Origin: Escherichia coli phage phiS | Length of the DNA: 64,000 nucleotides | Direction: 5' to 3' (one strand) | Sequence record: PP449093.1 | Position numbers and translations under genes: made by a program | Part shown: in pieces, positions 1 through 64,000 of the stretch | Layout: every line of letters begins with the position of its first letter | Numbering within the stretch: position 1 is the stretch's first letter | The notes under the pieces: model-generated | What the model saw: only the letters and a program-made list of their open reading frames with translations | Database searches by the model: none | Told to the model about the DNA's origin: nothing

Positions 1-213
1 TGTAGCAGTTCGGAAAGTCATCTGACCATCACGATTAAGATAACGTAGGCCGTACAATGCAGATACTGGTTGATCCGTTGGCTGGATTGCTACCAGGTCA
101 GAGAAAATCAGGTTGTTTACCGCGCGAGTTAATGATAATAGTTGCGGTCGCGCTGTCTGGTTAGCTACTGAGGAAGTAGATTCCCGCAACAGTTCAGTAA
201 AAATATGAGTCAT
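1..213 (-). CDS. 24: head vertex protein gp24 (5' part; 3' end lies beyond window start)
   Basis: Minus-strand ORF from ATG at 213..211 running off the window; N-terminus MTHIFTELLRESTSSVANQTARPQLLSLTRA resembles T4 gp24; sits downstream of gene 23 as in T4. Confidence 0.75.
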   Translation of the reverse strand, partial: MTHIFTELLRESTSSVANQTARPQLLSLTRAVNNLIFSDLVAIQPTDQPVSALYGLRYLNRDGQMTFRTAT

Positions 214-250
214 GTTTATGAATCCTGTATTTGCCTTAATGGATATATCA

Positions 251-258
251 TATTTATA
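251..258 (-). promoter_or_regulatory. T4-type late promoter (TATAAATA) for gene 24
   Basis: Plus-strand TATTTATA is TATAAATA on the minus strand, about 40 nt upstream of the gp24 ATG. Confidence 0.5.
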
Positions 259-260
259 CA

Positions 261-287
261 AAAAGAAAAAGGAATCCGAAGGATTCC
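261..287 (-). terminator. Rho-independent terminator-like hairpin
   Basis: Inverted repeat GGAATCC-GAA-GGATTCC followed by a T-run on the minus strand. Confidence 0.45.
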
Positions 288-297
288 AAAAATAAAC

Positions 298-450
298 TTA
301 CTTCTTCCTAGAAACATTATCAACGCTACGGTTAACTTTGTTTACCAGATTAATTGCATGATCAGAACGAATAATTGCATAAGCTAATGCTAACATCAAT
401 TCGTTGTATTCCTTACGAGTCATAACATAGCTGTTTTCTTTCTTACTCAT
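298..450 (-). CDS. small hypothetical protein (50 aa)
   Basis: Minus-strand ORF MSKKENSYVMTRKEYNELMLALAYAIIRSD... preceded by AAGGAGGA Shine-Dalgarno; below the 60-aa cutoff of the ORF track. Confidence 0.35.
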   Translation of the reverse strand: MSKKENSYVMTRKEYNELMLALAYAIIRSDHAINLVNKVNRSVDNVSRKK

Positions 451-461
451 GCATTTCCTCC

Positions 462-608
462 TTATGGAGAATTTGTGGTTAATTCAGGGAACAGCGTACC
501 AAAACCAAAATTACCGCTAGCGTCACGCTGAAATGTCATAACAAGGTCGGCATACACCAGATCTGTATATCTACCAAATCTATCCGACCTAATACTCATT
601 TCATTCAT
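462..608 (-). CDS. small hypothetical protein (48 aa)
   Basis: Minus-strand ORF MNEMSIRSDRFGRYTDLVYADLVMTF... with AAGGA 4 nt upstream; its stop abuts the RBS of the next small ORF. Confidence 0.3.
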   Translation of the reverse strand: MNEMSIRSDRFGRYTDLVYADLVMTFQRDASGNFGFGTLFPELTTNSP

Positions 609-724
609 TGGTCCTTTGCCATGTAGTTACTACGAAAATTGGTGGAATTGTTTGTTGTGTATATCTATTTTAGCTCCCAATAGAATATAGGCTTGCAACC
701 TTATTTATGACGGGTTATAATACG

Positions 725-754
725 CAAAAAGGGAAGACCCTTTCGAGTCTTCCC
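725..754 (-). terminator. Rho-independent terminator downstream of gene 23
   Basis: Inverted repeat GGGAAGAC-N8-GTCTTCCC followed by TTTTT on the minus strand. Confidence 0.55.
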
Positions 755-839
755 TTTGGAATTAACACTTTACACTGTCATAAGGTTTATGATAGGTCGG
801 GTATTGCACCCGACCGGAGTTTTTCAGGAATGGCTTATA

Positions 840-2426
840 TTAGCAACCTTTAACCCATACACGACGGAAGTATGCGTTTTTACCTACGCTGTCTTTGCTC
901 AACATACCGGAGGTGATGCGAGCGGACGGCGCCTGGGATTTGCTGTCAGCAAACGGGTTGATGCCAATGCCATAGCGAGTCTTGAAGCCCAGAACCGGGT
1001 GGAAAGACTGCGGATCAGTTGCACGCAGCGGAGTCAGAGCAACATACGGAGCATAGTAGATACCAGCATCCATTTCGTTGTCACCTTTGTAACCTACGGT
1101 GAAGTAGTCCTGACGAGCATACTGGTCGATGAATACTTTGTACTTACCAGCCAGAACACCAGCGAAAACAGCTTTAGTGGTGTCGGTATTCAGACCTTTT
1201 GCAGCACCCTGCATAGCAAGACTGATACCCTGATCAGCAGAAGCCAGAATGTTTACAACGTTACGGGAAGCGATAACAAAGTTACCAGCACCGCGACCAG
1301 TCTGACGAGCGATTTCAGCAGCTTCTTTGTCGATCTGGTAAATCAGAGACTTGAAGGATTCACCAGCCCAACGAGCACCGCGAGTATCAATCGGGTCTTG
1401 CAGGTCAAATACACCAGCTTTAGAACCAACGGTCTGAGTCATACCAGTCTTACCAACCTGAGCGGTAAAGTTGATCACATCAACGATTTCACGGTTGATT
1501 TCCAGCAGAACTTCGTTAGCCAGAATAGCATTCAGTTCAGCGTCAGCGTCCATACCGTGAACAGCACGCAGATCCTGCGCAACTTCGATAGAGTAACGAG
1601 CTTTCAGTTGGCGAGATTTCGCTTCAACAACCTGTTTGTCAATACGCATTGACATTTCAGCCCACGGGTTATTCTGAGAACCGTTAAAGCCTTCCTGAAT
1701 TTCGGCAATGGAGGTCGCCATACCGAAAGCGATTTCAGCCAGATCGCCTTTTTCGATCAGTTTCATAACCGTTTCGTCTGGGGTTTCTTGACCTGCTTTG
1801 GTCGGGGTTACTGCCCCTGCGGTAACGTTTTGCAGATATGCAATGCCAGTTTCTGCGAAGGTGTGGTATACAATATCACCTGCGTCAATCTGAGTACCGA
1901 TTGCCAGTTGCTTGAATGCAGTACCAGTTGGAGATTCAGTCGTTGCACCTTTAGCAGCAAGAGAGCTATGGAAAGCATCAGGCGCATACATCGGGTGGAA
2001 TGCTTCTTTAGCCTGAGGCGCCAGCGGGTTAGGACCGTATACAGAACGGATTGCAAAGATCTGGCTAGTCGGAGTGCTCATCGGCTGAACGCCACAAATA
2101 TCAAATGCGATCAGGTTAGGAATAGCACGGCGAACCATACCGATAACAGCCGGACCTACGTTGGTGATTGCGCCAGTAGTCTGACCAGCCGCGATGTGAG
2201 ATGCGTCATAACCGTGGTCGCCAGCAACTTCGGCTTCTGCGATAAAGCCACCAAATGCTTCAACAACTTTTTCATCCTTATAGATCGGGTCTACAGCAAA
2301 ATCCGCTTCCTGAGATTCCAGAATTTTAGCAACCAGTTTCTGCTTAGACGCAGTTGCGATTTCCGGCAGTTTTTCGTTCTCCAGCAGCGGGGACCATTTT
2401 TCCATCAGTTCTTTGGTAGTTTTCAT
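840..2426 (-). CDS. 23: major capsid protein gp23
   Basis: 528-aa ORF; N-terminus and internal blocks (GDHGYDASHIAAGQTTGAITNVGPAVIGMVRRAIPNLIAFDICGVQPM) match recalled T4 gp23; synteny 24-23-22. Confidence 0.95.
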   Translation of the reverse strand: MKTTKELMEKWSPLLENEKLPEIATASKQKLVAKILESQEADFAVDPIYKDEKVVEAFGGFIAEAEVAGDHGYDASHIAAGQTTGAITNVGPAVIGMVRRAIPNLIAFDICGVQPMSTPTSQIFAIRSVYGPNPLAPQAKEAFHPMYAPDAFHSSLAAKGATTESPTGTAFKQLAIGTQIDAGDIVYHTFAETGIAYLQNVTAGAVTPTKAGQETPDETVMKLIEKGDLAEIAFGMATSIAEIQEGFNGSQNNPWAEMSMRIDKQVVEAKSRQLKARYSIEVAQDLRAVHGMDADAELNAILANEVLLEINREIVDVINFTAQVGKTGMTQTVGSKAGVFDLQDPIDTRGARWAGESFKSLIYQIDKEAAEIARQTGRGAGNFVIASRNVVNILASADQGISLAMQGAAKGLNTDTTKAVFAGVLAGKYKVFIDQYARQDYFTVGYKGDNEMDAGIYYAPYVALTPLRATDPQSFHPVLGFKTRYGIGINPFADSKSQAPSARITSGMLSKDSVGKNAYFRRVWVKGC

Positions 2427-2459
2427 GTTCTTTAAACCTTGTTTGTTGTTAACCTAAAG

Positions 2460-2467
2460 TATTTATA
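2460..2467 (-). promoter_or_regulatory. T4-type late promoter (TATAAATA) for gene 23
   Basis: TATAAATA on the minus strand about 35 nt upstream of the gp23 ATG. Confidence 0.6.
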
Positions 2468-2485
2468 AAGTAGATTTGAATTACA

Positions 2486-3280
2486 TTAGATGAAATTCAG
2501 GTAGCGGGATACGCCGGAATCTACAGTTGCCTTTTTCTCTGATTCTTCGACAGCTTCTGCAATAACATTCAGCTTGTCGGCATCAGTATTTAGTGATTCT
2601 TCAATCTTCGCTGGTTTGTCTTCTTTCTTAGCCACCATTTCGACAATTGCAGTTAATTTCTTATCGAAAGTTTCGCTATATTCCAGACCTTCAATCAGCG
2701 CGGTTACTTTTTCTTTCTGAGTATCGGAAAGATCACGAGTGCTTTCATTGATCGCTTGTTCGCGCTTCATGTCACGAATTTCGCTTTCAAGTTGCAGTTT
2801 GGCATCAAAGAGTTCAGAGGTTTTTTCTTTTTCTTCTTTGAGTGCTTCGTCAAGTTCAGCAACAACGTCTACAGATTCTTCCGGTACTACAACATTGTGA
2901 GTAACGAAAACATCTTTCAGAGAACCAATCAGGGATTCGCACAGATCCGCTTTAATATTACGGGTGACGGCTTCTTTATTTTCTGCCAGCCATTTAGCGC
3001 CTAAGTGATTCAGGAATTTATCTGCATCTTCGTACAGTTTGGTTTCAATCTCGGTGCGTGCTTCTTCGACCTTTGATTCTACCAGTTCATCGGCTTTAGC
3101 GGCGATTTTTTCAAGGTGGCTTTCTGCCAGTGCAACAGCATTAGCTTTTACCGCCTGAGCGTAGATAGTACCAAAATTTTCTTTTACTTCCGGCGACAGT
3201 TCGACGGATTCAAACAGGTCATCGAGAGCAACGTCTACGGTGATCTGTTTTGCTTCTTCGAGCAGCATTTCTTTAAGCAT
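2486..3280 (-). CDS. 22: prohead core scaffold protein gp22
   Basis: 264-aa highly acidic, helix-rich ORF immediately upstream of gene 23; T4 synteny and size. Confidence 0.8.
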   Translation of the reverse strand: MLKEMLLEEAKQITVDVALDDLFESVELSPEVKENFGTIYAQAVKANAVALAESHLEKIAAKADELVESKVEEARTEIETKLYEDADKFLNHLGAKWLAENKEAVTRNIKADLCESLIGSLKDVFVTHNVVVPEESVDVVAELDEALKEEKEKTSELFDAKLQLESEIRDMKREQAINESTRDLSDTQKEKVTALIEGLEYSETFDKKLTAIVEMVAKKEDKPAKIEESLNTDADKLNVIAEAVEESEKKATVDSGVSRYLNFI

Positions 3281-3311
3281 GGTTATAACCTTCTTGTTGA
3301 TAACGACGTTA

Positions 3312-4007
3312 TTATTTATAGCGTTTAGATAACGCTTCTGCGAGCGCCATAAACGCGCTATTATTCGATTCTACGATGTTTTGTTGTGAGGCTGTAGGGT
3401 TAGTCACTTTTTCGGTTTTATCGCTTTCTGGTGCGTCTGACGCGCTAGAATCGCTATCCGTTGACTCAACCACCGGAGTTACCCACGCATCCGGTGCGCT
3501 CGGACCCCAAACAACATCAACACCAACCGTCAACACAAAACCTTCCTGTACAATATTGTATCCGCGACCAGAGTCTTTCAACCGACCCAACCCACGGGAG
3601 GAAACGCCAGGAATCCAGCCAGCGCGAATCAGTGCAGCAAGTTTATCACCTGCGCCTTTATCCCCTTCAATAACACGGGCTTTACCCATCACGTTATTAC
3701 CTTCCCACCATAATTTTTCAATTATGATGCAAGCATTAGATGGATCTGGCATTGCTCTTGCTGGGTGATTAAGTTCGCCTAGAGCTTGATGTGTCTCAAC
3801 TTGTTCATGTATGTATTTAGTAACCGCATTTTCTAGAACACTGCGAGGATACCAGCGTTTATTACGGTTTACCGTTTCGGCTTGCAGGAAAATCCCTTGA
3901 ATATAGAGATTTCCTGTAGCCTTATCATCAAATGATTCAAGCAATGACGAACTACCGCGAGCACAAGGAACGCCCCATTGTTCGATCAGTAATTCGTTCT
4001 TTTCCAT
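3312..4007 (-). CDS. 21: prohead protease gp21
   Basis: 231-aa ORF in the T4 gene 21 position between 68 and 22. Confidence 0.8.
   Translation of the reverse strand: MEKNELLIEQWGVPCARGSSSLLESFDDKATGNLYIQGIFLQAETVNRNKRWYPRSVLENAVTKYIHEQVETHQALGELNHPARAMPDPSNACIIIEKLWWEGNNVMGKARVIEGDKGAGDKLAALIRAGWIPGVSSRGLGRLKDSGRGYNIVQEGFVLTVGVDVVWGPSAPDAWVTPVVESTDSDSSASDAPESDKTEKVTNPTASQQNIVESNNSAFMALAEALSKRYK
3313..3320 (-). promoter_or_regulatory. T4-type late promoter (TATAAATA) for gene 22
   Basis: TATAAATA on the minus strand about 35 nt upstream of the gp22 ATG. Confidence 0.5.
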
Positions 4008-4018
4008 GTTGTTTCCTG

Positions 4019-4426
4019 TTATAATCCTAACGCCTTACGTTTACGCATTGCTTTTTTGCGCTTACGTTCCGCATGACGTTCGATAGATGGATTTGCACGT
4101 TTGGTTTTTGCAGCACGACGGGCAATTTGACGGCGTTTAGCTTTGCTTAGGCCAGTAGTCATGTAAGCATTACGCTCACGGGTTTTGCGATCTTTCTTAC
4201 GTTCAACTTCCCCGCGTGCGTTTACATGTTTAACCATTGCTTCATTTACAGTAATTCCGTCGATGATAGACAGCATTGCTACCGCCAGTTCAGGCTCATC
4301 CTCGGAGATACCTTCAACGATTTTCAATAGTTCTTCTGACTCAAACATAGCCAACATGTCCAATTTTTCCTGTGCTTCCGGCAGAAAAGTTTCTAAGTCA
4401 GCTTTAGGAGTAAAATCTTTAATCAT
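4019..4426 (-). CDS. 68: prohead core protein gp68
   Basis: 135-aa ORF with basic C-terminus, in the T4 gene 68 position. Confidence 0.7.
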   Translation of the reverse strand: MIKDFTPKADLETFLPEAQEKLDMLAMFESEELLKIVEGISEDEPELAVAMLSIIDGITVNEAMVKHVNARGEVERKKDRKTRERNAYMTTGLSKAKRRQIARRAAKTKRANPSIERHAERKRKKAMRKRKALGL

Positions 4427-4438
4427 GTTGGCTTCCTA

Positions 4439-4681
4439 TTATTCGTCGTCTTCTTTGTCTTTTTTATCGTCTTTGCGATCTTCGTCTTCGTCGTCCTCAT
4501 CTTCCATATCTTCTTCATCATCGCGGTCTTTTTCTTCTTCACCTTCGATCATGATACTGGATGCGATTTCGACACGCTGGGATTCGATGATCTGGGCTTT
4601 TTTAGCCTCCATGATCTTATCAAATTCTTTTTCGATCAGCGTTAGATCGCGAGTTTTAATTGCTTCGATAAATTGTTTCAT
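4439..4681 (-). CDS. 67: prohead core protein gp67
   Basis: 80-aa ORF with extremely acidic C-terminus (DDEEDMEDEDDEDEDRKDDKKDKEDDE); same size and position as T4 gp67. Confidence 0.7.
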   Translation of the reverse strand: MKQFIEAIKTRDLTLIEKEFDKIMEAKKAQIIESQRVEIASSIMIEGEEEKDRDDEEDMEDEDDEDEDRKDDKKDKEDDE

Positions 4682-6247
4682 TTAAAAATCCTCTATTTCA
4701 TCGGGAGTTTGTTTAAAGCGCGGATCGTTCGCTTCTTCTTCGATCTGTTTCTTCTCGGTGTCCATCTGGTCATCGGTATATTTCAGAATGTCACGCATCA
4801 CTGTCTGGTTAGAGAAATATTTACCAATGTAAGGTGTAATACGTTCGATTAGACCGATTCGACGTTCTAAAATTTCCGCGTCTTTAACTTCTGTATAGTA
4901 AGAGTCCCGATGGAAAACCACCTTGATATTATTTATTTCACGATCCCAATCGTCTTCCGTAATTACATTTTTGAGAATCAGATTATATTTCAGAGGATCG
5001 CGCAATACTTCCGAAAACTGTGATTGCAGAGTTCTAATGAATTTCGAAAATTCCAACTCATCGCGAGTAATTTCTGAACCGTCACCACCGATCACCATAT
5101 TAGCATCGGAGAGATTACTACGTGACAATGGCACACGCAACGCTTCATACAACTTACGGTTAAAGTAGCGAATATCATCGATATCACTCATACCGGATGC
5201 ACCGGGTAAAGTAGTAACGTCGGTGATTGCTTTACCATCTCGACGCTGTAACCAGTAGTCCTCTGTCATTGATAGATTTGCTTGCTGGTTTTTAAGTTTA
5301 CCAGTCGATGCATCATAAACAACGCGGTTTTTAAAAGACTGTGCCACTGAGTTCATGTGCTGTGCAGCCTTGCGGTTGTTCATGTTTCCGGTATCAATAA
5401 AGAACACTCGGCGTTCCGGTGCACGCGTGATACGATAAACGACCATTGCGTCTTCCAACAATTTAAGCTGGTTTGCTGGCTTAACCGCCCGATGCAAATA
5501 ACCAATGATATATTTATCATCGCAATCCATCAAGCCGCTGTGAGCGTATGTAATAGCACTACGCGGGATTTTAACGCGACTATTAGGAGAGAATACTTGA
5601 CCACCTGCGCAATAAGAGCTATTACCTACAGTGTAGATGAAATATTCTTTCGTTGCTTTATAAATTTTACCTTCCGGTGTGTCTTCTGTAATGATCTCTC
5701 GAACGTATTCAAGATTTCGTGGATCAAGCTGGCGTAATTCTACGATACCATCTTTTGGATTTTTGCCGATGATTTTATGGAAGAAAATACGAGAATCGAC
5801 ATACCAGCGACGGAACATATCCTGACCACGCTTATCAAACTGGATAGTGTTTAAAAGATCTTTAAATTCTTCATGAATGCGCTCTTTTACAGATTCACTA
5901 AAGCCAGTCGCCTCAAGATTTAATGAAACAACGTCATGACCGTCTTCGAATACAATAGCATCGTTAACGATATTTTGTACAGCGTTTTCGACTTCATGGT
6001 TATTCATCAAACCGCGATATGTGTTAACTAATTGCTTAGTTGTACTGATTTTCTGGTCGGTGCTGTAAAATTGCTGGGTAAGAGAGTTCCACGCGCTAGC
6101 AGGTGAATTATCATTAATTTCTACTTCCGTAGCACCATCATTGTTTTTAGGTGCGGCGATAGACTCTGCTTTATCTTTAATTTGTTCTTCGTATTTGTCG
6201 TTGTCAAAATCAGCCCAACGCGCAAGCATTTTTAATCTACTAAACAT
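4682..6247 (-). CDS. 20: portal vertex protein gp20
   Basis: 521-aa ORF; size and synteny with T4 gp20 (524 aa). Confidence 0.9.
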   Translation of the reverse strand: MFSRLKMLARWADFDNDKYEEQIKDKAESIAAPKNNDGATEVEINDNSPASAWNSLTQQFYSTDQKISTTKQLVNTYRGLMNNHEVENAVQNIVNDAIVFEDGHDVVSLNLEATGFSESVKERIHEEFKDLLNTIQFDKRGQDMFRRWYVDSRIFFHKIIGKNPKDGIVELRQLDPRNLEYVREIITEDTPEGKIYKATKEYFIYTVGNSSYCAGGQVFSPNSRVKIPRSAITYAHSGLMDCDDKYIIGYLHRAVKPANQLKLLEDAMVVYRITRAPERRVFFIDTGNMNNRKAAQHMNSVAQSFKNRVVYDASTGKLKNQQANLSMTEDYWLQRRDGKAITDVTTLPGASGMSDIDDIRYFNRKLYEALRVPLSRSNLSDANMVIGGDGSEITRDELEFSKFIRTLQSQFSEVLRDPLKYNLILKNVITEDDWDREINNIKVVFHRDSYYTEVKDAEILERRIGLIERITPYIGKYFSNQTVMRDILKYTDDQMDTEKKQIEEEANDPRFKQTPDEIEDF

Positions 6248-6260
6248 TATTCACCTCGAA

Positions 6261-6293
6261 TTGGGAGAAATTAAGCGGGGAACTTCTCCCCGC
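6261..6293 (-). other. GC-rich intergenic hairpin (GCGGGGA-N-TCCCCGC) between genes 20 and 19
   Basis: Perfect inverted repeat gcggggaacttctccccgc in the 58-nt gap between gp19 stop and gp20 start. Confidence 0.5.
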
Positions 6294-6305
6294 ATGATAA
6301 TATAT

Positions 6306-6800
6306 TTATTCTACCCAATCGATAGCAAAAGTAACTTCAAACGTTTCAACTTCGTTGTTTTGTTCCCAATCGAGGGTTACTTCACCAACGTTGGTCGGGA
6401 AAATACCGTACAATGTTTTTTCGCTAGTTGATTCGGTGTTACGGTTAAGTTGACGAACAATAGCTTGTTTCTTATATTGTGCAGGAGTTGCACCAGTGAT
6501 CGCCGAACCTGTGCCATGTGTCTGATCGCTCCATGCAACGATAGCATCACGGATCTTGTGTGCGTCATCGTTGAATACAGTGATGGTCCAGTCGTCGTAT
6601 ACACGGTCGCCAGCGATGTTAATTTTACGGTTTTGATAGCCTACAGCAATTTTTTCTACGGTTGCGGCCGGGACAGTCGCAGCCTTACACATCAGCTTAA
6701 AGTTTTGCCCCAGATACGGGATCTCAACTTCAAACAGGTTAGGACGAGCAAAATCGCCAGACTCGAAACCGCGTGTAATATCATTCAAATCGAGTGCCAT
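6306..6800 (-). CDS. 19: tail tube protein gp19
   Basis: 164-aa ORF; T4 gp19 size and position between 20 and 18. Confidence 0.85.
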   Translation of the reverse strand: MALDLNDITRGFESGDFARPNLFEVEIPYLGQNFKLMCKAATVPAATVEKIAVGYQNRKINIAGDRVYDDWTITVFNDDAHKIRDAIVAWSDQTHGTGSAITGATPAQYKKQAIVRQLNRNTESTSEKTLYGIFPTNVGEVTLDWEQNNEVETFEVTFAIDWVE

Positions 6801-6820
6801 AATTGATATTCCTTAATAGA

Positions 6821-6839
6821 GCGGGGATTTTCTCCCCGC
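6821..6839 (-). other. GC-rich intergenic hairpin (GCGGGGA-N-TCCCCGC)
   Basis: Inverted repeat gcggggattttctccccgc between the HNH ORF stop and gp19 start; near-copy of the hairpin at 6261-6293. Confidence 0.5.
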
Positions 6840-6843
6840 TTGA

Positions 6844-7404
6844 TTAATCTAATAATTCCCAGACGTCAATACTATTTTTAGTGTATTTCTGTCTATTGTT
6901 TTCCCATGTGATTATTTCTAAATTCTTTATGCCGCCTATGATATGCGGCGGGATGTGATTATCAAATCCATAACGTATAGAAACTTTATGGTCTAGTTGA
7001 TATGCACCTTTTTTACCACACATTCCTAACTTATCGGCATTTTCCCATTTAGACCATATTGGCTTATGTTTTCGTGTCTCTGAATAAACACGGGCTTTAT
7101 ATTCCGCCAATTTATCCTTATCAGTTTTCCATCTTGGGTGATTTTCACCGCTAACGTGAGGGCGATGTGTGTTTTTTGTTTTTAACCCAGATTTGCGAGA
7201 TGCATCTTTCTTTGCACAAGAATAACATAAATGAATATCCCTTTTCATTAAAATTTGAAACTGTCTTTCAAATTTAGACCCGCATTCATCGCAAATACAA
7301 TTTACTTTTTTATTACTATTGATCGGTAGATTTTCTACAGGAACTTCAATAATAGAAAATGGTTTAACTTCATATCCTAAATGCTCTGTCCATCTTTTAG
7401 ACAT
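6844..7404 (-). CDS. free-standing HNH homing endonuclease (zinc-finger + HNH)
   Basis: ORF trimmed to Met MSKRWTEHLGY; CxxC...CxxC zinc-finger motifs and HNH-like motif YQLDHKVSIRYGF...NLEIITWENNRQK; inserted between genes 19 and 18, which I recall as adjacent in T4. Confidence 0.65.
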   Translation of the reverse strand: MSKRWTEHLGYEVKPFSIIEVPVENLPINSNKKVNCICDECGSKFERQFQILMKRDIHLCYSCAKKDASRKSGLKTKNTHRPHVSGENHPRWKTDKDKLAEYKARVYSETRKHKPIWSKWENADKLGMCGKKGAYQLDHKVSIRYGFDNHIPPHIIGGIKNLEIITWENNRQKYTKNSIDVWELLD

Positions 7405-7466
7405 TGCTCTTACATTTATAAAGACCGGTTTAGTAGTAATCACATGGGAATCCTCGCTTGTTAATG

Positions 7467-7485
7467 GGGGGAGTTGACCTCCCCC
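7467..7485 (-). other. GC-rich intergenic hairpin upstream of HNH endonuclease gene
   Basis: Inverted repeat gggggag-ttgac-ctccccc between gp18 stop and the HNH start. Confidence 0.45.
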
Positions 7486-7495
7486 TTCATTAATG

Positions 7496-9496
7496 TTATG
7501 CTTGGTTGGGTGGACCGATAATTTCGTCAAAATCAGCACCAGTTGCAACAGCCGTGAAGTTCAATAGAATGTAGTTAATCGATTTTGCTGGTTTGATGAA
7601 CATACTGGCAACAAATTCGTTACGATCAATTACATCCGGCGTGTTATTCGTGGTGTCGCATTGTACTCGGAAGTCATAAATGCCGCCCAGAGAGCGAATC
7701 GTGCTGAGATATTGCGAAACCTCCATACGGAAGGAAGCGCGAGTAAAGTTATCGTTGTTTTCAAACAGTTTGTATTTGCTTGAATCGCCGATATTCTTTT
7801 TCAGCATGTTAAACAGACGACGAACGTTAATGCGGTCAAACGGGCTAGGAACAGTCGTAGCGGTTTTATCACCCATCAGGATAAACCCTTCACCACCAGC
7901 ACCGATCACCGGGTTAATTGCGGACTGATACAGACGATCGCGGTGCGCTTTGCGAGGCTCAATTGCCAGTTTAACCACGTTCATGATCTGACCACGGTTA
8001 TAACCTGCCGGACTCATCCACGGCTGGGATACAGCATCAGTACGAGCGCACAGACCAGCAATATCAGCAGCCAACGGAACCCAACGGTTTACGTCGTTGT
8101 ATTTGTCATACTGATATTTGTAGTTACCATCAATAACCGCGTAAGTGGTATTAATGTTCATGTTGTTTTCATTATAGTTTCCTGAACCTTCGCGCCATGC
8201 AATCAGGTTATCAATTGCGGTAGTCACCGGAATATTAACAACAGTGCTACGCGGCGGAGAAACCATTACTAAGCAATCCTGACGCTCATCACCGATGGAA
8301 ACAGCATGTTTCTGTACGGTAGAGAACGCATCGCCTTCGCCAGCACATGCACCAGCGATCAACAGGTTTACGTGAATAGATTCACGTTCAGCAAACAGAT
8401 CCCAACCTTGCATCATCGCACCGATGAACGGATCAGCACCAACTCCACCAGTCGTTGCTTCGTTAGCAGAAACACCACCAGCAAGAGAGATAATACCACT
8501 GAAACCATCTACCCACCCTTGAGCGGTTGCATAGATGTACTGGCTAGAACCACGAGCAAAGAAGTCGTCCATGTAGATAGAATTGCCGTATACGTCTTTA
8601 TCCCCTTTCAGAGTAGACAGTACATAGGATTCTACCACAACACCATCGCGACGAACAATAAATGCATATTGATTATCATTCTGCGGTGCATATGGAATCA
8701 GGTTGCGTGCTGCGGTGCGCTCGCCACCATAAGGATACATGGTCAGATCCGGTGCAGTATTCTTAAACGCACTACGTGCCAGAATTTCAACTTCCAGAGA
8801 GTTACCAATCTCACCAGCATAGATCGCGCTTACCGCTGGCATGTCATATTTCTTGAGTTTAGTCAAGAAAGTTTGACTTGTGATATTGGCACGGGAAGTT
8901 TCCAGATCCGTTAAGAGAAGACCGGAATCGGTAACAATTTTAGTTACTGACAGCGCCGCACTACCGTTACCTGACGAAGAAGTGAACTCTGCCGTCCAAC
9001 CTCCATCAAGTTCTGGATATACACCGATTGCTTTAGCGTGAGCGATAATTTTACCAGTTGGGATAAATACGCCCTTAACTTTACCATCACCATCAACTTT
9101 AGTTACTTTACCTGCCGTTTCAATCTCTTGACGGTTATGTTTAATCTTGATGGTATCGCCTACTTTATAGTTTGAACCTTCGTTTGTGATTTCAAACTCT
9201 ACGTTACCAGCTAGGGCAGTTGCGTTTTTTGCTTTTTCTTTATTGAGTACACGAACAACACGCAGGTCATTGCCATACTGGAGGAAGTTAGCCCCGCTCA
9301 TGAAATAGTCTGCGGTGTTATTATCCGGCTGACCAAATTTATTAACTAATTCAACTTCATTAGTTACTTGAATAATCTGGAAAGCTGGACCCCATTGGAA
9401 TTTACCCACCAGTGCCGCGCGACCAGTCGCAGATTGCACAATGGTAGTGGAGAGAGTAGTTTCTTTCGTTTCGAAACCCGGTGATAATAGAGTCAT
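7496..9496 (-). CDS. 18: tail sheath protein gp18
   Basis: 666-aa ORF; size and synteny with T4 gp18 (659 aa). Confidence 0.9.
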   Translation of the reverse strand: MTLLSPGFETKETTLSTTIVQSATGRAALVGKFQWGPAFQIIQVTNEVELVNKFGQPDNNTADYFMSGANFLQYGNDLRVVRVLNKEKAKNATALAGNVEFEITNEGSNYKVGDTIKIKHNRQEIETAGKVTKVDGDGKVKGVFIPTGKIIAHAKAIGVYPELDGGWTAEFTSSSGNGSAALSVTKIVTDSGLLLTDLETSRANITSQTFLTKLKKYDMPAVSAIYAGEIGNSLEVEILARSAFKNTAPDLTMYPYGGERTAARNLIPYAPQNDNQYAFIVRRDGVVVESYVLSTLKGDKDVYGNSIYMDDFFARGSSQYIYATAQGWVDGFSGIISLAGGVSANEATTGGVGADPFIGAMMQGWDLFAERESIHVNLLIAGACAGEGDAFSTVQKHAVSIGDERQDCLVMVSPPRSTVVNIPVTTAIDNLIAWREGSGNYNENNMNINTTYAVIDGNYKYQYDKYNDVNRWVPLAADIAGLCARTDAVSQPWMSPAGYNRGQIMNVVKLAIEPRKAHRDRLYQSAINPVIGAGGEGFILMGDKTATTVPSPFDRINVRRLFNMLKKNIGDSSKYKLFENNDNFTRASFRMEVSQYLSTIRSLGGIYDFRVQCDTTNNTPDVIDRNEFVASMFIKPAKSINYILLNFTAVATGADFDEIIGPPNQA

Positions 9497-9527
9497 TAGA
9501 ATTTCCTCATCTTTTTATGCATTATCG

Positions 9528-13136
<3,609 letters not shown>

Positions 13137-13149
13137 AATAAATTACCTC

Positions 13150-14013
13150 TTAAAATTCTCTTACAATACGTGGACCCGGTGGAGTCGGTGCAACTGGTAT
13201 TGGAATATCACTAGAATATGATTCTTTGATAGTTCCGTCCCATTCTTCTTGCTCGACGTCACGTTTAACGACCTCGTGATCCACAGATTCAAAATTACCG
13301 CTAGGATTTAATTCACGAGAATTAGCATGAAAATCAAGATAAATCGTTCTGATTTCCCCCTTAACGTCGGTAGCTGGAGGATAGATAAACCCGATGAACT
13401 CAAACATAATGGTCCACTCAAGACGACGACGAGAAAACTTATCTTCGCCTACCTGTTCATCTGGAGTAATAGAACTAATTGTGACCTGAATATCTCGATC
13501 AATCCATACATCATTACCGTGTAGTTCTTTAATCTTACAGTTAAAATGAGGCTGGAAGTAAGGAAGAATCTGTTCAATTATCTGAAACATATCATCTTCG
13601 TTACGTGTATAAATCCCCAGCTCGAAGGTAAACTTATATGGTACAGGATTATATTGTGTCACACTCCTGATACCATCAGCCGTATATTTTGGTACTGTCT
13701 TATTTGCAATATTTGTTTTAAAGTTCTGGGCGTATGTCATATCAATCAAAGAAAGACACATACGAGGTAAAATAGTTTCTACCTTTGCTACGTCTTCCTC
13801 GCTTAAGATATTGTTATATTTGTCCAGACTCATCATGAATTTTTCTTTCTTTGCGTAGGTGATAGGAACTTTAATAAAACGCTCACCGTCACTACGCACC
13901 CTTTTAATTTGTACGCCGGAGAATAAATTACCCAGCAATACAATATATCTTCTAATTGACGAATTATAGTGCCAACCGAACATTTGACCCCCTTGTTTAT
14001 GAGTATTTATCAA
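13150..14013 (-). CDS. 15: tail sheath stabilizer / tail completion protein gp15
   Basis: 287-aa ORF in the T4 gene 15 position. Confidence 0.75.
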
Positions 14014-14750
14014 AAATTAGCAAAAGGTGAACCAGTGCCATTAATAGGATCAAACGGGTCAATAAAATCTTGTCCTTCGCTTCTGAATTGCTTATCTTCT
14101 TTGTACTGATCTAAGTTGATATCTGTTAACCCGTCCAGATTAGTGATCGGTGCAAGGTCCAGATCCGCAAACTCATCAACATTAATTCCCTCATTGCGTT
14201 GTAATTCTGGTCGCAATTCCTCACCGCTATACACGAATTTCTCTGCAATAATTTTACGCATGGCATTTTTGCCAGCCTGAAAAAACGGCTGATATGGCTC
14301 TACATATGAGATTTCAAATAAATCATTGCTCATAGGAATGTAAAACAAATCACCGGATTTAGGCTCTTGGTTATCTACTTGATGTTTAAATAAATTTGGA
14401 TTTATAGTTATGGTTAACTCATCATTAGCGGTATAACCGAAAGATTGAAAGAAATTGCCAGCACCCTCATACCCATCGAAAGAATTTATGTATGCTGCAA
14501 ACTTCCACGCCTTAGTGAATTTGCTTTGCACGTCCTCCCCAAATATCATATCAGGTTTCACAAATTCTCTCGGTATGTAGTACATCTCGACGCCGCGCAT
14601 TTGTATAGACTCGGCAACCATAATATCGGCTAGAGTTTGTGTATTTGTATGTGAATTGAAATTCACATAAGGATTGAGAATTTCTGTTTGTCTAGTGTTC
14701 TCATAATCCTTCTGTGACTCCAATCTGGCAAATAATGTAGAGTCAAACAT
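14010..14750 (-). CDS. 14: neck protein gp14
   Basis: 246-aa ORF in the T4 gene 14 position. Confidence 0.75.
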
Positions 14751-15327
14751 AATAAAACTCCTTCCATTTTTCTGCGGTTGACTTTACTCGTTTCCTCATA
14801 GAAGCGGCTGATATCCCATACTTTCTACAACATTCTTGAGTGGTTAAGTATAGAACACCTTCTGCCATAATTTTTCTTGCGCCTTTAAAATTTTCCCAAT
14901 CTCTATTTCTATTTTTTGCCGATTGACTCATTTTATTTTTAGTCTCGTCTGAGTGAGATTCTCTTTTTCGACTGGATGCTTTTTCAGATATTTTTCTTCT
15001 TGCTTCATTTTTGGTTTCTTCGTCCATGTCATCCCACAAAGAACCTCTATTCACTCCACCCAGAGCAATATTATATGTATCTTCTCTTTCTACAAATTCC
15101 TTAGTCACTATCTTTTTTTCTGCTAAAGCTAGTTCTTCTAACGTGTTGTGTGTGGAAAGAATAGTTTTTGTGAAGTTCTCTATTCCATACTTTTTTATTG
15201 CTCTTTTAATTCGTTTTCCGCTCCCCCAATAAGAATCCTTTTCTATTGGTTTTCTGGACGTTCTCATACCAACATAGACCATCCCATTTAAATTATTTGT
15301 TATTTGATATAGATAATAATATGCCAT
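14743..15327 (-). CDS. GIY-YIG homing endonuclease (Seg-like)
   Basis: N-terminal GIY-YIG motif [19 protein letters not shown]...YNIALGG; inserted between genes 14 and 13. Confidence 0.75.
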
Positions 15328-15394
15328 ATGATTCTCCTTTTTATGTTCTCGTCAGATCATACACTAACGAGAACATATTAGTCAACACATTTAA

Positions 15395-16327
15395 TCAAAT
15401 CATGAGGATGCCGAACGGAGGATCTAATAATTCTAGTTCTTGTCGCAATTTCTCAATGTCGGCTCGTGCTTCTTCAATGATTCGGATACCATCAACAGTG
15501 ACACCACCGGGTAATTGCAGACCTTGATGTTTAGCCATGATGGACCCCCAAACCTCCTTAGTGAAGGCGGTGGCCATATCTTTCACCCAACGGTTATTAT
15601 ATGCGCCCTGCTTGTTCTCACTGATCGGTCCCATGCCAGCAACAATCCCGCTTAAACCAGCAGTTGGGTTATCATAAACGGCGCTAATCCCGCCAGCGGT
15701 AGAACATCCTCCCGCATGAGCATAACCAGCAACCGCACCGATCATATCAGGAACGTCTATATAGCTTTTAACATATAATTCAACAACAATGAGATCACCT
15801 TCTCGGAAGTTTCCTGTAATCTTAAGTTGTCCGTTTGCGCTATTATACCAATAATCTGGAAGCGGATTGAGCATATTTTGCATAGTTGCGCGATAGCTCA
15901 TAAGCTGTTCGAAATATCCCAGATCACCGCCCATTGCATTTGGACCATAAAATTTACTACAGCCAGATCCTAAACCGCCATTTACACCCGCTAAACCCAA
16001 CAGAAAGTCAGTAAACCACGGATAAACGGCAGTGCCATCCATCGTAGCCGCGCTACCTACGTTTGTTCGAATTATTTTAGTTACTGCGAATACTCCAGAA
16101 TCGCTTAAATCAAATACCCCGTGTTGCGCTTGCTCTGCACTAACACGAAATACTTTATATCCTTTATTCACACCATCGAAATGATATTCCCCATAGAGTT
16201 CTAGTGCTCTCTGAATACAATCGTAAATCTGGTCTTCTGTGACTTCTACGTTAATTACTGGTGCGCCTAAACGACGCAGAATAGCGTCTTTTAATTCTCT
16301 TGGGTTATTGGTTACATATCCTGACAT
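15395..16327 (-). CDS. 13: neck protein gp13
   Basis: 310-aa ORF; T4 gp13 size and position. Confidence 0.75.
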
Positions 16328-16341
16328 AATATCACCTATAA

Positions 16342-16366
16342 ACGGAAAAGGGGCTTAACGCCCCTT
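16342..16366 (-). terminator. hairpin/terminator-like element between wac and gene 13
   Basis: Inverted repeat AGGGGCGTTAAGCCCCT followed by TTTT on the minus strand. Confidence 0.4.
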
Positions 16367-16373
16367 TAATTTC

Positions 16374-18143
16374 TTATACCGGAGAAATTCCAAAGAGGAA
16401 CTCTTTAATTTGTAGCTGTTGCGCTAATGCTTCTTCGGATACGCCCTTAATGCGAATATCGATCCGGTCGCCCTTTTCAATATTTAGGAAAGCACTGGTA
16501 GAATAGCTAATTAAATCATCAGGTCCATAATGACCATTTCGTACCTCATGTACAATCAGACCATTTTTAGCAATACCGACTACGAAAGTAGCGTTATGTG
16601 CCGCATTTACAGAACAACGGAAATCACAACGGAATAAGCCTTTGTCGTTAACCGTAACAAGAGATTCGCTCTTAACCATTCCACGCGCAGGAACTTCTTC
16701 GGTCATATCGTTTAGCGGGATTCCTTTGTATTGATCTTGTCCGTCGAGAGTAATATCAATCTGAGCGGTGTTTTTAAATGCACCAGCCGCCCATGCGACC
16801 TGAACCCATTCCCCGTGCTTACGTAGATAATGGAAACCATCATCAGGAACGTCTGTTACCTTGCTTGCATTTGATGTGCTCAATTCCTTAACAGTTTTCA
16901 CGATCCCATCTTGTTCAAGCTGCGTGCTTCCTTCTGGATTGCCGTACATGTCGCTTGACAGCTTAATAACCCCGGCGGTTAGACCGGAATCTCGATCTCC
17001 GATCATTTGCTCGATATCCTGTACGCTAGCTTCTAGTCGTCCCTGTGTATTTTCTACAATTTTTAGACGACCTGCGATAGTATGACGCTCACTATCAGTA
17101 CCAACTGTGTTAGAGATTCGTGCAACCTCACCACGTAGACCATCAGCACCACTAACACCGACAATAGATTTAAGATCTACAAATTCCCGTTCTTGATTAG
17201 TCAATCGATAATCAATACTTCCAGCGGCTTGAGGACTGCCAATCGTATTTTCCAGAAGAGTTAAACGAGGACGGATACCAGCGTCAACCCCGTTGACTTC
17301 ATCATTAAGCTGTGTATAATCAGATTGTAGCTTAGTTACTTTAGTACCGATATCAGGAATTGATTCAAATAGAATCGCTTTCTTTACTTCCTGAACTTCG
17401 TTTGATATACTAGCGATATTGCGAGTATTTGTGCGAAGACGAAGATAAACATTGTCCTGTGTTGCTAGTGATGTGTCGCCTAGCTCGCTTCGCATTTTGT
17501 TAACTTGTTCTGTTAGCTCTCCAACGTCAGAATCTTGCCAGTCGTTTTCTAGTTGGCGGATTCGCTGACCGTGGTTGTTTAATGCTTCCGTATTCTGGAT
17601 AACTCGATATTTGATACCGGAACCGGAACTACCCGGATCTGGAGAGCCGTTGATATTGAAGTTAGGGAAAGCGCCCAATTCTTGTTTGATGAAAGAAATA
17701 TCATCATATATTGTTCGTGTACTCGGATCTGCTGCCGGACGAACACCAATTTTCTTTCCTGTCTCTGCCAGTTCATCTACTGTGGTTTGTAATGTCCTTG
17801 AAGTTTCTCCTAAATTTTCTTCTACAGACTCAACCTTTGAAATAGTTTGATTGACAATATCAATAATACTACCATCAGCAACCGCGCCTAAAGTAGTTTT
17901 AATATCATTAACTGCTGTAACAACTTCGTTAACTTTTGTTACCGTTGTCTTAGAATTTTCATCCAGACGAACAATATTTTCTTGAATAGCATAAGGGGCG
18001 CGGTTAAGCGTCCCCTCATGTCCTGTTTCTGTGGTTGCTGCGCTTAGACATTCACCATTTTTAATCCAGCTAATAGAATGCTGTCCCTCTCCAGGGACAC
18101 CATCGACGTTAGGGATCTTTCGAATGTTTAACTGTTCGATCAT
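16374..18143 (-). CDS. wac: fibritin (whisker antigen control, wac) with extended C-terminal domain
   Basis: N-terminus NVDGVPGEGQHSISWIKNGE matches recalled T4 fibritin; foldon-like DGFHYLRKHGEWVQV near residue 440; about 140 extra C-terminal residues not present in T4 wac. Confidence 0.8.
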   Translation of the reverse strand: MIEQLNIRKIPNVDGVPGEGQHSISWIKNGECLSAATTETGHEGTLNRAPYAIQENIVRLDENSKTTVTKVNEVVTAVNDIKTTLGAVADGSIIDIVNQTISKVESVEENLGETSRTLQTTVDELAETGKKIGVRPAADPSTRTIYDDISFIKQELGAFPNFNINGSPDPGSSGSGIKYRVIQNTEALNNHGQRIRQLENDWQDSDVGELTEQVNKMRSELGDTSLATQDNVYLRLRTNTRNIASISNEVQEVKKAILFESIPDIGTKVTKLQSDYTQLNDEVNGVDAGIRPRLTLLENTIGSPQAAGSIDYRLTNQEREFVDLKSIVGVSGADGLRGEVARISNTVGTDSERHTIAGRLKIVENTQGRLEASVQDIEQMIGDRDSGLTAGVIKLSSDMYGNPEGSTQLEQDGIVKTVKELSTSNASKVTDVPDDGFHYLRKHGEWVQVAWAAGAFKNTAQIDITLDGQDQYKGIPLNDMTEEVPARGMVKSESLVTVNDKGLFRCDFRCSVNAAHNATFVVGIAKNGLIVHEVRNGHYGPDDLISYSTSAFLNIEKGDRIDIRIKGVSEEALAQQLQIKEFLFGISPV

Positions 18144-19546
18144 TATTGTACCCTTATCATGTAGTTTAATGCAAGGCTTTTAACGCGAGTTTCGCCAGAC
18201 GTTCTAACCTGTCTTGCGCTGTCAAAGTTAACAATACTACCCCAATCATCACCACCACCGTTTTTATAGTTCGTGCTCCATTGACCACCTGTGATGGAAA
18301 ATGCACCACCAGTCCAACCGCGCCAACGGTTAGCTACAGGGAAGTTACCTGTCATATGTTGCATGGTGTCGTCTTGATAAGTACCAAATCCACGACCTGG
18401 GTCTAGTCCTCGACCGTGGTCGCATCCTCTAGCAACAAGCCCTCGCATATCGGGTAGAGCAAAGTTGTCTCCGCCATCTCCGCCGTAAGTGAAACCGATT
18501 CGTGAAAATAATACTGGATATTGGTGTTTATTTAACCATTGACCGTTACAGATTTTGAATTGTGCGTGGTCGAAACTGTTAAATGCTGTAAGAATGATGC
18601 CACCAATAGGCATACAAAGACCATCCAGTTCATTTTTAATGATAAACTGGTTTCCGTCGCCTCCGCTATGACGATACACATCACCAGTAACGACACCACC
18701 ACTTAGAGGCAATACACGAGCATTTGCCGACAGTGCTGTGTTTGCCTCGCCTGATCCTGGGTTATCTGTTAGCTTAACAACACCGAATTGTCCAGTGGTT
18801 GCTTTAGTGTTCGCAAATTTTTGTGCTGATACTACTACTGTGTTGTCATTGCCGTCAATCATTTGTTGGGATGAGGCAATTTTAACAGTACCCGCCTGAT
18901 TTTCATTGGCTCTTGCGTTGGAAAATGCATATGGACTAACGGCAAATCCTTCTCTGATAGTACCAGCAAGCGTTTGTTGGCTTGTCGCCAGTCTAACTAA
19001 ACCCTCACGGGACTCGGTCGCCGTGTTTTGTTCTGGAATCAACCCAGGAACAATCTGAGCAATAGCAGCGTGCATCTTTTTAGGCGTTACTGCCATAGTG
19101 TCATCGCTACCTATTTTTGCCGCATCCATAGAACAGATTTTAATTGTACCCTGTACGGTTTCCGTTGCTTTCTTGTTCTCGAATACATGGGTTAATGTAT
19201 CAGGACCAATTGCAATATTTGGAGTATCGCCCATAGCTTCATCGTTATTAGCATAGCGAGTGATCCCTTTGACAAGTTTTGTTGCGTCCGGTCTTGACAG
19301 CTTAACAGCCAATGTTTTTGGGGTAACAATTTTAGTTCCATCCAACCCATCATCTACTTCTTGTTGAGTAGCAATTTCAGCAATACCCGCTGTTTCTTCG
19401 GTTGCCGTTGGAAGACCTGCAATCGCAAATCCCTGAATAGCGGCTAATGCCGCTTGTACGTTTTTTATATTGCTAGGCCAATTTCCGGTAGGGTCAAACT
19501 TAACATACTGTGCATCGTCTTTTACGTGATTAATAGTGTTATTCAT
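18143..19546 (-). CDS. 12: short tail fiber protein gp12
   Basis: 467-aa ORF in the T4 gene 12 position between wac and 11. Confidence 0.7.
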   Translation of the reverse strand: MNNTINHVKDDAQYVKFDPTGNWPSNIKNVQAALAAIQGFAIAGLPTATEETAGIAEIATQQEVDDGLDGTKIVTPKTLAVKLSRPDATKLVKGITRYANNDEAMGDTPNIAIGPDTLTHVFENKKATETVQGTIKICSMDAAKIGSDDTMAVTPKKMHAAIAQIVPGLIPEQNTATESREGLVRLATSQQTLAGTIREGFAVSPYAFSNARANENQAGTVKIASSQQMIDGNDNTVVVSAQKFANTKATTGQFGVVKLTDNPGSGEANTALSANARVLPLSGGVVTGDVYRHSGGDGNQFIIKNELDGLCMPIGGIILTAFNSFDHAQFKICNGQWLNKHQYPVLFSRIGFTYGGDGGDNFALPDMRGLVARGCDHGRGLDPGRGFGTYQDDTMQHMTGNFPVANRWRGWTGGAFSITGGQWSTNYKNGGGDDWGSIVNFDSARQVRTSGETRVKSLALNYMIRVQ

Positions 19547-19557
19547 AATTTTACACC

Positions 19558-20202
19558 TTACGCAATACGCTTAAAATAAAATAGTGTTGAATCAAATTTT
19601 TCTTCCGTTCCCAATCTGGACCATGCACCATAACCATAACGAGCAGGGGAATTTATTTCCCCACGAACGCTAATACCATATTTTTCTACGACCGTTGCTT
19701 CGTGTGCGTTTGAATCAATATACTGAATCTCTATTTTATCATTACCAGTGCCTTTCCGCTCAACTTTAGAGAATAAGATACTTTTGTCTTTCAATTCAGT
19801 AAATTTTGTTGTGACCATTTCGCATAATGCAACATTCGATGTTCCAACATTAACAACAAATGGATAACCCAAAACTTCAATTACAACTTTTGTCGCGGCT
19901 GGATCGTGTTTATTTGTTACCGTTCCAGTGAAAGAAAGAGTTTCTATTTGTCCCGCCGCTTCCGGTGGAGTTGAATTTGTAGTTACCAATACATCACCGA
20001 CATTAAGCATAGAAATGCTATACAAATCATCAATGGCTGATTGTACGTTGTTAATAAAAGAACCTTTGCGAGATTGGTCTACGTTTAATCCACCAATTGG
20101 GCGAATGTCACCAATAATGGGGTCTTTCGACCCCGGATCGTATGAAATGAATGCTGCGTCGCTAGAAAATACGCTTGCTTTAGAACGTGTTTTAGAAATC
20201 AT
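19558..20202 (-). CDS. 11: baseplate wedge protein gp11
   Basis: 214-aa ORF; T4 gp11 size (219 aa) and synteny. Confidence 0.65.
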   Translation of the reverse strand: MISKTRSKASVFSSDAAFISYDPGSKDPIIGDIRPIGGLNVDQSRKGSFINNVQSAIDDLYSISMLNVGDVLVTTNSTPPEAAGQIETLSFTGTVTNKHDPAATKVVIEVLGYPFVVNVGTSNVALCEMVTTKFTELKDKSILFSKVERKGTGNDKIEIQYIDSNAHEATVVEKYGISVRGEINSPARYGYGAWSRLGTEEKFDSTLFYFKRIA

Positions 20203-20203
20203 A

Positions 20204-22006
20204 TTAACCTACCCTTAACCAGCGATGAACGGTACGATATGGAGGAAGAATACCCATCATTGATGGATCAGCATTTCCAGAATTAACTTTTACGATATCC
20301 TCTCTATATTTCGTAAACGCTGGACCTGCCGCATCAGGATCAACTTGACAACCACCAATGATAATTGACCCTGTATCGTCTTTCACCAAAACACGATCGC
20401 TGGATTGTAATTCAGGAATCATATCTTTCTTGATTTGATAGGCAACTTCACCACCAGTACCACCAGCGGTGTGTGTAGGTTGTCCATGAATATCAAGATC
20501 GTTATTGTTTAATGCAAAATTCTGGTCGCTGGCATCAGAAGACCAACCAGCAAGAAATTCTCCTTCCGCATACCGAACCCAGATACCAATACCCATATAT
20601 GTCGCTGGGTTAGCTGGGTTATGTGCGTTTTCGTATATCGTGCCGATCGGATGGAAAATATCAAACAGTGCATATATATCCATAATTCGACCTGAATACT
20701 CTTCTGCCGGACGAGTGTTTTTCTGGCTAGGATTCTGGAAGTCGGTATATTCAATTTGTTTTGTTAAATTAACTTCGTCTTCGTTATTGAGATAAATCTT
20801 GTCTGCTTTTTCTTTAATTCCGCCGACACCATCCCATTCTAATAGAGTTCCGATATCGTTATTAAACCAACGAATTGTTATAGTATCTCTATTGTCCAAC
20901 GCTTTAGCTAATTTAATCCCTGTTACAATGCTATTCTCATCAAATACCAGTGAATAATCTTCTCCAGACTGTACCCACTGACCGCCAGCAAGTGCGCAAC
21001 TCTCTTCGGTTTCTCCGTCAGCACCTTCACAAACAAACGAAGGAAGATCAGCATCACCAGCTTTAATCATTTGAGTACCATTTATTAATAACTCAAATGA
21101 ATTTGGGTTAATTATATCACGTTTACTAACTCCCAAATCAGCATTGGTAAATTCTTTTTTCGTCGATAAATCACCTACCCACACTTCACCCGGAATAGTT
21201 TCTAGTGCTGTCATTCCGGTATCATACACTCTAATTGTGTGTGTGATATAACTAGATCGGAATGATGCAATTCCGTCCATATATGTAATAATTTGAACGG
21301 TGTCCCCAGCCGAACAAGGAAAACGAAGTTTTATGCTTTTGCCATCAAGTTCAACAAGTGATCCATCCTCACCAATTGAACCGTAGTTAGAGTCATTACT
21401 AAAAGACTTGCCATAATATAAAAGGTTTCCTCGATAATATACTTCAACATTTCGAGTGTTATATGTGTTAGAACCAAATACATTAGGGAAATCTGTTTGC
21501 CCTTCTGTGGCAATATAAACTTCCTTAGCTACTGTGCTTAGGTCAGACGTGGTGATCGTGTCAACTCGCTTGTTTTCGATATATTCCCAGCGTCCAGGCG
21601 CACAATAAACCAGTTCAACATCCATAAAATCTTTATACAACTCACGGTCGATTGGAGATCCCTTAATGGTATCACCTTGTGCTGGCTTCAATGTTACGTT
21701 ATGTGCAGCCCATGAGCGCCAAACATCACGAAGTTTAATTGTTTTATTGTAATCACTCGCGCTTCCTTTAGGCAATTCAACAGAAACAGCGTTGTTCGTT
21801 GTATTAATTGCCCATGCATCACCAAAATTTGGTTTTAATACTGGTTGTGTGTGAGTTTTCCACGCGCCGGATGCATGGGGGATATCACCGTCCCCCAGCT
21901 TAGTATAAAGTTCAGAAAAGTTGTCATTAATCTTTTGACCGCCTTTTCTTAGATAATCACCTGTACCGTCATCAACAACGTTACCGATATTAATTAATTG
22001 TTTCAT
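20204..22006 (-). CDS. 10: baseplate wedge protein gp10
   Basis: 600-aa ORF; T4 gp10 size (602 aa) and synteny. Confidence 0.7.
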   Translation of the reverse strand: MKQLINIGNVVDDGTGDYLRKGGQKINDNFSELYTKLGDGDIPHASGAWKTHTQPVLKPNFGDAWAINTTNNAVSVELPKGSASDYNKTIKLRDVWRSWAAHNVTLKPAQGDTIKGSPIDRELYKDFMDVELVYCAPGRWEYIENKRVDTITTSDLSTVAKEVYIATEGQTDFPNVFGSNTYNTRNVEVYYRGNLLYYGKSFSNDSNYGSIGEDGSLVELDGKSIKLRFPCSAGDTVQIITYMDGIASFRSSYITHTIRVYDTGMTALETIPGEVWVGDLSTKKEFTNADLGVSKRDIINPNSFELLINGTQMIKAGDADLPSFVCEGADGETEESCALAGGQWVQSGEDYSLVFDENSIVTGIKLAKALDNRDTITIRWFNNDIGTLLEWDGVGGIKEKADKIYLNNEDEVNLTKQIEYTDFQNPSQKNTRPAEEYSGRIMDIYALFDIFHPIGTIYENAHNPANPATYMGIGIWVRYAEGEFLAGWSSDASDQNFALNNNDLDIHGQPTHTAGGTGGEVAYQIKKDMIPELQSSDRVLVKDDTGSIIIGGCQVDPDAAGPAFTKYREDIVKVNSGNADPSMMGILPPYRTVHRWLRVG

Positions 22007-22857
22007 GTAGCAACCCCGATTTTAATAGTGTCTACGGCTTTAACTGCTAAACGAATATTTTCGCCAGTAGCCTTATACTCTGCATATACTTTATCGCCGG
22101 AACCGATGAAATAACGAACTTTGTATAGCTCATCTTCTGTCTTCTGCAAAACTGCATATTCCGTCGCATAAACTTTTCCGGCTTTAGAATCAATCATCAG
22201 TAGCGTTTCACTTGAACGCATTTTTGAACCGGATGTATTGCTAGCGGTAGTTAATAATTTGATGGAAACGTATTCTGTTTTTGCGGCAATAGCAACGTTT
22301 GTTGCTACTCCAGTTACGTTAACTGTTTTATCTAATGGCATTGTTGTATCGGTAAACATACTTTCGATACCCAATCGCCATGTTACGCGACTACCTTCAA
22401 CGGCAGTACACCAAACAGTGACTTTTGAGAAAGGTTGAGTTATTACCGCGTCACCTGAATACCCGCTAATAGAATCACCTGCTTGAGTTCGAATATTGAG
22501 CGGTGTCGTCGTTGAAAAGCTACCGTTACTATTTATGAATACAACACCCTCACCAACCTTTGCTTTAGGTAGAATAGCAATAAGTGCGCCTTGAGTTGTA
22601 TCGATATCGTGTAGACTCCCAATCTCAACAGCGGAACCAGCGTAGCTTTGACGTGGATGTTTCTGATAGTATCCGGTTGCATGAATAACCATTCTTCCCA
22701 CGCCGTGGTCTATGTCTTTAAACCGTTGATCAGCGAATGCGTCATAGATTGAATCAAAGTTATCGTTAATTTTATTACCGCCATCATATAAGATATCGCC
22801 AGTCGATGGATTGCCGACAGTACCTGTGTCTATTCTTTTCTTTGGAACTTGTGCCAT
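22003..22857 (-). CDS. 9: baseplate wedge / long-tail-fiber socket protein gp9
   Basis: 284-aa ORF; T4 gp9 size (288 aa) and synteny. Confidence 0.7.
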   Translation of the reverse strand: MAQVPKKRIDTGTVGNPSTGDILYDGGNKINDNFDSIYDAFADQRFKDIDHGVGRMVIHATGYYQKHPRQSYAGSAVEIGSLHDIDTTQGALIAILPKAKVGEGVVFINSNGSFSTTTPLNIRTQAGDSISGYSGDAVITQPFSKVTVWCTAVEGSRVTWRLGIESMFTDTTMPLDKTVNVTGVATNVAIAAKTEYVSIKLLTTASNTSGSKMRSSETLLMIDSKAGKVYATEYAVLQKTEDELYKVRYFIGSGDKVYAEYKATGENIRLAVKAVDTIKIGVAT

Positions 22858-22884
22858 TGTTTAATTCCTCATGTTATGATGTAT

Positions 22885-22892
22885 TATTTATA
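22885..22892 (-). promoter_or_regulatory. T4-type late promoter (TATAAATA) for gene 9
   Basis: TATAAATA on the minus strand about 30 nt upstream of the gp9 ATG, just downstream of a terminator. Confidence 0.5.
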
Positions 22893-22900
22893 AAATACAT

Positions 22901-22928
22901 ACAAAAAAGCCGCCCACAAGGACGGCTT
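22901..22928 (-). terminator. Rho-independent terminator after the methyltransferase gene
   Basis: Hairpin AAGCCGTCCTTGTGGGCGGCTT followed by TTTTTTGT on the minus strand. Confidence 0.55.
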
Positions 22929-22932
22929 ATAA

Positions 22933-23772
22933 TTAAATGTCAAACAAATCTGAGAGCGTCCCAGACTCGCTTTCCTGTTTCGGTAAGGTAATATCCTTAC
23001 TTTCTTCTATTTGTTCGTTAGGACGTGATTTAGGCGCTTCTACGGCTTCTTTCTCGTAATACCGAACCTCAACCACTTCTGTTAAAACGTTGGTACTATG
23101 CCATTCATCGCGATAGATTGATGTATCGATCCCGCATCCGGCGTAAGTCACCAAACCAGTTTGTTTGCTCCATTTTAGATATTTATTAGACTTCACTGAT
23201 TCATCATAATAAGGTCTGCCGGAATAAGCAAACCCAGCGGAACTAGCAGGAACAATAAAATAACCTACATCGGCAAACTTCTGGCCTAACGTCATAACCT
23301 TAAATTCAAACTCACCGCCAGTATATTCAAATACATCCTTTGTGTCTGTAGTATTGATTTTACCGAAAGGTGGATTGCTGATCACCACATCGAATTTTTC
23401 GTTTGACTCAAATTCGAATACATCGCTGGTGATCCATTCTGCCTCCGGTAATAGTCGCTTGCCAATCAGCGCAAATTCTGGATTGAGTTCGACGCATACG
23501 ATCTTTTCTGGCTTACAACGATGTAACATACAAAAAGATAAGCGACCGATCCCCGCACAAAGATCTAATACTTTTCCGGTGCAATATGCATCAATGGTAA
23601 AATCCCAGGCAAGCCATTCTGGGGTAAAGAATGCACCGGAACCACCTAGTCCATCGCCATGATAGTTGTTATAGCAAAATTCTTTTTCTTCAAATGTCAA
23701 TGGACGATCTGAATTAATCAACTCCATCACCCGATCGTGTAATTTTTGTTCTTGTTTAGAAAGTCGTGCCAT
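22933..23772 (-). CDS. SAM-dependent amino-methyltransferase (probable DNA N6-adenine or N4-cytosine MTase)
   Basis: Motif I-like VLDLCAGIGRLS and motif IV ISNPPFGKI; inserted between genes 9 and 8. Confidence 0.65.
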   Translation of the reverse strand: MARLSKQEQKLHDRVMELINSDRPLTFEEKEFCYNNYHGDGLGGSGAFFTPEWLAWDFTIDAYCTGKVLDLCAGIGRLSFCMLHRCKPEKIVCVELNPEFALIGKRLLPEAEWITSDVFEFESNEKFDVVISNPPFGKINTTDTKDVFEYTGGEFEFKVMTLGQKFADVGYFIVPASSAGFAYSGRPYYDESVKSNKYLKWSKQTGLVTYAGCGIDTSIYRDEWHSTNVLTEVVEVRYYEKEAVEAPKSRPNEQIEESKDITLPKQESESGTLSDLFDI

Positions 23773-24104
23773 TATTTAACCTTTGCTGTGACGGTAACGC
23801 TATGTCCCAAATAAACATGAGACATAAAGAACACAAAGTTTTTAAATTGCGGATTCTTACGAATCCATCGTTTCAATTTTCGAATGCAAGTTATACGATG
23901 GTCATAATTAGAATAACTAAATTCAATACCCTGTTTCATCATCTCGTGCATTTCTTCGTATGTGTGCCATTGGTTATCATGTTTACAAAACCAATGAGTA
24001 CCATAGAGTTTAGGATCTTGTGCACGTAGACCATAGTAATGCTTTTGCATTGGGAACTTAGCTTTATTCATTGTGTAGTGCAATTTAATATTTACGCGTG
24101 CCAT
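23772..24104 (-). CDS. hypothetical protein (110 aa)
   Basis: ORF with start overlapping the MTase gene; His/Trp-rich; no recognisable motif. Confidence 0.5.
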   Translation of the reverse strand: MARVNIKLHYTMNKAKFPMQKHYYGLRAQDPKLYGTHWFCKHDNQWHTYEEMHEMMKQGIEFSYSNYDHRITCIRKLKRWIRKNPQFKNFVFFMSHVYLGHSVTVTAKVK

Positions 24105-24349
24105 TTTCTATTACTCCACATACCGAAAGTTGGATTATACACAAAATAGATAGCTTCGTCGATAGTCTTGAATCGTTTAGTGTCATTCATGAAGTTGATA
24201 CCCTCCCATAGTTCATCGGTGTAATCGGCTAATGATGAATGAGTATGATCGATGATCTCTCCGATCTTTTCACCGTTCGCGATCACATCCCAACCGCAAG
24301 GGGATACCTGAATTGCTTCACAATTATCTGTAAATTTACGACGTGCCAT
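24092..24349 (-). CDS. hypothetical protein (85 aa)
   Basis: ORF in the island between gp8 and gp9; no recognisable motif. Confidence 0.5.
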   Translation of the reverse strand: MARRKFTDNCEAIQVSPCGWDVIANGEKIGEIIDHTHSSLADYTDELWEGINFMNDTKRFKTIDEAIYFVYNPTFGMWSNRKWHA

Positions 24350-24459
24350 AATTTATCCTCCGTTGTTTAGATGTGTGTATTATACCTTACCAAATAAGAT
24401 TGTCAACACCAAAAATGGAAAAAGCCAACTCTCTCGAATTGGCTTTTAAAATCATACAC

Positions 24460-25455
24460 TTAGAACTCAAACAATACAGAAACAAGTTCTGTTTGATCTA
24501 ATGACCGAACGATAGGTTGTCGGTTTTCCATGTAGACCATTTCGCCTGAGTGTGGCTCTAAGTCTTGCGGACGATACTTATCTTTAACCGCTTTAACGTC
24601 TGGATCGCTAGGACGTGCTTTCTTTTCCAATGGGTTAAGGATAATGCTTAACTGACGGAAACCAGTATTACCCACTAACGCGGTAGTTGGGAATTGTGCA
24701 GAGTCCATATAAGCCTGAAAACGCAAAGTTACTACTTTCAGCCGATAAAGCAGATTATAGTCATTATACCAGGTGATCACATTGTCATAGCCCCAACGCG
24801 CCGGATCTTGTCGCAGTTCATCGGGGAACGGTACAACAATATGTTCATTGGTGCAACGGTTGATCGCCGCATCAGGTGGAATTGTGTACAGATATTCCCA
24901 ACGATACCCATCACCCATATCAATAGAATCGCCCTTTCCTACAGGTGGCGCAATTGATTCATGAGTGGGGGTCCACTTTCCGCCCAACTTCAAACACTCT
25001 ACTTTATCGTCAATGCTTGAAATCGAGCAGTAACCGCGATCAGGAACATCGGTTACGCGATACACCATCCAGCCGCTACCAACATCAGTTCGGTTATATG
25101 GTGCTGAGTTGACAACAACAATGTCATTGATAAAGAATGTGCGCGGGTTATCCTGTCCGGTATCACCCCAATCTTTACGAGGTATAACCGCATCAAGAAG
25201 TGATTTGTTAATCTTAACCGCCCCCAACATATGGGTCCACATATCAACAACGCCAGCCGTTGAATCGGTCGGATAAGGTGGGGCAAAGCCCACCTCTTTT
25301 TCGTTTTCTGACCACGGCTCCGAACGTCCAAACGTTCCATAAATTGTAATTTGATTTGCTCCATCGCCTACAGAATTATAGAAGTTCAGAAGTTTTTCTG
25401 TTCTGAATTTGCTAGTAATGATTGAGCGATAGATCACACTATTTTCATTAGCCAT
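24460..25455 (-). CDS. 8: baseplate wedge protein gp8
   Basis: 331-aa ORF; T4 gp8 size (334 aa); start overlaps gp7 stop. Confidence 0.75.
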   Translation of the reverse strand: MANENSVIYRSIITSKFRTEKLLNFYNSVGDGANQITIYGTFGRSEPWSENEKEVGFAPPYPTDSTAGVVDMWTHMLGAVKINKSLLDAVIPRKDWGDTGQDNPRTFFINDIVVVNSAPYNRTDVGSGWMVYRVTDVPDRGYCSISSIDDKVECLKLGGKWTPTHESIAPPVGKGDSIDMGDGYRWEYLYTIPPDAAINRCTNEHIVVPFPDELRQDPARWGYDNVITWYNDYNLLYRLKVVTLRFQAYMDSAQFPTTALVGNTGFRQLSIILNPLEKKARPSDPDVKAVKDKYRPQDLEPHSGEMVYMENRQPIVRSLDQTELVSVLFEF

Positions 25456-28400
25456 TAATTTTCCTCTGTGTCGGATTCTTCGGATCGCGTGGATTCCCTA
25501 TATTATCCTTCAACCGTTTATCTACAAGTTCACGGAACATAGAGAATGTTACCGCCGACTGGTCAAACAGTGGACTCATTGCAAATCTTCGTTCGCTTGC
25601 TTTAAGTCCGTGGAACAATTCGCTGTTCTCCTGATCATATTCAGGAGGAACGGGGAACTCTTCGCCCATTGTCGGTGACGTTAAGTATAATGCTTTCCCT
25701 GTTAGTGGGTCAATCTTAATGTTTCCGTCAACGTCAAGGTCTGCCACCCGATCAGGATACACGCTAGGCAATCCGCTGTCAAACTTATAATTTTTCAGAG
25801 ATTGAATTATAGTCTCGGTGTGCTTCATGCTCAACCCGCTGTTAATGAACATCGTAAGCAGGGTAACACCGATAAACCCAAAGCCGACAGGATGAACGAA
25901 TCGCATTACATCATTTGCATAGCGCGAAACTGGCAATGCACTTTTAATCTTCATGGTGTATTGGCTTCGTGAGCGGTTGATATAGTCGATTGAACTACTC
26001 AACAACTCTTTACCACGTACACCAACAAGGATCATCCCCTCAAACGCTGTTTTCTCTGATTTGATCACTTGACCTTCTTCGAACCGTCCGATCAGGTTAT
26101 GAATGGTTACTCGCCAGCGTAGGCGACCACCTTCATATTCCCTTTCAAGATACGTCACGTTAGCCCGTCCGGTTGGAGTATAGATCGTGCGACCTACGAT
26201 ATCCTCGTCAATGTTCGTTGAACTAACAACAATATCATACTCTAGTCCGGCTTGTGATTCAACCTCAATTTCCACATCTTCATTATAAAGTAACTTAAAC
26301 AAGAACTTGTAAGAAGCCTCCACGCCCTTAGTGGAATAAAAATCTGATTTGCGGGATTCAAAGAATCTTACGACCGCATCTCGCTTGTTTTTATCTGCAT
26401 AGATGTTTCGTTTGTTCATCTCTGACCAAAGATACTCATATGCATCTTGCTCGCGTGGATATTTGTTTTTAATCAGATTTTTTAGTTTATTATAATATGT
26501 TCCTGAACCATCACTTAAGAATTGCAGATAATATTCAGAGAATTTTCTGAAATTTTCGTTCTCAAGTAAAAAGCTATCAGGTGTCATCTTATTCAGTAAA
26601 GGTCGCAAATCTGGGTCTTGCTCTCTGTCATAATGAACAGGAACCCAGGGAACCTCTCGGACCTGATTTTGCAGTTCAGCAACAAATGCTACATTTGTAG
26701 GTTTCCAATATACACCAACCAGATCGCGAACACGATAGTTAAATTGATAGAATCCAATGATCTCTCCCGTGTTTTTATGGAACATTACACCGGATGCATA
26801 TTGTTTGAACCCTTCAAATTTAACATTGTTAAGATAACAGGTCACGGTCCCTTTATCATAAACTTCACGGTTAATTCTGTTTTTATCAAGAATGCCGGAA
26901 GTATCAACGTCTTGAGTATAGATAACCTCTGGATAAACAACCAACGGGCGATTATCATTTGTGATCCACACACGAACACCATTTCGACGCATCCATGTAT
27001 AATCAGCCTCATTATAATACGCTTGCGGTCCTAATTCCCAAATACGCAAATCATCATAACTTGCTCTGAAAGTAGTTTGATGTATTTTCTTATCAGTTAG
27101 ATAAGTTGGCTCCTGAGAATATTTTACAGCTTCGCTTAATTCATATTTCGCGGCAGTTTCTGGATCAGGTAAAATGCTTTCGAAATGATGATTATAATGG
27201 CTTATGAACACCTCATCACCATTGGTTGACATATTACTGAACCCATGCTGAATATATTCCCTTTCCTGCGGAGTGTTGCCAAATACTCTCTGAAAAGACA
27301 GACCATCACTCCCAATTAAGTATACACCCGCATCGTCTGACGGAACAACGTTTTCTGGTTTAGTTGGATCTTGATAACGCTGTTTAACTTCACCCGTAAC
27401 AAATACAAGCAATTTACCGTCGATCACATCCATTTTCTGAATGACAGCTTTATCATTTCCTGTTACTCGGATAACATCAGGATCGAATATTTTTTCTCCA
27501 AACGTAGGCGAACCCTGTACGGTATCGACCGGAGTATTCTTAAGGCGAATCCTGCGAATAACATCCTTAGCACCAACCCACAAATAATCGTCACTACACG
27601 CCATCGCTTCGGCGTATTTTGTGGTGTCGCCTGTTAATCGGGAAAATACGCCAAATACCTCAACGTCAAACCCTAAATCGTTCTCGTCACCAACCTTTGC
27701 AAAAGTGATCGTATCATCACTAAATCGAACATCGTCCGCGCTCCATCGAGTATCGCTCGCTTGTCGTCCGTAAAAGATTCGGTCATAACCTAAAACGTAA
27801 GTAGTTGTTTTAGACTGATAAACGCATGTACGGGAAACCGGATTGCCTACACGGTCATTAAAAGCCTTGTATGCTTTCCATGATTGACCTTTATCATTTG
27901 ACACTTTCACGATCGGCTGGAACCGTTCGAAAAGGTACAAAACACCGTTCATTTCCGCTAACATAGTGCGGTTTATATCAATACAAACTTTTTCTATGTG
28001 ATCCTGTATTTCATGAAAGTTCTCATCAACTACAATGTAGTTTGAGATATTTGTCATGTTTGCATATTCAGGACTAAAGACAAAATCTTCCTTCATCAAT
28101 GATGCTTGAATCAGGTCAGTATTAAACTTGACATACTCTCGATTATCGTATGTAAATTTTTCCTTTATAAACTCATTTGCAAGGTTGAACTCTCGCATCA
28201 TAGAAAAATTATATGCGTTTGTTTTAAATGTCTGAAACTCTTCTGTTTCAACCCATTTACTTTGTTCAAATCCTTCTGCGGCTACTGCTACACGAAACTT
28301 GTAATAATATTCTGGAAAAAGGTTTTTATCCTCAAACCAGTTTTGTTCGGCAGTATATCCCAGGTTTACCCAGCTTAACTCATCGACGGGGATGATCTCC

Positions 28401-28534
28401 CCGTCTCGTGTTCTGGTTTCGGCTAACTCCACAAAATAAAAGAAGTTTTCGCCTACGTCATCCCATGTGATATACGCCTGATTAGCAGACAATTTTTCTA
28501 TTGTCAAGCTAGTTACACTAGGCGCTTTAATCAT
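25448..28534 (-). CDS. 7: baseplate wedge initiator gp7
   Basis: 1028-aa ORF; T4 gp7 size (1032 aa) and synteny. Confidence 0.8.
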   Translation of the reverse strand: MIKAPSVTSLTIEKLSANQAYITWDDVGENFFYFVELAETRTRDGEIIPVDELSWVNLGYTAEQNWFEDKNLFPEYYYKFRVAVAAEGFEQSKWVETEEFQTFKTNAYNFSMMREFNLANEFIKEKFTYDNREYVKFNTDLIQASLMKEDFVFSPEYANMTNISNYIVVDENFHEIQDHIEKVCIDINRTMLAEMNGVLYLFERFQPIVKVSNDKGQSWKAYKAFNDRVGNPVSRTCVYQSKTTTYVLGYDRIFYGRQASDTRWSADDVRFSDDTITFAKVGDENDLGFDVEVFGVFSRLTGDTTKYAEAMACSDDYLWVGAKDVIRRIRLKNTPVDTVQGSPTFGEKIFDPDVIRVTGNDKAVIQKMDVIDGKLLVFVTGEVKQRYQDPTKPENVVPSDDAGVYLIGSDGLSFQRVFGNTPQEREYIQHGFSNMSTNGDEVFISHYNHHFESILPDPETAAKYELSEAVKYSQEPTYLTDKKIHQTTFRASYDDLRIWELGPQAYYNEADYTWMRRNGVRVWITNDNRPLVVYPEVIYTQDVDTSGILDKNRINREVYDKGTVTCYLNNVKFEGFKQYASGVMFHKNTGEIIGFYQFNYRVRDLVGVYWKPTNVAFVAELQNQVREVPWVPVHYDREQDPDLRPLLNKMTPDSFLLENENFRKFSEYYLQFLSDGSGTYYNKLKNLIKNKYPREQDAYEYLWSEMNKRNIYADKNKRDAVVRFFESRKSDFYSTKGVEASYKFLFKLLYNEDVEIEVESQAGLEYDIVVSSTNIDEDIVGRTIYTPTGRANVTYLEREYEGGRLRWRVTIHNLIGRFEEGQVIKSEKTAFEGMILVGVRGKELLSSSIDYINRSRSQYTMKIKSALPVSRYANDVMRFVHPVGFGFIGVTLLTMFINSGLSMKHTETIIQSLKNYKFDSGLPSVYPDRVADLDVDGNIKIDPLTGKALYLTSPTMGEEFPVPPEYDQENSELFHGLKASERRFAMSPLFDQSAVTFSMFRELVDKRLKDNIGNPRDPKNPTQRKING

Positions 28535-30435
28535 TGAGCAATTGCCTCCAGACTAATAGTTGTGTACTGAGGACGGAGATCGTTTTCAAACACGATCAAA
28601 GAACCGTCTTTAGTAAAGATGTTATCAGCAATCGGTTTAGCTGTCAACTCAATATATGAACCAGTAAAGCGATCGCTATTGATATTCAGTTTACCCAGAT
28701 CCCATGAAATAAGGTCGTCATAATGCTTAACCTCTCCAACCTCAAAGTATAGGTCCGCACCGTCGATAACCTCTTTATCAAAATCAGTGCCGGAATAGTG
28801 CGGTAAAGCGATTGTAGAATCAACAGGGAAAGGTCCAACCAGCAATTTAGCTAAACCGGATTCTTTGTTCATTTCTGTACTTACATAATGGATCGGATAT
28901 TGCTTGTCGTCCTTTTCGAAGTTGAATGAACTAGACTTGATTCCGCTCTTATACTGGTTTAAAAACTTGATTCCAGCCATCGGTGCTTTATAGAAGTTGT
29001 CGATCTCTCGCACCATCTCGATTTCTGCACTAGAACCTATCACAGATACATCAGCTTTGTCAATACGCGCAAGCATTTTAGACTTACTAAAGGTCTGGTT
29101 AAAAATTTCCACTTCGTCGTTATAATATGCATCAATCTGATCAATAACCGCACCGCGCAGCCACTGTTCTGATTCAGACAAGTCATTTATTGAATATGAA
29201 ACTTTAATATTCTGTTTAATATACAGATAGTTAGGGTCAATGATGCTCGGTGTGATAGGGGCAAGATTATATTTTGCCAGATAATCCCGCATATCTTCTT
29301 TTTGAACAGTTGTCAAGCGCAAGCCAGATTTCGGCTTAACAGCAACAAAAGCATAACCTGGCTTTTCTCGGTCGGTGAAACATTGTACCGCCTGAACAAT
29401 ACTACCAAAACGGCTAGATACAAAAGCCTCATAGTCGGAAGCAGTAACACAACGACGCTGAGATTCACGCATTACCGGAGCAAGTTCACGAATACGTTCG
29501 ATTGATTCAGGATCACCACCACCATCTGCGCCGACATAATCACGATCATTTGTCGGATTCTCAATAATTTTAACAATAGAGATAGATGCAAGGGTATCCG
29601 CATATGTAAAATTAACTGAACCGTTTGCTTCCGCTCCCTTAGTGCTGATATATTCGATAACAATATTAGCACCAGTTGACGGCTTAAGGCCACCAATATA
29701 ATTTGCTTCCAGCGCCCCGCCAGCCGCAGATAAGGTTGATTCACCTTCACCAAAGAAGATTTCTGTATGTCCGTCTACGGTTTCGCGCATATAGAAAATA
29801 TTGCTTGCACCAGTTGCATTAACAATACTTTCGCGCGTCCAGTCTTTCCATTCAGCACCGTCTACCCACAACTTAACCTGAGCGCGGTCAATATCAGGAT
29901 CGCGGATCAGAATTTGTTTCTTCGGATCAAATAACATCTCTGTACGAACGATACGACCTTGTGCGACTTTAAGCATAGGCGTATATAAACCATTTGAACC
30001 TAAAACGCTCACAACGTCTTCTGTAGTAACAAATGGGTAAGAAGTCTGGCGATCCACACTTGCAATAAATTTAGTTCCTCGTGGGATTCGAATACTTGCC
30101 GGATTTCGCGGATGTGTTACGTGCAACATAATTGTAGTCGATGCACTAGTTTTACTTGCTGGCAAATATCCTAAATCTTGCGCGGCTTGAACAACTGAAC
30201 TACGCTTAATTGCAGTTCTGATAAAAGATTCATATAGCGCGGCGTTAGCGAATTGCTGAATATACAGAGTGTTATATGCGAGCAAGTCCATCAATACGTT
30301 AATACCAGCACCATTAAAATCAAAATCTTTAAATTCTTCCTGGTTTCTCATCCAGTCTGTTAATGCGCTTTTAATTTCATCGAATGTGGCAGCATTAAAA
30401 ATGTCAGGGATTTGTGTAATCTTTTGCTTTGTCAT
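28531..30435 (-). CDS. 6: baseplate wedge protein gp6
   Basis: 634-aa ORF; T4 gp6 size (660 aa) and synteny. Confidence 0.8.
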
Positions 30436-30725
30436 TTTATAAACACCTTCGGTGATGCCATAGCGACGGTATCGCCACAGCTAATACGGTCTGCCATTTG
30501 AATTGCTTTCTTTCCGGTAACAAATACTTTCGGGGTACTGGCGACCGTAGTTCCCCCGTGTGTATCATAAGGTTTTGTTGTTCTTGTATGTGGGATTATA
30601 GAATCACCTTCCACCAATACCGGAATACCTTCAACGAATACTTTAGATTGAGATGCATTAATCATTGTAGGCGGAAAATTTGAATGCCCTGTTGTTTTTG
30701 CTTTATCATAAGATAATCCAGCCAT
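30432..30725 (-). CDS. 5.4: baseplate spike tip protein gp5.4 (PAAR-repeat)
   Basis: 97-aa ORF; MAGLSYDK...[15 protein letters not shown]...[42 protein letters not shown] closely resembles recalled T4 gp5.4. Confidence 0.85.
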
Positions 30726-31291
30726 TAAACACCCCTATGTACATAATCTCTTAATTGCTCTGCCCAGATATCCCAATTACCGAAAACTGTTTGAGTATAA
30801 ACTTTCTCTATTGTGTGCTCGGTTACTACCGGAGGCGGATTAGTTTCACCAGCACCCTCTCGGCTATTGGAACCACCACTATTTCCTTCACCGGAACCAC
30901 CAGAAGACTCCGAAACAGATTGGATATAGGTTAGGGTTACTTTATAAGTATAAACCTCCTGTAGACGTGTAGGAGCGTTAAAATAATATAGATCTGCGGT
31001 AGTTGGATCTGGTAAATCATCAAAACTTCCGGCAGATTTTTTAATTCGATCTTTCGTTATATATTTAAGAGAATCCTCGCCAAGCGAAAAACTATCCCGA
31101 TACTCACCAGATATTTTAGTTTCTTCAACGGTAACGCCCTTATTAGGGCGATACTCGATGATCTTAAACTCTTTAATCGTGTATGTGGTATTTGCATCAG
31201 GTGGCGTTGCTTTATAAGAGAACACCACCTCAAAGATTTCTCGCTCGCTGATATCCTCCAATTTTGAACTCATCGGAAGAATTTCAACCAT
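30725..31291 (-). CDS. hypothetical protein in the position of T4 gene 5.1
   Basis: 188-aa ORF between gp5 and gp5.4; Gly/Ser-rich C-terminal stretch. Confidence 0.55.
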
Positions 31292-31299
31292 TAGTTACC

Positions 31300-33099
31300 T
31301 CACCCAAGATCAATACGGCTACCATCAATTTTAACTGTACCCGATGCAATATCTTTAACGTTTGCACCACAATTACGGGACCAGTCACCATTAACCTGAT
31401 CTGATTTAGTGCCATTGACGGTCATATTAAAATTACCTTCAACGGTTAAATCATAGTTACCTTTAATTGTCTCGGTAGTATTACCCTCGATCATTAATTC
31501 AGCATTACCCTTGACGTTAGCCGTCAAATTAGCGTCAAGCTGTGCGGTAACATCACCTACAACATGCATATTCGCAGTACCCTCAACGGTCTGATTAACA
31601 TTGCCACGAATAAATTCAGTGACGTTACCATCAACGGTTTGCATCACATTACCCATATAATAAACTTGCGCGTCACCTTCAACAACAACTTGCAGATTGC
31701 CTTTAACGTTGACTTTGCGACCTTGCTTAACGATCAAATAATCATCACCTTCAATCTTTTCTACCCTCGTTCCGTCCGGTCTGGTTTCTTCAAATGTACC
31801 AGAAGGATGTTTACGATGATATCGCTCGTGAGAAGGAGTATCATCAATCTCTATAATATGACCGCTCTCTGACTCGTATACATGGTTATAAGGATACCTT
31901 GCAGAATACGAACTCTTAGGCTCTTTAAACATGATTCGTGTGTCTTGTGGGGTAAACGGTGCTTCTGGGTCTTCTTCTGCTCTCTGTGTCTTATAGGCAG
32001 CAATACGGGCTTTTCTTAAACGCTCTCTAGGATCATCAGAAATTGATTCCTCTTTCTTTGTAGCAATTACGCCATATGATTCTAAGTTACCAGTAAGAAT
32101 AATTTTAGAAACACGGTTGGAGCGTCCTGGAGTTTGACTAGCCCATACAGATTGACGTAATCCATCATAGGCTTGTTTCCATTCTTCCGCCAGCATTGCA
32201 GCAAGACTATTCTTAAATTTACCCAATCCACCAACGCCCATTTGAAACGCCATATTTTCTAATGCCATACGACGAGAAGCATTACATTTATTATAGACAG
32301 GTGCAATACGTGGATGTTTGCGCATATCACGACGGGTCTTTTCTATATCGTCAGCAAATACTTTACTAACTTCTTCGGCGGTAAGTCTTCCGTTTGTAAC
32401 TTCACGCCCTACCAGCTTAGAAAGTTCATTATTGATAATACCCAGATCACTGGTTTTCTTATAAATGATCAAATGCCCGATCCCTATTGTCGGATATCCT
32501 TCTGAATCAAGATACCATTTCTCGCGATATCCCTCATCGCCCCGCAGCATTTTTTCTATTGTAAAATCAGGATTATCATCAACCGGAATTTGGTCTAATG
32601 GCTCGTCGTCTGGATTTACTGCAACTCCAGTGTTTTCATCTCGAATATAGACACTATCAGGTTTTGTTGTTTGTCCGGTTTCTGGGTTAATACCGCCACG
32701 GGCAAGAATATTAACATCATTACCAATATAACGAGGATATGCACCAGAAGGGTCACAAAAACCTTCTGTAGTGAGTGGTTTCTCTGTATATTGTCCGGCA
32801 ATAGTACCCAGAATAACGCAGTTTAAATAACGTTCATCTAAAGCCAAACCAAATACCATTGAACCTTCAACAATACCAGTAGGACTTTGACCTATACCGG
32901 AGATCGCCGCGCTTGTAATATCTTGTACTGGAGTAATCCATAATAGATCTTCGGTTGGGAGACCTTGAATGTCACCGTGTGCGGATAGCGAAGGATGTAT
33001 ACCATGAATCCTAACCTGAACACGCCCCAGCATTAATGGGTCTTCCCTGTTTTCTACAATTCCGGTAAACCATTTAACGGAGTTATTAAACATTAGCAT
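31300..33099 (-). CDS. 5: baseplate hub and tail lysozyme gp5
   Basis: 599-aa ORF; T4-lysozyme-like block DSEGYPTIGIGHLI; C-terminal VxGxxxxx beta-helix repeats. Confidence 0.9.
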   Translation of the reverse strand: MLMFNNSVKWFTGIVENREDPLMLGRVQVRIHGIHPSLSAHGDIQGLPTEDLLWITPVQDITSAAISGIGQSPTGIVEGSMVFGLALDERYLNCVILGTIAGQYTEKPLTTEGFCDPSGAYPRYIGNDVNILARGGINPETGQTTKPDSVYIRDENTGVAVNPDDEPLDQIPVDDNPDFTIEKMLRGDEGYREKWYLDSEGYPTIGIGHLIIYKKTSDLGIINNELSKLVGREVTNGRLTAEEVSKVFADDIEKTRRDMRKHPRIAPVYNKCNASRRMALENMAFQMGVGGLGKFKNSLAAMLAEEWKQAYDGLRQSVWASQTPGRSNRVSKIILTGNLESYGVIATKKEESISDDPRERLRKARIAAYKTQRAEEDPEAPFTPQDTRIMFKEPKSSYSARYPYNHVYESESGHIIEIDDTPSHERYHRKHPSGTFEETRPDGTRVEKIEGDDYLIVKQGRKVNVKGNLQVVVEGDAQVYYMGNVMQTVDGNVTEFIRGNVNQTVEGTANMHVVGDVTAQLDANLTANVKGNAELMIEGNTTETIKGNYDLTVEGNFNMTVNGTKSDQVNGDWSRNCGANVKDIASGTVKIDGSRIDLG

Positions 33100-33110
33100 A
33101 ATTAATCACC

Positions 33111-33665
33111 TTACACATCAGCCTTTTCCATTTCTCGAATGAATGCGTTAATAAATTGTTTAATTTGTGTAGGATCTATGATCTTGATCTTGCGTCGTTC
33201 CTCGTTGCGGAGGATCGCATCTTCCAGTGTATCTACTGCCGATAATGCACCATGAAACTGCAAATGACGGTGATGAATATCACCTTTATCATACCAATTG
33301 CTTGATCCTTTCGGATATTCGGTAAGATTCCAATACTTGTTTCCGTCAATATCAACGTGGTATAATACTTGATTTCCTCCTACATTTGCATATCGTTGTT
33401 CGGCTGATTCATATGCTGTCTCTTGATCGGTGATCCAGTCATGAAACGGATCGTATACGTCATTAAGCATCAGCAAGATCCAATAAAGTTGCTGGTTTCC
33501 GTATACTTCATATGCAACCTGTTCCGGTCGTGGGCTACCTTGAATGTAATATGTTTGTATGTTATAATCAGAAATTATTGCATTGAAATATGCGCGGTAA
33601 TTGCGCACAATGTCAGTAATCATCTTGCCGTTGTATTCAATGGCAGGGAAGAAAGAAAAGAGCAT
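33111..33665 (-). CDS. 53: baseplate wedge protein gp53
   Basis: 184-aa ORF; T4 gp53 size and position at the end of the baseplate cluster. Confidence 0.7.
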   Translation of the reverse strand: MLFSFFPAIEYNGKMITDIVRNYRAYFNAIISDYNIQTYYIQGSPRPEQVAYEVYGNQQLYWILLMLNDVYDPFHDWITDQETAYESAEQRYANVGGNQVLYHVDIDGNKYWNLTEYPKGSSNWYDKGDIHHRHLQFHGALSAVDTLEDAILRNEERRKIKIIDPTQIKQFINAFIREMEKADV

Positions 33666-33697
33666 TTTAGCACCCTCAATTGATAAATAGTATTATG

Positions 33698-33705
33698 TAT
33701 TTATA
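33698..33705 (-). promoter_or_regulatory. T4-type late promoter (TATAAATA) for gene 53 in divergent region
   Basis: TATAAATA on the minus strand about 30 nt upstream of the gp53 ATG. Confidence 0.45.
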
Positions 33706-33712
33706 ATAAAGG

Positions 33713-34198
33713 GTGCTAAAAATGGGAGGATCTAACACTTATAAGGGCAAGTATAAGCCAGAAAATCCTGAGAAGTATAAAGGGAATAACTTACACAAGA
33801 TCACGTATCGGTCAAGCTGGGAGTTGCACATTTTTAAGTGGCTAGACCGTAACCCTAGAGTCGCTAAATGGGGGTCGGAGACCGTAGTGATTCCATACTG
33901 GTCCAGCGCCGATAACAAAAAAAGGCGCTACTACATGGATATATACGTTAAGTTTGATGATGGTAAAGAGCATTTATGGGAAATAAAACCAGCAAAAGAG
34001 ACAAGGCCACCAGAAAGGCCAAAAAGAATAACCACTAAGACTAAGCAAAGATATATGCAAGAGTGTTACACATACACAGTGAACACAGAAAAATGGAAAG
34101 CTGCGGTTGATTTATGCCAAAAGCATAACATGGAGTTTAAGATCATAACTGAACACGCATTAAAGAAAGTATTTGGCTTTAAAGGGCTTAACAAATAG
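33713..34198 (+). CDS. 4: head completion nuclease gp4
   Basis: 161-aa ORF with YKGKYKPENPEKY...ITYRSSWEL...EIKP motifs; T4 gene 4 position divergent from gene 53. Confidence 0.75.
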   Translation: MLKMGGSNTYKGKYKPENPEKYKGNNLHKITYRSSWELHIFKWLDRNPRVAKWGSETVVIPYWSSADNKKRRYYMDIYVKFDDGKEHLWEIKPAKETRPPERPKRITTKTKQRYMQECYTYTVNTEKWKAAVDLCQKHNMEFKIITEHALKKVFGFKGLNK

Positions 34199-34209
34199 AG
34201 GATAATATT

Positions 34210-35031
34210 ATGAGCGTATTTGAAATAATCACAGAAGACGAAAAGCCGTCTCCCCAAAAGCGAAAGTCTAAACAGTGGGTCGAATTGGGCGTAGAATTTG
34301 CGAAAGCAAAAGCCAAAGGCATGACAGCTAAAGCATTCGCAGATTCTAAGGGAATAGCCTATGCGACTTTCACTAAAAGTATGTCTCGTTATGCCAGCGA
34401 AATTAAAACAGCAATAGAAGTTGAAAAACTAAAAGGGAAAGGTGCAAAGGGTCTCAATAAGCAGCAACGCGCAATGATGATGATTAATGATTTTCGTGCG
34501 TCTATGCGTGCTGTATCAAAGAGTCGTCCTAAAGAAAAATCACAAGAGTGGTTTACTAAAACAATAAAATCGGGAATAAAGGGACACCAGATTGTAAAAC
34601 CGCAAGTAGGGAGAATCTATACCTTTATGTATGATGCGAAGTATAAAGACACTTTGCCATATTGGGATGTTTTCCCGCTGATCATTTGTCTGGGTGATTC
34701 TAAGACAAAGGCGGGTAATACTGTAATGCTGGGTCTTAACTTACACTATGTAACGCCTAAAGCCCGTCAGCAGTTTTTAGAGGCACTTTTAAAGCAATAT
34801 GCATCTACTCCTACCTTGAGTAATAAAACACGCTTAAAAATCAAATGGAGCGATGTAAAAGGTATGCGTGGAAGTGATCACATGATCAAAGCATATCTAC
34901 CGGGACACATTAAAACAAAACTTGTTGAGATTAGCCCGAAAGACTGGAGCAATATCATCTATATGCCAACATATCAGTTTATGTCAAAAGGCAAGAAATA
35001 CGACGCAAGGAAAGTCTGGAAGGATGCATAA
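34210..35031 (+). CDS. 2: DNA end protector protein gp2
   Basis: 273-aa ORF; T4 gp2 size (274 aa) and position after gene 4. Confidence 0.75.
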   Translation: MSVFEIITEDEKPSPQKRKSKQWVELGVEFAKAKAKGMTAKAFADSKGIAYATFTKSMSRYASEIKTAIEVEKLKGKGAKGLNKQQRAMMMINDFRASMRAVSKSRPKEKSQEWFTKTIKSGIKGHQIVKPQVGRIYTFMYDAKYKDTLPYWDVFPLIICLGDSKTKAGNTVMLGLNLHYVTPKARQQFLEALLKQYASTPTLSNKTRLKIKWSDVKGMRGSDHMIKAYLPGHIKTKLVEISPKDWSNIIYMPTYQFMSKGKKYDARKVWKDA

Positions 35032-35035
35032 GATT

Positions 35036-35062
35036 AAGCCCGTCAATGACGGGCTTTTTTAT
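35036..35062 (+). terminator. Rho-independent terminator after gene 2
   Basis: Hairpin AAGCCCGTCAATGACGGGCTT followed by TTTTTTATT. Confidence 0.6.
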
Positions 35063-35316
35063 TATAGATCGATAGCATGAGCATAACCATGTAAGAAGTC
35101 TTTTAATTCTTCCTTATTGGTAACACGCTGTAAAATCTCTAATGCCTTGTCGCGATCACGTAATGCACCTGAAAGGGATTTTATTTGTTCATCCCTTTCT
35201 GCAATCTGCTTAAGCAGATCTGTATTGCATTTAGACAAATAGAGAACTTCACCCCGCAATGTTGCTAATTCGTTATCCAAACGATCATAGAGTTTTAACA
35301 AAATGTCTTCTGTCAT
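35062..35316 (-). CDS. hypothetical coiled-coil protein (84 aa)
   Basis: Minus-strand ORF with GAGGA 5 nt upstream of ATG; helical heptad-like sequence. Confidence 0.4.
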   Translation of the reverse strand: MTEDILLKLYDRLDNELATLRGEVLYLSKCNTDLLKQIAERDEQIKSLSGALRDRDKALEILQRVTNKEELKDFLHGYAHAIDL

Positions 35317-35472
35317 AAGAAGTCCTCGTATAGTACCCGTTTTATTTATTACTGTATAAAAATATAGTTATTGGTTAAAACATAACCAAAACGAAGAAAG
35401 ATCTTATAGAATAATAAAAATTTGTTTCGGTTAAAAAGTAGTCAGTGCCTCCGGCACGTCGCAAAGCGACAA

Positions 35473-35501
35473 TTGACATTATATACTAGATATGTTAGAT
35501 T
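35473..35501 (+). promoter_or_regulatory. sigma70-like promoter (TTGACA-17-TAGATT)
   Basis: TTGACA at 35473 and TAGATT at 35496, upstream of the HNH-AP2 gene. Confidence 0.35.
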
Positions 35502-35534
35502 GATGTTGTTATTAATATTATCAGGAGAAAATGT

Positions 35535-36068
35535 ATGTCTGGTTTTAAGATGTGGGATGATTTTACACAAAAAGAAATTAGAGATAAGTATAAACACGTT
35601 AATGGTATATTGTACCATTTGAAAGACAGTGGAAAGAATGGTCGATGGTATAAGGCAGGAGACCCGGTTAAAGTTTATAAAAATAGTCGAGGTTATCTAT
35701 GTTTTAAGTTTTGGCGCAGTGATGGCTATTCTTTGGTCATTAAAGTTCATAGGGTTGTTTGGTATCTTGAACATGGTACGCAAGTTAAAATGATCGACCA
35801 TGTAGATAGAAACCGAGAAAATAATGCACCGGATAACTTGAGAGAATCCACTTCTCAGGAAAATGCATTCAATCGCGGAAAACTTGATGGTTGTAAGAGC
35901 AAGTATAAAGGAGTGATTAGAACACAGAATAACAAATGGTGTGCTCAGATATCAATCAATCGTAGAAAGGTCCATTTGGGCGTCTTTCTTGACGAAGTTG
36001 ATGCTGCAAAGGCTTATGACGAAGCAGCAAAGGAACATTTTGGAGATTATGCTAGTTTAAATTTTTAG
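35535..36068 (+). CDS. HNH homing endonuclease with AP2 DNA-binding domain
   Basis: HNH_3-like motif IDHVDRNRENNAPDNLRESTSQEN; AP2-like domain YKGVIR...KWCAQISINRRKVHLGVF...AAKAYDEAAKEHFGDYASLNF; inserted between genes 2 and 3. Confidence 0.8.
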   Translation: MSGFKMWDDFTQKEIRDKYKHVNGILYHLKDSGKNGRWYKAGDPVKVYKNSRGYLCFKFWRSDGYSLVIKVHRVVWYLEHGTQVKMIDHVDRNRENNAPDNLRESTSQENAFNRGKLDGCKSKYKGVIRTQNNKWCAQISINRRKVHLGVFLDEVDAAKAYDEAAKEHFGDYASLNF

Positions 36069-36099
36069 TTGATAAATATTTTCATTTAAGGAATCGTAA

Positions 36100-36690
36100 A
36101 TGTCCAATCTCTTTAACTATGCTAACCCTAGCAACTGGCAGATTGCCATTCCAGATGGTCAACTAACAAAAGGCTTTACTTTAAACTGTCAAGGTGTTAC
36201 ACTTCCGGCTATAACCATTCCACCGACTAAACAAGTTGCTGGTCAATATGGTTTGGCGGTTGCTGATTATCCGTCTAGTCATGTAGAGTTTGACCCGCTG
36301 GTAGTCCGGTTTATTGTCGATGAGCATTTGGAAAGTTATCTAAACCTTTACACATGGATGCTTTCTATAGTAGACTACAATAACGGTAACTCCACAGCGT
36401 GGAAGGATTCAATGCCGGAAGCCGTTCAAGTTCACATGATGGACAACGAACGCCGTAACATTGTGTGCACTTTTAACTTTTATGGTTGTTGGTGTTCACA
36501 ATTGGGGGAACTTGAGTTAACATACACCGATGATATGCATGAATCTCTGGTGTGTACTGCAATTCTTCCCTTTAAAACAATGAGCATTGAACGTGATGGT
36601 CAACTGATCGTTCCTCGCCCAGCAATTCAGGCGGCGGATCGTCAGAGGGTGGAAGGTATTAAAGCTATGCACCCTGCTTTTAGAAAGTAA
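36100..36690 (+). CDS. 3: tail completion / tube terminator protein gp3 (by position)
   Basis: 196-aa ORF between gene 2 and gene 1 as in T4. Confidence 0.55.
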   Translation: MSNLFNYANPSNWQIAIPDGQLTKGFTLNCQGVTLPAITIPPTKQVAGQYGLAVADYPSSHVEFDPLVVRFIVDEHLESYLNLYTWMLSIVDYNNGNSTAWKDSMPEAVQVHMMDNERRNIVCTFNFYGCWCSQLGELELTYTDDMHESLVCTAILPFKTMSIERDGQLIVPRPAIQAADRQRVEGIKAMHPAFRK

Positions 36691-36705
36691 TAAGAGGCTT
36701 ATATA

Positions 36706-37362
36706 ATGAAATTGATTGCACTTTGTGGTAAAAAGCGAGTAGGAAAAGACACTGCCGCGTTAATCATTGATGGACATAGTTATCAACTGGCAGCACCGAT
36801 CAAAGAAATATTGTGCGAATGTCAACCAGACTTAGGTCTGACTTATCTTGACTTTGACGGGTTAGGGCGTGACAGAGAATCCGATCTAGGTATTGATACC
36901 TATACCGCGCATAAGTGGTTTATTCAGTGTCTTCTTATGCTAGATTCGAAGTATGGTGGTAGTTCCTTTACTTGTGATCGTCTGGCTGAGATTTACAAGG
37001 TCGTTAATGAGATTGGCGAAAAACATAATAACGTCTGGTCTATTCGTCTCATGTTAACCACTCTCGGTACTGATATAATGGTTAACTTGATCAATCCGCT
37101 TTATTGGTGTAATCTCTTCGTGGATGAGTTTATGAAGCGCAAAAATGAAGAAGGTTATTTTGTAGTGGTTGATGTGCGTCAGCCTATTGAAATTGCTCTC
37201 GTGCGTGCTATGGGTGCTAAGGTGTTGCATATTCAGCGTGATACTGGTATTGTATCGACTCACTCCACCGAAAAAGGAATTTTGCCTATTGACGGTGAAA
37301 CCATTATCATAAATAATGGTACATTAGAAGAATTTGAAAGCGCGATTCTCGCGAACATTTAA
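36706..37362 (+). CDS. 1: deoxynucleoside monophosphate kinase gp1
   Basis: P-loop LCGKKRVGKDT near the N-terminus; T4 gene 1 position. Confidence 0.8.
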   Translation: MKLIALCGKKRVGKDTAALIIDGHSYQLAAPIKEILCECQPDLGLTYLDFDGLGRDRESDLGIDTYTAHKWFIQCLLMLDSKYGGSSFTCDRLAEIYKVVNEIGEKHNNVWSIRLMLTTLGTDIMVNLINPLYWCNLFVDEFMKRKNEEGYFVVVDVRQPIEIALVRAMGAKVLHIQRDTGIVSTHSTEKGILPIDGETIIINNGTLEEFESAILANI

Positions 37363-37388
37363 TAAAAAGTTATCAACAAGTAGGAGAT

Positions 37389-37655
37389 GTGAATATGTCC
37401 AATCAGCATGAACAAATGATTAATGTCCTGAAAGTACGTCTGTTTGACACTCAAGAAAAGGCCGCATTCTTAGAAGGCCAACTGAAAGATCGTGAGCGTG
37501 TATTGATGGAACTGGTACGCATTCTGGGTATTCAGCCAGACGAAAACGGCACTGTTTCCCTTGATGCTATTGTCGAAGAAGTGAAAGCACTTCTCCCTAA
37601 AGACGAAGCCGCAGAAGAAGCAGAAGAGGAAGTAGAACTGATCAAGGAGGCTTGA
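37389..37655 (+). CDS. 57A: tail fiber assembly chaperone gp57A-like
   Basis: 88-aa helical, acidic-tailed ORF between gene 1 and 57B; position and size. Confidence 0.5.
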   Translation: MNMSNQHEQMINVLKVRLFDTQEKAAFLEGQLKDRERVLMELVRILGIQPDENGTVSLDAIVEEVKALLPKDEAAEEAEEEVELIKEA

Positions 37656-38122
37656 TTATGACCCCGTTTAGAGAATCCGTTAAAGGTACATATGCGGCGG
37701 TTAAATTCACTGAGGATACACTAGACCGCATTGAAAAATTGCAGGAGTTCTACGATCTGCCTAATGCCGTTCCTCGTGATAAACTGCATAGCACTATCTT
37801 ATATTCTCGTGTCTATGTTCCGTTTATCCCAGAAGAAGGGGAGAAGTTCTTAGGCTCTCTATGCCATCTGAAAGTGTTTGAAACTCAATCCGGTACTAAT
37901 GCGCTTGTGCTGGCATTTGAAAGCGACTACATGCAATTCAGACACGATATCGGCACTGCTTTAGGTGCGACGTGGGATTATCCTGAATATGTACCGCATA
38001 TCACGCTTTCTTATGATGTTGGTGCGCGTAAATTTGGCACTGACCTAGAGTTTGATTTAGAGATTGTCCGATCTCATGAGTATGTCGAAGATCTAGACCT
38101 GGAGTGGACGACCAAACTGTAA
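37652..38122 (+). CDS. acb1: 2H phosphoesterase, Acb1-like (gene 57B) cyclic-oligonucleotide nuclease
   Basis: 156-aa ORF with two H-x-T/S-x motifs (HSTIL and HITLS) typical of the 2H/LigT fold; position of T4 57B, which I recall as anti-CBASS Acb1. Confidence 0.7.
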   Translation: MIMTPFRESVKGTYAAVKFTEDTLDRIEKLQEFYDLPNAVPRDKLHSTILYSRVYVPFIPEEGEKFLGSLCHLKVFETQSGTNALVLAFESDYMQFRHDIGTALGATWDYPEYVPHITLSYDVGARKFGTDLEFDLEIVRSHEYVEDLDLEWTTKL

Positions 38123-38129
38123 TTTTATA

Positions 38130-38160
38130 CCCCGAAAATTTTTCGGGGTTTTTTGTTTTT
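38130..38160 (+). terminator. Rho-independent terminator
   Basis: Hairpin CCCCGAAAATTTTTCGGGG followed by a long T-run. Confidence 0.7.
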
Positions 38161-38165
38161 AGGTG

Positions 38166-38194
38166 TTGACAACCATAAACGACTATAGCATAAT
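38166..38194 (+). promoter_or_regulatory. early promoter cassette copy 1 (TTGACA-17-CATAAT)
   Basis: Sigma70-like -35/-10 followed by conserved leader ATCGAAACGAAACAC and SD GGAGAATCAAA ATG. Confidence 0.6.
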
Positions 38195-38231
38195 GCACAT
38201 ATCGAAACGAAACACATTTAGGAGAATCAAA

Positions 38232-38609
38232 ATGATGATGATGTTTAAAGATAAGTTCGAATGTCACTACACCCGTAACTTTTACTTAGTATCCCGCTAC
38301 TACATTCATAAAGAAACTGGTACGCAAGTAGTTCTTGAATCTCACAGCGAAGTAGGATTCGATTCAACAAAAGTAGCAATTAGTGCTCGCTTCTGGGATA
38401 ACGGCAAATTTGCTTATATCGCTTGGAACGACGACGAAAATGTAATTACAGTAGCTTTCGGTGATGACTACTACACTAAAAAGACTTTCGATAGCAAGCC
38501 ATCAAATGAATACCTGAAAGCGTATGTGCAGCACATGTTCCAACGTGTTCTGACCGGAATGGAAATCAATGTCATGAAAGACATTGTAGACGAAGTAAAA
38601 TTTTCTTAA
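38232..38609 (+). CDS. hypothetical protein (125 aa)
   Basis: ORF trimmed to first ATG after the GGAGAATCAAA SD (MMMMFKDK...). Confidence 0.55.
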   Translation: MMMMFKDKFECHYTRNFYLVSRYYIHKETGTQVVLESHSEVGFDSTKVAISARFWDNGKFAYIAWNDDENVITVAFGDDYYTKKTFDSKPSNEYLKAYVQHMFQRVLTGMEINVMKDIVDEVKFS

Positions 38610-38615
38610 AAACAG

Positions 38616-38644
38616 TTGACAACATGAAACGGGGGTAGTAAGAT
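38616..38644 (+). promoter_or_regulatory. early promoter cassette copy 2 (TTGACA-17-TAAGAT)
   Basis: Same cassette architecture with palindromic spacer. Confidence 0.55.
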
Positions 38645-38675
38645 ACACCCACAAACAAACGAAAGGAGAATCAAA

Positions 38676-38834
38676 ATGAAATTTATCGGTAAAACTTTTA
38701 TGTTCGTAGCTGGTACTCTGTTTACTGCAACTCTGTTAGCTGGTGGCTTAGATATCTTTACTGCATTTGAAACTTTCGGGTATACTGTAGCATCGGGTGC
38801 TCTCTTCGGATTGGGTTTAGCGATTAGCAAATAA
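38676..38834 (+). CDS. small membrane protein (52 aa)
   Basis: ORF MKFIGKTFMFVAGTLFTATLLAGG... after SD AGGAGAATCAAA; hydrophobic; below ORF-track cutoff. Confidence 0.5.
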   Translation: MKFIGKTFMFVAGTLFTATLLAGGLDIFTAFETFGYTVASGALFGLGLAISK

Positions 38835-38843
38835 GGTGATAAT

Positions 38844-39047
38844 ATGGAATTTGATATGGTTAAAGCAAAATTTATGGGTAAGGATAAGAGCGGTAAAACA
38901 TTTGTTATTAATAGAACATTGTTTCGCTCTGACCTTAAGTGGGTAACACAACAATTTGCGGAAGTCAACGAGGCAGTTGTGACATGCTTCGTTGATGGTA
39001 AAAAAGTTTTTGAAATTGATCGTCGTGGGATGTCTAATGATCACTAA
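38844..39047 (+). CDS. hypothetical protein (67 aa)
   Basis: ORF with SD GGTGA upstream. Confidence 0.5.
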   Translation: MEFDMVKAKFMGKDKSGKTFVINRTLFRSDLKWVTQQFAEVNEAVVTCFVDGKKVFEIDRRGMSNDH

Positions 39048-39234
39048 ACTGTTTAGCAATACTTTGTTTCTGATTGTATTTGTTTTCTTTCTGTGTCTGA
39101 TGACCGGTGTTGTTACAGTAGGTAGCTATTCCGGTATTACCTTAGATGATTTTTGTGATCTTGTTTTAGTGTCGTTTATTCCTAGTCTACTGGTCGCTTT
39201 ATGTAGTGCTTTAATGTGGGTTTGTAAGCTATGA
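39037..39234 (+). CDS. small membrane protein (65 aa)
   Basis: Hydrophobic ORF MITKLFSNTLFLIVFVFFLCLMTG... Confidence 0.45.
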   Translation: MITKLFSNTLFLIVFVFFLCLMTGVVTVGSYSGITLDDFCDLVLVSFIPSLLVALCSALMWVCKL

Positions 39235-39341
39235 ACGAAATAGACCGAATGATGTTGATAGGTGGACCGGAGTCCACTAAATTTGATGCAATTCTTATTG
39301 CGTTGGGTTTTCTTATGATCTTTTGTATGGTTGCGCTATGA
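39231..39341 (+). CDS. small membrane peptide (36 aa)
   Basis: ATGA overlap with preceding gene; hydrophobic C-terminus ILIALGFLMIFCMVAL. Confidence 0.35.
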   Translation: MNEIDRMMLIGGPESTKFDAILIALGFLMIFCMVAL

Positions 39342-39562
39342 GTAGTATAAAATATTTCGCTTTCTTGTGCTTTATGATGTTCTTTACATTCTTAGCATGT
39401 GTTTTCTTTACCTGGCTTGCTCATGTTGATAATGCAACCGGACCGTTTTACTTCTTCTGTGTATTGTCTGTGTTGACTGGTGCTCTTGTTACGTGGATGA
39501 TTCGAGATTGTTATGGAATGTATAAGTTTGAAAAGACTCGACCGAAATTGGGCAAACGATGA
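39338..39562 (+). CDS. small membrane protein (74 aa)
   Basis: ATGA overlap start; two hydrophobic segments. Confidence 0.45.
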   Translation: MSSIKYFAFLCFMMFFTFLACVFFTWLAHVDNATGPFYFFCVLSVLTGALVTWMIRDCYGMYKFEKTRPKLGKR

Positions 39563-39741
39563 AATTATTTGCGTGGCTAATTATTTTAAATGTAATTGTT
39601 AAGACCGTTCTCGCTGGTCTGATGATGGCGCATAGCACCGAACCAGAAGAAGCATTAACGTATTTTGTTGCTTATGTGTTGGGATTCTTGCTTACTGCGT
39701 GGATGTGTGATGAATATCGAAGAATTGAGGTAAAACCATGA
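39559..39741 (+). CDS. small membrane protein (60 aa)
   Basis: ATGA-coupled ORF; hydrophobic. Confidence 0.45.
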   Translation: MKLFAWLIILNVIVKTVLAGLMMAHSTEPEEALTYFVAYVLGFLLTAWMCDEYRRIEVKP

Positions 39742-39956
39742 AAATGACTTTTTATATCTTAGCAAGTATCATGCTTGTGATCTCTTCTGCACTATTTGCA
39801 TTTCTTACCGTTTGGGGGATCTGTACTGATGCGAAGCCGTGGGATATCGTAGAAAATACGGTTATGTTTATTATTAGTGTCATGTGTCTTTTTGATGCAT
39901 TTAACTCTATCAAGGAAGAAGATCAAAAACGTCGCGAGAGAAAGCGATATAAATAA
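39738..39956 (+). CDS. small membrane protein (72 aa)
   Basis: ATGA-coupled ORF; two hydrophobic segments and basic C-terminus. Confidence 0.45.
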   Translation: MKMTFYILASIMLVISSALFAFLTVWGICTDAKPWDIVENTVMFIISVMCLFDAFNSIKEEDQKRRERKRYK

Positions 39957-39959
39957 TAG

Positions 39960-40106
39960 TGAACTAAAGACAGCGCGGTTAGAATGATTTGGACGTCACC
40001 TAGCCGCATTTATTACAGCGTATGTTGGCGATCCGGTACGCTAAAGCATTCACTTGCTAGGCCGCTAGCAGGTTGGAGACAAGGAAGATTCGCTACCTTC
40101 CCTATA
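39960..40106 (+). ncRNA. candidate structured small RNA (unclassified)
   Basis: 150-nt ORF-free segment with several inverted repeats (GCGGTTAG...CTAGCCGC, GCTAGGCCGCTAGC, GGAAG...CTTCC) ending at a strong terminator. Confidence 0.25.
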
Positions 40107-40132
40107 AGCCACTCTTCGGAGTGGCTTTTTTA
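40107..40132 (+). terminator. Rho-independent terminator
   Basis: Hairpin AAGCCACTCTTCGGAGTGGCTT followed by TTTTTAT. Confidence 0.7.
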
Positions 40133-40158
40133 TTGCCTAAAATTTTTTAAAAAAGTTG

Positions 40159-40187
40159 TTGACACCAGATCCGGCCTATAGCATAAT
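40159..40187 (+). promoter_or_regulatory. early promoter cassette copy 3 (TTGACA-17-CATAAT)
   Basis: Conserved cassette with leader ATCGAAACGAAACAC. Confidence 0.6.
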
Positions 40188-40233
40188 ACACCCATCGAAA
40201 CGAAACACACTTTCTTAAACGGAGAATCAAATT

Positions 40234-40419
40234 ATGGCACGTCGCATCACTAAAGCACTGAAAGCAGTAAGCAAAGAAAACGTAGTAGCTATTCTGGTAA
40301 TCTGGGGTTATAACGAAGAATCCGCTAAACAGAAAGTTGAAGCAGGGTTTGAACTGGCAGTAAAAGCAATGCCGAATGATGACTCTGTAGGACTGGCAAA
40401 CTATATTGCATATTTCTGA
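40234..40419 (+). CDS. hypothetical protein (61 aa)
   Basis: ORF after cassette SD GGAGAATCAAA. Confidence 0.55.
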   Translation: MARRITKALKAVSKENVVAILVIWGYNEESAKQKVEAGFELAVKAMPNDDSVGLANYIAYF

Positions 40420-40427
40420 TAAAAGTG

Positions 40428-40456
40428 TTGACAGGGGAGGATAACTCCCCTACAAT
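40428..40456 (+). promoter_or_regulatory. early promoter cassette copy 4 (TTGACA-17-TACAAT) with GGGGAG/CTCCCC palindrome in spacer
   Basis: TTGACAGGGGAGGATAACTCCCCTACAAT. Confidence 0.6.
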
Positions 40457-40485
40457 ACAAACATCAACGAAACGGGAGAATCAAA

Positions 40486-40707
40486 ATGATTAACTTTAAA
40501 GACGCAGCAAAAGAAATTATCGACTTTGAGCGTGAACTGTTTGAGATGGAACCAAATATGAGTAAACTGGAATTGGCTAACCAGATCTGGTGCTCTAAGA
40601 TGAATCCATCCGACCGCTTAGAAGTTATGAACATCGTAGGCGAAGTGAAAGGTAGTGCATTAATGAAACTCCGCGCTTGTCACGCTTACATCGCTGATCA
40701 ACTATAA
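40486..40707 (+). CDS. hypothetical protein (73 aa)
   Basis: ORF after cassette SD. Confidence 0.55.
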   Translation: MINFKDAAKEIIDFERELFEMEPNMSKLELANQIWCSKMNPSDRLEVMNIVGEVKGSALMKLRACHAYIADQL

Positions 40708-40716
40708 GGGGGTAAT

Positions 40717-40911
40717 ATGGGGGATAAACCATTAGTACAACTAAGAGTACGCTATAACCAGATTTTAGCATTACTTAAAGCTGAGGGTGTAGACCCATCG
40801 GACCGCGAGGCTGTAAAAGCGTGTCTATCTGATACGGTACAGCCAAAACATAATTTTGCTTGTTATATGTACTTTTACAATAGGTTGAATAGACCGTTTG
40901 AGTTTGAATAA
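40717..40911 (+). CDS. hypothetical protein (64 aa)
   Basis: ORF with SD GGGGG upstream. Confidence 0.5.
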   Translation: MGDKPLVQLRVRYNQILALLKAEGVDPSDREAVKACLSDTVQPKHNFACYMYFYNRLNRPFEFE

Positions 40912-40933
40912 CGTTAAGTGTTGAGGTGATACT

Positions 40934-41122
40934 ATGGAAGACCAAATTGAACAATTACGCGAATCCGCTAAAGAGCATGGTATGAGCGAAGCGTTTGTAG
41001 AATGGTTTATCTCTAAAAAGGTTGATTCCTGCGGGTGCTTTAACTTCCTTACTATGTCCATTATGTGGGAAGGTTGGAAAGGTGCTGTAGAAACTGCTCT
41101 AGAAATTATGAAAAAAGACTAA
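40934..41122 (+). CDS. hypothetical protein (62 aa)
   Basis: ORF with SD GAGGTG upstream. Confidence 0.5.
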   Translation: MEDQIEQLRESAKEHGMSEAFVEWFISKKVDSCGCFNFLTMSIMWEGWKGAVETALEIMKKD

Positions 41123-41130
41123 AAAAGTTG

Positions 41131-41159
41131 TTGACACGCGAGAGGGTGTATAGCATAAT
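41131..41159 (+). promoter_or_regulatory. early promoter cassette copy 5 (TTGACA-17-CATAAT)
   Basis: GGGTGTAT/ATACACCC palindrome spanning the -10. Confidence 0.6.
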
Positions 41160-41201
41160 ACACCCATCGAAACGAAACACGAACTACTAAGGAGTATCAA
41201 A

Positions 41202-41528
41202 ATGAAACCAGTATCTGTTAAAGTTATCTTCTCTGAATCTTCTGTATTCGCTAACGCAAACGAAGTATTCCACTTCGAAGACTTCGAGCGTAAAGCACAG
41301 GACGCGGCAGCAAAAGCCTATGAAAGCGAATATGACAAAACTCAAATCGAGGTTACTTTCGAAAACGGCACTACTTACGCTTGCCGCCTTGACCTGGGTG
41401 ATCGTCTGTCTGGCTTCCGTCACCATGTAGAGAAGACAATCGCTTTCTCTAAAACCGAAAAAGGAAAACACTACTTTTCTGTTTTCGGTACTAAAAATCT
41501 GGATTTCTTGAAAACTGTTTCTTTCTAA
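41202..41528 (+). CDS. hypothetical protein (108 aa)
   Basis: ORF after cassette SD AGGAGTATCAAA. Confidence 0.55.
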   Translation: MKPVSVKVIFSESSVFANANEVFHFEDFERKAQDAAAKAYESEYDKTQIEVTFENGTTYACRLDLGDRLSGFRHHVEKTIAFSKTEKGKHYFSVFGTKNLDFLKTVSF

Positions 41529-41536
41529 GGTATATT

Positions 41537-41719
41537 ATGAAAAAGATTAATTGGTTAGCGAACATAGGCGCGGTCTGCGCCTTTAACATCCTCGGATGGA
41601 TAATGTTACATTTTGATGAGCGAGTTTCAAAATGTGAGGGTGCATTGATTCTCGGATCTGCTAGCATATTCATTATGCTGTATGTAATTGCTGTTGACTT
41701 AAGCCGCGAGGATTGTTAA
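41537..41719 (+). CDS. small membrane protein (60 aa)
   Basis: Hydrophobic ORF. Confidence 0.45.
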   Translation: MKKINWLANIGAVCAFNILGWIMLHFDERVSKCEGALILGSASIFIMLYVIAVDLSREDC

Positions 41720-41720
41720 T

Positions 41721-41915
41721 ATGAATATTACTAATACGGCTATCGGATTTTCTAGCGCCTTTGCTAGTTTCTTTGCGCTGGTCTGTATGTTTGTTTTTAT
41801 TCCTGTTGTATATCTTGGATATTGTGATATTGAAATTGCATTGATTGCTGGGATCTATATGTGGGTTGCGGTCTTTGTTCTTTCTGTTATAATGTGCAAG
41901 ATTATTGACCATTGA
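41721..41915 (+). CDS. small membrane protein (64 aa)
   Basis: Hydrophobic ORF, two predicted TM segments. Confidence 0.45.
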   Translation: MNITNTAIGFSSAFASFFALVCMFVFIPVVYLGYCDIEIALIAGIYMWVAVFVLSVIMCKIIDH

Positions 41916-41937
41916 TTAACTATGTGAGGATTATACT

Positions 41938-42258
41938 ATGAGCAAACTGTTTGAAACTCCGCGTGAAATTCTAATTGATAAGCTGAAACAACGTGGTTTT
42001 AAAATCAAAGATGCAACCAAATACAGCCGAATTGATGAAATTAAGTTGCATTCTCTTGATGAACTGGTAGAATATGTTGCGGCAGTGGCTGATCCGCAGT
42101 TTGATGTGATTGTAGGTGACGTTGAATATCTCGATAATGTATATTCATTCTTCACTTATGGTAAAATTGTGTCTGTGAAAATATCATTCTGTGAAAATGT
42201 GGAGGTGCTTGCTAGTGAACCAGAAAAACCAACTGACAACGGTCCTACGGCAGCGTAA
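41938..42258 (+). CDS. hypothetical protein (106 aa)
   Basis: ORF preceded by TGAGGATTATACTATG initiation motif. Confidence 0.55.
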   Translation: MSKLFETPREILIDKLKQRGFKIKDATKYSRIDEIKLHSLDELVEYVAAVADPQFDVIVGDVEYLDNVYSFFTYGKIVSVKISFCENVEVLASEPEKPTDNGPTAA

Positions 42259-42529
42259 CAAGGAAGACCGTCTGATTTATGCGCTGGCGGTTATCCTTGA
42301 AAAAGAATTACCGGATCTTGATGTAGTTTTTACTGACCGACCAGTAGGCCAACGTTACGGAGGATATGACAGCCTAGTTTATCCATCATATAGCATTGAA
42401 ATGTGGGTAGAAGATTTTAAAAACTTGGCTGATACATCTAAACCGCTTTATTTGTGGGATGTTGAGTATAATTGCGATCCTAACTGGCCTGGCATTAATG
42501 TTTATGCGTCTATGACTTTAAAGGTGTGA
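42191..42529 (+). CDS. hypothetical protein (start uncertain, GTG/ATG within upstream gene)
   Basis: Long ORF overlapping the preceding gene by about 65 nt; true start not resolved. Confidence 0.4.
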   Translation: MKMWRCLLVNQKNQLTTVLRQRNKEDRLIYALAVILEKELPDLDVVFTDRPVGQRYGGYDSLVYPSYSIEMWVEDFKNLADTSKPLYLWDVEYNCDPNWPGINVYASMTLKV

Positions 42530-42531
42530 TA

Positions 42532-42690
42532 ATGGTTGAACAAATGTTAACTTCAATGGTAATGGCTTTCTGTGTGGGTGTTGTTCTGTTTGCGATGATT
42601 CCAAAAGACCGAATGAATCTGCTTGTTGCTGTGTGTTTGGGTGTGGTTAGCGGTTGGTGTGGAATCGTTCTAGAACACGCTCTGCGATGA
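42532..42690 (+). CDS. small membrane peptide (52 aa)
   Basis: Hydrophobic ORF MVEQMLTSMVMAFCVGVVLFAMIP... Confidence 0.4.
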   Translation: MVEQMLTSMVMAFCVGVVLFAMIPKDRMNLLVAVCLGVVSGWCGIVLEHALR

Positions 42691-42751
42691 TTAACAATGC
42701 GGGTAGGGTAATGTACTACCCGCACTAAATTAGCTCACTGGAGGGCTTTCT

Positions 42752-42940
42752 ATGGCGTTTTGTCTATGGTTGCTTATAGTATGCTTTGTAATTGGTTTAT
42801 GCTTCTATACTGGCGTATTCTGTTTTGTCGCCTGGATAGACGGCGGATTCTCTAATATCATTTTGCTTGCAGGATCAATTGCCTCGTTTCTGTTTATTTG
42901 GCTATTTTCATATTTGATTGGTGAATGGGATTTATTATGA
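42752..42940 (+). CDS. small membrane protein (62 aa)
   Basis: Hydrophobic ORF. Confidence 0.45.
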   Translation: MAFCLWLLIVCFVIGLCFYTGVFCFVAWIDGGFSNIILLAGSIASFLFIWLFSYLIGEWDLL

Positions 42941-43116
42941 ACAAATATATGTTTTGGGCGACCATTGCCTATGTTGTGATTGCGGTAGTATGGGGATTCT
43001 GTGTTATTGTCGCTTCTCTGATCTGGTGGGAATCACTTGGTGCGGGTTGTCTGATTAGCGGCGCATCATGTCTTATCACTGGCGTGATTGTTGGTTTTCT
43101 TGTGTCGGAGGCTTGA
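42937..43116 (+). CDS. small membrane protein (59 aa)
   Basis: ATGA overlap start; hydrophobic. Confidence 0.45.
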   Translation: MNKYMFWATIAYVVIAVVWGFCVIVASLIWWESLGAGCLISGASCLITGVIVGFLVSEA

Positions 43117-43118
43117 CA

Positions 43119-43334
43119 ATGGTTTTCTTCGGTCTTATTATAATGGTGCTTAATGTCATTTGTGGCGTTGCTATGTTAGCTATGGCCTTTACTGTTCCTA
43201 TGTCTGTTGATAGCGCCGCATCCGTAGGTGTGTTGGGAATTGTAAACCTGTTTACCGCCCTAGCATGTTGGATCACCGGACGCGATGAGGTAATGTATTA
43301 CTTTTATAAACGTAAACAGAGAAAAGGAAAATAA
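43119..43334 (+). CDS. small membrane protein (71 aa)
   Basis: Hydrophobic ORF with basic C-terminus KRKQRKGK. Confidence 0.45.
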   Translation: MVFFGLIIMVLNVICGVAMLAMAFTVPMSVDSAASVGVLGIVNLFTALACWITGRDEVMYYFYKRKQRKGK

Positions 43335-43335
43335 T

Positions 43336-43527
43336 ATGAAATTTGCATTTGGTTTTACCGTGATGTTGATTATTGCTCTGAGTATGTGTACCGGAATGCT
43401 TGTATTTGGTCTTGCAAACGGGTTTAGCATTTATAATAATCAGTGGGTTGATTGGGGAATGGTTGTCGTTAATGCGATCCTGATTGGTGCTAATACAAGA
43501 AATCTATGCAGGATCGCCGGAATCTAA
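43336..43527 (+). CDS. small membrane protein (63 aa), immediately upstream of endolysin
   Basis: Two hydrophobic segments; adjacent to the endolysin gene. Confidence 0.45.
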   Translation: MKFAFGFTVMLIIALSMCTGMLVFGLANGFSIYNNQWVDWGMVVVNAILIGANTRNLCRIAGI

Positions 43528-43555
43528 ATATTATCACTCACAAAGGGGGTGAATA

Positions 43556-43945
43556 ATGTTTAAATTATCTCAAAGAAGCAAAGATCGGCTTGTTGGTGTA
43601 CATCCTGATCTGGTAAAAGTCGTTCATCGTGCGTTAGAACTGACTCCGGTCGATTTTGGTATTACGGAAGGTGTGCGTAGTCTAGAAACGCAAAAGAAAT
43701 ATGTTGCGGAAGGTAAATCTAAGACTATGAAATCTCGTCATCTTCACGGTTTCGCGGTTGACGTTGTAGCGTATCCGAAAGATAAGGATACATGGAACAT
43801 GAAATACTACCACATGATCGCGGATGCATTTAAACAAGCTGGTCGAGAATTGGGTGTTCCTGTTATCTGCGGTGTTGATTGGGTTACTTTTAAAGACGGA
43901 CCGCATATGGAACTCGATAAAAAGGTATATCCAGACCCGGTATAA
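43556..43945 (+). CDS. endolysin, L-alanyl-D-glutamate peptidase (peptidase M15 family)
   Basis: 129-aa ORF with T5-endolysin-like blocks VHPDLVKVVHRALELTPVDFGITEGVRS, SRHLHGFAVDV and DGPHMEL (Zn-binding H...D...H). Confidence 0.75.
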   Translation: MFKLSQRSKDRLVGVHPDLVKVVHRALELTPVDFGITEGVRSLETQKKYVAEGKSKTMKSRHLHGFAVDVVAYPKDKDTWNMKYYHMIADAFKQAGRELGVPVICGVDWVTFKDGPHMELDKKVYPDPV

Positions 43946-43990
43946 CTAAAATCAAGCCAGCTTAATCGCTGGCTTTGTGAGGATTATAAA

Positions 43991-44566
43991 ATGGCTTTTA
44001 AATATTGGGATGAATCCCTACAAAACGAGATAAAACTTAGATATGCTCATATAGAGGGTATCTTATATTATAGAGTCGATAGTAAAGCTATCAAAGGACG
44101 ACCATTAGGGAGTAGATATAAACACGGCGATTTAGTTAAAGTCAGAACAAATAAAGATGGTCATCTTAGATTTTGGCATAGTAGAGATGACGGTCTTCCT
44201 AGAGTTCATCTATTCGTGCATAGGGTTGTTTGGTTTCTGGAACATGGGACGCAAGTTAGATTAATTGATCATATTGACGGGAATCCTGCTAATAACAATC
44301 CTCCAAATCTTAGGGAGGCAACCGACGCGCAAAATCAACACAATAGAAAGAAGAAGTCTAAAAAGTTTTCTAGTGTGTATAAGGGTGTTAGTAAGTGTAA
44401 CAGGAAGGATTTGCGTAAGAAATGGAGAGCTAGTATAATGGTCAACCTAAAAAGACATGTTCTTGGACAATATGACACAGAAATCGAAGCTGCAATCGCT
44501 TATGATAATGCAGCTAGGAAATTTTATGGAGAATATGCTCTATTGAATTTCCCAGATCCAAAATAA
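43991..44566 (+). CDS. HNH homing endonuclease with AP2 domain
   Basis: HNH motif IDHIDGNPANNNPPNLREATDAQNQHN and AP2-like YKGVSK...IEAAIAYDNAARKFYGEYALLNF; paralog of 35535-36068. Confidence 0.8.
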   Translation: MAFKYWDESLQNEIKLRYAHIEGILYYRVDSKAIKGRPLGSRYKHGDLVKVRTNKDGHLRFWHSRDDGLPRVHLFVHRVVWFLEHGTQVRLIDHIDGNPANNNPPNLREATDAQNQHNRKKKSKKFSSVYKGVSKCNRKDLRKKWRASIMVNLKRHVLGQYDTEIEAAIAYDNAARKFYGEYALLNFPDPK

Positions 44567-44628
44567 AATATTAACCATCAACGGGGAGACAATCTAAGGA
44601 TCTCTCCCCGTTCACTGGAGACTTTACC

Positions 44629-45114
44629 ATGAATATTGATGTAAAATTAGAAAGTAAAGATTTGATTTATGCTGCGTGTGTATCTGCCGTAAATGGCATC
44701 ATAGAACGCCGTAAGCGACGAAATTTTGCTGATGACCTAGATTCCATCGTCTCAATCAATTTAGGCCGTCAAACAGGGCATACAGACGCTACAATCAAGC
44801 TATATGACCATTATACGCGAAAAGGATATAGTGTCTTTATCGTTTCAACGACGCGGGAACATGCCAAAACGATCCGAGATCGCGGTCGCGGTGAAAATGT
44901 AAATATTTCAAATGTAGATTGTACGTCGATCCGAACTTTCCTGAATCCGATCACATGGCGAGGGCGTAGTCTTGACAAAACAATTTTTATCCTAGATACT
45001 ACCATGCGCGGATTTACTGACAGCGTATTGCAGTTTTTAGAAGTAAATCGACTTAGTGTTGGGATGGGTAATGTAGAAGACCAACCTATTTTCATTGGCT
45101 TAGGTATCAACTAA
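44629..45114 (+). CDS. hypothetical protein (161 aa)
   Basis: ORF with SD upstream; no recognisable motif. Confidence 0.55.
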   Translation: MNIDVKLESKDLIYAACVSAVNGIIERRKRRNFADDLDSIVSINLGRQTGHTDATIKLYDHYTRKGYSVFIVSTTREHAKTIRDRGRGENVNISNVDCTSIRTFLNPITWRGRSLDKTIFILDTTMRGFTDSVLQFLEVNRLSVGMGNVEDQPIFIGLGIN

Positions 45115-45239
45115 TGAAAAATAAAGATAGCGTAGCTCGTCGATTCCGTGCTACAATCAATAAGAATCGTAAAGTCCAACCTGATAAACTCTATGGTGTT
45201 TTGGTTGGTAAAATTAATGACGAACGTCCTGATCTATAA
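45114..45239 (+). CDS. small basic hypothetical protein (41 aa)
   Basis: TAATG overlap with previous stop; below ORF-track cutoff. Confidence 0.3.
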   Translation: MKNKDSVARRFRATINKNRKVQPDKLYGVLVGKINDERPDL

Positions 45240-45249
45240 GAGGTGAATT

Positions 45250-45666
45250 ATGGAATTTAAAGCAATTCAAATCATGAAAGGTGAGCATAAAGGTACTATT
45301 ATTGGTGGACACTTCGCGCCTATGATTCTGGTATCCGAACCGAAAGCACTGATCGGCGCTAAAGTAATTGTTAGTAAAACTTTCGCAGAAGACCATGTGA
45401 TCACCGCAGAAGACGTCGATTCTCTGGCACTGCACACAACTAGCTTCCGTCCTGTTTATATCGAAGATAGTATTGGTATGAAGCGAGGATCTCAACATCT
45501 CAACGTCAATGTAATGAATCGCGACCTTCTTCTGGATGCGGTAGAGAATCCGGATAAATATCCATCACTAACTGTACGAATTTCAGGCTATGCGGTCAGA
45601 TTTAATGCACTTACGCCGGAACAACAACGAGATATCATTACCCGAACCTTCACGGAAGCAATGTAA
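45250..45666 (+). CDS. grcA: autonomous glycyl radical cofactor (GrcA/YfiD-like)
   Basis: C-terminus GSQHLNVNVMNRDLLLDAVENPDKYPSLTVRISGYAVRFNALTPEQQRDIITRTFTEAM carries the glycyl radical motif RxSGYAVRF and closely resembles recalled E. coli GrcA. Confidence 0.85.
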   Translation: MEFKAIQIMKGEHKGTIIGGHFAPMILVSEPKALIGAKVIVSKTFAEDHVITAEDVDSLALHTTSFRPVYIEDSIGMKRGSQHLNVNVMNRDLLLDAVENPDKYPSLTVRISGYAVRFNALTPEQQRDIITRTFTEAM

Positions 45667-45672
45667 TTTTTT

Positions 45673-45705
45673 AAGCCAATCCTAAAGGGTTGGCTTTTTC
45701 TTTTT
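45673..45705 (+). terminator. Rho-independent terminator after grcA
   Basis: Hairpin AGCCAATCCTAAAGGGTTGGCT followed by TTTTTCTTTTT. Confidence 0.6.
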
Positions 45706-45749
45706 ATTGTGATATGATGACAAAACTTAACAACATGGAGATTGACATT

Positions 45750-46277
45750 ATGATTAAAAGATATTGTGACGACCATCCGGTGGAAGAGTGGAAAGTGATT
45801 GAGGATCTTTATCCGTTAACTCATTTTGAGATTAGCTCTCATGGTCGAGTTAGAAATTCTATTACCGGAAAATATTTGTCTATTGTTGAAACGAAAGATT
45901 ATACTAAAGTTTCTTTTAAGCATCGTCCTAGTAAAACGCATAAAACTTTAAACATGCATAGGATGATGGCTGTTGCGTTTATTCCTAATCCTAATAATTA
46001 TCGTGTAGTTAACCATAAGGATGGAAACAAGAGAAATTTTGACCTGTACAATCTTGAATGGACTACAGACACGCGAAATCTTGCTCATGCAAAGGAAGAA
46101 GGGTTAAACAAAAATTGGGGAGAGAACCACGGAAACGCAAAACTAACAGATAAGCAAGTGAAAGAGATTTTAGCTTCTCCACATATGAAAGGTGTAGAGC
46201 TTGCAAGAAAATATAATGTTACCCCTGCCACAATTAGCCGTGTCCGAAATGGTAAAGTCCGTAACGTCAAATACTAA
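45750..46277 (+). CDS. HNH homing endonuclease (NUMOD4-type N-terminus, C-terminal HTH)
   Basis: NUMOD4-like EEWKVIEDLYPLTHFEISSHGRVRN; HNH-like VNHKDGNKRNFDLYNLEWTT; C-terminal HTH ARKYNVTPATISRVRNG. Confidence 0.7.
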   Translation: MIKRYCDDHPVEEWKVIEDLYPLTHFEISSHGRVRNSITGKYLSIVETKDYTKVSFKHRPSKTHKTLNMHRMMAVAFIPNPNNYRVVNHKDGNKRNFDLYNLEWTTDTRNLAHAKEEGLNKNWGENHGNAKLTDKQVKEILASPHMKGVELARKYNVTPATISRVRNGKVRNVKY

Positions 46278-46290
46278 TGAGGGTTTAATT

Positions 46291-46989
46291 ATGCATACAA
46301 TGGTTAAAATGGTTTTCGGATCTCACTTATACGGCCTTGATACTGAAAATTCCGATAAAGATTATCGTGGTATCTTTGTTCCGACTGCGAAAGAAATTAT
46401 CTTAGGATCGATGAAAGAACACTATGACCAAAGCACTAGCGGTCAAGGTATCAAGAACACCAAAGACGATATTGATGTTAATATGTTCAGTCTAAAACGG
46501 TTTATCAATCTGGCATGTAAAGGCGATATCGGCGCTATTGACATGGTGCACGCTCCTAGTAACATGTTGATCGAATCCTCCAGAGAATGGGAATACATCC
46601 GAACACATCGAGATAAATTCTATCATGTTGGTATGTGGGGTTTGTCTGGCTATCTCAAAAAGCAGGTAGCCAAATCTGAAAAGTATTTCAGTAACTGGAA
46701 AGATCTTTCTCATGCTCTGCGTGTTGGTTATCAGCTACTTGAAATCTATCAAACTGGTGATCTACAATTCCCGCTCGCGCGACGTTCTTCTATTTTAGCG
46801 TGTAAGTTAGGAGAAAGAACCTTTGATAATGTGCGGGAAGAATTGAAAGATCTCTACGAGCGTGTTAAACTCGCGCGTGAAGAGGCAAAGAAAAACGGTA
46901 TGCCGGAAGAACCAGATATTGACTTTTGGAAAGATCTATTAGAATATATTCATCTGACAGTTGTTCTGGAACACTATACCCGTGGTTAG
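46291..46989 (+). CDS. predicted nucleotidyltransferase (Pol beta superfamily fold)
   Basis: N-terminal VFGSHLYGLDTENSDKDYRGIF fits the G[SG]-x(9-13)-DxD NTase signature; helical C-terminal domain. Confidence 0.5.
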   Translation: MHTMVKMVFGSHLYGLDTENSDKDYRGIFVPTAKEIILGSMKEHYDQSTSGQGIKNTKDDIDVNMFSLKRFINLACKGDIGAIDMVHAPSNMLIESSREWEYIRTHRDKFYHVGMWGLSGYLKKQVAKSEKYFSNWKDLSHALRVGYQLLEIYQTGDLQFPLARRSSILACKLGERTFDNVREELKDLYERVKLAREEAKKNGMPEEPDIDFWKDLLEYIHLTVVLEHYTRG

Positions 46990-47010
46990 TTAATATAGGA
47001 GATTAAGAAA

Positions 47011-47205
47011 ATGCAAGTTTATACCAATAGCAATAAAGGACAAGATATTACGCCCGGAAAGATGTATGATTTTACCCCGGCACGAGACGACGAAAATCCA
47101 CCGACAATCGGGTATATTGAAGATGATGCGGGGTTTCGTATTACAATACTTCTTAAGGATGGATGTTTTCATCTTCGCGGTGATCGTTGGGAGTTAGTAC
47201 CATGA
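47011..47205 (+). CDS. hypothetical protein, tandem paralog family member 1
   Basis: 64-aa ORF; shares Y-x-TP...GYI-DD-G...I-I-LK-C-HL-GR-W-LV pattern with the next two ORFs. Confidence 0.5.
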   Translation: MQVYTNSNKGQDITPGKMYDFTPARDDENPPTIGYIEDDAGFRITILLKDGCFHLRGDRWELVP

Positions 47206-47447
47206 TGTATGTGATGACACCTTATAGTAACCGCAAGTATATTACACCTAATACACTGTATGAATATACACCACATGAAAGATTTTCGAATAGTGGTTAT
47301 ATCCGTGATGATAAGGGACACCAGATTTTTATTTGTCTTAAAAATTGTGCACACTTAGACGGTCGAACCTGGACACTGGTCGAAGAACCAAAACAACATG
47401 AGAATAAAGGTCTTTGGAATGTGCTAAAAAAATTCTTGAAAAAGTAG
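47202..47447 (+). CDS. hypothetical protein, tandem paralog family member 2
   Basis: ATGA overlap start; same family pattern. Confidence 0.5.
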   Translation: MMYVMTPYSNRKYITPNTLYEYTPHERFSNSGYIRDDKGHQIFICLKNCAHLDGRTWTLVEEPKQHENKGLWNVLKKFLKK

Positions 47448-47478
47448 TTGACAGCATGAAACGGGGGGGTAGTAATAT
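47448..47478 (+). promoter_or_regulatory. early promoter cassette copy 6
   Basis: TTGACA ... GGGGGGGTAGTAATATACCCCC palindrome; leader ATCGAAACAAAGGAGTATTAAA ATG. Confidence 0.55.
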
Positions 47479-47506
47479 ACCCCCATCGAAACAAAGGAGT
47501 ATTAAA

Positions 47507-47842
47507 ATGAGTGTTAAAGAAGTGTTTGTTTATACCGACTATGACGGGTGCGCCTATCTCACTGCTGGAAAACTTTACCGTTGTGAGATTATTCATGGTA
47601 CGCTAGGTCGAATTATGTGCGATCCGATTACAAAATTGTGGAAAAATAATCCTAGTGAGCGAGAAACTCTTATTAACCTAGATCCAGACGGTTGTTCACA
47701 TTTGGACTATAGAAAATGGCATATAGTTACACATGATGCTTATGGTATTCATCTTGCTACTAAAGAATTAACTATTGACAAGTTCAAGTTTAAAGAAATC
47801 CCGTTTGTATACTGGCTTCGCAATTTGTTTAAGAAAGGATAA
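47507..47842 (+). CDS. hypothetical protein, tandem paralog family member 3
   Basis: ORF trimmed to ATG after cassette SD (MSVKEVFVYTDYDGCAYLTAGKLY...); same family pattern. Confidence 0.55.
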   Translation: MSVKEVFVYTDYDGCAYLTAGKLYRCEIIHGTLGRIMCDPITKLWKNNPSERETLINLDPDGCSHLDYRKWHIVTHDAYGIHLATKELTIDKFKFKEIPFVYWLRNLFKKG

Positions 47843-47846
47843 TAAA

Positions 47847-48269
47847 ATGGAAACAATTAACGTACATGTTCGCCGTAGTAAGCTGCGTAGATTCTTCGAA
47901 ACCGAAATGCGCAAAACCAATGCGCAGATCAAAGAAAAGTGCTTGAATGATGGTTACGGTGAGTATATTTTCATTCGCTTTAGTCCGCATATGATCGACC
48001 GTCTAACCGATCGTCATATCGATGAACATAAGACAATGGAACTATTCAATAAGATAGAAACTCGTTTGCCGGAGATCTTCGACTTCCTGAAAATGGAAGA
48101 CCGTCCGAATCGATTAGAAATTACTGACGGTAACATGTGGATCGGGATGACAGTAGATCTAATCGAAGACGGCAAGCCATATCACGGTCTATGCTGCCGA
48201 ATGATTATAGAGAATCCAAAACGACTGGCGGGTAAAATGTCGGCGGTTGTTTTGAAGGTAGACCAATAA
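47847..48269 (+). CDS. hypothetical protein (140 aa)
   Basis: ORF trimmed to METINVHV after SD AAGGA. Confidence 0.5.
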   Translation: METINVHVRRSKLRRFFETEMRKTNAQIKEKCLNDGYGEYIFIRFSPHMIDRLTDRHIDEHKTMELFNKIETRLPEIFDFLKMEDRPNRLEITDGNMWIGMTVDLIEDGKPYHGLCCRMIIENPKRLAGKMSAVVLKVDQ

Positions 48270-48292
48270 TGGAAATTGGTTAAAAATAATGC

Positions 48293-48319
48293 TTGACTTT
48301 CTGGTGATAGGGCTATATT
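48293..48319 (+). promoter_or_regulatory. sigma70-like promoter (TTGACT-15-TATATT)
   Basis: Upstream of the secreted transglycosylase gene. Confidence 0.35.
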
Positions 48320-48355
48320 ATGGAATCAGAAAGTTAAGCCAAACAGGAGAAATTA

Positions 48356-48946
48356 ATGTTAAAAGTTCTAAAAGCGATAGTATTGAGTCTGTCACTAGCC
48401 GTTGGTGCTACACACGCATCGACTAGCGCACCGATCAAAAAAGCGCCGATAGACAACTTTACAGCACACCAACTAGATAATTTACATTTCGCCTATCAAT
48501 ACGGCGAGCAATTCGAGAAAAGCGGTAAGTTGAAAAAGTACCATCCGAATATTCGCTATAACGGAAAGGGTTTAGGTCACATCCTGGCGGGTATCGCATG
48601 GCAAGAATCAAGCGCGGGTGCAAACTTAGCACCAAAGAAAAATCATCATGCTTATGGATTATTTCAAAATTACCTTAAAACGGTGAAAGCGAAAAATGCA
48701 AAGCGCGGTGTTAAAATGAGTGATCGCCAGACTATCAACTTTATCATGAATCGCGAGGTTTCTGCATTCTACGCGATGGATGAGTTAGCATACTGGCTGG
48801 ATGTTCGAAACGGTAATATCCGACTCGCGCTAGCTTCTTACAATGCAGGGTGGAACTATAAAGCCGGGTTAGGTTATGCTGATGACGTACTAAAAAAGGC
48901 TAACCATCTAAAGAGTAAAGGCATTCTTAAGACTAAACGCTATTGA
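48356..48946 (+). CDS. secreted lytic transglycosylase (SLT domain) with signal peptide
   Basis: N-terminal signal peptide MLKVLKAIVLSLSLAVGATHA; SLT-like motifs AWQESSAG, AYGLFQ and SYNAGW. Confidence 0.6.
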   Translation: MLKVLKAIVLSLSLAVGATHASTSAPIKKAPIDNFTAHQLDNLHFAYQYGEQFEKSGKLKKYHPNIRYNGKGLGHILAGIAWQESSAGANLAPKKNHHAYGLFQNYLKTVKAKNAKRGVKMSDRQTINFIMNREVSAFYAMDELAYWLDVRNGNIRLALASYNAGWNYKAGLGYADDVLKKANHLKSKGILKTKRY

Positions 48947-48953
48947 GGAATAT

Positions 48954-49313
48954 ATGAAAAAGTTGACAATAATTGCTATGATTGCTATGATGTTCTCGGC
49001 TGGTGCGCTTGCTAGTAATGAGCGCCCTTATCCAAAGTTTGAATACAAAGGATTTGAGATCAACAAAAAGATCATTAAAACTTTCTGTGATGATGATAAC
49101 ATGTGTAGTGATTTTATCGCGCTCGAACTTGATGAAGCATACAAACAAGGTAGAGACGAAAAACGAAAAAATCGAGCATGGGATCTGAGTATTGCCAGCT
49201 TTGCTAAAACAAAACGCAACCTGTGTGATACTGCCCCTGATAAGCAATTATGCTTTGCTTATCGCGACACACTGTTAAGCCGTTTTATGGCTGGGTTGTC
49301 GTCCCGTGACTAA
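48954..49313 (+). CDS. secreted/periplasmic Cys-containing protein (119 aa)
   Basis: Signal peptide MKKLTIIAMIAMMFSAGALA; 4 Cys in the mature part. Confidence 0.5.
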   Translation: MKKLTIIAMIAMMFSAGALASNERPYPKFEYKGFEINKKIIKTFCDDDNMCSDFIALELDEAYKQGRDEKRKNRAWDLSIASFAKTKRNLCDTAPDKQLCFAYRDTLLSRFMAGLSSRD

Positions 49314-49328
49314 TGAGAGGTTTATATT

Positions 49329-49784
49329 ATGATTATTGATACTGTAAAGGGCGATCTCATCGCCCTGTTTAAACAAGGAAACGGTCATTTAATTCATGGT
49401 TGTAATTGTTTTCATACTATGGGCGCTGGTATTGCTGCAAAGATCGCGAAAGAGTTACCGCAAGCGTTAGAGATTGACAAGCAAACTTCTCGCGGTAAGG
49501 TAGAAAAGCTGGGTGGGTTTAGTGTCTGGACGCATCAAGTTAATGGTTATAACTGGTGCGGGGTGAATCTCTATACCCAATTCCGACCGGGTCCAAATGC
49601 TGAATATGGTGCTATCCTGAAAGGATTTGAGACTATCAATGATGTTTTTGAAGGTGCTATACAGCCTTTCTATATTCCTAAAATCGGTTGCGGTATCGGT
49701 GGCCTTGAGTGGGAATGTGTAGAAGAGATCATTAATATTGCTACTCCAGACATTAACATTGTGGTGGTTGAATATGACAAATAA
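49329..49784 (+). CDS. macro-domain-like protein (putative ADP-ribose binding/hydrolase)
   Basis: Pattern GDL...LIHGCNCFHTMGAGIAAKIA...GGFSVWTHQVNG...IPKIGCGIGGLEWE resembles the macro-domain glycine-rich loops; weak assignment from motif reading only. Confidence 0.45.
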   Translation: MIIDTVKGDLIALFKQGNGHLIHGCNCFHTMGAGIAAKIAKELPQALEIDKQTSRGKVEKLGGFSVWTHQVNGYNWCGVNLYTQFRPGPNAEYGAILKGFETINDVFEGAIQPFYIPKIGCGIGGLEWECVEEIINIATPDINIVVVEYDK

Positions 49785-49968
49785 AAATGATCTATATTCC
49801 GGTGATTGGGTGAAACGTCAGTCTGTAGAAAACGTAACTTGTTTTCGTTGTTTCACTGAATACAATATAAAAACCGCTCCTGTTAGTGTTCCAAAGACAG
49901 ACGGGTATTATATTAAAGAACCGCATTGCCCTAAATGTAAATGTCGATTATATTGGAGTCATCTATGA
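49774..49968 (+). CDS. small zinc-ribbon protein (64 aa)
   Basis: CFRC...CPKCKC motif pair. Confidence 0.45.
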   Translation: MTNKNDLYSGDWVKRQSVENVTCFRCFTEYNIKTAPVSVPKTDGYYIKEPHCPKCKCRLYWSHL

Positions 49969-50183
49969 AGAAGCCTAATACCGCTCACATGAAAGAAAAC
50001 TGCCGATGTGTTAGATGTGGTTGGCCTATTATATTCACTTGCTGTAACGACGATATGCAGCGTTTACCGTGGGGAATGTGGGATTGGTGGATGTATTGCA
50101 GCAATAAAGGTTGCGACCATCATGAAGGTGAAGGAGTCTTTCAGGAAACACCTGATTGGGTGGAGGTGATAGAAAATGCTTGA
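49965..50183 (+). CDS. small Cys/Trp-rich protein (72 aa)
   Basis: ATGA overlap start; CRCVRCGW...FTCCN...CSNKGCDHH. Confidence 0.45.
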   Translation: MKKPNTAHMKENCRCVRCGWPIIFTCCNDDMQRLPWGMWDWWMYCSNKGCDHHEGEGVFQETPDWVEVIENA

Positions 50184-50469
50184 GACTATCATTAATCTTG
50201 TTGTGTGGACTTTTATTTTCGTTATTGTTATTATGGCGGGTGTAGAGATTGTAAAACAATATCTATTGCAATCTCGAAATAAACATGTTGTCGTTGATAT
50301 GGACTCGCAAGGCAATAAGTTGATCCGGTTAGAAGATGGTCGGGAATATTGGGTCGGGTATCCCAAAACTCTGAAAGGGTTTATCCTTGCCATGAGCATT
50401 AACATCTTTTTCATTGGTATCTGGACTTATATCGGTTTAGGTCTTGTTGGATTTTTGGAGATTAATTAA
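50176..50469 (+). CDS. membrane protein (97 aa)
   Basis: Two hydrophobic segments at the N- and C-termini. Confidence 0.5.
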   Translation: MLETIINLVVWTFIFVIVIMAGVEIVKQYLLQSRNKHVVVDMDSQGNKLIRLEDGREYWVGYPKTLKGFILAMSINIFFIGIWTYIGLGLVGFLEIN

Positions 50470-51065
50470 TGGCGCAATTATATTTCTACTATGCATCTAT
50501 GAACGCTGGCAAATCAACTTCTCTGTTACAAAGTGCTTATAACTATACCGAACGTGATATGCGAGTATTAATTCTTAAGCCAGCGATTGATAATCGAGAT
50601 TCAGAAAGTGAAGTCGTTTCCCGAATTGGCCTAAGTGCCCCAGCGATCACCTTCACTAAATCGGATGATCTTTTCGATTTGGTTTATCGTGAATCGTTAG
50701 GTAAGCGTAGACCGGATCGATGGCGTCCAGATGCAGTTTTTGTAGACGAAGCCCAATTTATGACTAAAGAGCATGTTTTAGGCTTGTGTGCGCTTGTTGA
50801 TGATGCTAATATCCCTGTACTGTGCTATGGCCTTCGCACTGACTTTCAGGGCAATCTATTTGAAGGATCTGCGGCATTAATGGCATTTGCTGATAAACTG
50901 GTCGAAATGAAGGGTATTTGTCATTGTGGCAAGAAAGCGACTATGGTCCTTCGCGTAGATAAAGATGGTAATGTTATTCGCGATGGTGCTCAAATAGAAG
51001 TTGGTGCAGAGGATAAATATGTTTCGGTGTGCCGTAAACATTTTATTGACGGTACTACCAAATAA
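50469..51065 (+). CDS. tk: thymidine kinase
   Basis: P-loop YYASMNAGKSTSLLQ, VFVDEAQF, and zinc ribbon CHCGKKA...CRKH typical of type II thymidine kinase. Confidence 0.9.
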   Translation: MAQLYFYYASMNAGKSTSLLQSAYNYTERDMRVLILKPAIDNRDSESEVVSRIGLSAPAITFTKSDDLFDLVYRESLGKRRPDRWRPDAVFVDEAQFMTKEHVLGLCALVDDANIPVLCYGLRTDFQGNLFEGSAALMAFADKLVEMKGICHCGKKATMVLRVDKDGNVIRDGAQIEVGAEDKYVSVCRKHFIDGTTK

Positions 51066-51133
51066 GAGTTAATCATAAATAAAGCCCCGGATTATAAATA
51101 TAACTGAATATTTTCAATCTGGGGGAATGACTT

Positions 51134-51436
51134 ATGTCATTTATTCGTAAAACTCTAACAGCGGCAATATGCTTGACTGCGGTCGGAAGTGTCAGTGCTG
51201 ACCAATATGATCCAACTGGTGATTTTACTGATTATTTCGACGGCGCAATGATAGTATATGTAAACAAAATATCTCCTTCCATTGAAACCAGCCAGAAATT
51301 TCATGCCCATATTATGAAGATGTATGCTCGTAGTAAATGTATGGATTCTAGGCAGTGTTTTATTATGGGGGGATATGCCGCACAACAATTTGTTCTGTTG
51401 CATAATATGGAGAATCGAGAACATGAAATTCAGTGA
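51134..51436 (+). CDS. secreted hypothetical protein (100 aa)
   Basis: Signal-peptide-like N-terminus MSFIRKTLTAAICLTAVGSVSA. Confidence 0.5.
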   Translation: MSFIRKTLTAAICLTAVGSVSADQYDPTGDFTDYFDGAMIVYVNKISPSIETSQKFHAHIMKMYARSKCMDSRQCFIMGGYAAQQFVLLHNMENREHEIQ

Positions 51437-51821
51437 TTTTCTAAAGACTTCCGAAGAGGGAAAGGCTAATAAAGTTGACCGCTTTATCGGTGAATGTCTG
51501 ATGAGTGTTACTTATATGCATTCTGCGCATTTTGGGGTAACTGGTCCTGGATCTTATGCAAAACATAAGGCTCTAGAAGAGTTCTATCTTGAAATGCAAG
51601 AATTGGTTGATAATTTCACTGAAACCAATATTGGGATCACTGGTCGTTATCAGCCAAAGTTGGTCGTCCGCAAGGAGATTAGCGAAATTGCCTATTTGCA
51701 AGAGTTAACGCAAATGGCTAGTGAGATTTATAATGATGTTGATAGCTCGTTACAGAGCGTTTTAGACGATATCAAAGCTCTATGCTTTAAAACAATTTAT
51801 AAACTCACTCGACTGGCTTAA
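51423..51821 (+). CDS. hypothetical protein (132 aa)
   Basis: ORF trimmed to MKFSDFLK overlapping the previous stop. Confidence 0.5.
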   Translation: MKFSDFLKTSEEGKANKVDRFIGECLMSVTYMHSAHFGVTGPGSYAKHKALEEFYLEMQELVDNFTETNIGITGRYQPKLVVRKEISEIAYLQELTQMASEIYNDVDSSLQSVLDDIKALCFKTIYKLTRLA

Positions 51822-52053
51822 TGTTAGCCACTGTGGGATGCATACCAGAAGTAAAAGAATACTAGCATTAACACAACTATTTGGCTTCCTCATACTTTCT
51901 CGTGTTCAATTACTACCGAATCGGAAGACCCGTCTAAGACGAGGAAGGGTTATCATTGGAAAGGGATGGTGAATTGGTTACTATGTTTAACTAGTTTAGC
52001 AAAGGTCGATTCAAACACTACTATACAAATGGACGTGAATAAAATATAATCAA

Positions 52054-52086
52054 AAGCCATCCGAAAGGGTGGCTTTTTCGTTTTTA
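52054..52086 (+). terminator. Rho-independent terminator
   Basis: Hairpin AGCCATCCGAAAGGGTGGCT followed by TTTTTCGTTTTT. Confidence 0.55.
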
Positions 52087-52090
52087 GGTG

Positions 52091-52119
52091 TTGACAACCG
52101 GAATAGGGTATAGCATAAT
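52091..52119 (+). promoter_or_regulatory. early promoter cassette copy 7 (TTGACA-17-CATAAT)
   Basis: Conserved cassette; leader ATCGACAACAAAGGAGAATCAAA ATG. Confidence 0.6.
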
Positions 52120-52148
52120 GCACACATCGACAACAAAGGAGAATCAAA

Positions 52149-52358
52149 ATGATTAATCCAGTAGCCGCAGCACTTGCCCCCGAAGAAACTTTGAAGTATA
52201 TGGTAGAACATGCAGCAAAGAAAGGAGAAATTGTTACTGCCGATGAGATCGTAGAAACCATGCTCCGCGATCCGAAGGGTAACACTGCAAAGTTTTTTGG
52301 TGATCATCTTAAACTGGCTTACAAAACAATTATGGAGACCGTGAAGAATGCAAAATGA
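52149..52358 (+). CDS. hypothetical protein (69 aa)
   Basis: ORF after cassette SD. Confidence 0.55.
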   Translation: MINPVAAALAPEETLKYMVEHAAKKGEIVTADEIVETMLRDPKGNTAKFFGDHLKLAYKTIMETVKNAK

Positions 52359-52686
52359 TGTGATTGAAATTATTATGAATCAATACCGAAACCGGATTTG
52401 GTCTGGACGTATCAAAGAAGAAAAGGCAAAACGGATCATCGAAAAATATGCTGAAAAGACTAAGCAAGCGCCAACGGCTAACAGAGTTATGATTCTTAAA
52501 TGTCTGGTGCTTTCAGGTGACGATATGCCGATTGATGCAGAGACAGCTACCGATTTTCATAAGACCTATCGTCAGTGTGATGTAATTTTTACTTCTGGCT
52601 TCGGTAGTTATGACTCTATTATGTGGAATTTAATGCACCTTGACGCAACGATCTGGGATGTACTTTCAGAGGAGGGTTACAATTGA
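52348..52686 (+). CDS. hypothetical protein (112 aa)
   Basis: Overlapping-start ORF. Confidence 0.5.
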   Translation: MQNDVIEIIMNQYRNRIWSGRIKEEKAKRIIEKYAEKTKQAPTANRVMILKCLVLSGDDMPIDAETATDFHKTYRQCDVIFTSGFGSYDSIMWNLMHLDATIWDVLSEEGYN

Positions 52687-53033
52687 ACATTGATATTCAG
52701 CGATTAATTGATCATATTCACGCGGGAATACCTTATCATGGCGACGTTACCCGCGATATTCTTGATGTGTTGGAATATACCCAGCAAGTGATCAACGAAA
52801 AGCAAGCATTAGAATCACGGATCGACGAGGCAATAGGAAACATTGCAACCGAAGATGAATTAGATAATCACTTTGGACCTGTTCTTGATGCTCTTATGGC
52901 TGCGCGTGATACCAAACTGAAACAGGATAAACAAGAATTTATCCTTGATGGTTTAGCTCGCTATCACAACGCAATTGATATTATGAATAACCAGCATGAT
53001 TATGCTATTAGTGTTTTGCGAGGTCTGGCATGA
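52683..53033 (+). CDS. hypothetical protein (116 aa)
   Basis: ATGA-coupled ORF; helical. Confidence 0.5.
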   Translation: MNIDIQRLIDHIHAGIPYHGDVTRDILDVLEYTQQVINEKQALESRIDEAIGNIATEDELDNHFGPVLDALMAARDTKLKQDKQEFILDGLARYHNAIDIMNNQHDYAISVLRGLA

Positions 53034-53314
53034 AAGACACAAACGGATTTAACAGCATTCAGGTAAGCCCGAATTTTATTGTTCCATCACTGGTGACTAA
53101 GCTGAATGGTCATATGGTCGCTTTGTCTTCCACACCGCCAGAATCAGGAAAGTTTATCACTATCGTAGTTTATGCGGGGCAAATTTTCTCTCATGATTGC
53201 TGCATGAAAAATGATCAGTTGATGGTTGCAAATTATGACTACGGCGACCTTGAATGGGAAGTTTTAGACCTGGCTAAAAGTGCTGAAATTCTGGGCTATA
53301 TTCGATTAATTTAA
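53030..53314 (+). CDS. hypothetical protein (94 aa)
   Basis: ATGA-coupled ORF. Confidence 0.5.
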   Translation: MKDTNGFNSIQVSPNFIVPSLVTKLNGHMVALSSTPPESGKFITIVVYAGQIFSHDCCMKNDQLMVANYDYGDLEWEVLDLAKSAEILGYIRLI

Positions 53315-53332
53315 AATTTTTCTTAGAAAGTG

Positions 53333-53361
53333 TTGACAGCGATCCGGTGTTATTGCACAAT
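53333..53361 (+). promoter_or_regulatory. early promoter cassette copy 8 (TTGACA-17-CACAAT)
   Basis: Conserved cassette; SD AGGAGAATCAACA ATG. Confidence 0.5.
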
Positions 53362-53400
53362 ACACACATCGAAGCACGACACTTTCTAGGAGAATCAACA

Positions 53401-53691
53401 ATGACCACTGAACAATTAATCAAACATATCCGCAGTATTATCTGGGATCTGTCTGGCGATAAAGAGGAACAAGCCGAACGCATTTTAGCTAAACTGTATA
53501 AACGCCGCGATCGTGGAGTATCAGCAAAGAAAGTAGAAACTTTCAAAGAATTGTCTTTCATCGAAGCTAAAAAGGATGGATTAATTTATCAGTTGACAGA
53601 TGGTTACTGGTGCTATGATAATACTCGCTATGACACCTCGACTGATGCATTAAAAGCATGTAATGACCATCTTCGCAAAACTACCATTTGA
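53401..53691 (+). CDS. hypothetical protein (96 aa)
   Basis: ORF trimmed to ATG after cassette SD. Confidence 0.55.
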   Translation: MTTEQLIKHIRSIIWDLSGDKEEQAERILAKLYKRRDRGVSAKKVETFKELSFIEAKKDGLIYQLTDGYWCYDNTRYDTSTDALKACNDHLRKTTI

Positions 53692-53701
53692 GGATTATAT
53701 T

Positions 53702-53899
53702 ATGAAGGTTAAAACATTAGCTGATATGGATGAGATCGAGACTCAAGTACATGCGGCGTTAGTCGGTTATGAGTTTGGTCGATTCCTTAATAAGTTCCAT
53801 GATTATAAATGTTTAAATTGTGGTGCTCATAACGTAATTGGTGCTTGCTGTATTAATCCTGTTATAGTACCATATAAAAGAAATGAAACAGAAGAGTGA
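53702..53899 (+). CDS. small zinc-ribbon-like protein (65 aa)
   Basis: Preceded by GAGGATTATATTATG; CLNCGAHNVIGACC motif. Confidence 0.5.
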   Translation: MKVKTLADMDEIETQVHAALVGYEFGRFLNKFHDYKCLNCGAHNVIGACCINPVIVPYKRNETEE

Positions 53900-53909
53900 G
53901 GAATATAGA

Positions 53910-54128
53910 ATGAAGACCAACGAATCAGTAATACCGCCAGCTTTCGGATATACTCCGGTCGAGATCACAAAATCTAATACTTCTTTCGTGAAAGTGGGAG
54001 AGAAAACGCATATTTCAACTATGCAGGACGGCACACAATATCTATGGTCCGATTTCTGCCAGCGTTACGAGCGTTTATCATGGGCTACCCGCTTATGGTG
54101 TGTTGAGTATAAGGAGATCACAAAATGA
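53910..54128 (+). CDS. hypothetical protein (72 aa)
   Basis: Preceded by GAGGAATATAGAATG. Confidence 0.5.
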   Translation: MKTNESVIPPAFGYTPVEITKSNTSFVKVGEKTHISTMQDGTQYLWSDFCQRYERLSWATRLWCVEYKEITK

Positions 54129-54373
54129 TCGTCGGATACATCCCATATTCAACAACAAAACATATTGTCGGATTCGAAGACATAGAAAAGTCTTGCTTTC
54201 CTCTTAAGGTTGAAGTAGACTTTATTACAGCGAACGGATGGGCTTACGTTACCGTAGAAGAAATGAAGCGCGTAGGATGGGAAAACTGCATTCACCTACC
54301 GCATCTTATCCTAGATGTTCGCGCTGGTGAAATTGATATTGATGGAAAGATCTATGGAGATAATGTAAAATGA
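54125..54373 (+). CDS. hypothetical protein (82 aa)
   Basis: ATGA-coupled ORF. Confidence 0.5.
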   Translation: MIVGYIPYSTTKHIVGFEDIEKSCFPLKVEVDFITANGWAYVTVEEMKRVGWENCIHLPHLILDVRAGEIDIDGKIYGDNVK

Positions 54374-54573
54374 AAATTAAAATTGAAATTTTTGACAATG
54401 GCGGATATTCTTTCATGAAAGGCGTTGAACTTCCTATCATCGTGGAAGGTCGACCGTATGGGCATGATTATCTTGTTGAAACGCAGGAATTACGCAAAGC
54501 TGGCGTACCGATTAAAGGTTATTCTCCTGAGTATAAATGGTGTTTTCTTAGCAAAGAAGCCTGGGAAGTGTAA
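54370..54573 (+). CDS. hypothetical protein, tandem paralog family B member 1
   Basis: MKIKIEIFDNGGYSFMKGVELPIIVEGRP...; paralogous to the following two ORFs. Confidence 0.5.
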   Translation: MKIKIEIFDNGGYSFMKGVELPIIVEGRPYGHDYLVETQELRKAGVPIKGYSPEYKWCFLSKEAWEV

Positions 54574-54630
54574 TTAATTGAGGATTATATTATAAAGATT
54601 GAAATTTTTGGTGATGGCGGATATTCTTTC

Positions 54631-54849
54631 ATGAAAGGTGTTAAACTTCCGATTATTGTTAGAGGAACTCCCTTCTATGATAGTTTCTTGATACCAACAA
54701 GAGAACTACGCAAAGCTGGCGCTTCCTTTGAGGGAATTTATAATGATGATTATGAATGGTGTTTCTTGGATAGGTTTGCCCGTAAAGCAGAAGAAGCACG
54801 AAAAGCATCATTGTTTGCTCGTTTTAATAACTGGTTGAGGAAGCTGTAA
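54631..54849 (+). CDS. hypothetical protein, family B member 2 (start codon unresolved; possible ATA/ATT initiation or N-truncated)
   Basis: Homology to member 1 extends upstream to 54592 where ATA replaces the expected ATG behind an intact GAGGATTATATT SD; first ATG in frame is at 54631. Confidence 0.4.
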   Translation: MKGVKLPIIVRGTPFYDSFLIPTRELRKAGASFEGIYNDDYEWCFLDRFARKAEEARKASLFARFNNWLRKL

Positions 54850-55187
54850 TGAACGAACTGAAAATGTATTTGTTGCTGAATGATTCAGGGTATACCTTCT
54901 TACAAGGTGTCGAACGTGATTCGCGTCCTATTGTATATGGCAAGGGACATCCGACCATTCCTGGGATCATTGTTGTTACGACAACATCACTTCGTCGTGT
55001 GTCGGAAAGCCCATACCTACAAAACGTAAAGCAGGACCGAGAATGGGCTTTCGAGTTAGGTAAAGATCTTGTTGAATGGGTAAACTGTGAAGACAAGAAC
55101 CAACGAAATCATGAAAAGAAGATTGCACGACTTGAACATAGAAGAAAACTTGATGAAATCAAAAACAGGATTCTACAATCAATGTAA
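54849..55187 (+). CDS. hypothetical protein, family B member 3
   Basis: N-terminus LLLNDSGYTFLQGVERD resembles members 1 and 2. Confidence 0.5.
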   Translation: MNELKMYLLLNDSGYTFLQGVERDSRPIVYGKGHPTIPGIIVVTTTSLRRVSESPYLQNVKQDREWAFELGKDLVEWVNCEDKNQRNHEKKIARLEHRRKLDEIKNRILQSM

Positions 55188-55416
55188 CAGAGTATTCATT
55201 GTCCTGATGGAGTCCGAAAACTATCCCGAACTCGCTAAAACGCGTTTTCCGTGCGTTGTTGAAGCATATAAGACAGATGCGCCAGATAAACAGTTTATCG
55301 TGTTAGCGAGCGAAATAGAGCGGTTGGGCGTGATTCCTAAACATGATGAATACGTGTTTCGTAATGTGTACTCTGTACATCATTTTGATGTAGTAGTTAA
55401 TTCACTAATATCATAA
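55153..55416 (+). CDS. hypothetical protein (start uncertain)
   Basis: ORF overlapping the previous gene; candidate starts at 55153 or 55207. Confidence 0.35.
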   Translation: MKSKTGFYNQCNRVFIVLMESENYPELAKTRFPCVVEAYKTDAPDKQFIVLASEIERLGVIPKHDEYVFRNVYSVHHFDVVVNSLIS

Positions 55417-55424
55417 AAAAGTTG

Positions 55425-55453
55425 TTGACAGGGGATCGCGTATCCCCTATACT
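55425..55453 (+). promoter_or_regulatory. early promoter cassette copy 9 (TTGACA-17-TATACT) with GGGGAT/ATCCCC palindrome
   Basis: TTGACAGGGGATCGCGTATCCCCTATACT then conserved leader. Confidence 0.6.
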
Positions 55454-55495
55454 ACACACATCAAAACGAAACACACTTTCTTAAGGAGAATCAAA

Positions 55496-55774
55496 ATGAG
55501 CAACCTTTCTTTCGCTAAAGTAGAAATTTCCAAAACTCGTGGTGGTATCAAAATCAAAACTTCCAATATCACGTCCTGCCGTGGTTGCGACCAGTTTGCT
55601 CGTGACCTGGCTGTTAAGCTGGGTATTAAAACCTTTACCGTTGAGAGCGGATCTAACTGGACCACTCTGATTGTTACTGCCGCTTGGATCAATGGCGAGT
55701 ATGTGGAAAAAGCATACTTTGACATTTTCTATGACTACGAAGAAAAATGCTTTTATGCACTGCAAGACATGTAA
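55496..55774 (+). CDS. hypothetical protein (92 aa)
   Basis: ORF after cassette SD. Confidence 0.55.
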   Translation: MSNLSFAKVEISKTRGGIKIKTSNITSCRGCDQFARDLAVKLGIKTFTVESGSNWTTLIVTAAWINGEYVEKAYFDIFYDYEEKCFYALQDM

Positions 55775-55783
55775 GGAGGTATT

Positions 55784-56080
55784 ATGGATTTAAACGCGTT
55801 AGGCAGAAATCTTTCTATCTGGGCGGTAGGTGCAATGATCTCGTATCTTGTATTCTGCTTGTATGCCAGATTCGACAAGGACACTAAAGAGGTCGATACA
55901 GGAGCATTTTGTATTGCTGCGATCGTCTGGCCTATAACGTGGATTATTGTAGAAATTGTCATGATCTATAAAGGATTGAAATGTTTTGGTTTATCAATTG
56001 CTGGTAAGCCGGAAGCTAAACCGCGCACGCATAAAGGATTCAGCCCAAAACAGGAAGATGGCGGTCGATATAAACCGTAA
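55784..56080 (+). CDS. membrane protein (98 aa)
   Basis: SD AAGGAGG; two hydrophobic segments. Confidence 0.5.
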   Translation: MDLNALGRNLSIWAVGAMISYLVFCLYARFDKDTKEVDTGAFCIAAIVWPITWIIVEIVMIYKGLKCFGLSIAGKPEAKPRTHKGFSPKQEDGGRYKP

Positions 56081-56098
56081 GAAGATTTTTAAAAACTG

Positions 56099-56127
56099 TT
56101 GACATGAAAATGTGGTTATCCTATAAT
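56099..56127 (+). promoter_or_regulatory. early promoter (TTGACA-17-TATAAT)
   Basis: Consensus -35 and -10 with 17-nt spacer; followed by GTGAGGAATATATTATG. Confidence 0.6.
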
Positions 56128-56161
56128 AGCCGCATCAAATGAACGATGTGAGGAATATATT

Positions 56162-56470
56162 ATGTTTATCTCTTCTGATACTCCAGTTAAAGTTTACGGC
56201 GAAACTGTATATCTTCCGGCTGGCTATCGCTATGTTATCGTTGACCGTTACGGTGATGTATATGCTTTTAAAGGTCGTCCGGTTGAGATTGATGCTGAAT
56301 ATTGTACATGGGGATATAAAGCCGCTTACATGGATATTCCTGATTTGGGAGTACGCTTAGGAAGATTTGATAATGATGTTAAACCATGCTTGATTAAGTA
56401 TGCATCCTATGGTAAAACTGTTAAACCAAATAGCGTCGGCTGGATTGATGACGGCGTTAACGTGAAATAA
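56162..56470 (+). CDS. hypothetical protein (102 aa)
   Basis: ORF after promoter. Confidence 0.55.
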   Translation: MFISSDTPVKVYGETVYLPAGYRYVIVDRYGDVYAFKGRPVEIDAEYCTWGYKAAYMDIPDLGVRLGRFDNDVKPCLIKYASYGKTVKPNSVGWIDDGVNVK

Positions 56471-56484
56471 TGTGAGGTGAATTT

Positions 56485-56778
56485 ATGCTGTCTACTCGTA
56501 AAATGGTTGTTGGTGTCGCTGAAAATGCTTTAGAAATCGCTGATGAGGCTTTGACCGTCGCTTATGTTCGACGTGAAGAACTGCTACTGAAACACGCGGA
56601 CCTGTTGGTTGAACTGAAAGAGACTATGAAAGCGGGTAAAAGCAGCACGGCAATTGCCATTAAACTTTCTGATAGTGAAGATGAGATCGTGGAGATCCAC
56701 ACTAAGATCAAGGAAGTAGAAAAATACTCTGAAATGCTGCGACACAATCTTGATGAATTGGGGGTAAATCATGGCTAA
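56485..56778 (+). CDS. hypothetical helical protein (97 aa)
   Basis: ORF with SD GAGGTG. Confidence 0.5.
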   Translation: MLSTRKMVVGVAENALEIADEALTVAYVRREELLLKHADLLVELKETMKAGKSSTAIAIKLSDSEDEIVEIHTKIKEVEKYSEMLRHNLDELGVNHG

Positions 56779-56992
56779 GTTACGATCTGGACGAGTTTTA
56801 ACGCTGGCTGAACTGAGAGAAAAAGGATTAGACCCTGATTCTGTAGGTATTAGACCTATTAATTACATTCTGTTTCTAGAGGGTAAACACTTTACTAATG
56901 CTCATCCAGCATTGAATGCACCACATTTTTATAAGTGTAATGACTTTAACGGGTATATCGTTCCAGAATATTTCTTAGACTTTGATGATTAG
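56771..56992 (+). CDS. hypothetical protein (73 aa)
   Basis: Overlapping-start ORF. Confidence 0.45.
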   Translation: MAKLRSGRVLTLAELREKGLDPDSVGIRPINYILFLEGKHFTNAHPALNAPHFYKCNDFNGYIVPEYFLDFDD

Positions 56993-57278
56993 TATAAAAC
57001 ACTCACCGACCGGAAAGGGGTCGGTGATCTTCAATGATGATAAACCGTTAATCTTAATTCGAAATGGTGACTGGACATTACATGATACCCGTGTTACTAT
57101 CCATTCACCGCCTAAAGAGATTCAACGGGAATTGGTTAGGATCGCCCTAACCGATAAGCATAAAGAGGCGGTAGGCTATTCTCTTCTGAAATTAGGTGTT
57201 GACTTTCCTTTCGAGTATACGCTAACATTCAGAGAGCAGTCAGTGAAGCTAACAGAGATTCTATTCTCTGAGATATGA
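56982..57278 (+). CDS. hypothetical protein (98 aa)
   Basis: Overlapping-start ORF. Confidence 0.45.
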   Translation: MMISIKHSPTGKGSVIFNDDKPLILIRNGDWTLHDTRVTIHSPPKEIQRELVRIALTDKHKEAVGYSLLKLGVDFPFEYTLTFREQSVKLTEILFSEI

Positions 57279-57288
57279 GGATTATATA

Positions 57289-57720
57289 ATGGTTTATCCA
57301 ACTCCTAGTAAGATTTACATTGATGATACCCATTTTATGGTTGATATGATGGGTATAAAGTTTAGTGGTATTGTTAAAATTGTAGAATGGGAATTGCACG
57401 GTCAACCTGTCACTGACTATGACCATTACATTCCTTTTTTGGGTGATGACAATTTTGTCTCGTTTGACCATGAAGGTTACATGATCTTTGAACAGTCTGA
57501 CGTACCAACCTATCTGGCAATGATGCAAATTCCTACGAAGGTTTCTGTTGCTGAGGGTGATTGCGATTGCTGCGGTTGGTATAGTGTAACAGATATTAAG
57601 TTGCCATCCGGTAAAGAACTCTATAACGAAGACCATTTTGGAAACTGCAACTTTCCGTGTGATTGGGATGAATTTTTCGAACTGGTAGAAACTGAAAGAA
57701 CTTATTTAAGGAAGGGATAA
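57289..57720 (+). CDS. hypothetical Cys-rich protein (143 aa)
   Basis: Preceded by GAGGATTATATAATG; CDCCGW...CNFPCDW. Confidence 0.5.
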   Translation: MVYPTPSKIYIDDTHFMVDMMGIKFSGIVKIVEWELHGQPVTDYDHYIPFLGDDNFVSFDHEGYMIFEQSDVPTYLAMMQIPTKVSVAEGDCDCCGWYSVTDIKLPSGKELYNEDHFGNCNFPCDWDEFFELVETERTYLRKG

Positions 57721-58490
57721 TGAAGAAAGCATTAGGTTTAATTCCCTATACTGGCAATAAGGAAAAGTTATTGCCAGGTGTTAGTAAGTATTTCCCTAAG
57801 CACTACAACCGCTTTGTTGATGCCTTTTGTGGTGGTTTGAGCGTGTCTCTGTATGTTGAAGGTGATGTGCTGGCTAATGACTATGATCACCGTTTAATTG
57901 ACGCTTACAAGGCCATTGATGCGTGTCCTGAACCAGTTTCTACGATCAAGCGGATTATTGCCGAGAATGGTTTGTCTCGCGATGATAAAGATGCTTACAT
58001 GGCATTCCGTAAGAAGTATAACGAGAATCCAGATCCGCTATCTCTGTTTGTTCTGATCCAGCATAGTTTTAGCAACATTAACCGCCATAACCGGAAGGGC
58101 GAATTTAATGCTAACTTTGGTCGCCGGACTTTTAACGAAAATGCGGTAGAGCGTGTCCTGAATTTTAAAGAAGAAAACAAAGACGGTCGAATCAATTTTA
58201 CTTCTGGACGATATGACGAGATCGAGATCTTGCCGGATGATTTCGTTTTCCTTGATCCGCCATATTGGATCACGTCGGCAGAATATAATAAGTTCTGGAG
58301 TGAAGAAGAAGAGATTAAATTCTACATGTGGATAGAATCATTAATGTCTAGCGGTGCTAAGTTTGGATTAAGCAATGTTACTCACCACAAAGGGAAAGTT
58401 AACAACCATCTGCTCGATTTTATCGAACGTAATGATGTTTCTGTTGTTGAACTGGATAAAACATATTGTTTAGATCGTAGCGGGGGGTAA
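57720..58490 (+). CDS. dam: DNA adenine methyltransferase (Dam)
   Basis: Blocks YTGNKEKLLP, NRFVDAFCGGLSVSL and DPPY closely resemble recalled T4 Dam. Confidence 0.85.
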   Translation: MKKALGLIPYTGNKEKLLPGVSKYFPKHYNRFVDAFCGGLSVSLYVEGDVLANDYDHRLIDAYKAIDACPEPVSTIKRIIAENGLSRDDKDAYMAFRKKYNENPDPLSLFVLIQHSFSNINRHNRKGEFNANFGRRTFNENAVERVLNFKEENKDGRINFTSGRYDEIEILPDDFVFLDPPYWITSAEYNKFWSEEEEIKFYMWIESLMSSGAKFGLSNVTHHKGKVNNHLLDFIERNDVSVVELDKTYCLDRSGG

Positions 58491-58513
58491 AAAATCCGAT
58501 ACTAAGGAAGTTT

Positions 58514-59269
58514 ATGTCACCAATGTTAAAATATGAGGTTATACACAAGACTCCAGAAGATAAACGTTTATATGATTTATATCATTCACGGTTTTATTAT
58601 GATGATGGTTTTCTTAGGTGGAAGATTCACCCGCACCGAAAAGGTGTTATAAACGGATTAGCTGGAAGTGATACCCCCGATGGGTATCGTATTGTATGGA
58701 CTGGCGAGCGATACGAACGTATGCACCGTGTTATCTATCATATGTTTCATGGTCATTGTCCTAAGTATATAGATCATAAAGACCGAGATCGTTATAATAG
58801 CCGCATTGAAAACCTTAGAGAGACGACAAGCAAACAAAATAATATGAATATGAGCAAGACCAAATGCAAAACATATTCGAAGTATAAAGGTGTGTCGTTT
58901 AATAAGAATAAAGGTTATTGGACTGGTGCAATAATGTTGGATGGGAAGTCGATACATTTAGGATATTTTCCCTCTGAGATCGGTGCGGCGTATGCATATA
59001 ATCTTGCAGCGTTGAAACATTTTGGTGATAGGTCTTGTATAAACGAGATTGATGATATAGAATATGCAAAGTCTGAATATGACAAGAAGCTCCAAAAAGC
59101 AGCAAGTTCCCGTCATAGATACGTTTACAAAGTACCAAAACAAGGTAATTACGGTGCTAAAGTTCGCGGTGTGTATATAGGAAGATTTGACACAGAATAT
59201 GATGCGGCACGGGCAGTTAATGCCTATATTATTGAAAATGAACTTGATATAGAACTGAATGAGGTATAA
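58514..59269 (+). CDS. HNH homing endonuclease with two AP2-like domains
   Basis: HNH motif IDHKDRDRYNSRIENLRETTSKQN; AP2-like YKGVSF...GYWTGAIMLDGKSIHLGYF...AAYAYNLAALKHFG and a second AP2-like repeat. Confidence 0.75.
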   Translation: MSPMLKYEVIHKTPEDKRLYDLYHSRFYYDDGFLRWKIHPHRKGVINGLAGSDTPDGYRIVWTGERYERMHRVIYHMFHGHCPKYIDHKDRDRYNSRIENLRETTSKQNNMNMSKTKCKTYSKYKGVSFNKNKGYWTGAIMLDGKSIHLGYFPSEIGAAYAYNLAALKHFGDRSCINEIDDIEYAKSEYDKKLQKAASSRHRYVYKVPKQGNYGAKVRGVYIGRFDTEYDAARAVNAYIIENELDIELNEV

Positions 59270-59270
59270 T

Positions 59271-59552
59271 ATGGTAGAAATTTTTGGTTTTGAAGGTTAC
59301 AACTGTAAGTATTGCCAGAATGCAAAGCGCCTTTGTGAAGCGCGTAAGATCCCTTACATCTACATTCCGGTTAATGATGGTGTGGACGAAAACGGTCGTC
59401 CGGTAAAGATTGATTCTATCATTGCCGACATTCAGGATCGCGCAGGGGTAGAAGTTATTGCCACCATGCCGCAGATTTTCTATAATGGTGATTATATTGG
59501 TGGTTTTGATGAGTTCCGTTCCTTTGTAGTCAAAAACAAGATTAATGGTTAA
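59271..59552 (+). CDS. nrdC: glutaredoxin-like thioredoxin NrdC
   Basis: MVEIFGFEGYNCKYCQNAKRL...MPQIFYNGDYIGGFDEF resembles recalled T4 NrdC including the CxxC redox motif. Confidence 0.85.
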   Translation: MVEIFGFEGYNCKYCQNAKRLCEARKIPYIYIPVNDGVDENGRPVKIDSIIADIQDRAGVEVIATMPQIFYNGDYIGGFDEFRSFVVKNKING

Positions 59553-59576
59553 ATACCTTCTTTGGAGGGTGAATTT

Positions 59577-60050
59577 ATGTTACTGACTGCTAAGAGTGCT
59601 AAAGAGTACAAACAAGAACTATTCGAAAAACAGGGGGGCATTTGCCCCCTTTGTCAAATGCCACTTTTTGAGGATATGAGCAAAAACCATCTTGACCACG
59701 ACCACGATCTAGATGGGAAAGGGCAAGGCCGAGTAAGGGGATTGCTTCATTCGTGTTGCAACCGCCTAGAAGGATCGTTGACCGGAGACTTTAAACGGTT
59801 TGGTGTTGGTGCTTTAGGTGCTGACTTCGTTGTTTGGGCTACAAACTATGTTAATTACATCAAAGGAGACTACACCAACAATCATTTACATCCTCAATAT
59901 GCTGTTGATAAAGTAAAACGATTTTCACGCTTGACACGCGCGGAGATGGTTGCTATTATGGACGCAGAAGGTTTCGATTACTGCGACGCTGATACACGAG
60001 AAGAGATCACGAAGAAGTATAAGAAACAATTTATACAAAGATTAAGATAG
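59577..60050 (+). CDS. 49: endonuclease VII (Holliday junction resolvase, gene 49)
   Basis: MLLTAKSAKEYKQELFEKQGGICPLCQ...NHLDHDHDLDG...VRGLLHSCCN resembles recalled T4 endo VII. Confidence 0.85.
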   Translation: MLLTAKSAKEYKQELFEKQGGICPLCQMPLFEDMSKNHLDHDHDLDGKGQGRVRGLLHSCCNRLEGSLTGDFKRFGVGALGADFVVWATNYVNYIKGDYTNNHLHPQYAVDKVKRFSRLTRAEMVAIMDAEGFDYCDADTREEITKKYKKQFIQRLR

Positions 60051-60053
60051 TAG

Positions 60054-60082
60054 TTGACAATAAGAAATGGGAGTAGTAAAAT
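60054..60082 (+). promoter_or_regulatory. early promoter cassette copy 11 (TTGACA-17-TAAAAT) with GGGAGTA/TACTCCC palindrome
   Basis: TTGACAATAAGAAATGGGAGTAGTAAAATACTCCC then SD AGGAGAATCAACA ATG. Confidence 0.6.
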
Positions 60083-60113
60083 ACTCCCATCTAATCAAGA
60101 AGGAGAATCAACA

Positions 60114-60386
60114 ATGCGTAAGATGTTTAAATCCGGTGTGGCCTATGTTTTTAAATCTGAGCAAGCACATAAAGACTTCTTAGATGATGAATACGAAGGG
60201 GTGAAAGATACCTACGAAGTCATCAAGAATGGGTTTACTGTTCTTAAAGTGTCACCTGTTGGTTATGTAAGTGAAATCTCAGTTGATGGGAAAACATACA
60301 CCGCTAAAGACTTTGATCCGCGTTGGGAATTTATGCTGCTTCCGTGTGAGCGCATTCTGTTCCGTGCTGTTCAATTAGTGAAATGA
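60114..60386 (+). CDS. hypothetical protein, one-module member of paralog family C
   Basis: MRKMFKSGVAYVFKSEQAHKDF...NGFTVLKV...VDGKTYTAKDF...W; module shared with the next two ORFs. Confidence 0.55.
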   Translation: MRKMFKSGVAYVFKSEQAHKDFLDDEYEGVKDTYEVIKNGFTVLKVSPVGYVSEISVDGKTYTAKDFDPRWEFMLLPCERILFRAVQLVK

Positions 60387-60400
60387 TAGAGGATTATATT

Positions 60401-60961
60401 ATGGTACAGAAAACGTATAAATTGTATCCGGCTAAGTCTTCAAATGATGCTGTTTTTGAACGAGGTCGTTATTACACTTTCCGTAATGCTGAGTCCGCAG
60501 AGGAATTTGTTAAACGCTATCCACAACATAACAAGTTCCTGTATGGTGTGCTTCACAAGGGCTTTAAAGTTCTGACTGTTAATGTTATGGGTAAAGTGTA
60601 TTTGGTAGAAACTCATGATTATGAGGGCGCGTCAATCATGATTGATGCCAGCGAGCGCAAATACTTTAAGCGTATCACTAAAAAGCAGTTTGAAGAAATG
60701 AAGCCAGTTAAGAAAGAAGAATCGCTGGAAGATCTGATTAACTTGTTTGCGAAGTCTTCTTTGGTATCATTGACGCTGGAAGATTTTAGCGTTGATAATC
60801 AGCTATACTTTAAAAATGCCGATGACCTGAAAGATTTTTTGATTGAGAATAAACCTAAGCTAGAAACCTATATCAAAGGTGAGATTAAGCGCATGGAACA
60901 TCAAGCAAAATATAGCGCAGATAAAGTAGCTGAACTGAAAGAGATCCAAAAGTCACTTTAA
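60401..60961 (+). CDS. hypothetical protein, family C (one N-terminal module plus coiled-coil tail)
   Basis: Preceded by GAGGATTATATTATG; N-terminal module and C-terminal tail LKDFLIENKPKLETYIKGEIKRMEHQ paralogous to 61025-62203. Confidence 0.55.
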   Translation: MVQKTYKLYPAKSSNDAVFERGRYYTFRNAESAEEFVKRYPQHNKFLYGVLHKGFKVLTVNVMGKVYLVETHDYEGASIMIDASERKYFKRITKKQFEEMKPVKKEESLEDLINLFAKSSLVSLTLEDFSVDNQLYFKNADDLKDFLIENKPKLETYIKGEIKRMEHQAKYSADKVAELKEIQKSL

Positions 60962-60964
60962 CGC

Positions 60965-60993
60965 TTGACATGATGAAACGGGAGTAGTAAGAT
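60965..60993 (+). promoter_or_regulatory. early promoter cassette copy 12 (TTGACA-17-TAAGAT) with GGGAGTA/TACTCCC palindrome
   Basis: Near-identical to copy 11. Confidence 0.6.
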
Positions 60994-61024
60994 ACTCCCA
61001 TCTAAACAACGAGAGGATTATATT

Positions 61025-62203
61025 ATGGCTCAATTCTTTGAAGGGCATTACTATGCATTCCGTGAAGGCGGTAAAGATGAGTTTCTAGACTTTTCTCGCT
61101 ATTCAATTACTCTGACCGATGATTCGCGCCGTGGTCATATTCGGGTTGCTGAAATCGTAGAAAACGGTTTTAAAGTATTAGAAAAAGATGACCACGGTCA
61201 TGTTGTTACTATTGAAGCTGGAGATGTAGTTTATTCCTCTGAGGATATTGTGGACTATTGGGCTACTATGTTTATGCACAATGAGCGTAAATTCTTTAAA
61301 CGTATCTCAAAAGAGGCATACGAAGCAATGAACAAGAAAGAAGATGTAATGCCGACTTACTTTGAAAAAGGTAAGTGCTATTCGTTTACCCCAGAAGGTT
61401 TGCAAGAATTTAAGCGATTCTGGGGAGAGCATGATCCAGATCACAAAGAAGCCATGAAACTTGTTGATTTTGTTGAATATGGCTTTTTAGTTGAAGAAGA
61501 ATTTCATGGGTCGGCTACCATGATCACCGCGAAAGGTGAAACCGTTAAGGCGGATCGTTTTTGTGATCAATGGGCGTGTGTGATTGACGGTGGCGAATTT
61601 GAATACTTCGCTGAAATCACGAAACAACAATTTCATTCTATGCAAGCGGCTGGTCAGAGATTTAAAGTAGGTGAACGCTACAAGCCAAATCAGCATAATT
61701 TGCCATATTGGTTTACCGCTGAAACTGTATCAAGTCATGTTGTTGAAATTGTTCAAAAGCTGGGACAAGGATTTAAGGTAACTAAAGTAGATGATTATGG
61801 AAGTGTTGACGCGGTTGAAATTGATGGTGTAGAATATACACCGAAATCTTTCGGGCTTTGCTGGTATCACCTGATCAGCAATGATGAACGTTATTACTTT
61901 GTTGAACTGCCATCTGAACCGGAAGAAGCACTAGAAGATCATGATCATCTGTCTGAACTGGTTAAACTGTTTGGTGATCTGCCGGATGGTGTAGGCGTGG
62001 CGGTAATGGGTGAAGGTGCTGTTATCCGAAACCTGAAAGACCTTAAAAAGTTCTTGATTGACATGCTGCCTAAACTTGATGATAATCTCGATAAAGATAT
62101 TCAGAATCGCAAAGAAATTGTTAAAGATACTGAAAAAGAGATCGAAGAGATTCGAGCAATTCGCCAGAAGGTGAAAGCAGTAAAGAAAAAAGTTAGTGCT
62201 TGA
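61025..62203 (+). CDS. hypothetical protein, family C (three tandem internal modules plus coiled-coil tail)
   Basis: 392-aa ORF with three approximately 100-aa repeats (Y-x-F ... GF-x-VL ... ERKFFKRI-like ends) and C-terminal LKDLKKFLIDMLPKLDDNLDKD... coiled coil. Confidence 0.6.
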   Translation: MAQFFEGHYYAFREGGKDEFLDFSRYSITLTDDSRRGHIRVAEIVENGFKVLEKDDHGHVVTIEAGDVVYSSEDIVDYWATMFMHNERKFFKRISKEAYEAMNKKEDVMPTYFEKGKCYSFTPEGLQEFKRFWGEHDPDHKEAMKLVDFVEYGFLVEEEFHGSATMITAKGETVKADRFCDQWACVIDGGEFEYFAEITKQQFHSMQAAGQRFKVGERYKPNQHNLPYWFTAETVSSHVVEIVQKLGQGFKVTKVDDYGSVDAVEIDGVEYTPKSFGLCWYHLISNDERYYFVELPSEPEEALEDHDHLSELVKLFGDLPDGVGVAVMGEGAVIRNLKDLKKFLIDMLPKLDDNLDKDIQNRKEIVKDTEKEIEEIRAIRQKVKAVKKKVSA

Positions 62204-62227
62204 CATGCGAAGGGAGTATGCTATAAT
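62200..62227 (+). promoter_or_regulatory. early promoter cassette copy 13 (TTGACA-16-TATAAT) with GGGAGTAT/ATACTCCC palindrome
   Basis: CTTGACATGCGAAGGGAGTATGCTATAATACTCCC then GAGAGGATTATATTATG. Confidence 0.6.
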
Positions 62228-62257
62228 ACTCCCACTTAACAACGAGAGGATTATATT

Positions 62258-62752
62258 ATGTGGGTACAAGATGTTTGGTATACTGTAACTAAAGAAAACC
62301 TTGACGCATTCAGCGACCAATCTTGCGCTAATAGCTCAATTGCTGGTATACTTACTGATGTGTTTGGTGGTGTAGATAAAATTCGTTTTAAAGTTGTTGT
62401 TAGTTCGCTGGGTCAGGTGAAAGATCTTTACACCGAAGATAAAGACCTTGATCTTGAACTTCGTCTTCGTATTGATAATGCAAGTCTAGGTTATTGGTTT
62501 GAAGATAACGAATATGAATACTTCACACCAGCAATTAAAGTTTTTGCGACTAAACTGGAAGCTGTACTGAATCTACGACCAATTAATGTTGACGGCTACA
62601 TTATCAAAAATATTCAGGATTGGGAGTTGTATCTAGATCAGGTTATCCGAAATAGTAAGCAGGAAGCCGCTAATAAGAAGCGACAAGAGATTAAACAGCT
62701 TAAAGCTGAACTGGAATCGGCGGAAAAAGAATTAGCAGAACTGGTAAAATAA
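62258..62752 (+). CDS. hypothetical protein with C-terminal coiled coil (164 aa)
   Basis: C-terminus QEAANKKRQEIKQLKAELESAEKELAELVK; similar tail architecture to the two preceding genes. Confidence 0.55.
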   Translation: MWVQDVWYTVTKENLDAFSDQSCANSSIAGILTDVFGGVDKIRFKVVVSSLGQVKDLYTEDKDLDLELRLRIDNASLGYWFEDNEYEYFTPAIKVFATKLEAVLNLRPINVDGYIIKNIQDWELYLDQVIRNSKQEAANKKRQEIKQLKAELESAEKELAELVK

Positions 62753-62761
62753 CTATCAACG

Positions 62762-62786
62762 AGCGGGAGAAATCCCGCTTTTTCAT
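62762..62786 (+). terminator. hairpin/terminator-like element upstream of nrdD
   Basis: Hairpin AGCGGGAGAAATCCCGCT followed by TTTTTCA. Confidence 0.45.
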
Positions 62787-62796
62787 AGGTGATACA

Positions 62797-63666
62797 ATGG
62801 AAAAACTAATCAAAGACATTACAGAGATCGCAACGGGTAAAGAAAACGAAGTAAGCAAAGAGAACGCGAACAAAGACGCGCGAACATTCCCGACACGTCG
62901 AGATCTGATTGCTGGTGCTGTGTCTAAACAGATTGCTAAAACCGTGTTACCTGAGCACATCTATAAAGCGCATGTAGACGGTGATATTCATTATCATGAT
63001 ATGGATTATGCACCCGCTATGCCGTTTACTAACTGCTGTCTTGTTAATCTCAAAGACATGTTAGAGAATGGTTTTAAATTGGGTAGCGCACAAATCGAAA
63101 GTCCGAAATCAATCGGCGTTGCTTGTGCTGTAACCGCTCAAATTATCGCACAGGTGGCAAGTCATCAATATGGCGGGACCACAATTGCAAACATCGACCA
63201 GGTGTTAGCACCGTATGTTAAGAAAACATATCATAAACACCTTGCTGATGCCGAAACCTACGGAATCAAAGCTGATACTCTCTATGCACAAGAGAAAACA
63301 GAAAAAGAAACGTTAGACGGATATCAGGCGTTGGAATATGAGATCAACACTTTGTTCTCCACCAACGGTCAAACGCCTTTTGTGACTTTAACCTTTGGTA
63401 TGGGTACTAGCTGGGAAGAAAAACTGATTCAGAAAGCGATCCTGAATGTTCGAACTAAAGGTTTAGGTAAAGACGGTATAACTCCGGTGTTTCCTAAGCT
63501 GGTGATGTTCTTAGAAGAAGGATTAAACCTTAAACCGGAAGATCCGAACTACGACATTAAGCAACTTGCATTGGAATGTTCTAGTAAGCGTCTTTACCCT
63601 GATTATATCTCTGCGAAGAATAACCGTAGTATCACTGGATCTAGTGTTCCGGTTAGCCCGATGGGT
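62797..63666 (+). CDS. nrdD: anaerobic ribonucleoside-triphosphate reductase NrdD, exon 1 (reading frame hits a stop at 63673-63675 inside the intron)
   Basis: Blocks FPTRRDLIAGAVSKQIAK, PFTNCCLVNLKDMLENGFKLG, VASHQYGGTT and GSSVPVSPMG match recalled T4 NrdD; ORF breaks after PMG where a group-I-intron-like sequence begins. Confidence 0.8.
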
Positions 63667-64000
63667 AAACTTTAAACAGCTCATCTAAAATCTGCCTAAA
63701 CGGGGGAACTCTCTAGAAGACAATCCCGTGCTAAACATAGCGATCATATTCTCTTTACGCCAATGTGTATAAGAGGATATATTATGGAACTTAGAAAAAT
63801 TCGTGATACCGAATATATGGTATCGAAAGATGGACGGGTGTTTTCTCCTAAAGGTAAACAGTTGAGCACCTGGATAGAAAACAATACCGGATATACATTA
63901 GTAAGGGTAAGGAGAGACAAGAAACCTTTATGTTTGCGTGTTCATGTTATTGTGGCTGAATGCTGGATTCCAAATCCTAACGGCTATCGATACGTGAAAC
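63667..64000 (+). mobile_element. group I intron in nrdD (5' part; continues beyond window) carrying an HNH endonuclease ORF
   Basis: Sequence GCCTAAACGGGGGAACTCTCTAGAAGACAATCCCGTGCTAAA resembles the conserved 5' core I recall from T4 td/nrdD group I introns; the exact 5' splice site is not determined. Confidence 0.6.
63783..64000 (+). CDS. intron-encoded HNH homing endonuclease (I-TevIII-like), 5' part
   Basis: ORF after AAGAGGATATATTATG; NUMOD4-like N-terminus MELRKIRDTEYMVSKDGRVFSPKG; truncated by the window end. Confidence 0.6.

What the first reader, a model, noticed from the sequence alone, without database searches (positions are those of the whole stretch)
60114..62752. Four-gene insertion between gene 49 and nrdD built from a repeated ~100-aa module and shared coiled-coil tails
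T4 has gene 49 next to nrdD as I recall. Here about 2.7 kb intervenes, holding four genes, three of them with their own promoter cassette. A module of about 100 aa (Y-x-F..., GF-K/T-VL, ...V-DG..YT..., W, ERKFF-like end) occurs once in 60114-60386, once in 60401-60961 and three times in tandem in 61025-62203. The last three genes share Lys/Glu-rich coiled-coil C-termini. This is a locally expanding gene family of unknown function, typical of host-takeover or anti-defence loci.
Basis: seen in the sequence. Interest (0 to 1): 0.6.

Follow-up and report, generated by a model that had tools for sequence, protein, structure and literature searches.

The report
Array of GoF/Frd.2-type early phage genes
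Between the endonuclease VII gene and nrdD, this RB49-like coliphage carries four early genes built from six copies of the small beta-barrel domain found in phage T4 GoF and Frd.2. It is a real, old expansion of a known family of unknown function, arranged in known mobile promoter cassettes.

Summary
Four genes lie at 60114-62752 between gene 49 and nrdD, which overlap in T4. Shuffle tests support a ~95-aa module once in A, once in B and three times in C (z 3.7-14.5). A broader profile finds a sixth, diverged copy in D (26.4 bits against at most 12.0 in 2000 shuffles). B, C and D share an ~85-aa tail: helix, beta-hairpin, then a long heptad helix.

The family is already named. The module matches T4 GoF and Frd.2, the "LSm-like" early proteins of Kim et al. 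2025. RB49 annotators called gene C frd.2.

The three promoter cassettes are PeSL elements (Arbiol et al. 2010). Phage KFS-EC lacks A+B, and its junction is a hybrid PeSL.

The duplications are old: 24-37% amino-acid identity and no DNA-level repeats. The cluster is present in 58 of 58 Krischvirus records, and a sister lineage has three paralogues in the same slot. RB49 carries five more family genes outside the window.

Function is still inferred. The proteins are probably non-enzymatic, multivalent binders acting on RNA or RNA-handling host proteins. It is a new architectural variant of a known family, of moderate interest.

The parts
59577..60050 (+). Gene 49 (endonuclease VII), upstream flank
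   Evidence: Pfam Endonuclease_7 and Endonuc-dimeris, phrog_423. 99% amino-acid identity to RB49 gp49.
60054..60113 (+). PeSL-A: -35 TTGACA (60054), hairpin GGGAGTAGTAAAATACTCCC (60069-60088) that contains the -10 TAAAAT, then Shine-Dalgarno AAGGAG
   Evidence: Promoter scan 11 of 12. Sequence. Hairpin -13.8 kcal/mol, z -4.1. Direct-repeat families D1 and D3. Matches the PeSL description in PMC2839356.
60114..60386 (+). Gene A, 90 aa: a single module with no tail
   Evidence: phrog_16115 at 4e-60 and phrog_622 at 1.9e-7. Family HMM 4e-28. dN/dS 0.31-0.36.
60401..60961 (+). Gene B, 186 aa: module (residues 16-99, 60446-60697) plus tail (residues 105-186, 60713-60958). Probably co-transcribed with A, from which it is separated by 14 nt.
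   Evidence: phrog_8944 at 1.7e-100. Module HMM 5.7e-21. Tail HMM 6e-24. Its ribosome-binding region GAGGATTATATTATG is shared with C and D (family D2).
60965..61024 (+). PeSL-C: TTGACA, hairpin GGGAGTAGTAAGATACTCCC (60980-60999) and Shine-Dalgarno sequence
61025..62203 (+). Gene C, 392 aa (the RB49 'frd.2' orthologue): modules C1 (residues 1-101, 61025-61327), C2 (110-205, 61352-61639) and C3 (210-302, 61652-61930), then tail (304-392, 61934-62200)
   Evidence: Three HMM domains at 1e-22 to 1e-25. phrog_8944 at 1e-208 and phrog_622 at 2e-21 in 3 stretches. The AF2 model shows the same strand and helix order three times, then helix, hairpin and a 55-residue helix.
62200..62257 (+). PeSL-D: TTGACA, 16-nt spacer, TATAAT with TG extension (12 of 12), hairpin GGGAGTATGCTATAATACTCCC (62212-62233) and Shine-Dalgarno sequence. 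The -35 hexamer overlaps the stop codon of gene C.
62258..62752 (+). Gene D, 164 aa: diverged sixth module (residues 1-98, 62258-62551) plus tail (residues 93-164, 62534-62749)
   Evidence: Family HMM built without D gives E 1.2e-6; 26.4 bits against at most 12.0 in 2000 shuffles. phrog_3710 at 2e-4, a family that GoF also matches at 8e-12. Tail HMM 1e-17. AF2 pLDDT 83.5.
62763..62785 (+). Intrinsic terminator (GCGGGAGAAATCCCGC followed by TTTTT) that closes the cluster before nrdD
   Evidence: Sequence. Fold -16.7 kcal/mol, z -4.6. Annotated as a terminator in phage G5211.
62797..63666 (+). nrdD first exon, downstream flank
   Evidence: Pfam NRDD at 2e-76. Homology to RB49 nrdD ends at 63666.

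Best explanation
What it is (shown). The locus is a PeSL-organised array of four early genes of the phage GoF/Frd.2 family, in a Krischvirus (RB49-like) genome. It sits in a slot that is empty in T4.

The building block is a ~95-aa module predicted to have five beta-strands with helical inserts. Its only family-wide conserved residues are hydrophobic core positions: Tyr10, Phe20, Phe49, Gly and Phe91. A has one module. B has one module plus a tail. C has three modules in tandem plus a tail. D has one diverged module plus a tail. The tail is a helix, a beta-hairpin and a long heptad-patterned helix.

How it is expressed (inferred from sequence). Three units, A+B, C and D, are each driven by a strong sigma-70-type promoter. 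A hairpin encloses each -10 element and also attenuates read-through from upstream. A terminator closes the array.

How it arose (inferred). Promoter-plus-gene cassettes duplicated long ago, the module multiplied within gene C, and cassettes are now lost or gained by PeSL-PeSL recombination.

How it most likely works (inferred). The proteins are abundant, non-essential and non-enzymatic binding proteins made in the first minutes of infection. Tandem modules and tail-mediated oligomerisation would make them multivalent. The most likely targets are mRNA, or host proteins that handle mRNA, so that transcript stability is altered as with T4 GoF(D25Y).

Supporting detail. Modules C1 and B1 natively carry residue types that the T4 goF gain-of-function mutations create: an aromatic at the D25 position and Lys at the G84 position.
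For: Identity and anatomy
- Repeat statistics.
- PHROG matches shared with T4 GoF and Frd.2.
- An HMM trained without the T4 proteins hits GoF at 1.2e-11 and Frd.2 at 6e-9.
- The RB49 and RefSeq annotations agree.
- AF2 secondary structure is b1-a-a-b2-b3-b4-a-b5-a, repeated three times in C.
- Foldseek of the C model finds only uncharacterised proteins, those with a named source coming mostly from T4-type phages. These include the RB49p049 homologue (6e-10) and Dc2.

Expression units
-, and the PeSL experiments reported in PMC2839356.

Cassette turnover
- KFS-EC has 49-C-D-nrdD. Its single junction PeSL resembles PeSL-A at the 5' end and PeSL-C at the 3' end.

Real genes
- dN/dS is 0.09-0.36.

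Age
- A sister lineage (gp49 57% and NrdD 81% identical) has three module-plus-tail genes in the same slot.
- There is no nucleotide-level repeat among the modules.

Mechanism
- GoF(D25Y) stabilises a reporter mRNA post-transcriptionally. GoF is abundant, made early, dispensable and dimeric (PMC12152347).
- Only core residues are invariant.
- Heptad pattern in the tail helices: hydrophobic residues fill 0.57-0.69 of a/d positions against 0.36-0.38 overall.
- Mapping of the goF suppressor positions onto the family alignment.
Against: - Wild-type GoF and MotB.1 had little effect on the RNA reporter in PMC12152347, so RNA stabilisation may not be the native activity of the family.
- Most modules here are acidic. 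Net charge is -6 for C1, -9 for C2, -4 for C3 and -9.5 for D1; only B1 is basic at +5.8. This argues against generic RNA binding.
- No window protein reaches Pfam FRD2 (PF03197) at E 0.05 or better.
- The C model has only moderate confidence (pLDDT 71, pTM 0.36).
- The D25 column lies next to an indel-rich loop, so that mapping is uncertain.
- Oligomerisation through the tail is not tested.
Confidence: 0.6

Rival explanations
1. The modules are protein-protein interaction domains (SH3/FeoA-like barrels), not RNA binders. Each paralogue would bind or inhibit a different host protein, either a takeover target or an immune sensor. Diversification of the array would then reflect an arms race, that is, an anti-defence or host-range function.
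For: - The modules are acidic.
- Only the hydrophobic core is conserved and the surfaces diverge.
- Wild-type GoF has no RNA effect, and the closest structural neighbours reported for GoF are FeoA-type SH3 domains (PMC12152347).
- The genes evolve faster than their flanks. A+B alleles range from 80 to 99% DNA identity, and dS for B is 0.40-0.45 against 0.06 in the flanks.
- A+B are missing from an O157:H7-infecting isolate.
Against: - No partner is known for any family member. The GoF pull-down recovered essentially only GoF.
- No paper found links the family to a defence system.
- The same four genes are kept in nearly all isolates, which is not the pattern of a rapidly turning-over anti-defence island.
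Confidence: 0.3
2. The genes are accessory factors of anaerobic ribonucleotide reduction. The case rests on position: this cluster lies between 49 and nrdD, and in RB49 a second cluster lies between nrdG and nrdH.
For: Both Krischvirus clusters flank nrd genes. The sister lineage keeps paralogues next to nrdD.
Against: - T4 family members sit elsewhere, next to gene 39 and next to frd and 32.
- Many T4-type phages have 49 and nrdD adjacent with no such genes.
- The cluster has its own promoters and a terminator before nrdD.
- KFS-EC lacks A+B and keeps nrdD.
- PMC2839356 names nrdD among the genes associated with PeSLs and describes it as unusually plastic.
Confidence: 0.04
3. The repeat is a chance or compositional resemblance, and the ORFs are not a true paralogous family.
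For: Pairwise identity is only 24-37%. D is not detectable from the five window copies alone.
Against: Shuffle z-scores reach 14.5. Independent PHROG profiles, and an HMM trained on other lineages, recover every copy. Predicted secondary structure is congruent across copies. The genes are under purifying selection.
Confidence: 0.01

Closest known systems
T4 GoF (comC-alpha) and Frd.2, with MotB.1 more distantly: the 'phage LSm-like fold' family of Kim et al. 2025 (PMC12152347); phrog_622; Pfam PF03197 for Frd.2
   Same: The ~90-aa N-terminal domain is homologous. It shares conserved Tyr, Phe, F-K-V, Gly and E-R-x-[FY]-F positions and a predicted five-strand topology. Both are early genes behind sigma-70-type promoters, dispensable, and acidic.
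   Different: - The T4 proteins have one domain and a short C-terminal region. Here there are one to three domains per protein and a conserved ~85-aa tail with a long helix. The tail HMM does not detect the T4 C-terminal regions.
- T4 has three dispersed genes. Krischvirus has at least 9 genes and 12 modules in two clusters plus dc2.
- Krischvirus is not placed in the subfamily Tevenvirinae (taxonomy line).
- No window protein matches Pfam FRD2.
RB49 ORF057-060 (RB49p057-p060; p058 named 'frd.2'; RefSeq 'goF mRNA metabolism modulator', phrog_8944)
   Same: These are the same four genes, at 82-97% amino-acid identity and in the same order.
   Different: The public annotation gives a name to two of the four genes only. 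It does not record the internal triplication, the module in p057 (gene D) or p060 (gene A), or the shared tail.
PeSL (promoter-early stem-loop) cassettes of phi1 and RB49 (Arbiol et al. 2010, PMC2839356; Comeau et al. 2014, PMC4122927)
   Same: Consensus -35 and -10 boxes, a stem-loop overlapping the -10, and a position between an upstream stop codon and a downstream Shine-Dalgarno sequence and start codon. They are also sites of homologous recombination that removes or adds the enclosed ORFs.
   Different: Nothing essential. This hairpin subtype (GGGAGTA...TACTCCC) occurs only at these three sites in the 64-kb window, and three more times in the last 44 kb of the RB49 genome. I did not find the KFS-EC deletion of A+B described as an example.
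Hfq / Sm-LSm proteins
   Same: A small five-stranded bent beta-sheet, as claimed for GoF in PMC12152347. A possible link to RNA stability.
   Different: No sequence or profile similarity. The modules have helical inserts between b1 and b2 and between b4 and b5. There is no evidence for ring hexamers; AF3 gave no confident multimers for GoF. The surfaces are acidic.
FeoA / DtxR-type SH3-like domain
   Same: Reported as the nearest structural neighbours of the GoF N-terminal domain. A weak local profile match covers the F-x-V-x-x-V-x-x-x-G-x-x-x-x-I-E hairpin.
   Different: hhalign probability is only 4.8%. The metal-binding histidines are absent. Fold-level similarity could not be tested here.

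Membership tests
GoF/Frd.2 phage family (Kim et al. 2025; phrog_622) | Significant profile similarity of the ~90-aa domain to T4 GoF and Frd.2 | tested here: met
   - C matches phrog_622 at 2e-21 in 3 stretches, A at 1.9e-7 and B at 1.3e-5. T4 GoF matches it at 4.6e-38 and Frd.2 at 4.1e-46.
- A 16-module HMM built without the T4 proteins hits GoF at 1.2e-11 and Frd.2 at 6e-9.
- D is linked through the same HMM at 1.2e-6 and through phrog_3710.
GoF/Frd.2 phage family | Match to the curated Pfam model FRD2 (PF03197) | tested here: not met
   Only T4 Frd.2 matches, at 1.2e-23. None of the window modules reaches E 0.05. The Pfam model is narrower than the family as defined by PHROGs and by Kim et al.
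GoF/Frd.2 phage family | N-terminal domain folds as a bent five-stranded antiparallel beta-sheet (SH3/LSm-like) | tested here: inconclusive
GoF/Frd.2 phage family | Early gene that is dispensable in the laboratory | tested here: met
   Consensus sigma-70 promoters lie before A, C and D; this is inferred from sequence only. The natural isolate KFS-EC lacks A+B. Dispensability of C and D was not tested.
GoF/Frd.2 phage family | Effect on mRNA stability (shown only for the mutant GoF D25Y) | not testable with these tools
   Only an inference is available: C1 and B1 carry Lys at the G84 position, and C1 carries Phe at the D25 position.
PeSL cassette (Arbiol et al. 2010) | Sigma-70 consensus -35 and -10 with a stable stem-loop inside or overlapping the promoter, placed between a stop codon and the next Shine-Dalgarno sequence and start codon | tested here: met
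   Promoters score 10-12 of 12. Hairpins fold at -11.9 to -13.8 kcal/mol with z -3.8 to -4.4 and enclose the -10. Sequences are and the repeat families.
PeSL cassette | Acts as a recombination site for loss or gain of the enclosed ORFs | tested here: met
   The KFS-EC junction is a single hybrid PeSL, and exactly the 911 bp between PeSL-A and PeSL-C are absent. This is comparative evidence; mini-circles were not tested.
Hfq / Sm-LSm | Sm1/Sm2 sequence motifs and ring oligomer | tested here: not met
Oligomeric state cannot be tested here.

The most novel reading that the evidence does not exclude
The Krischvirus paralogues could be the naturally active form of what T4 GoF shows only after a gain-of-function mutation. 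Modules such as C1 and B1 already carry the aromatic and Lys residues that D25Y and G84R create. In this reading they bind and protect phage mRNAs. The shared coiled-coil tail would assemble B, C, D and the nrdG-nrdH cluster proteins into homo- or hetero-oligomers carrying many barrels. That would be a phage-encoded, modular, multivalent RNA-chaperone system unrelated in sequence to Hfq.
Probability: 0.12. Interest if true: 0.6.

Novelty: new variant of a known kind. Interest (0 to 1): 0.35.

Why it matters

This locus shows that outside the Tevenvirinae the same domain has been multiplied: at least 12 copies per RB49-type genome, up to three in one protein. It has also been fused to a probable oligomerisation tail. 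That points to a binding module whose avidity and specificity are what matter.

The locus offers concrete test proteins. C1 and B1 carry the 'suppressor' residue states, and KFS-EC is a natural A+B deletion. It also gives a clean natural example of PeSL-mediated cassette loss.

Tried and rejected
- Single-sequence and small-profile searches of the large protein collections returned almost only Krischvirus orthologues. The exhaustive HMM search found 11 representatives at E 1e-3 or better. One of them, the 1079-aa repetitive protein P0041, looks spurious: only profile positions 42-68 match.
- The 5-module HMM found no further copy in the 64-kb window.
- The tail HMM does not detect the C-terminal regions of T4 GoF or Frd.2. 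The resemblance I saw by eye (hairpin plus N-x-x-D/E...L helix) is therefore unsupported.
- No solved structure is related by sequence. There are no NCBIfam matches.
I used gp49 as an anchor instead.
- The neighbour-joining tree of modules is star-like, so the order of duplications cannot be resolved. The L5_196~C1 and L5_189~D pairings are weak.
- Rfam found nothing in 58000-64000.
- Literature searches for an anti-defence link found nothing. No supplementary files of PMC12152347 were held, so I could not check whether its tree includes Krischvirus proteins.
Full report
**Anatomy**

The window comes from a Krischvirus, an RB49-like T4-type coliphage. The stretch 59500-63000 matches 58 phage records at 94-97% identity, all of them from this genus.

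The order on the + strand is dam, an HNH endonuclease gene, nrdC, gene 49 (ends 60050), four ORFs, then nrdD (starts 62797).

| Gene | Coordinates | Length |
|---|---|---|
| A | 60114-60386 | 90 aa |
| B | 60401-60961 | 186 aa |
| C | 61025-62203 | 392 aa |
| D | 62258-62752 | 164 aa |

These are the gene models annotated in RB49 as RB49p060 to p057. The TTG at 60054 that opens a longer ORF for A is in fact the -35 hexamer of a promoter.

**Is the repeat real?**

- All ten pairs among A, B1, C1, C2 and C3 exceed chance, with z from 3.7 to 14.5. Nine pairs were reached by 0 of 300 shuffles and one by 1 of 300.
- The tails of B and C (z 8.5), C and D (z 3.7), and B and D (z 2.5) are also related.
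- MAFFT alignment of the five modules gives ten invariant positions: F4, G7, Y10, F20, G48, F49, V51, G58, E87 and F91 in C1 numbering.

The N-terminal half of D is not significantly similar to any single module, nor to an HMM of the five window copies (p about 0.03). I then built a 16-sequence HMM from the window modules and from homologues in other lineages, leaving out D and the T4 proteins. It scores D residues 1-90 at 26.4 bits, against a maximum of 12.0 in 2000 shuffles and E 1.2e-6.

D orthologues keep the same invariant Tyr, Phe, F-K-V, Gly and E..F positions. A 26-nt stretch encoding D-N-E-Y-E-Y-F in D is 81% identical to the one encoding G-G-E-F-E-Y-F in C2. The cluster therefore holds six modules, not five.

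**The tail**

A 7-sequence HMM of the C-terminal parts finds B, C and D at E 1e-17 to 1e-30.

AF2 models show a short helix, a beta-hairpin and then a single helix of 45-55 residues: 337-391 in C and 119-163 in D. In the best heptad register, 0.57-0.69 of a/d positions are hydrophobic, against 0.36-0.38 overall. The 'coiled-coil tail' is thus a conserved domain that ends in a probable coiled coil.

**What family is it?**

PHROG profiles give the answer.
- B and C belong to phrog_8944 ('goF mRNA metabolism modulator').
- A, B and C all match phrog_622 (C at 2e-21 in three stretches), and D matches phrog_3710.
- T4 GoF and T4 Frd.2 are the core of phrog_622 (4.6e-38 and 4.1e-46). GoF also matches phrog_3710 at 8e-12.
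- My HMM, trained without T4 sequences, hits GoF at 1.2e-11, Frd.2 at 6e-9 and MotB.1 only weakly at 0.03. hhalign of the 17-module profile against MotB.1 gives 2e-4 over the N-terminal 42 columns.

RB49's original annotators already called gene C 'frd.2'.

The family was described in 2025. [quoted passage not shown] GoF is abundant (about 20,000 copies per cell), made early, dispensable and runs partly as a dimer. Only the mutant GoF(D25Y), not the wild type, stabilises a reporter mRNA (PMC12152347).

Pfam's FRD2 model (PF03197) recognises only T4 Frd.2 and none of the window modules. By that narrow curated definition the window proteins are outside the family. By profile homology they are inside.

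**Structure**

The AF2 model of C (pLDDT 71, pTM 0.36) repeats the element order b1, helix, helix, b2, b3, b4, helix, b5, helix three times, and then adds the tail. The model of D (pLDDT 83.5) has the same plan with a helix in place of b4.

Foldseek of C against predicted viral structures finds 21 proteins at E 1e-3 or better, all uncharacterised. Those that carry a source name come mostly from T4-type phages infecting Escherichia, Cronobacter, Proteus, Pectobacterium, Klebsiella and Citrobacter. Weaker matches reach Aeromonas, Salmonella and Edwardsiella phages. Several targets are 225-311 aa long, and Dc2 is among the matches.

**Promoter cassettes**

Three ~60-nt intergenic cassettes start at 60054, 60965 and 62200. 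Each holds TTGACA, a -10 box scoring 10-12 of 12, a hairpin GGGAGTA...TACTCCC that encloses the -10, and a shared Shine-Dalgarno and start region.

These are PeSL elements. Arbiol et al. 2010 showed for other PeSLs in phi1 and RB49 that they act as strong promoters and attenuators, and that they recombine to excise or insert the ORFs between them (PMC2839356).

This hairpin subtype occurs only three times in the window. A strong terminator follows D at 62763-62785. The transcription units are therefore A+B, C and D.

**Turnover**

Of 58 records, 56 carry all four genes. The other two are the GenBank and RefSeq entries of phage KFS-EC, which has 49-C-D-nrdD.

The KFS-EC junction is a single PeSL. 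Its 5' half resembles PeSL-A and its 3' half matches PeSL-C, and exactly the 911 bp between them are missing. This is the signature of PeSL-PeSL recombination, and it shows that A+B are dispensable for at least one isolate.

A+B also show wider allelic divergence (80-99.4% DNA identity; dS for B 0.40-0.45) than the flanks (dS about 0.06). That pattern is consistent with cassette exchange among phages.

All four genes are under purifying selection. dN/dS is 0.09-0.36, against 0.02-0.11 for gene 49 and nrdD.

**Age and spread**

The modules share no nucleotide-level similarity and only 24-37% amino-acid identity.

A metagenomic sister lineage (gp49 57% and NrdD 81% identical) has three genes in the same slot, of 196, 204 and 189 aa. 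Each is one module plus the same tail.

Among 38 gp49 loci from IMG/VR:
- nrdD follows gene 49 directly in about 12;
- only the two Krischvirus loci have the four-gene cluster;
- two other genomes have two family genes right after gene 49.

RB49 lacks goF and motB.1 at their T4 positions. It has four more family genes between nrdG and nrdH: RB49p048-p051, with p049 carrying two modules plus the tail. It also has dc2. These lie outside the window.

The family is thus an old, large expansion in this genus, with at least 12 modules in 9 genes. It is not an actively expanding one.

**Mechanism**

Shown:
- homology to GoF and Frd.2;
- modular architecture;
- promoter, terminator and PeSL organisation at the sequence level;
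- purifying selection;
- natural loss of A+B.

Inferred:
- Only core hydrophobic residues are invariant, so the module is a scaffold for binding and not an enzyme.
- Tandem modules and a heptad tail imply multivalency.
- The only functional datum for the family concerns mRNA stability.

Mapping the two goF suppressor substitutions onto the family alignment gives a testable lead.
- At the G84 position, which is the x of the conserved E-R-x-[FY]-F motif, 6 of 17 modules have Lys or Arg, including C1 and B1. This holds in both alignments.
- At the D25 position, 8 of 17 have an aromatic residue, including C1 and C2. This column lies next to an indel-rich loop, so the mapping is less certain.

Wild-type T4 GoF is therefore the atypical member, and the gain-of-function mutants recreate states that C1 carries natively.

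Against direct RNA binding, five of the six modules are neutral to strongly acidic, and wild-type GoF is inactive in the reporter assay. I put about 0.9 on the identity and architecture, about 0.3-0.35 on an RNA-related mode of action, and about 0.3 on the protein-binding rival (takeover or anti-defence).

**Novelty**

The genes, the family and the cassettes are all known individually, and two of the four genes already carry the GoF label in RefSeq.

The following I did not find described:
- the triplicated module in C;
- the cryptic modules in A and D;
- the shared tail domain;
- the size of the expansion around the anaerobic nrd genes;
- the KFS-EC hybrid-PeSL deletion;
- the correspondence between the goF suppressor residues and the native residues of these paralogues.

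It is a new architectural variant of a known family. It is solid and useful for people working on T4 early genes, but not a surprise.

Noticed in passing
window 58514-59269: An HNH plus AP2-domain homing-endonuclease gene (Pfam HNH_3 at 2e-13, AP2 at 1.8e-8) lies between dam and nrdC. RB49, G5211 and KFS-EC have dam directly followed by nrdC. The inserted segment is about 58527-59256. The adjacent 3' end of dam is only about 70% identical to RB49, while nrdC is 98.6% identical.
   Followed up: partly
window 63667-64000: nrdD is interrupted after ...SPMG. The ORF stops at 63675 and homology to RB49 nrdD ends at 63666. The inserted DNA at 63678-63735 is 83% identical to the 5' part of the T4 nrdD group I intron, yet it sits about 330 nt downstream of the T4 intron site. 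An ORF starting at 63784 has a weak NUMOD4 match (E 0.019) and runs off the window. It is probably a group I intron carrying a homing-endonuclease gene. Rfam gave no match, possibly because the element is cut by the window end.
   Followed up: partly
L009 (RB49 NC_005066) 30297-32608 and 11993-12628, outside the window: RB49 has a second cluster of four family genes between nrdG and nrdH (RB49p048-p051; p049 has two modules plus the same tail). The gene named dc2 also contains the module (E 1.4e-6). RB49 has no goF or motB.1 at the T4 positions between gene 39 and dexA.
   Followed up: partly
L005, L006, L007 (metagenome contigs), genes between 49 and nrdD: A sister T4-type lineage has three module-plus-tail paralogues in the 49-nrdD slot. 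Two of the three contigs carry an extra 43-aa ORF with a T7 gp1.1-like Pfam hit (PF08200) between the second and third paralogue.
   Followed up: partly
L036 and L049 (IMG/VR genomes of ~167 kb), 5386-6527: Two other T4-type genomes have two family genes immediately downstream of gene 49, but no nrdD within 5 kb. In L017 and L019 about 800 bp with no family hit separate gene 49 from nrdD.
   Followed up: no
window 60100-60961 compared with 56 phage records: The A+B cassette of this phage is 99.4% identical to that of phage 011D4 but only 80-90% identical to 27 other Krischvirus records. The whole locus is 88-97% identical across the genus. This mosaic pattern suggests cassette exchange.
   Followed up: partly

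What the first reader, a model, noticed from the sequence alone, without database searches (positions are those of the whole stretch)
63667..64000. nrdD interrupted by a group I intron carrying an HNH endonuclease gene
The NrdD reading frame stops right after GSSVPVSPMG, where I recall T4 NrdD continuing. The following sequence contains a block (CTAAACGGGGGAACTCTCTAGAAGACAATCCCGTGCTAAA) resembling the conserved core of T4 group I introns. An HNH/NUMOD4 ORF with its own SD starts 107 nt downstream. The 3' exon lies outside the window.
Basis: partly seen in the sequence, partly recalled or inferred. Interest (0 to 1): 0.5.

Follow-up and report, generated by a model that had tools for sequence, protein, structure and literature searches.

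The report
Mobile group I intron in nrdD

Summary

- **Source:** the window end comes from an RB49-like coliphage, 98.2% identical to phage JSE.
- **Insertion point:** about 60 related genomes have an uninterrupted nrdD. Their similarity to the window stops exactly at 63666/63667 (…ATGGGT|AAACTT…), one codon before the finger-loop cysteine.
- **Full element in JSE:** the insertion is 760 nt, ends in G, and its removal restores the reading frame.
- **Intron evidence in the window:** a covariance model built from the 5' halves of eight related introns, with JSE left out, hits 63659-63735 at 90 bits (E about 7e-17). It is the only credible hit in the window.
- **Fold:** ORF-trimmed cores of nine relatives fold into P1-P9.2 including the P3/P7 pseudoknot. 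97% of cells are paired and 38 of 68 pairs show compensatory changes. JSE keeps 67 of 68 pairs.
- **Rfam:** an ORF-less intron at the same site in another phage passes Rfam's group I threshold.
- **Endonuclease:** the ORF from 63784 is an I-HmuI-type HNH endonuclease gene in the P6a loop, and a hairpin covers its Shine-Dalgarno sequence.
- **Correction:** this is not the T4 nrdD intron. That one sits about 110 codons upstream and carries a different endonuclease.
- **Limits:** the 3' half and exon 2 lie outside the window, and splicing is inferred, not shown.

Interest is low.

The parts
62797..63666 (+). nrdD exon 1 (codons 1-290, ending ...SPMG)
   Evidence: Pfam NRDD 2.4e-76, profile positions 1-250 of 562. 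It is collinear with RB49 NrdD residues 1-290.
63667..64000 (+). 5' 334 nt of the group I intron. It runs off the window; the full length is 760 nt in phage JSE.
   Evidence: The break in similarity to intron-less relatives falls at 63666/63667. The stretch is 98.5% identical to JSE intron nt 1-334, with 5 mismatches.
63660..63666 (+). P1, exon strand GAUGGGU. The last U forms the U.G pair at the 5' splice site.
   Evidence: It pairs with 63679-63685. Helix 1 of the counted structure is 93.7% paired, and position -7 covaries with the guide sequence (C-G, U-G and G-C all occur). Model R1 aligns it as P1.
63679..63685 (+). Internal guide sequence GCUCAUC (P1, intron strand)
   Evidence: It is nearly identical to the guide of the T4 sunY intron, GCUCAUG.
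63691..63696 (+). P3, 5' strand UCUGCC. The partner GGUAGA lies beyond the window.
   Evidence: In the nine-sequence alignment P3 is 100% paired, and 5 of its 6 pairs show compensatory changes. The partner is seen in JSE.
63700..63729 (+). P4 (63700-63705 with 63724-63729) enclosing P5 (63710-63712 with 63718-63720)
   Evidence: All cells are paired. Compensatory changes occur in 2 of 6 P4 pairs and 2 of 3 P5 pairs.
63730..63747 (+). P6 5' strand (GC, 63730-63731) and P6a 5' strand (CAUAGCGAUCAU, 63736-63747). The endonuclease gene sits in the loop closed by P6a.
   Evidence: In JSE, CAUAGCGG pairs with CCGCUAUG just before AAAUGCC. All 6 counted P6a pairs are compensatory across relatives. 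The window has A at 63743 where JSE has G, and its partner base is not visible.
63746..63780 (+). Hairpin that base-pairs the endonuclease gene's Shine-Dalgarno sequence
   Evidence: Minimum free energy -14.1 kcal/mol, z = -2.7, with 0 of 200 shuffles folding as well; the SD lies in the 3' arm. The T4 intron endonuclease genes have the same arrangement (PMC2988022).
63771..63777 (+). Shine-Dalgarno sequence AAGAGGA of the endonuclease gene
   Evidence: Read directly from the sequence; it lies 6 nt before the ATG at 63784.
63784..64000 (+). HNH homing endonuclease gene, codons 1-72 of 166 (I-HmuI type). It is cut by the window end just before the catalytic His.
   Evidence: The 72 residues are all identical to the JSE protein, so the 4 nucleotide differences are synonymous. 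PHROG HNH families E = 7e-15. The JSE protein matches I-HmuI (PDB 1U3E) at E = 4e-9 over residues 8-163.

Best explanation
The window ends inside a mobile group I intron of subgroup IA. It belongs to the same ribozyme lineage as the phage T4 td and sunY introns. It is inserted in nrdD between the Gly290 and Cys291 codons; Cys291 is the finger-loop radical cysteine.

How it most likely works (all four steps are inferred):
1. In the pre-mRNA, the last seven exon bases (GAUGGGU) pair with the intron's guide sequence (GCUCAUC) to form P1.
2. The core (P3-P8, P4-P6 and P7 with P7.1/P7.2) folds, a free guanosine attacks after the U of the U.G pair, and the terminal G then directs exon ligation. This yields mRNA for a normal 620-aa NrdD.
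3. The loop of P6a carries a 166-codon gene for an I-HmuI-type HNH endonuclease. A hairpin covers its ribosome-binding site, which should limit translation. That matters because the last roughly 11 codons of the gene are also the P6a 3' strand, J6/7 and the P7 5' strand of the ribozyme.
4. In mixed infections the endonuclease should cut or nick intron-less nrdD alleles near the insertion site. Recombinational repair would then copy the intron, together with adjacent exon sequence, into the recipient.

Shown here: the precise insertion, the sequence and structural homology, the covariation, the intact core in JSE, the endonuclease homology, the hairpin, and the exon-2 substitution cluster.

Inferred: splicing, endonuclease activity, homing, and that the unseen 3' part of this phage's intron matches JSE.
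For: Precise insertion:
- The JSE insertion is 760 nt relative to RB49, bounded by ...GGU| and ...AAUG|. Its removal restores SPMG|CRSF.
- Only JSE, among about 60 closely related genomes, carries it.

The window itself:
- Model R1, built from eight relatives without JSE, gives 90.1 bits, E = 7e-17, at 63659-63735.

Fold:
- RNAalifold on nine ORF-trimmed cores recovers P1, P3, P4, P5, P6/6a, P7.1, P7.2, P8, P9, P9.1 and P9.2.
- With P7 added as a pseudoknot, 97.1% of cells pair, against 35-42% when partners are slid. 38 of 68 pairs have compensatory changes, and 0 of 500 shuffles reach the observed values.
- JSE forms 67 of 68 pairs.

Rfam RF00028:
- T4 sunY scores 105.3 bits.
- The ORF-less intron at the same site in phage 18-1-2 scores 79.8 bits, above the gathering score of 50.
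- td scores 42.5 bits and JSE 27.4 bits; in both, an ORF splits the core.

Same insertion site in other phage groups:
- rV5-like, phi92-like and Felixounavirus phages and Vibrio phages carry an intron at the same site with homologous endonuclease genes (48-54% aa identity to JSE's); the Avunavirus 18-1-2 copy at this site has no ORF.

Endonuclease:
- I-HmuI (PDB 1U3E) E = 4e-9, near full length.
- Pfam I-HmuI_NUMOD-like 32.3 bits, above the cut-off of 27.
- The His and Asn residues of the HNH motif are conserved in the alignment.

Regulation:
- The hairpin over the Shine-Dalgarno sequence has z = -2.7. This matches the T4 paradigm, as does the ORF extending into the core (PMC2988022).

Homing footprint:
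- JSE differs from RB49 at 8 positions in the first 102 nt of exon 2. It differs at 9 in the next roughly 890 nt and at 13 in the 870 nt of exon 1.
- The first 12 nt of exon 2 (TGTAGAAGTTTC) equal those of the rV5-like and phi92-like intron hosts.
Against: - Only 334 of about 760 nt are in the window. P3', P6', P7, P8, P9, the terminal G and exon 2 are seen only in JSE.
- Rfam finds nothing in the window, and JSE scores below the gathering threshold.
- Pfam HNH_3 is just under its cut-off (22.1 against 24.8 bits) and NUMOD4 is sub-threshold.
- No T4-type late promoter (TATAAATA) lies inside the intron, so the late-transcript route that frees the ribosome-binding site in T4 is not evident here.
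- The window has A at 63743 where JSE has a G paired in P6a; the partner base cannot be seen.
- No splicing or cleavage data exist for this element in the literature I could search.
Confidence: 0.88

Rival explanations
1. nrdD is split by a free-standing endonuclease gene and is not spliced. The two halves would be translated separately and reassemble, as reported for nrdA and mobE of Aeromonas phage Aeh1.
For: - GenBank annotates JSE, and most relatives, as two nrdD CDSs plus a 'Homing endonuclease', with no intron feature.
- Papers describe the arrangement only as a split gene (PMC4837284).
- A review of T4-related genomes mentions a putative intron for JSE only in gene 43, not in nrdD (PMC2993671).
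- The Aeh1 precedent is cited in PMC3653736.
Against: - A complete ribozyme core supported by covariation flanks the ORF.
- The insertion is bounded by U| and G| with a 7-bp P1.
- An ORF-less version sits at the same site.
- Exon 2 has no start codon or Shine-Dalgarno sequence at the junction. The annotated JSE 'second nrdD' CDS starts 3 nt inside the intron, at the terminal AUG.
- The split would separate the radical cysteine from the Met-Gly of its own finger loop.
Confidence: 0.04
2. The intron is a decayed relic that no longer splices, which would leave nrdD a pseudogene in this phage. NrdD is needed only for anaerobic growth.
For: - Splicing is untested.
- The T4 nrdB intron endonuclease is a known relic (PMC2988022), so decay does occur in this family.
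- The window differs from JSE at one P6a position (63743).
Against: - JSE keeps 67 of 68 consensus pairs and all invariant core stretches, including AAAUGCC, GAUAU.GUCU and J3/4 AAA.
- Both exons are 99.7% identical in protein to RB49 NrdD, with no frameshifts.
- The four nucleotide differences in the window's endonuclease fragment are all synonymous.
Confidence: 0.05
3. Beyond the window end, this phage's element differs from JSE, for example by truncation or rearrangement, or because the sequence is a contig end. The JSE-based reconstruction would then not apply.
For: - The window stops inside the ORF.
- The phage is not JSE: 98.2% identity, with 12 differences in exon 1.
- No exact copy was found in IMG/VR, in JGI metagenome contigs, or in the protein-position index.
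Against: The 334 shared nucleotides differ at only 5 positions and contain no indels. Nothing suggests a breakpoint.
Confidence: 0.03

Closest known systems
Phage JSE nrdD insertion (EU863408 / NC_012740, record positions 36708-37467)
   Same: It is the same element. The 334 nt shared with the window are 98.5% identical, the insertion site is the same, and the first 72 residues of the endonuclease are identical.
   Different: There are five nucleotide differences, one of them in P6a. The host genome differs by about 2%. The record annotates two nrdD CDSs and a 'Homing endonuclease', not an intron.
T4 nrdD (sunY) intron with I-TevII
   Same: - The host gene is the same.
- The ribozyme is homologous: 71% identity over the trimmed core, with the same helices.
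- There is no P2.
- The guide sequence is almost the same (GCUCAUG against GCUCAUC), and it pairs with a similar exon hexamer (AUGAGU against AUGGGU).
   Different: - The site differs: RB49 residues 180/181 against 290/291, about 110 codons apart.
- The endonuclease is the GIY-YIG I-TevII, placed in the P9.1 loop, not an HNH enzyme in P6a.
T4/T6 td intron with I-TevI
   Same: - The ribozyme is homologous (66% identity).
- The ORF sits in the P6a loop, and its 3' end runs into the core.
- The ribosome-binding site is covered by a hairpin.
   Different: - The host gene differs (thymidylate synthase).
- td has a P2.
- The endonuclease is GIY-YIG.
- The I-TevI stop codon lies in J6/7, whereas here the stop codon UAG lies in P7.
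nrdD introns at the same cysteine codon in rV5-like, phi92-like, Avunavirus, Felixounavirus and Vibrio phages
   Same: - The insertion site is identical (...AUGGGU|...|UGU).
- The ribozymes are 69-78% identical.
- The I-HmuI-type endonuclease genes in P6a are homologous, and most end in ...EMPND, encoded by J6/7-P7.
   Different: - The endonucleases are only 48-54% identical to the JSE type.
- The Avunavirus copy has no ORF.
- The last guide base follows the host exon: G with exon C(-7), and C with exon G(-7).
I-HmuI (Bacillus phage SPO1 DNA polymerase intron; PDB 1U3E)
   Same: The architecture matches over nearly the full length: an N-terminal beta domain, the HNH motif and a C-terminal NUMOD-like helix-turn-helix (E = 4e-9).
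   Different: Sequence identity is low, and the host gene and intron are different. I recall that I-HmuI is a nickase; whether this enzyme nicks or cuts both strands is unknown.

Membership tests
Group I intron (Rfam RF00028; subgroup IA, T-even phage type) | P1 helix between the end of the 5' exon and an internal guide sequence, with a U.G pair at the splice site | tested here: met
   GAUGGGU (63660-63666) pairs with GCUCAUC (63679-63685), giving 7 bp with a U.G pair at the junction.
Group I intron (Rfam RF00028; subgroup IA, T-even phage type) | Conserved core: P3-P8 and P4-P6 domains and P7, with the P3/P7 pseudoknot | tested here: met
   Met in full for JSE (67 of 68 consensus pairs). In the window only P3 5', P4, P5 and P6/P6a 5' are present, and they match.
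Group I intron (Rfam RF00028; subgroup IA, T-even phage type) | Extra helices P7.1/P7.2 between P7 and P3', typical of subgroup IA | tested here: met
   Helices 8-10. P7.1 has 4 of 5 pairs compensatory. These are seen in JSE, not in the window.
Group I intron (Rfam RF00028; subgroup IA, T-even phage type) | Terminal G at the 3' splice site, and removal restores the host reading frame | tested here: met
   JSE has ...AAUAAUG|UGUAGA. Removing the 760 nt gives SPMG|CRSF, collinear with RB49. This lies outside the window.
Group I intron (Rfam RF00028; subgroup IA, T-even phage type) | Score at or above Rfam's gathering threshold (50 bits) | tested here: inconclusive
   The window gives no hit and JSE gives 27.4 bits. 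The proven td intron also falls short (42.5 bits), while the ORF-less same-site homologue (79.8) and sunY (105.3) pass.
Group I intron (Rfam RF00028; subgroup IA, T-even phage type) | Guanosine-dependent self-splicing | not testable with these tools
   This needs RT-PCR or an in vitro splicing assay.
T4 nrdD (sunY) intron / I-TevII element | Insertion at the sunY site of nrdD | tested here: not met
   The T4 intron lies between RB49-equivalent residues 180 and 181. This one lies between 290 and 291.
T4 nrdD (sunY) intron / I-TevII element | GIY-YIG endonuclease I-TevII encoded in the 3' (P9.1) region | tested here: not met
   Here the ORF is an HNH endonuclease gene in P6a.
HNH homing endonuclease, I-HmuI type | HNH catalytic motif (His general base; Asn residues) | tested here: met
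   JSE has VKHKNDDKTINDASNLEWGTNSEN, which aligns with the I-HmuI motif. Pfam HNH_3 is slightly below its cut-off (22.1 against 24.8 bits). The window stops one codon before the His.
HNH homing endonuclease, I-HmuI type | C-terminal I-HmuI NUMOD-like DNA-binding domain | tested here: met
   PF22083 scores 32.3 bits against a cut-off of 27, residues 115-159 of the JSE protein. This lies outside the window.
HNH homing endonuclease, I-HmuI type | N-terminal NUMOD4 motif | tested here: inconclusive
   PF07463 scores 15.6 bits (E = 0.019) on the window fragment, below the cut-off of 23.4. The region does align with the N-terminal domain of I-HmuI.
HNH homing endonuclease, I-HmuI type | Site-specific cleavage of the intron-less allele, leading to homing | not testable with these tools
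   There is only an indirect footprint: 8 substitutions in the first 102 nt of JSE exon 2 against about 1% elsewhere.
Gene split by a free-standing endonuclease gene (Aeh1 nrdA/mobE type) | No ribozyme around the endonuclease gene; the halves are translated separately | tested here: not met
   A complete group I core flanks the ORF. Exon 2 has no translation start of its own outside the intron.
Intein | In-frame insertion without stop codons, removed at the protein level | tested here: not met
   The frame hits TAA two codons after the junction, at 63673-63675.

The most novel reading that the evidence does not exclude
One ribozyme lineage occupies two different sites in nrdD.

- The 5' exon hexamers at the two sites are almost the same (AUGAGU at the T4 sunY site, AUGGGU at the cysteine site).
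- Almost the same guide sequence reads both.
- At the two sites the lineage carries unrelated endonuclease genes in different loops: GIY-YIG in P9.1 and HNH in P6a. It also exists with no ORF at the cysteine site.

This could be a natural record of an intron moving to a new site through guide-sequence pairing (reverse splicing), followed by independent endonuclease invasions. The alternative is simply shared ancestry plus endonuclease-driven spread. The homology and the matching guide and exon sequences are shown. The mechanism and the direction of movement are not.
Probability: 0.3. Interest if true: 0.45.

Novelty: new member of a known kind. Interest (0 to 1): 0.2.

Why it matters
Mostly for annotation.

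- **Records to correct:** the public records of JSE, and of many rV5-like, phi92-like, Felixounavirus and Vibrio phages, list two 'nrdD' genes and a stray endonuclease gene. The evidence here says these are single nrdD genes interrupted by a self-splicing intron at the catalytic cysteine codon.
- **Rfam caveat:** Rfam's threshold misses such introns when an ORF splits the core. The proven td intron also scores below the cut-off.
- **Biology:** this is a further example of mobile introns targeting the most conserved codons of ribonucleotide reductase genes. It also shows a ribozyme scaffold shared among unrelated phage groups.

Nothing here challenges current understanding.

Tried and rejected
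- **Rfam on the window:** permissive search on 58000-64000 and gathering-threshold search on all 64 kb. No group I hit, because only the 5' third of the ribozyme is present.
- **Rfam on JSE:** only a sub-threshold hit to the 3' half. I judged this non-decisive after the td control also failed.
- **Search for the source contig, to see the 3' half and exon 2:**
  - exact 47-mer and 41-mer scans of IMG/VR: nothing;
  - a 41-mer scan of JGI metagenome contigs: nothing;
  - an exact-product look-up of the exon-1 ORF: nothing;
  - a protein-guided IMG/VR scan: only the 54%-identical Felixounavirus-type endonuclease genes.
- **T4-type late promoter inside the intron:** none. The eight TATAAATA matches in the window are all elsewhere and number no more than chance predicts. 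The sigma-70 scan gave only weak 9-of-12 matches in the intron.
- **Original JSE genome paper (PubMed 19339031):** not held in the library. I could not check whether its authors already called this an intron.
- **Support for the residue number Cys290:** literature searches found none. PMC4493059 confirms only that the T4 NrdD finger loop holds the critical Cys and a conserved Met. The number 290 rests on my memory plus the offset computed.
- **Rejected readings:** an intein, because of the in-frame stop codon, and identity with the T4 nrdD intron, because the site and the endonuclease differ.

Full report
**What is at the coordinates**

The last 1.2 kb of the window holds an ORF (62797-63675) whose product matches the N-terminal half of anaerobic ribonucleotide reductase. 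Pfam NRDD gives E = 2.4e-76 over profile positions 1-250 of 562. It reads ...GSSVPVSPMG, then K, L and a TAA.

A megablast of 62700-64000 against phage genomes shows an RB49-like coliphage (genus Krischvirus). About 60 related genomes match at 95-99%, but only up to query position 967, which is window 63666. Only phage JSE, deposited twice, matches the whole query, at 98.2%.

A three-way alignment of the window, JSE and RB49 shows that JSE carries 760 extra nucleotides. They lie between ...CCGATGGGT and TGT..., and their removal restores ...SPMG|CRSFLGVW.... The window holds the first 334 nt of the insertion, with 5 differences from JSE and no indels.

**Is it a group I intron?**

Rfam finds nothing in the window. 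In JSE it finds only a sub-threshold match to the 3' half: RF00028, 27.4 bits, E = 1.3e-4, against a gathering score of 50. I ran controls to see what that means:

| Intron | RF00028 bits | ORF position |
|---|---|---|
| T4 nrdD (sunY) | 105.3 | outside the core |
| T6 td (proven self-splicing) | 42.5 | in P6a, splits the core |
| JSE nrdD | 27.4 | in P6a, splits the core |
| Phage 18-1-2, ORF-less, 252 nt, same nrdD site | 79.8 | none |

A low score is therefore what an ORF-split core is expected to give.

I then extracted related introns:
- at the same nrdD site: rV5-like phage WM, phi92-like phage arall, Felixounavirus allfine, Avunavirus 18-1-2 and Vibrio phage F91;
- at the T4 sunY site: T4 and Mosigvirus KAW3E185;
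- in td: T6.

I trimmed out the ORF loops and aligned the cores. RNAalifold recovered P1, the long-range P3, P4, P5, P6/P6a, P7.1, P7.2, P8, P9, P9.1 and P9.2. With P7 added as the pseudoknot partner of P3:
- 97.1% of cells pair, against 35-42% when the 3' partners are slid by 1-3 columns;
- 38 of 68 pairs show compensatory changes;
- no shuffle in 500 reaches any observed measure.

JSE forms 67 of the 68 pairs, and the single exception is an alignment gap in P8.

For the window itself I built a covariance model from the 5' halves (P1 to P6) of the eight relatives, leaving out JSE and the window. It hits 63659-63735 at 90.1 bits, E = 7e-17. The only other match in the 64 kb is at chance level (14.3 bits, E = 1.1).

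**Anatomy in window coordinates**

- **P1:** exon GAUGGGU (63660-63666) with guide GCUCAUC (63679-63685), and a U.G pair at the splice site.
- **P2:** absent.
- **P3 5' strand:** 63691-63696.
- **P4:** 63700-63705 with 63724-63729.
- **P5:** 63710-63712 with 63718-63720.
- **P6 and P6a 5' strands:** 63730-63747.
- **Endonuclease gene leader and gene:** follow from there.

**The ORF**

The ATG is at 63784, six nucleotides after AAGAGGA (63771-63777).

- The 72 codons in the window are identical in protein to JSE, so the four nucleotide differences are synonymous.
- They match PHROG HNH endonuclease families at E = 7e-15.
- The full 166-aa JSE protein aligns with I-HmuI (PDB 1U3E) over residues 8-163, E = 4e-9.
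- It passes Pfam I-HmuI_NUMOD-like (32.3 bits against 27). It falls just under HNH_3 (22.1 against 24.8), and NUMOD4 is sub-threshold.
- The His and Asn residues of the HNH motif are conserved among the five same-site homologues. These are 48-54% identical to the JSE protein and, apart from the closely related WM and arall pair (91%), 40-52% identical to one another.

The gene sits in the loop closed by P6a, as I-TevI does in td. Its last codons (...YEFRYEMPND) double as P6a 3', J6/7 and P7 5', and the stop codon UAG lies in P7.

A hairpin at 63746-63780 pairs the whole Shine-Dalgarno sequence (-14.1 kcal/mol, z = -2.7). Both features match what is described for the T4 intron endonucleases. 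There, limiting translation protects folding of the core (PMC2988022). I found no T4-type late promoter in the intron.

**Not the T4 nrdD intron**

A tblastn of RB49 NrdD against T4 places the T4 intron between residues 180 and 181. Its length came out as 1033 nt. That is about 110 codons upstream of this site. T4 carries the GIY-YIG I-TevII in the P9.1 region.

The site here is immediately before Cys291 (RB49 numbering), which by the offset is Cys290 in T4. PMC4493059 confirms that the T4 NrdD finger loop carries the critical cysteine and a conserved methionine. The residue number itself is from my memory.

The ribozymes are nonetheless homologous: JSE is 71% identical to sunY, 66% to td, and 77-78% to the rV5-like and phi92-like same-site introns. 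The guide sequences at the two nrdD sites are nearly identical, and they pair with similar exon hexamers, AUGAGU and AUGGGU. Within the same-site group the last guide base tracks the host exon: G-C in JSE and Felixounavirus, and C-G in the rV5-like, phi92-like and Avunavirus introns.

**Signs of mobility**

- The element is in 1 of about 60 Krischvirus genomes in the collection.
- It is absent by exact-word scan from IMG/VR and from JGI metagenome contigs.
- JSE differs from RB49 at 8 positions in the first 102 nt of exon 2. It differs at 9 in the following roughly 890 nt and at 13 in the 870 nt of exon 1.
- The first 12 nt of JSE exon 2 (TGTAGAAGTTTC, against RB49 TGTCGTAGCTTC; all changes synonymous) equal those of the rV5-like and phi92-like intron hosts.

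[quoted passage not shown] It lies outside the window.

**Prior knowledge**

- The JSE record annotates two nrdD CDSs and a 'Homing endonuclease'.
- A paper on Felix O1-like phages notes the split nrdD, and that its endonuclease is 53% identical to that of JSE (PMC4837284).
- A review of T4-related genomes mentions a putative JSE intron only in gene 43 (PMC2993671).
- I could not read the original JSE paper.

The element is therefore sequenced and its split-gene appearance is published. The group I intron reading is not in the records or papers I could search, but it is an ordinary member of a very well-studied family.

**Verdict**

The corrections are:
- the site and the endonuclease differ from the T4 nrdD intron;
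- the ORF starts at 63784;
- the NUMOD4 label is only sub-threshold.

Splicing, endonuclease activity and the unseen 3' half are inferred from a 98.5%-identical relative. Interest is low (0.2).

Noticed in passing
window 45690-46277 (+): A 195-aa ORF is 40% identical to the intron endonuclease over residues 9-105. It looks like a second, apparently free-standing, HNH endonuclease gene. The ORF just upstream (45250-45666) ends ...RISGYAVRF..., which by eye looks like a glycyl-radical motif.
   Followed up: partly
window 62200-62227 (+): A perfect sigma-70 promoter (TTGACA, 16 nt, TG-TATAAT; 12 of 12 matches) lies ahead of the 164-aa ORF 62258-62752, the gene before nrdD.
   Followed up: no
window about 62763-62785 (+): A G+C-rich hairpin followed by a T run (AGCGGGAGAAATCCCGCTTTTT) ends only about 12 nt before the nrdD start. 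nrdD may therefore depend on read-through. I saw this by eye; the terminator scan did not list it. Some related records annotate a terminator within the matched nrdD-upstream region; I did not check whether it is at this position.
   Followed up: no
window 60054-62203 (+): Three consecutive ORFs (110, 192 and 392 aa; the 392-aa one corresponds to the gene annotated frd.2 in JSE and RB49) contain repeated modules of the form ...GF(K/L)V...(K/E)YF..I(T/S)K..(F/Y)..M. This suggests a tandemly duplicated domain family. Seen by eye.
   Followed up: no
L008 (Escherichia phage 18-1-2), about 2450-2815: Its nrdD has a second interruption near RB49-equivalent residues 457-465, in addition to the ORF-less intron at the cysteine codon. 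Three nrdD CDS pieces are annotated.
   Followed up: no
L001 and JSE record EU863408: Both the 3' core of the intron and the endonuclease protein each match a second place in the JSE genome. This may be the gene 43 intron mentioned in PMC2993671, but I did not look at the position. The window holds no second copy of the ribozyme.
   Followed up: no
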